A stretch of DNA of 32,650 bases, from IMG/VR virus record IMGVR_UViG_3300020045_012556, positions 1 to 32,650 of that record, one strand, 5' to 3'. Under the pieces are notes generated by a model that did no database searches, was not told the DNA's origin, and saw nothing but the letters and a program-made list of their open reading frames with translations. The stretch comes from a virus. Its lineage: Duplodnaviria > Caudoviricetes. The position numbers and the translations under genes were made by a program. Positions within the stretch are counted from its first letter, which is position 1. Each line of letters starts with the position of its first letter. Positions 1-32,650 of this stretch are shown piece after piece.

Positions 1-121
1 AATTACAGAATTGCAAAATAATTATTATACATTGGTACAGGATAATTTGTTAGCTATTGAAAAAAATCAACTTGCAGTTGAAAACGGAATAATATCTGAA
101 GACGATGCAAGGGAAAATAAT
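1..121. repeat. Terminal direct repeat, left copy (circular-assembly overlap)
   Basis: 1-121 is identical to 32530-32650. Confidence 0.97.
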
Positions 122-2209
122 ATAAATATTATCCGTGATCAGATTGATGCATTATTATCATTGCAGGCAGCGCAAAATTTACAGGGTGGCGAAACACCTG
201 AAGAAACTAGTGCAAGACAAAAACAAATTAAAGATTTAAAAGAACAGATGAGAGCGCTTGAGGGAGAACGCGGAATAGTTGATTTTATAAAATCGTTACT
301 ACCTGATATCAGCATGGCGTCAATGATGGTTGGAATTGGAATACCGGAAAATATCGCAAAAGGGATTTCACAAGGTTTACATTTTGCGACATCGGCAATT
401 AAAGGAACAGTTGAAATGATGGCAGACGCTTTTGAAAACACAATAGAATTTTTCGCAGGCGCGTTTGATGTTATGTCGTGGATGAGTGCGTTTGATCCGC
501 AGACAATGTTCGACGATTTTGAAACTTTTATAAATGGTTTGATAGATTTTTTTACAACAGATATTGGGTCAATTCCTATTTTCGTTCAGATGGGTTTAGA
601 TTTGGTTGAGGGTTTAATAACATCAATAACAGAAAATCTTCCAGCAATTGTTGAAACTATCGGAAATGTAATTGATCAACTCGTAACATTTTTTATAGAA
701 AACTCACCGACATTGATTGATTCGGTTGTAACTATTATCGTATCGTTAGTTTCGGTTATTGGGGAAAAACTTCCTGCAATTTTTAACGCGTTGATGGTAG
801 GTCTCGTAGCATTTTTTGAATCAATCGCTGAAAATTCATCCGAGTTAACACAAATATTTACTGACGCACTTGTCGGCATAATTTACAGTTTGACTGATAA
901 TTTGCCAGCGTTAATTACTGCATTAGTAACAATTTTCATAAATGTTTTTAACGGTTTAGTTGATGCGTTGCCAGAACTTATACCGGCGATTGTTGGATTA
1001 GTTGCTGTGATAATTGAAGTTTTAGCGCAAAATTTACCAGCAATTGTTGATGCAATAATTAAAACGTTTCCGGATATTTTTATAGCGTTTGCGGTAATTT
1101 TACCAATTGAAATAATAAAAGTTTTACCCGATATCATTAGTGCGATTATTGTTGCGTTGATAACATTGATTAAACAGGTTCCAGTGTCGTTGACAATGGC
1201 GTTAATCGATCTCGGGAAACAAATTGTCGCAGGAATTGTAAAAGGAATTTTGCAGGCTCCTTCAATTTGGTCGAAAGTGAAGCAAGTTTTTCAAACATTT
1301 ATTAATGCTGTTAAAAACTTTTTCGGAATTCAATCGCCATCTACTGTTTTTTTTAATTTCGGAGTGAATATTATTCAGGGTTTGATAAATGGGATTTTAA
1401 GTATCGGCGGAACAATTATAAATTATTTTATTTCGTTTTTTACCAATATATTTAATTATCTTCAAAGTATATTAACTCAGTTTTTTAATTTTGGATGGGC
1501 GTTTGTATCAAATATTATTCAGGGCGTACAAAATATAGGATCGCAGATAGGATCAACAATAGTATTGTTTGTGCAAAATGCTTTTGACTCATTATCAAAT
1601 TTTACTTCAAAATTTTTACAACTCGGAAAAGATTTTGCACAATCTATTATTGACGGCATAATAAATAAATCATCACAAATTGCATCAGCTTTAATTGATG
1701 CGTTGCAATCCGCAGTGAGCGGTTTATTTTATGGGATTAAAGACGTTGTTTGGGGATGGATTACGGGATGGTTTAGTAATATTGCTAATGGTACGTGGAC
1801 GTATTTAAAAAAGAAAGTTGTTTCAGAAATTAAATCTATGATCCCCGGCGGTGGCGGATTTGATTGGCCAGGGGATGAAGGCGAGGGGGTACCGTATATA
1901 CCGGGAATAGCGACTGGAACAATGGACGCCATCGGCGGATTATCTCTCGTCGGAGAAAAAGGAGCGGAGCTTGTAAATCTTCCGTCGCACTCACAGGTTT
2001 TTCCTGCGGACGCGACACGGAGTATTTTAAACGGATTATCCGGTGCGCAAAATTTAAATAGCTTGAATCCTAAAATAAATAATTCTGGAACACAAACAAT
2101 AATATTAAAAAATAATATGCATGGAAGTTTTAATGTTGATGGTCGCTTGTTAAGTCGCATAGTTTTTGAAAATCTCGACAAGTTTACAAAGGCGGCGTAT
2201 GGTAATTAA
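1..2209 (+). CDS. Tail tape measure protein, C-terminal part (continues from 30932 across the junction)
   Basis: Long amphipathic helical repeats (LPAIV...) and C-terminal ATGT..GGLSLVGEKGAELV motif; in frame with 30932-32529 after circularisation (3807 nt, 1268 aa). Confidence 0.93.
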   Translation, partial: ITELQNNYYTLVQDNLLAIEKNQLAVENGIISEDDARENNINIIRDQIDALLSLQAAQNLQGGETPEETSARQKQIKDLKEQMRALEGERGIVDFIKSLLPDISMASMMVGIGIPENIAKGISQGLHFATSAIKGTVEMMADAFENTIEFFAGAFDVMSWMSAFDPQTMFDDFETFINGLIDFFTTDIGSIPIFVQMGLDLVEGLITSITENLPAIVETIGNVIDQLVTFFIENSPTLIDSVVTIIVSLVSVIGEKLPAIFNALMVGLVAFFESIAENSSELTQIFTDALVGIIYSLTDNLPALITALVTIFINVFNGLVDALPELIPAIVGLVAVIIEVLAQNLPAIVDAIIKTFPDIFIAFAVILPIEIIKVLPDIISAIIVALITLIKQVPVSLTMALIDLGKQIVAGIVKGILQAPSIWSKVKQVFQTFINAVKNFFGIQSPSTVFFNFGVNIIQGLINGILSIGGTIINYFISFFTNIFNYLQSILTQFFNFGWAFVSNIIQGVQNIGSQIGSTIVLFVQNAFDSLSNFTSKFLQLGKDFAQSIIDGIINKSSQIASALIDALQSAVSGLFYGIKDVVWGWITGWFSNIANGTWTYLKKKVVSEIKSMIPGGGGFDWPGDEGEGVPYIPGIATGTMDAIGGLSLVGEKGAELVNLPSHSQVFPADATRSILNGLSGAQNLNSLNPKINNSGTQTIILKNNMHGSFNVDGRLLSRIVFENLDKFTKAAYGN

Positions 2210-3620
2210 AGTTTTAGTTGGAACGGAAGAATATAGCGCGGATGATCAATATAGTATACAGCAACAAGCCGGGGCAGTATCATCGAGCAATGTAATAGTA
2301 AAAGTTTTATCAACGCAGGACGTCCCGCAAACTTTTGCAGATTGCACAATCACGGTTGACGATGTGCCGATATTTTGGGGAATTATTCAGAGCGTTGAAA
2401 GCCCAGAATTTGCAGGCGGATACGAAGTCCGCAAATATAATTTAAATATTTCATCCGGTGAAAGCATTTTTAATAATCGTTTGGTTTCAGAAGCTTGTGG
2501 CGATATGTTAACACACGAAATAGTGCAAATATTATTTGATAATTATATCGCAGACGAAGGAATCACGCTCGGACAAATTTCGGTATCTACTCAATTATAT
2601 GAAAATTGGAATTGTTCTTTTGAAAAACTAAGCGACGTTTTGTTTGAGCTTGCAGAAGATATAAACGCATCTTTTTACGTATCACCTGATAAAAAATTTT
2701 ATTTTGTAACTCGTGATGCGTTTGAACAGATCGATGCGCCTGAGAAAATAACAGGATTGAAACTCGAAGAAGAGAATGGAGACTTGCGTACTGTGCAAAT
2801 TGTAACAGGGGCGAGCGAAGAAACGAGCACACAAACTGAGGGTATGTTCTGGGCGCTTGATCAAACAGTTATAAATTTAGGATATCAAATAAAATCAGTG
2901 ACGGGAATATCAATTAACGGAATACCGGTCGGAGTTGGTAAACTCGGTGTTGATGAAACAGATATTACAAAAACATTTTTATATCAGATCGGAGATCAAT
3001 CAGTAACATTAAATAGCAACGCAACTGTGCAACCGGCGGAAGGCGACAATGTTGTAATATTGTATAAAGGATTTTATGAAATTATTGTTACGAATACAAA
3101 TGATAGTTTGAAATCATCGTTAATCGCGCTGAACGGTACTAGCGGAATAATTGAGCAAATTTTAACTGATGAAACAATCGATAATTTTTCAGACGCCGAT
3201 CAGAAAGCGACTGCATTATTAAATCAGTACGGCGAACGTGAACAGACGTTATCGTGTAGTTGTAATAGTTTAGATTTATCAGATACGGATTTATATAAGA
3301 TTTGGAATTTTGCGTTGACAGATTTGAGAATAACAGGTCAATATATAATTGTTGAAAGATCATTGTCGTCTTTTGGTGTTGATAAAATGTGGTCGCGGAT
3401 TAAGTTGAAAAATAAAAACTTTTTTTCGCGTTACGGAACTGTTTTAAATAAAAAAGTTAAAAAACGTGGTGCGGACGTAAAAGTTTATAAACAAACTGTG
3501 ATAGGCGATACAATGACAAATAGCGATAGTGTAGTTTTTGACCAGGGCGATTTTGTTTTTTATCCGTCTGATTATTTTATTGATCCTATGTTTACAGATT
3601 GTTTTTATCCGGGGTACTAA
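2199..3620 (+). CDS. Tail tip / baseplate hub-like minor tail protein
   Basis: Directly follows the tape measure gene; acidic and beta-rich, with a hub-like LSDVLFELAEDINASFYVSPDKKFYF segment; start taken at ATG 2199. Confidence 0.65.
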   Translation: MVIKVLVGTEEYSADDQYSIQQQAGAVSSSNVIVKVLSTQDVPQTFADCTITVDDVPIFWGIIQSVESPEFAGGYEVRKYNLNISSGESIFNNRLVSEACGDMLTHEIVQILFDNYIADEGITLGQISVSTQLYENWNCSFEKLSDVLFELAEDINASFYVSPDKKFYFVTRDAFEQIDAPEKITGLKLEEENGDLRTVQIVTGASEETSTQTEGMFWALDQTVINLGYQIKSVTGISINGIPVGVGKLGVDETDITKTFLYQIGDQSVTLNSNATVQPAEGDNVVILYKGFYEIIVTNTNDSLKSSLIALNGTSGIIEQILTDETIDNFSDADQKATALLNQYGEREQTLSCSCNSLDLSDTDLYKIWNFALTDLRITGQYIIVERSLSSFGVDKMWSRIKLKNKNFFSRYGTVLNKKVKKRGADVKVYKQTVIGDTMTNSDSVVFDQGDFVFYPSDYFIDPMFTDCFYPGY

Positions 3621-4078
3621 TGATAAATATTATAGATTCAAGTAAATTTAAAGGTGAATATAAATTTGAGGGTTTTGATTTAAACGGTAAAAAAGTTTTT
3701 GATAAAACATACAAAAATGTTTTAGTCCAGAATTATTTCAATGAAATTTTTGCAATGCTTAACGGTGATGCGGTCGCACTCGAATTGACACACATCGCAA
3801 CCGGAGACGGTGTAACAGCTCCACTAAAAGCAAACGTCGCATTGGAAAATGAATTATTTCGAAAAGCAATATCGTCAAAGTCGATAACCGCTACTCAGTT
3901 TATTTTAAAATTATCGATTGCAGCTTCAGAAAGCGTTTTCACAATTAAAGAAATTGGAGTTTTTGCAGAAGCGACGGACACACCATTGAGCGGTATTTTA
4001 ATTTCACGATGTGCGGTTGACGTTGTTAAAAACGCAAGCACACAATATTTAGTAACATACACAATAACGGCGGTTTAA
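3620..4078 (+). CDS. Tail fibre collar/adaptor-like structural protein
   Basis: THIATGDG..AP....ALENELFRK and IKEIGVF motifs typical of tail-collar-type proteins; TAATG coupling to the upstream gene. Confidence 0.6.
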   Translation: MINIIDSSKFKGEYKFEGFDLNGKKVFDKTYKNVLVQNYFNEIFAMLNGDAVALELTHIATGDGVTAPLKANVALENELFRKAISSKSITATQFILKLSIAASESVFTIKEIGVFAEATDTPLSGILISRCAVDVVKNASTQYLVTYTITAV

Positions 4079-4080
4079 AA

Positions 4081-5553
4081 ATGGGATATATAAGAAAATT
4101 TTGGGAATCAAGAACAGGAACAAATTTAACTAAATTTACGAAATCAAGTGAAACTGGAACGAGTGTTATTTTAACAAACGCCCCGGACGCGATCACAAAT
4201 CCGGGAACTCCAGTTTCCGAAGATGCGCTAAATAATATCGAAATTGGCATTGAGGAAACGAGAAATTACACATCAAGTGAAAATTATGTTACAACTATCG
4301 GAAATTTTTTTGGTATAACTCATGATGGAGTAAATTTTTATATTTGCGACATAGATAATAATAAAATAATAAAAAAAATAATTTCAACCGGAGTCGAAAG
4401 CAATTTCAAAACAGGGATTAATCCCATTACAATAGTTTATTTGGACGGATATTTGTATTTTCATGACCAAGGAGATTTTAAAATAAAAAAAATTGAAATT
4501 TCTTCAGGTACAATGACAGATATTGTAACTGGCGTTGATACAGTTGATTCAATAACAACTGACGGAACATATTTGTATATAGCAAGAAACACAATTTCTA
4601 AAATACAAAAAATAACAACATCTGGGACGATTACAGATGTTGTTACTGGCTTGACATCAGCAACTAGGTCTCTAACTCGAATAGACGGAAATCTTTATTT
4701 AGTTGATTCGAGCACCGTGTTAAAAAAAATAGTAATTTCTACGGGAATAATATCTAATTTCGCAACTATAGATATATCCGTAAATATAACAACTGATGGA
4801 ACTAATTTATTTTGCACAACTCAATATTCTCATAAAATTCAAAAAATAATTGTATCATCGCAAATTGTATCTGATTTCAGATATGGAATTTTTAACAAAA
4901 ATAATTATAATTCGTTTGTTTCACATTACAATAATTATTTTTATTATGTTGATAGCGTTGATGGGTTTATTAAAAAAGTTAATATTACTCCGTCAATTTT
5001 TCTTTCGCCGTCTTTGATCCTAAATGTTAACATAACATCAGGGACCGTTGTTTTGCCAGATGCTCGATATTCGTCGATTAGGTTATATGGGACGTTGGCT
5101 GAAAACAGTATTTTAGTTTTACCGGATGATTTAAGATCATACAAAATAATAAATGATTGTACCGGTTCATATTATGTAACAGTTAAAACGGCAAGTGGAA
5201 CTGGGATTACTAGTTATGCGTACAATGGTTCAGTTAGAGAATGTTATTGCGACGGAACAAATATAAAACAGTTGAGTAATGGAGTTAAGAAATTAACTGG
5301 AACAACGGGAGAATCTGAAGGCGATGTCATAAATATTGCGCATGGGTTGGATTATACAAAAATATTACATTTCGAAAGTTATTTATATATATCTGGGACA
5401 TCCTCTTTGGTTTCTCCGGCGTTTCAATATGTCGGCGGTTTTTTATACAATATAACTTGTGAGGGTAATAATTTTACTATTTACATGCACCCTACCGAGT
5501 CGGGAAATATATTATCTAAACCGATAACAATTACTATATATTATGAAGGATAA
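4081..5553 (+). CDS. Receptor-binding / tail fibre protein with beta-propeller (NHL-like) repeats
   Basis: N-terminal GTPVSEDALNNIEIGI anchor motif; repeated ~40-aa units (GITHDGVNFYI, ITTDGTYLYI, ITTDGTNLF); last gene of the tail module. Confidence 0.7.
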   Translation: MGYIRKFWESRTGTNLTKFTKSSETGTSVILTNAPDAITNPGTPVSEDALNNIEIGIEETRNYTSSENYVTTIGNFFGITHDGVNFYICDIDNNKIIKKIISTGVESNFKTGINPITIVYLDGYLYFHDQGDFKIKKIEISSGTMTDIVTGVDTVDSITTDGTYLYIARNTISKIQKITTSGTITDVVTGLTSATRSLTRIDGNLYLVDSSTVLKKIVISTGIISNFATIDISVNITTDGTNLFCTTQYSHKIQKIIVSSQIVSDFRYGIFNKNNYNSFVSHYNNYFYYVDSVDGFIKKVNITPSIFLSPSLILNVNITSGTVVLPDARYSSIRLYGTLAENSILVLPDDLRSYKIINDCTGSYYVTVKTASGTGITSYAYNGSVRECYCDGTNIKQLSNGVKKLTGTTGESEGDVINIAHGLDYTKILHFESYLYISGTSSLVSPAFQYVGGFLYNITCEGNNFTIYMHPTESGNILSKPITITIYYEG

Positions 5554-5562
5554 AAAAATGAA

Positions 5563-5745
5563 ATGGAAAATATCAACACTAATTTTATTATTTCGGGTTT
5601 GTTCGCTTTGCTTGGTTCTCTGTTTATTTACATTGCTAATCGGATCGTTAAACAAAACGACGAAGACATTAAAGAGTTACGAAAATTACAGTATGAAGAC
5701 AGAGAAAGAATTTGTAAACTTGAAGGTAAGGAGTGCAAAAAATGA
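5563..5745 (+). CDS. Small single-TM plus coiled-coil protein (holin/antiholin-like)
   Basis: N-terminal hydrophobic helix and charged tail; first gene of the lysis cassette; ATGA overlap with the next ORF. Confidence 0.55.
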   Translation: MENINTNFIISGLFALLGSLFIYIANRIVKQNDEDIKELRKLQYEDRERICKLEGKECKK

Positions 5746-5876
5746 AAAAAATTGAATGTGAAAATTACACAAGAATTGTCGGATATTTTCGTCCGATTTC
5801 AGAATGTAACGCAGGGAAAAAATCTGAAATTGCAGATAGACTTTTATATGATGGTAATAAAAAATGCGCAAAATAG
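5742..5876 (+). CDS. 44-aa stand-alone glycyl-radical domain resembling the C-terminus of class III ribonucleotide reductase (NrdD)
   Basis: Hand translation MKKIECENYTRIVGYFRPISECNAGKKSEIADRLLYDGNKKCAK; AAGGAG SD at 5728-5733; ATGA overlap; matches the RxxGY(F)RP...N.GK..E..DR motif. Confidence 0.85.
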   Translation: MKKIECENYTRIVGYFRPISECNAGKKSEIADRLLYDGNKKCAK

Positions 5877-6379
5877 GATACAACTATCAAACCGATAATA
5901 TTATAGCACTCGGAATTAGAGGATCTTCTCAATGTTTTTCAACGTGCGATTGGATGTTTTTATCATATTATTGCCAGCTATACAAAGTAAATGACGATCC
6001 GATGATAAAACAATATATTGAGGCGCTCGGAAAAGAAGATGTAAATAAAATTTTTGAATGGGAAGCCCATCGAATGCAAATTCAAAAATGGTTATTTGTA
6101 CAAAATGTTCCGGGACTGATGAAACAAGAGTTGATTTCAAAAGATAAATTAAAAGAACTTTTAAAAACTCGTCCTGTGATTATCGGTACTAAAAAAATGG
6201 CAGGCTTGCCGGGCGGACACATTATACTCGGCGTTGACGTTGATGGTGATAATATAATTTGCAATGATCCATACGGAAATGCGTTGACAAATTATAAAAG
6301 CAAAAACGGAGAAAATGTTCAGTATGTTTTTGAAATGTTTGATTCTGGAAAAAATATTCGCGGGATGTGGTTAGAATGA
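5864..6379 (+). CDS. C39-like cysteine peptidase, putative endolysin
   Basis: YQTDN...QCFSTC, PVIIG...GGHIIL...NDPYG (Cys-His-Asp arrangement); flanked by holin-like genes. Confidence 0.8.
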   Translation: MRKIGYNYQTDNIIALGIRGSSQCFSTCDWMFLSYYCQLYKVNDDPMIKQYIEALGKEDVNKIFEWEAHRMQIQKWLFVQNVPGLMKQELISKDKLKELLKTRPVIIGTKKMAGLPGGHIILGVDVDGDNIICNDPYGNALTNYKSKNGENVQYVFEMFDSGKNIRGMWLE

Positions 6380-6579
6380 AAAAAATAATTGACACGTATT
6401 TAAAATCATCAATAGGTCGCGTAGGATTTTTAATTTGCATAATAGGTGGTAACTATTGTGCAATTTGGGGATTGATGAATGATAAAGATTTATTGGGATT
6501 ATCAGCTCTGGCCGGTGTAATTTTGGGTGCAGCGTTTGGAGGAAAACATTTCGGAAATAAATCAGAGGTGAAAAAATGA
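6376..6579 (+). CDS. Putative holin (two TM helices)
   Basis: Two hydrophobic segments and a basic C-terminus; ATGA overlap with the peptidase stop. Confidence 0.6.
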   Translation: MKKIIDTYLKSSIGRVGFLICIIGGNYCAIWGLMNDKDLLGLSALAGVILGAAFGGKHFGNKSEVKK

Positions 6580-6923
6580 ACCAACTTTTTTTAACTTATA
6601 ATGTACATAATGGAAAATGGATTGTAGAGCAGGATTATTTTAATAACATCGCAAATGTTTTAATTTTAAAAGGTTTTAAAACTGATCTTGCATCTATACC
6701 GCGTTTTCTTTGGTGTTTCATGGCAAGTTTTGAACTGTCTAAAGCCGCGCCTCTGGTGCATGATTTTTTATACCGTAATAATATCGGTACACGTAAGCAG
6801 GCGGATAAATATTTTTTATCAATAATGAAACATGAGGGCGTAAAATTTTGGAAACGTCGCACAGCGTATATCGCCGTTAGAATTTTTGCTGGTATAGTTT
6901 GGAGGAAGCATGAAAAGAAATAG
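6576..6923 (+). CDS. DUF1353-family protein
   Basis: GFKTDLASIPRFLW, AAPLVHDFLY, ADKYF and YIAVR motifs; GAGGTG SD. Confidence 0.85.
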   Translation: MNQLFLTYNVHNGKWIVEQDYFNNIANVLILKGFKTDLASIPRFLWCFMASFELSKAAPLVHDFLYRNNIGTRKQADKYFLSIMKHEGVKFWKRRTAYIAVRIFAGIVWRKHEKK

Positions 6924-7254
6924 TTTGTTTATTTTACTGTTTTTATTTATCGGTTGCGCGTCCTTGCCGTCAACCATTGCGCAAAATAAAATTGATAATA
7001 TTTTGCAGTCCGGTGATATACAAAGCAATGATATTAAAATCGTTCGAAGGGCGGCTTTGGAAATTGCAGAGATTGCACAGAAAGGAATTGCAGACGCTGA
7101 AGCAAAAAGAAATAAAGCCGAAAAAGATTATGAGTCTGAAAGAAAATATGCAGACATAGGAAAAAAAATTGTAGCCTGTGGGGTGTCGGCTGTGATTTTA
7201 ATTTTTGTTTATTTGTTCTTTAGATTTGTTTTCCCTGTTATGAAAAAACTATAA
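6910..7254 (+). CDS. Putative unimolecular spanin (lipoprotein plus C-terminal TM)
   Basis: Signal peptide with lipobox LFIG-C, helical middle, C-terminal TM helix; GGAGG SD; last gene of the lysis cassette. Confidence 0.7.
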   Translation: MKRNSLFILLFLFIGCASLPSTIAQNKIDNILQSGDIQSNDIKIVRRAALEIAEIAQKGIADAEAKRNKAEKDYESERKYADIGKKIVACGVSAVILIFVYLFFRFVFPVMKKL

Positions 7255-7316
7255 AGCAATAATAAAAAAACGGCTATGGGAATATAAATCATAGCCGTAA
7301 TTAAAAATATAATCAT
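7209..7316 (-). CDS. Possible 35-aa membrane peptide
   Basis: MIIFLITAMIYIPIAVFLLLLYSFFITGKTNLKNK; ATGA coupling to the upstream ORF, but overlaps a terminator-like hairpin and the spanin 3' end. Confidence 0.35.
   Translation of the reverse strand: MIIFLITAMIYIPIAVFLLLLYSFFITGKTNLKNK
7264..7298 (-). terminator. Intrinsic terminator-like hairpin between convergent operons
   Basis: ACGGCTATG (7270-7278) / CATAGCCGT (7290-7298) stem with a T-tract on the - strand. Confidence 0.6.
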
Positions 7317-7426
7317 AACAATTCATCATCTCCGTTTTCAATTATTTTATTATACACCGCAAGTGCGATAAAAAATATTATGATAATTAAAAATATAATA
7401 CCAAACACTGCTAAAACGTTAATCAT
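7313..7426 (-). CDS. 37-aa single-TM peptide
   Basis: MINVLAVFGIIFLIIIIFFIALAVYNKIIENGDDELL; TAATG coupling with the upstream gene and GAGG upstream. Confidence 0.55.
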   Translation of the reverse strand: MINVLAVFGIIFLIIIIFFIALAVYNKIIENGDDELL

Positions 7427-7734
7427 TACATACCTCTCTCTAAAACTGATTTTAAATTATTTAATTTTTTGCATTGCTCTTTATTTCTCAACTCGTTAGC
7501 TAAATGTTTAAAATCCGGGTGATAATAAACCTCAGGCATAAAATCTTTTTTAGGCATATGTGCAAGTTCTTTATTTTTTACAGCATTATTAAGCGCGATT
7601 CTAACATCGCGCGGCAATTTATAAATTATTTTTACGCGCTCGAATTTGACGAACATTACATTTGCCTGTTCAGTTGTGATTTTACCCAAATTATGTAAAT
7701 CTTTTATGTGTTCAAAATCGCTTTGTTTTGACAT
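7426..7734 (-). CDS. Hypothetical protein
   Basis: 102-aa ORF colinear with the leftward operon. Confidence 0.75.
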   Translation of the reverse strand: MSKQSDFEHIKDLHNLGKITTEQANVMFVKFERVKIIYKLPRDVRIALNNAVKNKELAHMPKKDFMPEVYYHPDFKHLANELRNKEQCKKLNNLKSVLERGM

Positions 7735-7751
7735 TTAATTAATCTCATTTT

Positions 7752-7931
7752 TTATTCTATTGTTAATTTTCCAAACACATTTTTTTTGATAATGTTTTGC
7801 AATTTATTATTATCAAACAAAATTACATCGTCACCATGATAACAAATCGTAACCGCATATCGCAATGCTTTTTTATAATCATGATAAAACATGTCCGGTT
7901 TATTTTTTTGTGTTACTTTATATCGTTTCAT
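7752..7931 (-). CDS. 59-aa hypothetical protein
   Basis: MKRYKVTQKNKPDMFYHDYKKALRYAV...; AGGAG SD; below the ORF-track cutoff. Confidence 0.7.
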   Translation of the reverse strand: MKRYKVTQKNKPDMFYHDYKKALRYAVTICYHGDDVILFDNNKLQNIIKKNVFGKLTIE

Positions 7932-7942
7932 ATTTTACTCCT

Positions 7943-7966
7943 AAAAAAAGCCGGACGAATCCGGCT
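7943..7966 (-). terminator. Intrinsic terminator
   Basis: AGCCGG-ATTCGT-CCGGCT followed by a T-tract on the - strand, just after ORF 7975-8205. Confidence 0.75.
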
Positions 7967-7974
7967 AATAGTTT

Positions 7975-8205
7975 TTAATCACACGCCTCTCCAGTTTTTA
8001 AAAATAACTCAAATTTTTCATCATCAATCTGTTTTTGTCTCTCAGATTTTTCATTTTTTTCAATATTAAAAATCATAGTAGAGAGAATCTGAATATTTTC
8101 ATAATTGGCGCGATATGCTGCATCATCTGTATCTGAAATCGGTCTGGAAAAATTAGCATCAACAAGGTTTGCATTTTGCAACATTTTTTCAATCTGTGTT
8201 TTCAT
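7975..8205 (-). CDS. Hypothetical protein (has its own promoter and terminator)
   Basis: 76-aa ORF with GGAGG SD. Confidence 0.8.
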   Translation of the reverse strand: MKTQIEKMLQNANLVDANFSRPISDTDDAAYRANYENIQILSTMIFNIEKNEKSERQKQIDDEKFELFLKTGEACD

Positions 8206-8262
8206 AAAAATCCTCCGCGTTACGCCGCCGCTTTTTGTTATGATCTAATTGATCATGTATAT

Positions 8263-8291
8263 AATATAATAGCAGTCCGACATTTTGTCAA
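8263..8291 (-). promoter_or_regulatory. Sigma70-type promoter with operator TGTCGGACT
   Basis: TTGACA-17-TATATT; operator at 8274-8282. Confidence 0.75.
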
Positions 8292-8296
8292 GTATT

Positions 8297-9253
8297 TTAT
8301 TTATTTTTTTTAAAAAAAAGTAAAATTTTTTCTTTGGCTATTTCTTCATTTTGCTCAATTATTGTCCCTTTGTCGGTTATTAACCCAACAGAAATGCACA
8401 CATTGTATAGTTCTGGATATACGCCCAAAATATTTTTAAAATTATTGCGCTGCATTATCTCATTATATGATAGCTCCGGTAGTATATTCATACCGGTTTT
8501 CCCACGCACTTTATACCATGCGGAATATACAAAATTATCTATTTGTTCTTTTGTTATTTTTTTTGTTTTTACTTTTTTATCGCTTTTGCTATGCCAACTC
8601 AAAATTCCAATCGGAGTCATGAGCGTCAACAACACTGATAAAAAAGTATGAAATATAAATTTTAATTTATCCATATGCGACCATTTCGGGATTGACGCGT
8701 AAAAATCGTACACGCTCATATCGTGCACTGTTAATTTTTCAGACTCGGATTGTTTGCCGGATAAATCTGAAATGACATTGATTGATTTCATAATGTCTTT
8801 ATTTATTTTGTCTAATCTGTTGTTTGCATAATATACCGATTTTGCATACACGGCGCGATTTTCAAGTTTTGTTAAACTGGATAATTGTTTGTTTATTGAG
8901 TCCGCCTCTAATCCGAGTCGTTCAATATTTTTTTCATGTTCCGCTAAAACTATTTTATTTGCATCTGTTACGACCTTAACGCCTGCTAATGAGTCATGAG
9001 ACATCAAACTAAATGTTTGTCCCGCGCTTGTTTGTATGGTCGCATAGATCGAAACGGTAACTACGATAATTAAAAAAATCTTATTGAATTGTGATTGATA
9101 CACGCTGAAGGCGAGCAATAATTCGAGCGCGACGGCGGCGGAAATTGCAATCGGCAAATTGATTCCATCACCGATAAATCTGAAAACATAAAAATATATT
9201 TCCAATCCGCTTCCGAGCGTGATAATAGCAATGCAGAAAATTTTACGTATCAT
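8297..9253 (-). CDS. Membrane protein (3 TM, coiled coil, TM, soluble domain)
   Basis: Hydrophobic N-terminal helices, heptad-rich middle and one further TM helix. Confidence 0.75.
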   Translation of the reverse strand: MIRKIFCIAIITLGSGLEIYFYVFRFIGDGINLPIAISAAVALELLLAFSVYQSQFNKIFLIIVVTVSIYATIQTSAGQTFSLMSHDSLAGVKVVTDANKIVLAEHEKNIERLGLEADSINKQLSSLTKLENRAVYAKSVYYANNRLDKINKDIMKSINVISDLSGKQSESEKLTVHDMSVYDFYASIPKWSHMDKLKFIFHTFLSVLLTLMTPIGILSWHSKSDKKVKTKKITKEQIDNFVYSAWYKVRGKTGMNILPELSYNEIMQRNNFKNILGVYPELYNVCISVGLITDKGTIIEQNEEIAKEKILLFFKKNK

Positions 9254-9423
9254 TTCTTTTTTGCCTCTATCAGTTCAAACATTGATTTGGGTATTCCAGA
9301 TTTAATCCACCTCTCAACCGTACGGTTGCATACGTCACATATGATACAAATTTCAGGTTTGCTCAATTGCAACTTTTTTCTTAACTCTGCGAATTTTTTA
9401 GCACTGATTTTTTCAATCGACAT
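9250..9423 (-). CDS. 57-aa XRE/Cro-like helix-turn-helix protein
   Basis: MSIEKISAKKFAELRKKLQLSKPEICIICDVCNRTVERWIKSGIPK...; LRKKLQLS..E......V..RTVERW pattern; ATGA coupling downstream. Confidence 0.75.
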   Translation of the reverse strand: MSIEKISAKKFAELRKKLQLSKPEICIICDVCNRTVERWIKSGIPKSMFELIEAKKK

Positions 9424-9790
9424 TTTGTTCTGCCTCTTCTTTTGTTAATAATTTTATTTTTTTACAAATAGCAAAATAATGTTTTATCCACATTTTAGCA
9501 AAAAACGGATTACGCGTTTTAATTGCAACATCATGCAAAGATTTTCTTTTTTCATAAAGATTTTCTAATCGTGTCATTTTTATCACCTCTGATTTATTTA
9601 AATCTAAATACGATATTTTCTCGAAAAAAATCGTATTCACTCTTTCGGCATCAAATAAAATTTTTATTTTTTTAATCAAAAATTCCATTTTAGAGTTTTC
9701 ATCGCCTTCATAATTTGTAATAAATTTTCCTTTGTTTCTTGTTGATTTTTTCGTGAAAACAAATTCAACTAAAAGAAATTCTTTTTTCAT
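9413..9790 (-). CDS. Hypothetical protein (possible internal second start at MTRLENLY)
   Basis: AGAGG SD upstream; internal GAGGTG SD before an in-frame ATG. Confidence 0.6.
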   Translation of the reverse strand: MKKEFLLVEFVFTKKSTRNKGKFITNYEGDENSKMEFLIKKIKILFDAERVNTIFFEKISYLDLNKSEVIKMTRLENLYEKRKSLHDVAIKTRNPFFAKMWIKHYFAICKKIKLLTKEEAEQNVD

Positions 9791-9795
9791 TTCGT

Positions 9796-11310
9796 TTAAC
9801 CTCTACTGCCCATATTAACTATGTCGGGCAATTTGTCAAATGTTTTATTTATTATTTTAAAAAATTTTCCGTCTTTAATATATTGTATTGATAGGAGTTT
9901 TTTATTTTTTATTTCATTATATTTTTTACGTGCTATAATTCCTACCACTCCCGGATGATATACGCATAGATACTCATCAATTCCCGTACCAAAAACCGGG
10001 CAATACGTCACCCGGATCATGCGTTTGCCGGATTTATATCCTATGTGTTCGCGGATTTTTATATTATCAACCGCCATTTCTAAAACTCCCGACATGATAT
10101 CATCGTTTCTAAGATAAATATCTTTTTTCTCTTTTTTAGGAAATTCATAATTGCACGAATAGCAAATTTTTAATTGTATCGGGATAATTTCAAAACATTT
10201 TGGGCATTCTTTGCATGGCGCGATTCCCTCACCCTGTGTGTGTTTTTGCGGTGTGCGCACGTCTGTCATCGCTCCATGCTGTGCAATAACTCCGGCGAAA
10301 TCTAAACACAAACAATTATCTATGTGACTTTTTAACCGCGTTCCTCTAAAATTCATCTGCTCGTATAATCGAGGCGACATTGTAGGACGGCAGTGCGCGA
10401 TTAAATCAATATTTGGAAAATCAAAACCTGTTGTTAAAATATTATTATTCGTTAACGCCGTTAATTTATCGGATTTAAAATCTGCAATCTTTATGTCACG
10501 CTCTGCCGGGGAATCTATACTGGATACGCTTTCAGCCGCAATACCGTGCGCTCTCAATGATTCCGCCATATGTTCGGCATGATCAATACCGGCACAAAAA
10601 AACAACCAGTGATAACGTCCCATAGAACGTTCAATAACTTGTTCAACTATATTATCATTTAAATCATTTTTATCAACGGCTTTTTGCAATTCAGATTCAA
10701 TATATTCCCCGCCGCGTTTATGCACTCCATTAACATTTAATTTTGTCGGCGTTGCTTTACTAATTAAACGCGACAAATATCCGGCGTTTGTTAATTCTAA
10801 AATTGATCCACCTTCAGGATAAATCAAACTGTCGAAAATTGCAGGCTTGTCTATTATTAAACCGTGATTCATACGGTACGGTGTAGCGGTAAATCCAATA
10901 ACGCGGGCATTTATATTCCCGATTAGCTGTCTATAAAGTCCTTCTTCTTTGTGGTTTATCAGGTCGCATTCATCAACCACAATATAATCAACGTCGCTTA
11001 GTAATTCAAACTTTTTACCGATTGACTGGATGCCAGCAAAGATAATATTCTTATCTAATTCTTTTCTTTTTAATCCGGCAGAATAAATGCAAACCGGTGC
11101 GTCCGGCCATAAAGTCAAAAGTTTTTCTTCATTCTGCCGGATCAATTCTTTCACGTGCGTCAACATAAGTATTTTTTTATCTGCGTTTTGCATAACAAAA
11201 TCAGCTATACAAATTGATTTACCACTACCGCCCGGCAACACAACGCAAATATTCCCGGACGATTCTTTAATTTTTTCACGCGCGTCGAGTTGATACGGAC
11301 GAAGAATCAT
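9796..11310 (-). CDS. Superfamily 2 helicase (RadD/YejH-like) with Zn finger
   Basis: LRPYQ, PGGSGKS, DECD, TATP, LTTGFDFP, QMNFRGTR motifs; CPKC..CYSC. Confidence 0.92.
   Translation of the reverse strand: MILRPYQLDAREKIKESSGNICVVLPGGSGKSICIADFVMQNADKKILMLTHVKELIRQNEEKLLTLWPDAPVCIYSAGLKRKELDKNIIFAGIQSIGKKFELLSDVDYIVVDECDLINHKEEGLYRQLIGNINARVIGFTATPYRMNHGLIIDKPAIFDSLIYPEGGSILELTNAGYLSRLISKATPTKLNVNGVHKRGGEYIESELQKAVDKNDLNDNIVEQVIERSMGRYHWLFFCAGIDHAEHMAESLRAHGIAAESVSSIDSPAERDIKIADFKSDKLTALTNNNILTTGFDFPNIDLIAHCRPTMSPRLYEQMNFRGTRLKSHIDNCLCLDFAGVIAQHGAMTDVRTPQKHTQGEGIAPCKECPKCFEIIPIQLKICYSCNYEFPKKEKKDIYLRNDDIMSGVLEMAVDNIKIREHIGYKSGKRMIRVTYCPVFGTGIDEYLCVYHPGVVGIIARKKYNEIKNKKLLSIQYIKDGKFFKIINKTFDKLPDIVNMGSRG
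9812..9839 (-). promoter_or_regulatory. Sigma70-type promoter with degenerate operator TGCCCGACA (inside the helicase 3' end)
   Basis: TTGACA-16-TAATAT; operator at 9822-9830. Confidence 0.65.
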
Positions 11311-11555
11311 TTGTTATAATATCCATTTTTAATTCTTTCAATTGTACGATTGAGTTTAAAATAAAATTCTTTTCTTACGTCGCAATCATTTAAAAATAAT
11401 TGTAAGCATAAAACTAATATGTCCGCAAGTTCTGAATTATTAGGATCATCAAGAAATTCTTTTGCTTCCTCTTTAAGTTTTTCTCTTTGTTTCACTTCGG
11501 GATGGTCAAAATAATTATAAATATAATTAAGCTTTTCAACAATTTCTTTATTCAT
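11307..11555 (-). CDS. MazG-like nucleotide pyrophosphohydrolase
   Basis: KLKEEAKEF...SELADILV (EExxE/ExxD) motif. Confidence 0.65.
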   Translation of the reverse strand: MNKEIVEKLNYIYNYFDHPEVKQREKLKEEAKEFLDDPNNSELADILVLCLQLFLNDCDVRKEFYFKLNRTIERIKNGYYNK

Positions 11556-12469
11556 TCTATTTTACCGTTAAACTCATCACAGATTTTTCTTGTCTCAACG
11601 TCGCTTAGACTATACCGACTGTCTTTGCCATCAATCATGTTACCGAGATCAGGGTGTATATAATGATCTCTACACCCCTTCCGCTGTTCGGATTCAGATA
11701 AAACATAATTTTCAAACTTTTCACAAATCCATGTATCATCTTGCGTCGGTGTACTATGAGCGCAAGTTCTACAATTTACATTTTCAGATTCGATTTGTTT
11801 TGTAACAAAACAAAAATTATAACCGTTACAAAATTTACACTGATACCAATTCGAGCTTGCAGGAATCATCGGTTCTGGAAGTCGCATATTAAATATTATA
11901 CGGTTTGCACGTTCAATATATTTTTCTGCAATTTCTTTATTATATCTCACGCGTTCGAAATAATATCGATCATCATTTTTACAAATTGCAGCATACAGAG
12001 CGCGCTCAATTTTCATACCGTACATATATAATTGCATTTGCACAAAATGCTCCGGCTTCGCAACTTCAACGCCTTTTTTTTCGAGTTCACCGAAATATTT
12101 TGCGTTGCTAGTTTTGCATTCTAAAACGTGTTTTGTTTTTTCAGCGTTTGGAACGCCGGATTTTATTATAGCGTCAATTGACCCTTTAAAATGGGGTGAA
12201 AAAACAAGTTTTGTTTGTTCGGATTCAATAACACAACCGATATTTTTAAGGTCGCTTATGATTTTTAACTCTTCGTCTTGACCGCGTTTGAATAATTTTA
12301 ATATGCGACCATCAAAATTTTTGTTTGCAGCCCAACGGAAAGACAGCCATATTGCACGGTCGCATACGTGACCAATCTCAGACGCACCCAAATGTAAACG
12401 CGGTAAATTTTCTTTATACGTCGCATAGATTTTTTCTGAAATTGTTTCCTCAATATTTATTATTGTCAT
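11552..12469 (-). CDS. Cas4-like PD-(D/E)XK exonuclease
   Basis: LGASEIGH.C.R..W, GSIDA..., LECKT, QMQLYM motifs; C-terminal CKFC....C and CRTC. Confidence 0.85.
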   Translation of the reverse strand: MTIINIEETISEKIYATYKENLPRLHLGASEIGHVCDRAIWLSFRWAANKNFDGRILKLFKRGQDEELKIISDLKNIGCVIESEQTKLVFSPHFKGSIDAIIKSGVPNAEKTKHVLECKTSNAKYFGELEKKGVEVAKPEHFVQMQLYMYGMKIERALYAAICKNDDRYYFERVRYNKEIAEKYIERANRIIFNMRLPEPMIPASSNWYQCKFCNGYNFCFVTKQIESENVNCRTCAHSTPTQDDTWICEKFENYVLSESEQRKGCRDHYIHPDLGNMIDGKDSRYSLSDVETRKICDEFNGKIE

Positions 12470-12579
12470 TTATAATTCCTATCCGTTTTTTTACTTCATC
12501 GGGCAACGGTAACCGATTAAAATATTTTGACTTTGATCAAATTAAATATATGGTCGTAACGTACATCGACCAAAACGAT

Positions 12580-12703
12580 TATCAGTGGCAGGACTCGAAC
12601 CCGCAAGTCCCCCGGACTTATACAACTTTGATCTATTCCTTTATCGCAAAAGGATCACACCCGGGGATTAAATAATAGCGTCTACCAATTCCGCCACACT
12701 GAC
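12580..12703 (-). ncRNA. tRNA-Leu-like RNA with non-canonical, expanded anticodon domain
   Basis: Acceptor GTCAGTG/CACTGAT, D arm GCGGAATTGGTAGACGC, T arm GCGGG-TTCGAGT-CCTGC, discriminator A; ~70 nt between the D and T arms; no encoded CCA. Confidence 0.8.
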
Positions 12704-12735
12704 ATATAGGCAGGCAATTTCTCACCCGCCTTAAT

Positions 12736-13197
12736 TTAAAAAATAGGTTTACCAGAAACGTCTTTTGGCAAATCTCCGTCGATTGATTTAAACGATACGA
12801 TATCGTTTGACTCATCATAATCGCCTTTTGCAGGACGAACAACAACGCCACCACGAAAAATTTTACCTGGGAAATTATCATCATTAACAGGATATGGTAT
12901 ATTAGCAGCTCTCATCAGTTCACCGAGTTCTGCCAACGCCTGCCGTTCGACAAAACGGACGCCGTTTTCATCCACGGTATCATTTTTGTAATTAAACATT
13001 TTAAAAACTACACGGTTAGTATAATCAGCTGACATTACGCGACACTGAATATTTAAATATTTATTATTTGCATTTTTTTTGCTGGTTTTTATTTCAGCCT
13101 TATCGATGCTCAATAAATATTCCCCTTTTGGGATAACAGTTGATCTTTTTTCCGGTGGTGCGAGTTCTGCAGGGTTAACGTTAATTCCTAAATCCAT
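12736..13197 (-). CDS. DUF669-like single-stranded DNA-binding protein
   Basis: IPKGEY...I.KAEIKTSK...YLN......Y.NRVVF pattern; C-terminal PIF; follows the Sak4-like ATPase. Confidence 0.75.
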   Translation of the reverse strand: MDLGINVNPAELAPPEKRSTVIPKGEYLLSIDKAEIKTSKKNANNKYLNIQCRVMSADYTNRVVFKMFNYKNDTVDENGVRFVERQALAELGELMRAANIPYPVNDDNFPGKIFRGGVVVRPAKGDYDESNDIVSFKSIDGDLPKDVSGKPIF

Positions 13198-13200
13198 TTT

Positions 13201-13887
13201 TTATTCTCCTTTTATTTTTTTAATTAAATCACTTATGTTTGCTGGTTCATAAATATTAACATCACCGCTACATTTTGCACGGTAAAATCCATCAGAACGA
13301 GTTTGGAAAAAATAAGACGTTTCTTGTTTTTCGTTAACTGTTGTTCGTGCACAGATTACCTGATCAAACGGGTATGGTAAACGTCGCCCAGCTTTTTCTC
13401 CCGGAATAGTCGGAGAATATAAAATTCTTGACATTTCATCTTTTTCTTGTTCGAGTTGCGCAATAAAAATAATGTTTTTTCCTTTTAATTCAAGAAAACT
13501 TCGAACGAGAACATTAACCCGCTCTTCCATTTTCAAATAAGCCATTCTTCCGTCAGGATTTGAAATTTTTTCTTCAGCTAAAACTAAATTTGCATAATCC
13601 GTCAAACTGTCAAACCCAATAGATTCATAATCCGATTTTTCAATTATGGAAAAAATTTCACCAATTTCTTTTGGTGTTGAAATTGCATATGCCGGAATAG
13701 ATGGCATGTGTTTTTTCTTTAAAGCAAGAAATTTTTTTTCAGTTGAAATAATCAGAGCTTTCCCTGTTTCAACTCCCGGCATCGTGGACAATGAATATGT
13801 TTTTCCGTTTCCAGACGCACCATAGAGTAAAATTTTAACTCCCGCATCCTCACAAAGTGTTTTTGTATCTCTCAGTTCAACTGCCAT
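13201..13887 (-). CDS. Sak4-like / AAA_24 ATPase (recombinase)
   Basis: KILLYGASGNGKT Walker A, FDSLT Walker B, NIIFIAQ; start MAVELR with GGGAGG SD. Confidence 0.85.
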   Translation of the reverse strand: MAVELRDTKTLCEDAGVKILLYGASGNGKTYSLSTMPGVETGKALIISTEKKFLALKKKHMPSIPAYAISTPKEIGEIFSIIEKSDYESIGFDSLTDYANLVLAEEKISNPDGRMAYLKMEERVNVLVRSFLELKGKNIIFIAQLEQEKDEMSRILYSPTIPGEKAGRRLPYPFDQVICARTTVNEKQETSYFFQTRSDGFYRAKCSGDVNIYEPANISDLIKKIKGE

Positions 13888-13966
13888 GTTTTTTATTACC
13901 TCCCTGCATTGTCGCAATGATCATAATAACTATAATCGTCGCACAAATTGTAACTGTAATGTCCAT
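13877..13966 (-). CDS. 29-aa hydrophobic peptide
   Basis: MDITVTICATIIVIMIIATMQGGNKKHGS; AGGAGG SD. Confidence 0.55.
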   Translation of the reverse strand: MDITVTICATIIVIMIIATMQGGNKKHGS

Positions 13967-13986
13967 GTGTTAACCTCCTATTATTT

Positions 13987-14695
13987 TTAATCTTTATCAA
14001 CATCAATTCCGGTAATATCAAAAAATATTTTTTTATCAAAATTCGGAATTTCAAATATTTTTTTACGATCTACTATATCGGCTTTTTTCCAACTCAAAGC
14101 CCAGGCCTCTTTATAATCAAGAGTTTTTAAAAACCCGCCGCAAGTTTCAATTTCTTTTTTATGTTTTATGTTTTTCTTTTTCTTCTTGCGTTGCTGTATC
14201 GTGAGATATAAAACAGGTTAATTCAAAAAAACAAAAATTAGGTAACACAATTTTATTATATTTTTTAGCAGATAAGTTTTTTCCAAAAACTCTAAAAATT
14301 TTAGGATCATCCGAATTAAACATCCCTGAATTTCCGTAACCAGAATTTCCATCACCTGAATTTCCGTAACCAGAATTTCCGTAACCAGAATTTCTGTTAC
14401 CAGAATTTACTAAAATTAAAACATCACCCCACGAAATTTCATTTAAAATTTTAATTTTATTCGTAGCTAATTTATCATTATTTTTTTCAACATCTCCTAA
14501 AATCAAAACTTCAGCCGCTTTATTTTCAGGATTGAAAGAATAATAATTAAAACAATCGACTAGTTTTTCGCACGCATGAAAACCAGTTTCGCAAATTCTT
14601 AAAATCTCGCCTTTTTTTAAAGAATAAGTTTTCCCGATTTCATACTGAAAACCGTTACACGCCCAATCTGAATTAAAAACCTTATACGCTTTCAT
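13987..14695 (-). pseudogene. NSGxx pentapeptide-repeat phage protein, frameshifted by a 7-bp duplication
   Basis: YKVFNSDW.C.GFQYEIGKTY N-terminus and NSG(N/Y/D)(R/G) repeats; the expected C-terminus (GGFLK..DYKEAW...IPNFDKKIFFDITGI) lies in another frame beyond AAAACAT-AAAACAT at 14161-14174. Confidence 0.8.
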
Positions 14696-14715
14696 TTTTT
14701 TAACCTCTATTTACC

Positions 14716-14743
14716 ATAATACATTAGTCCGACTTTTTGTCAA
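14716..14743 (-). promoter_or_regulatory. Sigma70-type promoter with perfect operator AGTCGGACT
   Basis: TTGACA-16-TATTAT; operator at 14726-14734. Confidence 0.75.
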
Positions 14744-16671
14744 CTACTATTATGATAATTTTTCATTGCAAAACCGAGCGCGTAATCAGTTACCGCCCAC
14801 ACGTCCGGAAATATTGTTTTTATTTTTCCGGTATCTAAAAGCGGAATTATAATTTCATTACTATATTTCTTACCGACTTTTTTGTAATACTCTTGCAAAT
14901 CTCTTTTGCAAACTGTCGGATGCAACTCTTGATCATACGTGCCAATAAACGCCTCACAAAAAATATGTTCGGAATCTGTTTTTGGTTTTTCAATTGGTTT
15001 TTGTCCGCTCGTTAAAACTACACTAGTTATCTGTTCGCCGTCCTCATCAACCCAGCCGTTAATATTTATAACCGTTTTATCCAGATATAAAATATCCTCT
15101 AAATCCTCATCTTTTGTTTTCATTTGTTCAACCGAAATTGTACTGCTATTTTTTTTCGGTGCTTTAATGCTCATTTCAATATCGATATCGCCGCGCCATG
15201 CACTCGATCCGCGCGCTCGGTTTTTTGCATCGTCGGAATTTCCGGTATGATGCACGAGCAAAACCGAACAATTAAAAACAGTTTGTAAATCATTGCACGC
15301 CTTAATCATCAATCCAGCATCTTTCGAGCTGTTTTCATCTCCCTGCATAAATCTGTGCAATGTGTCAACGACAATTAACGCCGGTTTATATGGTAGCATT
15401 CTAATTTGTTCAATGACTTCTTGCCGTTTAATCGTATCATCTAAATTACAACCGCTTTTCGATACCCATAATTTTAATTTATTTTCAGGCTTATAATATT
15501 GTTCCCACGCAACAACGCGCTTTTGTATTCCTGTGTGACCTTCACCGGCAAGATAAACTACTGGAGCGTCATTAACTTTATATCCGTGATAATCTTTATA
15601 GTCCGACGCTATACGCATACACATATCAAGCACGACAAAAGTTTTTCCCGATCCGCTCGCGCCGTGATACATGATCAATGATTTTTCAGGTATCAATTTT
15701 TTTATTAACCATTTGATTGGACTCGGTTGTTTTTTAAAATCGTTCGCGTCAACAAACCATTCCGATTTTTTAGGCTCCAACAATTGTTTAACGTCACCGC
15801 CGGATAAATAAAAATCATTAACGTCTTGTCCGCGTGTCGGTGGCATAATAATTGCCGCGCCAACTAAATCAGCCGCAAATTCCGAAAATTTTGCACCAGT
15901 TCCGGACTCATCATTGTCGGCAACAATTATAATTTCAGCGTGCTCATGCTGTTTTCTAATATTTTTTGCAACCTCAGGAAGATTTCCAGCAGAAAAACAT
16001 ATTGACGTCGCACAGCCAGTCGCTTCAAAAATTGTTGCACCCGTTGCGAACCCTTCGCAAAGATAAATTTTATTTGTAATATTTCCGAGCAGATAAAATC
16101 CGCCTGTTACCTCACCGCCATACAAAAACTTTTTATCACCGACGGAATTTATAAACTGTAATGAAATTAGTTTACCGGAAACATTATAACGAGGAATTAT
16201 TAAATCTCCTCGGTCTGATATTTTCGATCCATGTGGTTTTACTTTTTTGCTTAATAAATACGAATGATCACTTGTAGCGTCAAGCGCGTTTGTAAAAATA
16301 TTATACGCGTTAACGGCAGCAACTCTTTGCAGTTCTTTTTTTTCAGCTTCTCTTTGCAGCTTCGCAGACTCAATCGCATTTTTCTGTTCAATCATTTCTT
16401 CAGATGATAAATCACGGCCAACAAAAACAGAAAATGTTTTTTCTAATCCTGATTTCCACGATCCATACGCCCCGGACGCAACCACACAATCAAAAAATAT
16501 ATACCAGCCAGAATCTTTTGACTTTGTATCAGACTCTTTAAACCTATGTATTTTGCCATCCATAACCATATCAGGCGGAAACAATCCGTCTTTCCGCATC
16601 TCAGACAATATCTGATCACGCGGATGCGGTATCGGTTCAAGGTCGCATAGATTAACATCAAGAATTGCCAT
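14740..16671 (-). CDS. Primase-helicase (TOPRIM plus RepA/AAA_25 helicase)
   Basis: DGKIHRF...GWY, LCEGFATG, IVADND, GASGSGKT, VVDTL, LVHHTG, ARGSSA motifs. Confidence 0.92.
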   Translation of the reverse strand: MAILDVNLCDLEPIPHPRDQILSEMRKDGLFPPDMVMDGKIHRFKESDTKSKDSGWYIFFDCVVASGAYGSWKSGLEKTFSVFVGRDLSSEEMIEQKNAIESAKLQREAEKKELQRVAAVNAYNIFTNALDATSDHSYLLSKKVKPHGSKISDRGDLIIPRYNVSGKLISLQFINSVGDKKFLYGGEVTGGFYLLGNITNKIYLCEGFATGATIFEATGCATSICFSAGNLPEVAKNIRKQHEHAEIIIVADNDESGTGAKFSEFAADLVGAAIIMPPTRGQDVNDFYLSGGDVKQLLEPKKSEWFVDANDFKKQPSPIKWLIKKLIPEKSLIMYHGASGSGKTFVVLDMCMRIASDYKDYHGYKVNDAPVVYLAGEGHTGIQKRVVAWEQYYKPENKLKLWVSKSGCNLDDTIKRQEVIEQIRMLPYKPALIVVDTLHRFMQGDENSSKDAGLMIKACNDLQTVFNCSVLLVHHTGNSDDAKNRARGSSAWRGDIDIEMSIKAPKKNSSTISVEQMKTKDEDLEDILYLDKTVININGWVDEDGEQITSVVLTSGQKPIEKPKTDSEHIFCEAFIGTYDQELHPTVCKRDLQEYYKKVGKKYSNEIIIPLLDTGKIKTIFPDVWAVTDYALGFAMKNYHNSS

Positions 16672-16675
16672 TATT

Positions 16676-16951
16676 TTAATCCGTGAACAAAGGTAAAGTT
16701 TTTTTATCTATTCTTTTTGGTCTTTTTGTTTTTTTATCAACAAACTTTTTACATTCCCCAGTTTTTATTAAATCATAAATTTCAATTGGAATCATGCCAT
16801 CAGTGCAATATGCTATGCCTAAAATTTTATCAATTTTACACTTAGGCTTGCTAAAATTATATTTTCTGCAAAACGTACAATTGCAATCTACAAATTCGGC
16901 AAATTCTGAACCAGTAGAAAAAGCCTTAATTTTAATACTAATAGTCATCAT
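16676..16951 (-). CDS. Cys-rich hypothetical protein
   Basis: CNCTFC...C...C pattern; in an operon with the primase. Confidence 0.7.
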   Translation of the reverse strand: MMTISIKIKAFSTGSEFAEFVDCNCTFCRKYNFSKPKCKIDKILGIAYCTDGMIPIEIYDLIKTGECKKFVDKKTKRPKRIDKKTLPLFTD

Positions 16952-17126
16952 TGTGAAATCCTTTTAAAAATATATCAACATAATATTTATGTTTTAAAAA
17001 AGTAAAACCGAAAGTTAAAAAAGTTTGTTTATGTTTTTTATCATTATAATAATCAAATAACATCCCGATATAATTCAAATCAGAAATAATATCTTTTACA
17101 AACGAAAACCGCCAAAATGTTTTCAT
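16938..17126 (-). CDS. Hypothetical protein
   Basis: 62-aa ORF with AAGGGGG SD. Confidence 0.65.
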   Translation of the reverse strand: MKTFWRFSFVKDIISDLNYIGMLFDYYNDKKHKQTFLTFGFTFLKHKYYVDIFLKGFHNDDY

Positions 17127-17140
17127 AATTTTTCCCCCTT

Positions 17141-17239
17141 AAAATAAAAAAACCGCTGTTTGCCCGGTGTAGTGTGTCCGGCAGCGGTTTTTGTAAAGCT
17201 TTTTAAAGGCTTATCAATACACTACTGTTGATAAGCCTT
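17141..17239 (-). ncRNA. Two-hairpin leader RNA with complementary loops; the second hairpin is terminator-like
   Basis: Hairpin 17206-17239 (12-bp stem) and hairpin 17148-17192 followed by a T-tract; loops GTAGTGT and ACACTAC are complementary. Confidence 0.7.
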
Positions 17240-17252
17240 GAAACATAATAAG

Positions 17253-17281
17253 ATATTATTTTTTTATATTTTTATTGTCAA
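17253..17281 (-). promoter_or_regulatory. Sigma70-type promoter of the replication operon leader
   Basis: TTGACA-17-TAATAT; lacks the shared operator. Confidence 0.7.
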
Positions 17282-17387
17282 TACTTTTTTCTTTAGTCGT
17301 AAAAAATCCGCAACCTTTGCAAGATAAAATATTTCTGATAAAACATTCTTTCCAATTTTTATCCGTGCAACAGTCAGGTTTTTTCAT
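17256..17387 (-). CDS. 43-aa Cys-rich peptide
   Basis: MKKPDCCTDKNWKECFIRNILSCKGCGFF...; ATGA coupling. Confidence 0.5.
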   Translation of the reverse strand: MKKPDCCTDKNWKECFIRNILSCKGCGFFTTKEKSIDNKNIKK

Positions 17388-17725
17388 GGTTGTATATCCT
17401 CGATAGTAAGCGGTTCGATTGATTTTAAAAATCCTGTGTTTAAAAGCTCAATATATCCTTGAGTTAATAATATATAAGCGTATTGAGAATGATTATCAAG
17501 TGTCTTCACAACCTTTCCGATATATTTAGTTAAGTCGATCGGACGCGGTATTACCCAAATATGAGGTATCGGCATATTATGTTTAATTTTAATCTTTCCG
17601 AGTTCATCATTGTTTTTACCAAAAAGTTCAACGCTATCATGTGATAAATACAACCACACCAGATCATCCAGCTCGAAAGGTTTTAATGCTTCGTATAGTT
17701 CATCCATTGTGCTAAATGTTTTCAT
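17384..17725 (-). CDS. Hypothetical protein
   Basis: 113-aa ORF, translationally coupled at both ends. Confidence 0.75.
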   Translation of the reverse strand: MKTFSTMDELYEALKPFELDDLVWLYLSHDSVELFGKNNDELGKIKIKHNMPIPHIWVIPRPIDLTKYIGKVVKTLDNHSQYAYILLTQGYIELLNTGFLKSIEPLTIEDIQP

Positions 17726-17922
17726 TATTCCCCCAACATTATAAATATTTCATTTATAATTCTATCAATATTTATATTTCCAAATTCCGCAGTATATTTG
17801 GAATCGTTTACTTCATTACAACTCCATATTATATTGCCTTTATAATCAACAACTTGAATTATTGTATTGTCGGAAATTATTTCTTGCAATCTGTCTCTTT
17901 GTGTCTCTGTTAATGCAATCAT
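17725..17922 (-). CDS. Hypothetical protein
   Basis: 65 aa; GGAGG SD. Confidence 0.75.
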   Translation of the reverse strand: MIALTETQRDRLQEIISDNTIIQVVDYKGNIIWSCNEVNDSKYTAEFGNINIDRIINEIFIMLGE

Positions 17923-18114
17923 TTAATTACCTCCTCTATTTTATCACCGGTTATGCGTTCGATAAAAATTTTTAAGAATTTACCACAGTTTAAATCTTTT
18001 GACTTATTTTATTTTCATATTTTTCTTGTTCGCATCCTGAACACAAATGTTTATATTCATTAACTATATGCTCTAACATCTCTTGTTTATCAGGATCATC
18101 CGGAAAATAGTTTT

Positions 18115-18315
18115 TCATTTTTTACTCCCATAATTTTTATTATTATACCCTAAATAATAATTTTGTTTACACTCCTCACATTTTTCATCAACCTCATTTT
18201 TGCATAAAGCGCAAGGAGCAATAATTCTATTTTTTATATCTTGCAACTCAATCTCTAAATCATTTATTGCTCGTTTAATCATACTATTATGTTTTATAAT
18301 TTCGTTAACTTTCAT
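18115..18315 (-). CDS. Hypothetical protein with CxxC...CxxC
   Basis: CALC...CEEC; TAATG coupling. Confidence 0.7.
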   Translation of the reverse strand: MKVNEIIKHNSMIKRAINDLEIELQDIKNRIIAPCALCKNEVDEKCEECKQNYYLGYNNKNYGSKK

Positions 18316-18506
18316 TAAAAACCTCTAATATAATCTAAACACATCTGTTCAACGTCATCGAGTTTATTTGCCCATTTAATTATATTTAAAATTGACACGT
18401 CGCATATAGTTATATCATTTATATCCAAACTTTCATCAACCTGATTTTCGTACTCTTTCGGTTGATAATCACAATCCACATTAAAAAATTCGAACTCTAT
18501 AATCAT
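18315..18506 (-). CDS. Acidic hypothetical protein
   Basis: 63 aa; coupled to its neighbours. Confidence 0.7.
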   Translation of the reverse strand: MIIEFEFFNVDCDYQPKEYENQVDESLDINDITICDVSILNIIKWANKLDDVEQMCLDYIRGF

Positions 18507-18757
18507 TTTATTTTATCCATCTGATGAAATTTTCTGCCTTCAAAAGTCACCGAAATTTTTAACGGAAATTCGGAATCTTCGTCAAAATTAAAAAAACAAT
18601 TATCAGCAACATCAAAAATTTTTTTAATTCCTGACGAAACATGATAGCGTTGATCTTCGAACCCACAAAACATAATGCCAAGCTCCGCAAGATTTTCTTT
18701 AATTGCAGTTATTTCATTTTCTTTTACAATTAAATCTTTTAATAATTGTTTTATCAT
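18503..18757 (-). CDS. Hypothetical protein
   Basis: 84 aa; AGAGG SD downstream of a promoter. Confidence 0.75.
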   Translation of the reverse strand: MIKQLLKDLIVKENEITAIKENLAELGIMFCGFEDQRYHVSSGIKKIFDVADNCFFNFDEDSEFPLKISVTFEGRKFHQMDKIK

Positions 18758-18777
18758 TTTCTTTAACCTCTACCGTC

Positions 18778-18805
18778 ATAATATATCAGTCGGACAATAT
18801 GTCAA
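18778..18805 (-). promoter_or_regulatory. Sigma70-type promoter with operator TGTCCGACT
   Basis: TTGACA-16-TATTAT; operator at 18788-18796. Confidence 0.75.
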
Positions 18806-18835
18806 GAAGTATTTTCTTTAAATATATTTTTCCCA

Positions 18836-19066
18836 TTATTTTACTTCTTCAAAATGTATTTTATTCAGCACACAATCATATTTTTTACCGTATTCATGGC
18901 ATTGTTTTTCTTTGCCGTTGAAATAGCATTTATTACATTGCCAGGTTGTTGATTGCGCTATTTTCAAAAATATTGGCTGATGATCAATAAAAACTCCGTT
19001 AATCAGTACTGGCATATCATCTCTGAGTTTCGATAACATTTTTTTTAAATCTTTAATTATTTTCAT
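18836..19066 (-). CDS. Cys-containing hypothetical protein
   Basis: CNKC...C...C; GGAG SD. Confidence 0.7.
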   Translation of the reverse strand: MKIIKDLKKMLSKLRDDMPVLINGVFIDHQPIFLKIAQSTTWQCNKCYFNGKEKQCHEYGKKYDCVLNKIHFEEVK

Positions 19067-19604
19067 TTATAAACTCCATTATTTTTTGTGTCATGTATTC
19101 GTCATCTGTGTTTCCAGCCTCAATAAGTTCGAGCACGTATTTTACCAATTCGGGTGTTTTGTTTTCTTCAACTATATCACCCCATTTTTTAACTGGTCGC
19201 AAGGATTCGTCTAAAATATAACCGGCAATTGATTTTATACATAATCCTTTTTCGTAAAGCGCGTGTCCGGGATTCTGCGGAATGTTTTTTGTCGAATATT
19301 GTGTTGCTGTTTTTTCTGTTAATCCTTGCGCGATAAAATAATCATAGATGTTTTTTTGAGTAATTATAAAATCAGAATTACTACCCGAAAATTTCCAAAT
19401 TCTAACGGCAAGCAACGCAGGATCATTTTTTATTTTATACATTTTTGCCTTTTCGGTTGGTGTGAAACTCCAACCTTTTTCTAAAGAGTAATCCATAAAA
19501 CTTTCAATAATTCTGCTAATCGGAACTTTTAAATAAGCCGAAAATTCATCTAATCGTGTAATTTTATCAGCTGATAGCGAAACGTGAATAGATTGTTTTC
19601 TCAT
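19053..19604 (-). CDS. Ribbon-helix-helix domain DNA-binding protein with an additional C-terminal domain
   Basis: RKQSIHVSLS (strand), ADKITRLDEFSAYL (helix), ISRIIESFMDYSL (helix). Confidence 0.7.
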   Translation of the reverse strand: MRKQSIHVSLSADKITRLDEFSAYLKVPISRIIESFMDYSLEKGWSFTPTEKAKMYKIKNDPALLAVRIWKFSGSNSDFIITQKNIYDYFIAQGLTEKTATQYSTKNIPQNPGHALYEKGLCIKSIAGYILDESLRPVKKWGDIVEENKTPELVKYVLELIEAGNTDDEYMTQKIMEFINENN

Positions 19605-19777
19605 TATTTTTTACCTTCTTTAATTTTAAAAAGTTTATTCTTGAGAGCAAAATTTACCATTGATCTTAAAATAGCAGAACTTGAAGTGTTATTTTTCCCG
19701 GCTTCATTTTCTACAATTTTTAAAACATGATATTTTAGAGACATTGGAAACGTAATCATTTTTTCTTTTTCTAACAT
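19604..19777 (-). CDS. 57-aa ribbon-helix-helix (Arc/CopG-like) protein
   Basis: MLEKEKMITFPMSLKYHVLKIVENEAGKNNTSSSAILRSMVNFALKNK...; AGGAG SD; TAATG coupling. Confidence 0.7.
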   Translation of the reverse strand: MLEKEKMITFPMSLKYHVLKIVENEAGKNNTSSSAILRSMVNFALKNKLFKIKEGKK

Positions 19778-19976
19778 AAAATACTCCTGTAATTGTTTTT
19801 GTCAACGTATTACATTTTATACTGTAAAAAATGTCAACCATAAAATTTAACAATTACCAACTTTTTTATAAAAAATACCAATAAAAACGCTATTTTTCGT
19901 CGGTAAAAAAACACTTAAAATGCTATTTTGTAAACGTTTTTACTAATTTTTTGGTAGATTGTAAAAGTAATATATA

Positions 19977-20006
19977 ATAGGGGGTATATGTTAATATACC
20001 CCCTAT
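19977..20006. repeat. Perfect 13-bp inverted repeat in the divergent intergenic region
   Basis: ATAGGGGGTATAT-GTTA-ATATACCCCCTAT. Confidence 0.9.
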
Positions 20007-20049
20007 ATAGATTAGTTTTACTACCCGATTATTACCAGATAAAAAAGGC

Positions 20050-20077
20050 TTGACTTATGATTATAAATATGTTTAAT
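20050..20077 (+). promoter_or_regulatory. Possible rightward promoter
   Basis: TTGACT-16-TTTAAT; shares TATGTTTAAT with the capsid promoter. Confidence 0.45.
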
Positions 20078-20254
20078 GGCGGTATGATACATTATATTAA
20101 ATCAATCGGTTTTGACAAAACTTCTACATTTTTTATAATCCCGTGTTTACGGTTATATTATGATGTCGATCATTTAATCAGTTATTTAGTTTTAGATTTT
20201 AGTTTTTTATATTTTCATACACAACTCATCCGCAGGAATTCTAAATTTATATGA
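20057..20254 (+). CDS. Hypothetical protein (start uncertain)
   Basis: ATGA overlap with the nuclease gene, but overlapped by promoter motifs. Confidence 0.35.
   Translation: MIINMFNGGMIHYIKSIGFDKTSTFFIIPCLRLYYDVDHLISYLVLDFSFLYFHTQLIRRNSKFI
20112..20139 (+). promoter_or_regulatory. Consensus sigma70 promoter for the packaging operon
   Basis: TTGACA-16-TATAAT. Confidence 0.75.
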
Positions 20255-20610
20255 AACGCGAAGAAGATAAAATCCAATCGGCAATCGTTCAGTGGTTGCA
20301 ATTGCATAACTACTGGTTTTGCTCAATCCCAAATGAGGCAGCGTCAAAATCGTCAGGCGAAAATACTAAATCGGCTATGATTAGAGTTGGCACGCTTAAA
20401 TCAATGGGGATGAGATCCGGCGCACCAGACCTAATAATTTTTCTTGACGGTGGTAGATTACTTTGTATAGAGTGTAAAGCACCGACTGGTCATCAGTCAC
20501 CTGCACAGATAAATTTCGAAAGTCGCTTAAAACAATTGCAACATAAATACATTGTTGTGCGTTCTCTTGATGATATTTGTAAAATATTAAATAACGGTGA
20601 AAAAAGATAA
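20251..20610 (+). CDS. VRR-NUC-family nuclease (putative Holliday junction resolvase)
   Basis: EDKIQ..IV.WL, IPNE, GMRSGAPDL, IECKAPTG.QS..Q, VVRS motifs. Confidence 0.9.
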   Translation: MKREEDKIQSAIVQWLQLHNYWFCSIPNEAASKSSGENTKSAMIRVGTLKSMGMRSGAPDLIIFLDGGRLLCIECKAPTGHQSPAQINFESRLKQLQHKYIVVRSLDDICKILNNGEKR

Positions 20611-20925
20611 ATGGCTACCGAAGAAAATCTGATTCCATTCAACGAGAGATCAGAGGAAGATCAGAGACGCATCCGTTCGATGGGTGGAAAAAAATCAGGA
20701 GTCGTTCGCAGAGAACAAAAATTGATGTCGCAAATCATCTTACGATTTCTTGATAAAACTCCGGACGCTATATTTGATGAGGCTTTAGTGGGATGTTTGA
20801 AAAATAAAGATTCGTCATCCGTGCAGGTTATGAAAATGATTCATGAAGCGACTGAGGGCAAGAAGATAAAAAAAGTTGTCGATCTTGATGAAGATAAAAA
20901 TTTACTTGAGGAATTATTAAAATGA
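20611..20925 (+). CDS. Putative terminase small subunit
   Basis: ENLIPFNERS.E..R....GGKKSG..RR motif; upstream of TerL. Confidence 0.65.
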   Translation: MATEENLIPFNERSEEDQRRIRSMGGKKSGVVRREQKLMSQIILRFLDKTPDAIFDEALVGCLKNKDSSSVQVMKMIHEATEGKKIKKVVDLDEDKNLLEELLK

Positions 20926-21122
20926 AAAAAATTAGACGCGCTATTTCGATTTTTATTATTGAGCTTCTATGCGACCTTGAGAATATCAGGTTTAACGGTA
21001 GGCTTCCAAAACGTGAACTTGCATCGTTTAAAAAATGGGTTGTTGAAGAAAAAGAAAAAATAGCAAAAGGAAAATCAAAACTGAATAAAAAAATGAGAAA
21101 AGAAATTCAAGATTTACCATAA
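20922..21122 (+). CDS. Basic hypothetical protein
   Basis: 66 aa; GAGG SD; ATGA coupling. Confidence 0.65.
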   Translation: MKKIRRAISIFIIELLCDLENIRFNGRLPKRELASFKKWVVEEKEKIAKGKSKLNKKMRKEIQDLP

Positions 21123-21208
21123 TTAACAATCGGTTTTTATCGTGCTATCAACCACGATCATTAACAGAGAGACGGCGTAACTCTCAATTTGCAATAATTA
21201 GGTCGCAT

Positions 21209-21400
21209 ATGAAACATTGGGTTAAATTACAAATACTTAAAAATGAAATAATATTTAATAAAATAATAGATTTTTATTTAGATAAAATATATACGAATTT
21301 AATTACATTAGTTTTTAATATTTTTGATATGTGTAAAAATAATTATAATTATATAATTGAAATCGAAAAACAATATAAAAAACTCAAGGCAAAAAAATAA
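21209..21400 (+). CDS. Hypothetical protein (very AT-rich)
   Basis: 63-aa ORF abutting terL. Confidence 0.5.
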   Translation: MKHWVKLQILKNEIIFNKIIDFYLDKIYTNLITLVFNIFDMCKNNYNYIIEIEKQYKKLKAKK

Positions 21401-22630
21401 TTGAGCATAGCATTACCATTAAATCAAAAATCCCGTGACGCTATAAAATCTAAAGGATTTATGAAAATATATGAGGGCAGCGTCAGATCATCTAAAACCG
21501 TTACCAGTTTAGTAGACTGGTATTATCATATTATAAACTCACCCGAAAATGTTTTTTTAATGACCGGCTCAACAATGGGAAGCCTTGCTCGAAATTGTCT
21601 TGATGGTGATTTCGGTTTTATCGCAATCACGCGCGGGAAAGCAATTAAAAAAACTGATACAGATCAATCTAAATTTTTAGAGTTAGGAAACAAAAGAATT
21701 TATTATTGCGGTTCTGACAACGCAGCTTCTTATAAAAAAATACGCGGTCTAACAATTGGGGCATCATATTCAGATGAAATAAATTTGCACAATAAACAAT
21801 TTGTTGAAACAATGTTTGCGCGTTCGATGGTTTCAAGAGATCGTTTAATAATAGGCACGCTCAATCCTGATGTACCTACTCACTGGCTCTATAAAGATTA
21901 TCTTGATGTTTATGAGCGCGAACAGACAATTGGTTACAATTGGTTTCATTTTACAATTGATGATAATCCGGCGTTCACGGAAGAACGAAAAGAAGAAATA
22001 CGCGCGCAATACAAGGGTGTGTTCTATGATCGTTACATACTCGGTTTACGTGTGCGTGCGGAAGGTCAATGTTATCCATCGTTTACGAAAGAAAATATAT
22101 GCGACGTTTTGCCCGCCGAAAAGATTTTGTTTGCTCAGATCGGTGTTGATATTGGTGGACAATCTTCGGCATCAGTGTTTACGTTGACTGGATTTTTTTT
22201 CAGAGATAAAAAACTTTATGCTGTTGTTTTAGATGAGTTTTACGATAATGAAAACAAAAGCGTCGAGTCGGTATTAAATAATTTCAAACTGTTTGTGAAA
22301 AAATGCCAGACTAAATATATGTGTAACGATGCATATATAGATTCGGCAGAGCAGCTGATTCTGAAATCAATGAGGAACTTGGGAATTATAAACGTTTACA
22401 ACTCGCTGAAAAAACCTATCGTTGATAGAATACGTTTTTCCGATTTGATGTTTTCTCAAAAAAGACTTTTTATTATGAGCCATTGCGAAAAACTTATTGA
22501 ATCAAAATCGTCAGCGTGCTGGAATCCTAAATCTGAAAAAGAAGAACGTCTCGACGATGGATCGTATAACGTGGATAGTTTAGACAGTTTTGAATACAGT
22601 ATTGAAAATAAAATGAGGGATTTCATATGA
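21401..22630 (+). CDS. terL: Terminase large subunit (PBSX-like family)
   Basis: EGSVRSSKT Walker A, IRGLT.G..Y.DE, TLNPD.P.HW, DDNP, GVDIG, C-terminal DSLDSFEY; TTG start. Confidence 0.93.
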   Translation: MSIALPLNQKSRDAIKSKGFMKIYEGSVRSSKTVTSLVDWYYHIINSPENVFLMTGSTMGSLARNCLDGDFGFIAITRGKAIKKTDTDQSKFLELGNKRIYYCGSDNAASYKKIRGLTIGASYSDEINLHNKQFVETMFARSMVSRDRLIIGTLNPDVPTHWLYKDYLDVYEREQTIGYNWFHFTIDDNPAFTEERKEEIRAQYKGVFYDRYILGLRVRAEGQCYPSFTKENICDVLPAEKILFAQIGVDIGGQSSASVFTLTGFFFRDKKLYAVVLDEFYDNENKSVESVLNNFKLFVKKCQTKYMCNDAYIDSAEQLILKSMRNLGIINVYNSLKKPIVDRIRFSDLMFSQKRLFIMSHCEKLIESKSSACWNPKSEKEERLDDGSYNVDSLDSFEYSIENKMRDFI

Positions 22631-22803
22631 AATATTTTGTAAGTTATTTTTATAATATAGGAAATAATTCAGGTTTTGGGAATACTATTTTTGATTCGAA
22701 TAAAAAAATTTGCAATCATGAAGATTTAACAAATATTAGCGAACAATTAAAAATCCTAAATAAAATTAACGATTTAACAATTTTAAATTATAGAGAGGTA
22801 TAA
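22627..22803 (+). CDS. 58-aa hypothetical protein
   Basis: MKYFVSYFYNIGNNSGFGNTIF...; GAGG SD; ATGA coupling. Confidence 0.6.
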   Translation: MKYFVSYFYNIGNNSGFGNTIFDSNKKICNHEDLTNISEQLKILNKINDLTILNYREV

Positions 22804-22804
22804 A

Positions 22805-22939
22805 ATGTTACAAAAAATATATGAATTTTTAAATTTTAAATATCCGGAAATAAAAGTTTTTTTAGTTACATTATTTGTTATTTTTATTTCCGGATATTTA
22901 GCAGGTCTTATAATTAAAATTTGCAGGTGTATGCAATGA
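22805..22939 (+). CDS. 44-aa single-TM peptide
   Basis: ...IKVFLVTLFVIFISGYLAGLIIKI...; GAGGT SD; ATGA overlap with the portal start. Confidence 0.55.
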   Translation: MLQKIYEFLNFKYPEIKVFLVTLFVIFISGYLAGLIIKICRCMQ

Positions 22940-24330
22940 TAAATATTTTAGAAAATTTTTGGAAATTAATCACAGGCCGAAAAATGGCAGAGGATATTTA
23001 TCAATCAGATGCGCTTATCCAAAAATGGTTAGCAATATACGCGGGGACTATGCCGTGGTCAGAATATAAATATCCGACGCTAGGAGGAACGATATTAACG
23101 CGCCGAAGAAAAACAATGAACGCTGCAAAACTTATTTGCTCGGAACTTGCGCGCCTTATCTGGAGTGAGTTACCCGAAATAAACACTGATGAAAATATTG
23201 AGCAGCTTTTAAAAGATAATAATTTTTTCAAAATGCTTGTCAAATTTTCAGAGTACGGAATCGCAGGTGGAGGGTTTGCGTTAAAACTTTTTTCCCCGGA
23301 CGCACTAAAACTTAAAATTGATTTTGTTACCCCGAATTATTTTATACCAGTAACATGGGATAATACTCGTATAACAGAGGCGGATTTTGTTGATAAAAAA
23401 ATTATAGATAATAAATCATATGTGACGTTAGAAAAACATAGACTCGCGGATGGCGGATATAATATTGATTTTGAATGTTATGAAGAGCTTGACGGAAAAT
23501 TCAAGCGCGATAAATCAAAAGAATCTGACACGGTGTTTATAAAAACGTCGCGTCCACTTTTTGTATATATTGCAAATCCTGAAGCAAACAATTTAAATAT
23601 GTTTTCGCCGCTCGGTATTGCGATATACGCAAATGCAATTGATACATTAGAGTCATTAGACATAGCGTTTGACGCATTAAACCAAGAAATAATTTTGGGA
23701 AGGAAAAGAATTATTGTACCTGCGTCGGCAGTGCGAACTGTTACTGATACCGCACACCCGAACAGATTAGTGAGATATTTTGATCCGAGTGACGAAATTT
23801 TTCAGGCGTTTAATCAAGAGGATGCACAAAACATTAAAATTACAGATAACTCGGTTGAATTGAGGATAGACGAAATACGATTAGCTATTCAGACGTTGTT
23901 AGATATTTTTTGCACACAGACAGGATTCTCAGCCGGTTCATTTAGTTTTGACGGCGTGAGTATGAAAACAGCGACCGAAGTGATTTCTGAAAACTCTAAA
24001 ACTTTTAAATTAAAACAGAGCTATGAAAATAATATTGGAGCAGGAATTCTTGAGTTGCTGGAATCCATTAGAGAAATCGGAGCGAACTATGGATTAACAA
24101 TATCGCAGAACGAATATAATATTACGTTTAATGACGCTGTTATTGAAGATCGAAATTCTAAAACTGATTATTGGTTAAAAAGATATATAGCTAAAACTTG
24201 CACACTCGAAAATGTGTTAGAAGAACTTGATGGAGATACCGAAGACGAAGCAAAAGCAAAAGCAGAACAAATAAATAATCAAAATGCTACGGTTGATATT
24301 AATTCAATTTTCGGAACTAAAACAGAATGA
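22936..24330 (+). CDS. Portal protein (A118-like / SPP1 gp6 family)
   Basis: NAAKLIC.ELA.L, SPLG.AIYANAID.L..LD, KTATEVISENS.T motifs; start taken at ATG 22936. Confidence 0.92.
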   Translation: MINILENFWKLITGRKMAEDIYQSDALIQKWLAIYAGTMPWSEYKYPTLGGTILTRRRKTMNAAKLICSELARLIWSELPEINTDENIEQLLKDNNFFKMLVKFSEYGIAGGGFALKLFSPDALKLKIDFVTPNYFIPVTWDNTRITEADFVDKKIIDNKSYVTLEKHRLADGGYNIDFECYEELDGKFKRDKSKESDTVFIKTSRPLFVYIANPEANNLNMFSPLGIAIYANAIDTLESLDIAFDALNQEIILGRKRIIVPASAVRTVTDTAHPNRLVRYFDPSDEIFQAFNQEDAQNIKITDNSVELRIDEIRLAIQTLLDIFCTQTGFSAGSFSFDGVSMKTATEVISENSKTFKLKQSYENNIGAGILELLESIREIGANYGLTISQNEYNITFNDAVIEDRNSKTDYWLKRYIAKTCTLENVLEELDGDTEDEAKAKAEQINNQNATVDINSIFGTKTE

Positions 24331-24470
24331 AAAAATATGATTTATTAGAATTTACAAATGAAAGAATTAAGCGCGCGAACAATAAAGAGAAATATAAAAT
24401 CGGGATTAAATATGAAAATGATAATCCTGAATCAAATGTTTTATATTATTATTTTGTTGGTGAAGAATGA
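24327..24470 (+). CDS. 47-aa hypothetical protein
   Basis: Exactly fills the gap between portal and minor capsid genes, with ATGA overlaps at both ends. Confidence 0.6.
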   Translation: MKKYDLLEFTNERIKRANNKEKYKIGIKYENDNPESNVLYYYFVGEE

Positions 24471-25519
24471 CGTCCGCTGAAATATTGTATGAAATGGAAA
24501 CTCAGATCATGGCGAACATCGCTCGTATGTTAGGCGCAGGCAGTGATGTGTCCGCTGAATGGCAAATGAAAAAACTTGCAGAGATCGGAACATTGCGCCG
24601 TGAAAATGTTGATATTGTGCGTGGATATATTATTGACGCTACAGATTCGGCACGTGAAGAAATAATCAAAGCGGGAAACGCGGCAGCCGTTGGATTTGAT
24701 AAAAAAATGGATGCAGATAGTTTGGCCGCAGCGCTTGCCCCGGATACATCGCCGACATTGCGTGCAATTTGGACAACGTGGGAAACTAAAACTATGCAGC
24801 AATTTAGAAATCTAGGAATGACGTTGATAAATTCTGCTGAAAAAATTTATATCGAAACTATTACAAAAGCGACTGCTCAGGCACTGGCCGGACAAATAAC
24901 TTTGAGACAAGCAATCGCACAGGCCGCGACCGATTGGAGCGCAACGGGATTAGCCGGTTTGGTGGATGCAGGTAATAGAAAATGGAGTGTTGAGGCATAC
25001 GCGCAAACTGTAATTAAATCAAACATCAGACAGGTCGTGACCGAAACAGTTTTAGGCAGATCAAAAGAACTCGGTAATAATTTAGTTGAGGTATCAAGTC
25101 ACATAGGTGCGCGTCCATTGTGTGAATTATATCAAGGTCGCATATATTGTCTGGAAGGCGACAAAGAAAGTACAGGATATCCAAATTTATACAATGATAC
25201 GTCGTACGGAGAAATTGCCGGTTTATTTGGTATCAATTGCGGGCATCAAATGTATCCGTACATTGAGGGCACTGAACAAACTTTTGAACCATACTCAAAA
25301 GAACAAAACGACGAGGTGTATGATGAGAGTCAACAGCAAAGAGCGTTTGAAAGATCAATAAGGTCGGCAAAAAGAAAATTGGAAATCGCTAATGCCTTAA
25401 ATGATCCGACAGCGATTGAAGCAGCTAAACAAAGAGTATCCGAAAAACAGGCAAATATCAGGAAATTTATTGACGAGACTGGAAGAACACGCAGAAACGC
25501 ACGCGAACAAATATTTTAA
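24467..25519 (+). CDS. Minor capsid protein (A118 gp4-like)
   Basis: VEVSSH.GARP.C..YQG, GL.GINC.H..YPY, QQQRAFERSIR..KR, R...REQI motifs. Confidence 0.9.
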   Translation: MTSAEILYEMETQIMANIARMLGAGSDVSAEWQMKKLAEIGTLRRENVDIVRGYIIDATDSAREEIIKAGNAAAVGFDKKMDADSLAAALAPDTSPTLRAIWTTWETKTMQQFRNLGMTLINSAEKIYIETITKATAQALAGQITLRQAIAQAATDWSATGLAGLVDAGNRKWSVEAYAQTVIKSNIRQVVTETVLGRSKELGNNLVEVSSHIGARPLCELYQGRIYCLEGDKESTGYPNLYNDTSYGEIAGLFGINCGHQMYPYIEGTEQTFEPYSKEQNDEVYDESQQQRAFERSIRSAKRKLEIANALNDPTAIEAAKQRVSEKQANIRKFIDETGRTRRNAREQIF

Positions 25520-25537
25520 AATATAAGGAAGTCCCAA

Positions 25538-26119
25538 ATGACTGAAGAAGAAAAAAAAGCAGCTGAAGAATTGCAGGCAGCGAAAGACAAAGAAATCGCA
25601 GACGCAAAAGCGAAAGAAGAAGATACGCCCAAATACACGGATAAACAGCTTAATGATCTGATTGCAAAAAACGCAGGGAAAGCGATATCCAAAGCCGAGA
25701 CTGACATTTTGCTTGCCGCTGGCGTGACAACAAAAGAAGAACTAGCTGAACTAAAAAAGCTTAGAGAATCGCAGATGTCCGAGTCTGAAAAATCACAGGC
25801 GCGGATTAAAGAACTTGAGGCGGCTGACGCGACAACAAAAAAAGAAATTGATGCAGCAAAAGCAGAAACTGCCGCGTTAAAAGCCGGGGTAAGTCCAGAC
25901 AAGTCTGAAAAAGTTATGAAACTTGCGCTTTCTGGTGTGTACGAGGGCGACACGATTGAAGAAAAAGTAAAATCTGTTTTGACTGAGTTCCCTGATTTTA
26001 TCAAAACCGGAACAGACGGGAAAGCGTTTGGAAACGGCACGGAAAGCAAAACAAAAAACGCTGAAGATGATCTTCGGGAAAAAATATTTAAAAATGTCGG
26101 CTTATCAATAAAAAAATGA
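25538..26119 (+). CDS. Capsid scaffolding protein
   Basis: Charged coiled coil, KYTDKQLNDLI motif and EFPDF near the C-terminus; lies before the MCP. Confidence 0.85.
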   Translation: MTEEEKKAAEELQAAKDKEIADAKAKEEDTPKYTDKQLNDLIAKNAGKAISKAETDILLAAGVTTKEELAELKKLRESQMSESEKSQARIKELEAADATTKKEIDAAKAETAALKAGVSPDKSEKVMKLALSGVYEGDTIEEKVKSVLTEFPDFIKTGTDGKAFGNGTESKTKNAEDDLREKIFKNVGLSIKK

Positions 26120-26154
26120 TTGACTTTGTGATAAAAAATGATTGGATAAATAAA

Positions 26155-26287
26155 TGTGTAATACCGGCAATTGGAAACGCCGCCGATGAACTAAAACAAT
26201 TAAACTCATCACTGTTAGGGGTTTAAGATTTGTTTTTTAAAACAAATTCGGGATTATTTCTTATAGGGTTCGACTCCCGTTACGCAT
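26155..26287 (+). ncRNA. Second tRNA-like RNA with a long structured insert
   Basis: Acceptor-like TGTGTAA/TTACGCA, D-like CGGC-AATTGGAAAC-GCCG, T-like GGG-TTCGACT-CCC; ~80-nt insert. Confidence 0.6.
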
Positions 26288-26303
26288 TTTTATTTTTTTT
26301 TGC

Positions 26304-26331
26304 TTGACATTTTTATGTGACTATGTTTAAT
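26304..26331 (+). promoter_or_regulatory. Promoter upstream of the major capsid gene
   Basis: TTGACA-16-TTTAAT. Confidence 0.6.
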
Positions 26332-26372
26332 TAAGTCTGAAAGAAAATTTCTACATTATTAACCTCTCCCAG

Positions 26373-26500
26373 CCGTGTGGGCAATCACGGGAAAAAAGGG
26401 CTTGACCTTTAAAATCAAGGTAGGACTCGGCTTCACCGGGAAAATATCTTTTTTAAATTGGTCAGGCTTTTTTTTTGTGTCCTGACCGGGACAAACACAA
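26373..26500 (+). promoter_or_regulatory. Structured 5' leader of the major capsid gene with mutually exclusive helices
   Basis: GGTCAGG (26460-26466) is complementary to both CTTGACC (26401-26407) and CCTGACC (26481-26487); TGTCC/GGACA hairpin over the RBS region. Confidence 0.55.
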
Positions 26501-27703
26501 ATGGCAAACACTGTATCTAAAGCAACTCTATACACAGACGTACTTGATGGACTAGTAAGAGCTGGACTCACATCTCAGATTTTAACCGCAAATGAAAACA
26601 ACATTAAATACAACGGCGGCGGGACCGTTGAAATAGCTAAACTGTCGATGGGTGGTTATGGCGATTATAGTAGATCGGCTGGTTATCCGGCAGGAGCGGC
26701 AGTTCTCGCGTGGGAAGCGCACACTATTTCACAGGATCGCGGAATTGCATTTAATATCGACGTTATGGATCAGGATGAGACGATGAATACCTTGTCAACA
26801 TCCAATTTGATTGCAGAGTTTACAAAAACTCAGTCAATACCGGAAATTGATTCCTATCGTTACTCAACTATTTTTTCTAAAATCGTTGATGATGCAACTG
26901 TCCGTTACAGTTATTACACACCGGCAGTCGCAACAATTTTAACTGCTATTACCGACGATATCGCGGATATGCAGGATGTGATCGGAGAGGCTGAACCGCT
27001 AACGTGTTTTATTTCAGGTGCGGCGTATAAATATCTTATAGGATCGACTGAACTTGATAAATCAATCAGCGTCCAGAACGTAACCGGCGAAAACGGAATT
27101 CAGACAAAATCTTACAGTATTAACGGAGTGAAACTTGTCGTTGTTCCATCCGCCCGCATGAAAACAGAATACGCATTTTCTGCGACAAACGGATTTTCTG
27201 CGAAAACTTGGGCGCAGGATATAAATTATATTTTGATGGCGAACAGTGCAGCAGTCGCGTTTGTGAAACACAACAAACTAAAAGTTTTTACTGCTGATGT
27301 GAATCAGTCATCCGATGGTGATCTCATACAGGCACGTATGTATCATGATTTGTGGGTGTACGAAAATAAACATGATTGTATTTACGTTAGTCTGAAAACT
27401 GCAACCGTCGACGCAGTAGCCGGAACAATCGCAGGCGGAACAAACAAAGTTGAAATTACAATTACTGATTATGTAGCATTACTCGCAGCTAATCCGGGTC
27501 ACAAATGGTACTATCTCGACACTGACAGTGCAACCGCGTATACCGTTCCAGCGTGTTACGATGATTTGACAATTACGTCATGGACTGAGATCACATCAGC
27601 CGCAAAAGTTACAGTCACAATGACTGCGACTCATGTATGCGCAGTTGTCCAGCTCGATGAAAACGGAAGAATCATTGAGTTTACACAGGCAGTATCTGCA
27701 TAA
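26501..27703 (+). CDS. Major capsid protein with C-terminal extension
   Basis: YNGG.TV.I.K....G..DY.R..GY, QDRG..F.ID.MD.DET, PEIDSYR, R.YHDLWV.ENK motifs. Confidence 0.92.
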   Translation: MANTVSKATLYTDVLDGLVRAGLTSQILTANENNIKYNGGGTVEIAKLSMGGYGDYSRSAGYPAGAAVLAWEAHTISQDRGIAFNIDVMDQDETMNTLSTSNLIAEFTKTQSIPEIDSYRYSTIFSKIVDDATVRYSYYTPAVATILTAITDDIADMQDVIGEAEPLTCFISGAAYKYLIGSTELDKSISVQNVTGENGIQTKSYSINGVKLVVVPSARMKTEYAFSATNGFSAKTWAQDINYILMANSAAVAFVKHNKLKVFTADVNQSSDGDLIQARMYHDLWVYENKHDCIYVSLKTATVDAVAGTIAGGTNKVEITITDYVALLAANPGHKWYYLDTDSATAYTVPACYDDLTITSWTEITSAAKVTVTMTATHVCAVVQLDENGRIIEFTQAVSA

Positions 27704-27710
27704 TTTAAAC

Positions 27711-27738
27711 GCCGCCTCTTAACCGGGGCGGTTATTTT
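27711..27738 (+). terminator. Intrinsic terminator after the MCP gene
   Basis: GCCGCCTC-TTAACC-GGGGCGGT followed by TATTTT. Confidence 0.7.
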
Positions 27739-27757
27739 AATTTAAGGATTTTTTAAA

Positions 27758-27928
27758 ATGGATAATGAAAAAGAAATAATCCCTGAACCTGAAGCGAAAA
27801 AGATTAAAGAACCGGAAGCGAAAAAGCCTGAAAGTAATCGCGTATCGTTTATAAAAAAAGGCGTAACACGTATTCGGGATAAATCGGAAATTGGCGAAAT
27901 GCTTAAAAATGGCTGGGAAATTAAATAA
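27758..27928 (+). CDS. 56-aa hypothetical protein with EPEAKK repeat
   Basis: AAGGA SD; TAATG coupling to the next gene. Confidence 0.65.
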   Translation: MDNEKEIIPEPEAKKIKEPEAKKPESNRVSFIKKGVTRIRDKSEIGEMLKNGWEIK

Positions 27929-28305
27929 TGTATGCGTCGTTAACATATTATCGCAATACGTATGTAGGTCGCATATGCTCTGATGATACTGAGTTAACAC
28001 GCCTATTAACAAGAGCGTCAAACGCTATTGACTTGTATTGCGCGTATGGTTTTACATATGCAGATTTAACAACTCAGTTTAAAAGTCTCATAGATTCTGC
28101 AACGTGCGCCGAAGCTGAAAATTATTTAGTTAATGGCGACGGACTCGACACGTTTTCAAGTGCGTCTTTGGGTGCGTTTTCTTTTAGCGGTGGAAAACAA
28201 AAATCAGCGCCAGAACTTTCAGACAATTGTTTGAAATATTTATATTTAACAGGCTATGCGTTTAGAGGGGTGCAGCAATGCAGCAAATTCCGCGTCGAAT
28301 GTTAA
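27928..28305 (+). CDS. Head-tail connector (adaptor) protein
   Basis: MYA...YY...Y.G......RLL.RAS..ID, S.SLG.FS.S, YL..TG..FRG pattern. Confidence 0.85.
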   Translation: MYASLTYYRNTYVGRICSDDTELTRLLTRASNAIDLYCAYGFTYADLTTQFKSLIDSATCAEAENYLVNGDGLDTFSSASLGAFSFSGGKQKSAPELSDNCLKYLYLTGYAFRGVQQCSKFRVEC

Positions 28306-28598
28306 TTCATAATATTATTTTACGTCCGGTTTTAAACAAAGATGAATATGGAAACAGAACGTTTTCTGCATCGGCAGCAATTTCTTACGTGCGTTGCGAA
28401 CCGTCGAAAAGAAATGCGTTGGCATCGCTAGGAGAAATGAAGGATGACAAGTTAATTTTATTTTACGATTGTTTTAATTCCGAACCGCAAACTTTAACTT
28501 TTAATCTTAATGATGAAGTTGAATTTAACAGTCAGAAATATACGATTCGTGATTTTAAAGATTTTAGTCCGCATCATTTAGAGATATTTTTAAAATGA
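28278..28598 (+). CDS. Head closure protein (A118 'minor capsid' type)
   Basis: IPRRMLIH, D.YG, VR.EP, LFYD..NS, PHHLEI.L. Confidence 0.8.
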   Translation: MQQIPRRMLIHNIILRPVLNKDEYGNRTFSASAAISYVRCEPSKRNALASLGEMKDDKLILFYDCFNSEPQTLTFNLNDEVEFNSQKYTIRDFKDFSPHHLEIFLK

Positions 28599-28936
28599 AA
28601 GTGCAAGTTGACTTTAACGCGGAAGGAGCTAGGCGACGTATTGAGGGAAACCTTAACCGCGTTCAAGCCGCACTGGATGGACAAGTTTTAAAAGATTCGA
28701 ATTATTTTTGTCCGCAAGATCAAGATTTGCTTATAGACTCAAGCATTATCGCAAGCGAACCATTAGGGCAGGGTATTTTAATTTGGGATACAGCGTATGC
28801 GAAAAAACAATATTACGAGTTACCAAATAAAAGCAAGGATAAAAATCCGAATGCACGCATGAAATGGTTTGAAGTTGCGAAAGCTCAAAATTTGAAAAAG
28901 TGGATCGATATCAGCAATGCTCAATATAATCAGTGA
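28595..28936 (+). CDS. Neck / tail completion protein (A118 'minor capsid 2' type)
   Basis: QVLKDSNYFCP.D...L..S, W.T.YA.KQYY, P.A...WFE.AK. Confidence 0.85.
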   Translation: MKVQVDFNAEGARRRIEGNLNRVQAALDGQVLKDSNYFCPQDQDLLIDSSIIASEPLGQGILIWDTAYAKKQYYELPNKSKDKNPNARMKWFEVAKAQNLKKWIDISNAQYNQ

Positions 28937-29309
28937 AGTTAATAAATATCTTTTAACAAAAATTACTCCATATTGCGCTGTTATTTCTCAAAACGCATGG
29001 ACTGGAATTTCTGAAGATATTATTTGCAGAACCGATCCGGGCTCAAGTGATTTTTTATATTTTGACGGTGCAAGAAAAGGAATATTAAATTTTAGTTATT
29101 ATTGTAAAAGCAAAAATCAGGTTACTGCAAGAAATCAACTTGAAACAATTATTGCGACACTTGATTTGCAAAATATCGAAATAACAACCGGTCTTTTATG
29201 TGATAGTTTGCAGGCTGTTACAGTTCCCGTGTATGTACAAAAAACAGAAACTGGAGAACACATTTTTACTGCAAGTTTTAGATTAGAATATTTGAATCGG
29301 AGGATTTAA
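28917..29309 (+). CDS. Tail terminator protein
   Basis: Size and position before the tail tube gene; YFDG.R....F....KSKNQ..A pattern. Confidence 0.75.
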   Translation: MLNIISEVNKYLLTKITPYCAVISQNAWTGISEDIICRTDPGSSDFLYFDGARKGILNFSYYCKSKNQVTARNQLETIIATLDLQNIEITTGLLCDSLQAVTVPVYVQKTETGEHIFTASFRLEYLNRRI

Positions 29310-29312
29310 AAA

Positions 29313-30038
29313 ATGGCTTACACTTTTGAATTAAATTTCCAGAGGCTTTATGAAATTAACATAACGCCGAAAGAAGCAACTGCAACATGGGCTCGACTCG
29401 GAGTTGGAATATCTTCAGTCGATCCGTCAAACAACGAAACAAAAGCGCAGGATCGCTACATCGATGGCGACGGATACGCGGAAACGGAAGTGACAGGCGC
29501 GCAGTTTACTCTTGCGGTATCTGGACATAGAGCAAACGGCGACGCAGTTCAGGATTTTATTGCATCTCTCGAACACGAGCTAGGCGATAACAGAAAAACA
29601 CAGATAAGAATCACAGACAAAGCTGGTGAAATTAAAACTGGCAACGTAACTATATGTGACCTTGACATGGGTGGCGGTGACGCAGGCTCTAAGGTTGAAA
29701 TTTCTTTCAGCCTCGACGTTGCGGGAAAACCAACAATCACACCGAAAGCGGCAGCAACTGCATTGACAGCAACCGTTGGTGTTGGTGCGGCAGTTGGATC
29801 AACATCGTTTGCAGCAACTGTTACAAGTGGAAATCATCTTGCATACAAATTGCTTGCGGCATCGCCCGGAACAGTTTACGGCGGATCATATGTTGAAAAT
29901 GTACTGAACTACACGACTACAAATGATATTCCGGCAGTCGCAGGACAGTTCATGTGTATGTATGAAGTTACACCATACAATAGAGTTTTCAAATATCTTG
30001 AAGAAGCTCTTGTTTCTGGTGATATAAAAGCGGCGTAA
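29313..30038 (+). CDS. Major tail (tube) protein with C-terminal extension
   Basis: WARLG.GI....P..NE......Y.DGDG..ET.VTG.Q......GHR..GD..QDFI motif; GGAGG SD. Confidence 0.88.
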   Translation: MAYTFELNFQRLYEINITPKEATATWARLGVGISSVDPSNNETKAQDRYIDGDGYAETEVTGAQFTLAVSGHRANGDAVQDFIASLEHELGDNRKTQIRITDKAGEIKTGNVTICDLDMGGGDAGSKVEISFSLDVAGKPTITPKAAATALTATVGVGAAVGSTSFAATVTSGNHLAYKLLAASPGTVYGGSYVENVLNYTTTNDIPAVAGQFMCMYEVTPYNRVFKYLEEALVSGDIKAA

Positions 30039-30055
30039 GCGCAAGGAGTTTTTAG

Positions 30056-30403
30056 ATGGCGGGTTTTAAGTTCAAGGCAACAAAAATTGATTTTCCGATT
30101 GTAAACGAAAATGATGAAATGATAAAACATTATATCATCGACGTTGGCAGTGAACAGTTTCTAAGGGACGTTACTGCAAAAGGAAAATCAGTTGTTGCCG
30201 AATTGGAGACAATAGGCAAAGATGATATTGATAAATCAAAAGAATCGTTGAAGGGATTTATTGATATAGTATTCGGAATCGGTGAATTTGATTTTCTATT
30301 TGAAAAATTTGATAAAAATCTTTTTGCAATGATCGAACTTGTAAAGATAGCGTCAAAAGAAATAGAAAACAAATGGAACGAAAGGACAAAATCTTTTGTC
30401 TGA
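30056..30403 (+). CDS. Tail assembly chaperone
   Basis: Lies between the tube and tape measure genes; FID.VFG.G.FD.L pattern; AAGGAG SD. Confidence 0.75.
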   Translation: MAGFKFKATKIDFPIVNENDEMIKHYIIDVGSEQFLRDVTAKGKSVVAELETIGKDDIDKSKESLKGFIDIVFGIGEFDFLFEKFDKNLFAMIELVKIASKEIENKWNERTKSFV

Positions 30404-30932
30404 GTTCAATGTAATTTTAGATACGCCCCCGGAGCAGAGGTTTCCGGGGGTTATCCAAAAGACTGATTTCAAGCAAGTTCTCAAATTTTTTCGTGTTTTG
30501 TCTTTATCGGAATTTACGGAAGAAGAAAAAACAAGAATGATTTTAAGAATATTTTTTAACGAAATACCAAACGATCCAAAACTATGGGATTACATAATTG
30601 ATTTTATTTCGTGCGGCGTAAAAGACGGGAGCGATTCCGACAAAAGAGTTTTTGATTATAATATAGATCATGGCCGTTTGTTTTCTGCATTTTTACAAAC
30701 ATATGGGATAGATTTACGCACGGCAGAAATGCATTGGTGGGTTTTTTTTGAATTGTTTCAAGCGTTACCGGAAGATACAAAATTGATGAGTGTTGTTGAA
30801 ATCAGATCAAAAAAACCTGATAAAAATGACAGCCCTGAATACAAGAAGTCACTTAGGAAAATGCAGAACGCTTATAGAATCGAAGATAATAATCATAGCG
30901 CGCTTGAACGTGCGCTTGATGGGTGGGTTTAA
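30396..30932 (+). CDS. A118 Gp15-like tail assembly protein
   Basis: TDF..VL, FDY..D...L.SAF.Q.YGIDL...MHWW.F..LF..L.EDT....VV.IR motif; TTG start with AAGGA SD. Confidence 0.88.
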   Translation: MSEFNVILDTPPEQRFPGVIQKTDFKQVLKFFRVLSLSEFTEEEKTRMILRIFFNEIPNDPKLWDYIIDFISCGVKDGSDSDKRVFDYNIDHGRLFSAFLQTYGIDLRTAEMHWWVFFELFQALPEDTKLMSVVEIRSKKPDKNDSPEYKKSLRKMQNAYRIEDNNHSALERALDGWV

Positions 30933-32650
30933 TGGCTGACGGTTCGATAAAAATTGACACTAAAATTGATGGGTCAGGTTTAGATAAAAGTCTTTCTGAT
31001 ATTAAAAAAAATGTTAACAATTTTGGAAAATCTCTTGAATCTTCAATGCAAAAAGCAGCTATTGGAATTTCCGCACCTATAATTTTGGCTATGGGTTTTG
31101 CAGTCAAGGCGTTTGCAGAAGGAGCAAAAGGTGAAGCGCGTTTGAGATCGGCGATTGAGTCGAGCGGACAAGAAGTTGAAAAAACATATGTCAAATATGA
31201 TAAATTTGCAAACTCAATCATGGAGATAACAGACGTTGACGACGATGCCGTAAAAGCGATGATGGCGTTCGGGACTCAACTCGGCGTGACATCGGACGAC
31301 ATGGACGCGGCAGCAGAAGGTGCAATTGGACTATCAAAAATAACCGGGTCGGATTTGCAATCGTCAATGAAAATGGTGACGATGGCGATGTCTGGTAATT
31401 TTATGATGCTCGAAAGATTGTCACCTGAAATGCGAAACGCAAAAACAGATGCTGAAAAAATGGCAATCGCAAACAAATTAATGCAAAATGGTTTCAAACT
31501 TGCGAAAGCTGAAGGATTAACTTTTTCCGGTCAACTTTCAATAATGAAAAACAAATTTGAAGATTTATCAAAAGCGTTTGGAAAAATAATTGCAGAAGCG
31601 TTGACGCCGTTTGTAAAAATTATAAACGACATTATAAAAAAGTTTATGGATTTATCAGATACTACAAAAAAAGTAATAACTGCCGTACTGGCAATTGCAG
31701 CTGCTGTTCCACTTGTTATTTTAGCGTTTTATCAATTGGCTAAAGTTGTTGCAATAATAAAAGAAATTAAAATGGCGATGATGGGATTGAATGCAGTGAT
31801 TGCAGCAAATCCAATCGGAGCAATCGCAACTGTGATCTCTGCCGTGTGGATACCAGCTATTATTTTAGCCTACACGGAGTGGGATTATTTAGTAAAAAAG
31901 TTTGAAGAATTTAAAAAATATATTATCATTGGAACAATCATTGCGTCAATTTTAATGCCGTTTATGATTATATTACCGGCAGCAATTGTTTTTATAATTG
32001 CGATAATAAAAAATTGGAATAATCTTGTTGAATTTATGATTGTAGGTGCAGCACGTGCGCAAGCGGCGTTTTGGATTTTCGTTAGCAATGTTAAATTATT
32101 TTTTATATCAATGTTTAATTTGGTTCGGTTAATGTTTGCTGATTTAATAATCGTAATTGCTGAAGGATTATTTACCGCCATTGATAAAATATTAAAAACG
32201 GCTGAAAAAATTCCAGGGATAGGAAATAAATTTAAGGGCGTTTCAGATACCGTAAAAAAATATAAAAATGAATTAATCAGCCTTGCATTATCGCAAAAAA
32301 AATCTGCTTTGGAATCTCAGAAACAAGCACTTGATGAACAGAAAAATGTTGAAACTATGATGAACGCTGGAGTAGGCGCGGCTCAAATTGCAAGCGATGC
32401 AAGAAAAAAAGCATTAGCAGATCAGAAAAAGAACGATGCGAAATCGGTTGAGTCGGCGCAACGTGCAGCTGATTTAAAAATGGCCGCAGCAAAAAATGAA
32501 TCCGCAGTTATAGAAGAACAAATTTCAAAAATTACAGAATTGCAAAATAATTATTATACATTGGTACAGGATAATTTGTTAGCTATTGAAAAAAATCAAC
32601 TTGCAGTTGAAAACGGAATAATATCTGAAGACGATGCAAGGGAAAATAAT
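30932..32650 (+). CDS. Tail tape measure protein, N-terminal part (absent from the ORF track because it runs off the end)
   Basis: ATG at 30932 (TAATG coupling): MADGSIKIDTKIDGSGLDK...; contains ANPIGA; frame continues into 1-2209. Confidence 0.93.
   Translation, partial: MADGSIKIDTKIDGSGLDKSLSDIKKNVNNFGKSLESSMQKAAIGISAPIILAMGFAVKAFAEGAKGEARLRSAIESSGQEVEKTYVKYDKFANSIMEITDVDDDAVKAMMAFGTQLGVTSDDMDAAAEGAIGLSKITGSDLQSSMKMVTMAMSGNFMMLERLSPEMRNAKTDAEKMAIANKLMQNGFKLAKAEGLTFSGQLSIMKNKFEDLSKAFGKIIAEALTPFVKIINDIIKKFMDLSDTTKKVITAVLAIAAAVPLVILAFYQLAKVVAIIKEIKMAMMGLNAVIAANPIGAIATVISAVWIPAIILAYTEWDYLVKKFEEFKKYIIIGTIIASILMPFMIILPAAIVFIIAIIKNWNNLVEFMIVGAARAQAAFWIFVSNVKLFFISMFNLVRLMFADLIIVIAEGLFTAIDKILKTAEKIPGIGNKFKGVSDTVKKYKNELISLALSQKKSALESQKQALDEQKNVETMMNAGVGAAQIASDARKKALADQKKNDAKSVESAQRAADLKMAAAKNESAVIEEQISKITELQNNYYTLVQDNLLAIEKNQLAVENGIISEDDARENN
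32530..32650. repeat. Terminal direct repeat, right copy
   Basis: Identical to 1-121. Confidence 0.97.

Follow-up and report, generated by a model that had tools for sequence, protein, structure and literature searches.

The lysis cassette and its 44-residue ORF

The window analyzed here is the whole stretch of 32,650 nucleotides, and the record represents a virus that is complete at 32,650 bp and bounded by direct terminal repeats. Its ends (1–120 and 32531–32650) are repeats of each other, and a tape-measure-like gene spans the terminus join (30923–32650 into 1–2209). Pfam analysis identified phage genes for a terminase, an SPP1-like portal, a minor capsid protein, a helicase, and a primase. 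The likely major tail protein (29313–30038, + strand) carries a C-terminal SbsC S-layer domain (E-value 7e-10), and a DUF7666 protein (14159–14695, − strand) contains GNSGY-type pentapeptide repeats.

A lysis cassette is located on the + strand. The ORF at 5563–5745 encodes a 60-aa membrane protein with a hydrophobic N-terminus that, by its position, could be holin-like; it had no significant family match in Pfam, PHROGs, or NCBIfam, and a similar gene is the first one in the homologous cassette of a complete 45-kb phage (L006). At 5864–6379, a papain-like (C39/C70) peptidase is encoded (Peptidase_C70, E-value 9e-6; Peptidase_C39_2, E-value 6e-4), which is likely the endolysin; it matches the PHROG endolysin phrog_10051 with an E-value of 2e-7 and is 40% identical to the L006 endolysin. 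The following genes encode a protein with two membrane segments (6376–6579; 48% identical homolog in the L006 cassette) and a DUF1353 protein (6576–6923; PF07087, E-value 7e-25), which also has a homolog in that cassette. The last one, at 6910–7254, is lipoprotein-like with a C-terminal membrane segment, a putatively spanin-like topology. It gave a weak Lpp/OprI-type match below the cut-off, and its 31% identical homolog in L006 is fused to DUF1353. The topology of this protein suggests a host with two membranes. Further downstream, at 8297–9253 (− strand), lies a gene whose 318-aa product is a membrane and coiled-coil protein outside any known family; homologs of this protein (40–44%) adjoin the same endolysin family in other phage contigs.

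Between the holin-like gene and the endolysin gene, positions 5742–5876 (+ strand) encode a 44-aa peptide, P0001, with the translation MKKIECENYTRIVGYFRPISECNAGKKSEIADRLLYDGNKKCAK followed by a stop codon. The Shine-Dalgarno sequence AAGGAG (5728–5733, + strand) is located 8 nt 5' of its ATG, an ATGA couples this start to the end of the 60-aa membrane ORF, and at its 3' end the ORF runs 13 nt into the endolysin gene. Having its own Shine-Dalgarno sequence, start, and stop, P0001 is a free-standing small gene. The initial annotation had described these signals and overlaps correctly, but had presented the ORF as a missed one, while the protein corresponds to a gene already called in the JGI/IMG collection. 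A promoter and terminator scan revealed nothing specific to this ORF.

The peptide had been proposed to be the C-terminal glycyl-radical segment of NrdD, and the profile searches bear this out. P0001 matched positions 532–562 of the 562 in Pfam NRDD (PF13597) with an E-value of 7.9e-7 and 28.5 bits, above the curated cut-off of 26.2 bits, and positions 550–579 of 581 in NCBIfam TIGR02487 with an E-value of 7e-6, the latter match being far below the NCBIfam equivalog cut-offs. No family of any other type was found in Pfam (E ≤ 0.1) or NCBIfam (E ≤ 1), including the glycyl-radical domain at the C-terminus of pyruvate formate-lyase (PFL), and PHROGs held no family for the peptide. Direct phmmer comparison of P0001 with the PDB gave no match at E ≤ 10, whereas a profile of its family was aligned with the NrdD tails of 4coi and 8p23. 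In this alignment, Gly14 (5781–5783, + strand), the predicted radical site in R-I-V-G-Y, coincides with the RIVGY glycine of Thermotoga maritima NrdD and the RITGY glycine of P. copri NrdD; the RxxGY glycyl-radical motif of class III RNR C-termini is thus present. The same R-x-x-G-Y loop, followed by an N-x-G-K...E...R helix common to both, is found in one-chain NrdD (T. maritima 4COI/4U3E, P. copri 8P23, S. thermophilus 9D3X, T4 1H78), and the same groove is predicted to receive it. In the solved one-chain structures found, however, the radical loop is the C-terminus of the chain. P0001, in contrast, is a separate 44-aa gene with the radical domain only, without the ten-stranded barrel with its finger-loop cysteine, the ATP-cone, or the zinc site upstream of the loop, which stays on the body in split systems (below). 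The peptide also differs from all cellular tails seen in lacking the aromatic residues eight and 16 positions after the glycine: Cys22 and Ile30 (5805–5831, + strand) stand at the places of the usual Trp (+8) and Phe/Tyr (+16).

P0001 is the only NRDD match in the whole phage genome, and profiles built from fetched loci revealed neither an NrdD body nor the cognate NrdG activase in any of the six frames of the window. This agrees with the initial annotation and supports its view that any partner must be supplied by the host.

A family of free-standing NrdD tails

A phmmer search with P0001 over 1.84 billion representatives produced 519 matches at E ≤ 0.001, while a word-index search found a single close relative (77%). 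The 149 relatives parsed come from the 150 among the matches listed and P0002, two without the motif having been left out. R11, G14, K26, E29, and R33 were invariant in all 149 of these relatives among the matches listed, so that the radical-loop residues appear to be retained across the tail family. Among the same matches listed, Met is the first residue in 146 of the 149, the Gly occupies position 14 in 35, as it does in P0001, and 120 are at most 70 aa long, although the proportion of short forms is overstated because clustering at 50% collapses full-length NrdD.

The initial annotation had pointed out the replacement of Trp by Cys. The replacement is there, but it is not a lone oddity: it is one half of a coupled pair, the other half being Phe/Tyr to Ile. 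Among the matches listed, the +8 and +16 residues were both aromatic in 114, both non-aromatic in 25, and mixed in 10 of the 149 relatives, a coupling whose significance is inflated by kinship among the relatives. The double variant was absent from the 127 tails of the cellular bin, a bin that also takes in two GenBank virus loci, and from 66 body-attached tails among the 120 longer proteins that best matched a profile of the variant. A DNA pattern for Cys/Ile-type variants, which proved too strict, had no hit in 401 Spirochaetota genomes and hit one viral locus, and cluster look-ups of ten variant peptides returned no informative names. Judged from these sequences, the small/aliphatic Cys/Ile form is a derived form of free peptides and not a sign of decay. 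Most viral tails have the canonical residue, with Trp at +8 in 63 of 74, and the sister lysis-linked tails are canonical as well.

A scan of viral sequences identified 371 tail relatives, of which 80 were retrieved. The tail stood alone in 74 of the 81 viral loci scored, and in none of them was an NrdD body or NrdG found in the flanks of up to 8 kb; the 81 loci include duplicates and one locus missed by the ORF caller. The initial annotation had called for a survey of phages carrying the tail without nrdD or nrdG. Among 50 viral records searched whole, 17 were at least 90% complete, and 15 of these contained the tail only. Most viral tails have genes for replication, terminase, or portal as neighbors. 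Searches of annotated phages by tblastn gave weak matches (<60% identity), of which H1 was a full-length NrdD and H2 a free-standing ORF of 144 aa in ANMV-1. No body is present in G020 and G026, two complete viruses in IMG/VR that possess two distinct tail-only genes apiece; in G026 the pair consists of one canonical and one variant copy.

The late, lysis-linked position, which had been noted as unexpected, is real and recurs in unrelated phages, but it occurs in a minority of lineages. A wall hydrolase was found within two genes of the tail in 7 of 45 viral lineages when a PHROG endolysin was counted. In the same 45 lineages, of the 137 same-strand genes at most two positions from the tail, 6 had a wall-hydrolase domain, versus 1 of 129 genes at six to seven positions (p 0.07; 33 opposite-strand ORFs left out); adding the one PHROG endolysin post hoc gave the seven lineages and p 0.04. 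The endolysin family of 5864–6379 had an adjacent tail in 4 of 24 lineages, including the fragment closest to the window (66%), the lineages being defined by single linkage at 70% and 11 with short flanks being left out. Where the link exists, the tail stays in the cassette despite changes in gene order and endolysin, as seen between the window and L006, in which the tail is 5' and 3' of the endolysin gene, respectively, and between L011 and L084. Tails adjoin M23, M15, amidase, and C39 endolysins in unrelated phages. The lysis link is therefore recurrent but optional, and the lysis position is not a defining trait because it is seen in a minority of lineages both family-wide and among the endolysin relatives. 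A family-wide lysis gene was ruled out on the same count of lineages.

In-frame fusions also occur among the relatives, in which the tail precedes the signal peptide of phage lipoproteins or of an outer-membrane phospholipase A (L304:3995–4504, P0230, P0234, P0248, P0250, P0186, and P0187). The same lipoprotein is found without the tail in L299–L303 and L307, and in L307 (4001–4432) the tail core is cleanly deleted.

Selection was examined in a sister lineage, as the P0001 gene has no close DNA relatives. Seven distinct lysis-linked sister tails had a pS of 0.51 and a pN of 0.037 (pN/pS 0.07), and 19 of their 24 variable codons varied only synonymously, which points to purifying selection on the sister tail genes.

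Split NrdD in Spirochaetota and the probable host

NRDD matches were present in 103 of 201 Spirochaetota genomes. Of the 110 NrdD bodies listed for this phylum, 21 were contiguous and full-length, one was partial, and 88 ended near position 532. For 28 of these 88, the listing itself allowed an assignment, with 21 split and 7 joined through a linker; the other 60 were fetched and comprised 42 split, 7 fused, and 2 unclear cases as well as 9 in which no tail was present within roughly 0.9 kb (one of them lying at the end of a contig). Thus, the tail is an adjacent separate gene for 63 of the 110 bodies listed, which makes this the commonest layout, while one-chain NrdD accounts for 35 of the 110. 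The initial annotation had likewise mentioned that some bacteria encode the NrdD tail as a separate small gene. Rows of body, separate tail, and usually nrdG were seen at Spirochaetota, Caldimicrobium, Woesearchaeota, and Acetothermia loci.

Across the 44 split junctions examined, all three frames relative to the body were used by the tail (18, 13, and 13), the spacing ranged from a 4-nt overlap to 249 nt, and all 44 had a candidate start with a Shine-Dalgarno-like purine run, a count that is lenient because the best start was picked by a script. A frameshifted or mis-assembled nrdD was ruled out for the cellular split cases by the distribution over three frames and the candidate starts. Among the 44 tails, 14 are short like P0001 and 30 have a coiled-coil-like N-terminal extension. 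In these 30 systems (L239–L296), the body ends and the tail protein, often of 160–190 aa, begins with a coiled-coil-like helix, which suggests a non-covalent coiled-coil clasp between the two chains. Several spirochaete bodies had no tail within about 0.9 kb (L272, L273, L275, L278, L281, L256, L258, and L280); given a second NRDD match elsewhere in the genome, their tail gene may be unlinked.

P0001 has the layout of a split-NrdD tail, that is, about 12–17 residues before the glycine (Gly 14 in P0001), no zinc site, and a length of 40–70 aa. It shares this layout with the 14 short spirochaete tails and with those of L145, L156, and L164. A similar arrangement was found in the large phage records G023 and G024 and the incomplete G050, in which the NrdD body ends after the zinc site without an RxxGY motif and a tail gene is located 32–36 kb away; NrdG is adjacent to the body in two of them. 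The distance between body and tail genes implies that the tail probably acts in trans in these phages. The three tail-less phage bodies and their distant tails show the same coiled-coil-like pattern as the spirochaete systems. Altogether, a class III RNR apparently split into body and tail is recognized here in genomes.

The host of the phage is probably a spirochaete, as judged from gene relationships. The endolysin-family alignment matched 5 of 201 Spirochaetota genomes versus none of 603 comparison genomes, 201 each from the phyla of Syntrophomonas, Pseudodesulfovibrio, and Labilibaculum (Fisher p 0.001). Two of the five matches do not resemble phage genes, and with only the three phage-like matches the p value is 0.015. 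A phage-like contig of 46 kb, binned in a Spirochaetia MAG, has the best match (E-value 1e-48); this contig also carries a tail-only gene and the MAG has a split nrdD of its own, although the binning of such a contig can be wrong. A single-protein scan with the endolysin gave no loci, and the capsid protein had no match in 301 Spirochaetota genomes at E 1e-30. The best named matches of the terminase are Clostridium phages (36–37%), and spirochaete tails score lower against P0001 (median 79) than other tails do (median 99).

Possible role of the peptide

The structure of P0001 in complex with the tail-less NrdD body of L120 was predicted. The body was a stand-in, and the alignments were ones built for this analysis. 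The complex scored 0.82, versus 0.00 for the best of three controls; the mark used is reached by 116 of 157 solved complexes and by 2 of 215 mismatched pairs. The model runs agreed in at least 89% of contacts, with a partner pLDDT of at least 76. Among the confident contacts was E545 of the body, which by alignment is the equivalent of P. copri Glu581, reported in the available text of PMC11226230 to bind the Tyr after the radical Gly, while the finger-loop cysteines C386/C387 were not among them. As one-chain NrdD structures exist, the pass may stem from the memory of these structures, and it shows likeness, not binding.

We consider it the best explanation, with a probability of roughly 0.6, that the host NrdD is naturally split and that P0001 serves it as an additional, exchangeable radical subunit. 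Because NrdD is mostly encoded by two genes in the likely host group, P0001 resembles an extra copy of the normal small subunit. In a spirochaete host, the peptide would be made late, together with the lysis genes, host NrdG would put the radical on Gly14, and the peptide would dock on the tail-less body. As far as the available text of the sources goes, NrdG introduces the radical with the domain flipped out of the core (PMC12662201), and oxygen cuts the chain at the radical glycine (PMC3019208); in the split enzyme, oxygen would destroy the tail only. Since such an enzyme loses only its small tail, a phage that provides further tails would be likely to recover or increase the amount of active enzyme; for 135 bp of sequence, it would thereby recover or increase the anaerobic supply of dNTPs for the synthesis of its DNA. 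As an insertion site, the lysis cassette would likely be just a convenient one that is expressed late. The points against the subunit reading include the presumed expression, which comes later than one would expect of a gene for dNTP supply, and Cys22/Ile30, which were seen in no cellular or body-attached tail.

These same two points would fit a decoy or inhibitor, in which the residues for NrdG recognition and docking are kept while the peptide, with its smaller Cys/Ile core, gives a dead complex or soaks up the activase, cutting dNTP synthesis by the host toward the end of infection. This role is retained as a rival mainly because the coupled variant was seen only in free peptides (25 of 149 among the matches listed, versus 0 of 127 and 0 of 66), and the purifying selection and the predicted docking would fit it equally well. 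On the other hand, most viral tails, the lysis-linked sisters among them, are canonical, the radical Gly is never replaced, and phages with a tail-less NrdD of their own also carry a separate tail, which fits supply and not sabotage; we regard a decoy as unlikely. Repair in the classical manner of GrcA, with P0001 replacing the oxygen-cut C-terminal piece of a one-chain host NrdD, has precedents for PFL in YfiD and T4 Y06I (PMC8683613 and PMC13450708, available text). The 35 one-chain enzymes among the 110 Spirochaetota bodies listed would offer targets, and the cellular tails that score closest belong to long NrdD frames. However, P0001 starts about 13 residues before the Gly, exactly as the short tails of split operons do, and the split layout predominates in the likely host group, which makes such repair quite improbable. 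The initial proposal of a spare part for host NrdD is thus supported in part, its GrcA-type form less well than the split-subunit variant.

The recurrence of the tail next to wall hydrolases raises the question of a role in lysis itself. In one such scheme, phages would use the radical tip in their lysis program: a peptide armed by the host activase would be cut by oxygen, and lysis or dNTP shut-off would follow the oxygen state of the host, with the Cys/Ile form specialized away from catalysis; we hold this combination to be very unlikely. Even more doubtful is that the tail was recruited into the lysis program as an element that host NrdG arms and that responds to oxygen or redox state. Its persistence in cassettes of changing order and endolysin (the window and L006; L011 and L084), its place beside four types of endolysin in unrelated phages, and the fusions ahead of signal peptides in relatives would all be in line with such recruitment. 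Yet 38 of the 45 viral lineages are without a wall hydrolase within two genes and the near-versus-far comparison gave p 0.07, 20 of the 24 endolysin lineages have no adjacent tail, the lipoprotein also occurs without the tail, once with a clean deletion, and no mechanism connects a free peptide to the lysis proteins. Finally, P0001 could be a functionless, decaying remnant of a captured nrdD, as its two departures from the cellular consensus and its single close relative might indicate. Of all the readings, we give this the least credence: P0001 has its own Shine-Dalgarno sequence, a coupled start, and all the invariant residues, the same two changes are common to 25 relatives among the matches listed, no other trace of nrdD is left in the genome, and the sister genes have a pN/pS of 0.07.

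The preferred reading, an extra subunit for split NrdD, can be compared with known systems. Like P0001, E. coli GrcA/YfiD and T4 Y06I (IPR011140) are free-standing glycyl-radical modules, phage-borne in the case of Y06I. According to the available text of PMC8683613 and PMC13450708, they depend on a host radical SAM activase and are thought to act in trans on an oxygen-sensitive enzyme. In contrast to the 5-kDa P0001, which matches NRDD and no PFL-type family, they are about 14 kDa and serve PFL. The partner of GrcA is a cleaved enzyme, whereas that of P0001 is likely a body born without a tail. By analogy, P0001 may work like GrcA/Y06I, but it is not a member of that family, nor is it an NrdD by itself. 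In the split class II RNR NrdJa/NrdJb, the C-terminal part of the RNR is likewise a separate chain; this enzyme, however, is B12-dependent, and its second chain has redox cysteines and a zinc finger instead of a glycyl radical (PMC9669993, available text).

The tail family is real and conserved, and we have not found it in print. Term searches of the accessible text of PMC9669993, bioRxiv 2022.04.23.489257, and PMC3019208 revealed a split enzyme of class II and none of class III, and the full-text literature searched contained no description of a stand-alone or split NrdD tail. In the available text of PMC8683613 and PMC13450708, only PFL spare parts are validated, and the latter, a 2026 review, describes spare parts as known for formate lyases only and as undetermined for other glycyl radical enzymes. 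The question of an NrdD spare part is directly testable with a synthetic 44-residue peptide, a natural tail-less NrdD, and NrdG. If the subunit reading is true, class III RNR would often be a two-chain enzyme with a disposable radical subunit, a layout that predominates in the spirochaete sample, and a 135-bp gene would enable small phages to tune the anaerobic dNTP supply of the host. The peptide would also be a handy minimal substrate for NrdG, and many short genes labeled as NrdD fragments would be explained.

Other arrangements of the tail were seen as well. In the archaeal virus ANMV-1, a stand-alone ORF of 144 aa annotated as anaerobic RNR (L002:4680–5114) consists of the tail and an N-terminal extension only. 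Several proteins of 140–180 aa (P0125, P0189, P0215, P0257, and others) start with Met and combine the NrdD tail with a glutaredoxin-like domain, without a body, and further fusions involve a dCMP deaminase (P0292) and an unassigned protein of 288 aa (P0199). The spirochaete G051 has a split nrdD operon and two further tail-only genes, one in a chromosomal metabolic region (L229:5230–5397) and the other near ParA/ParB-like genes (L230:4254–4559).
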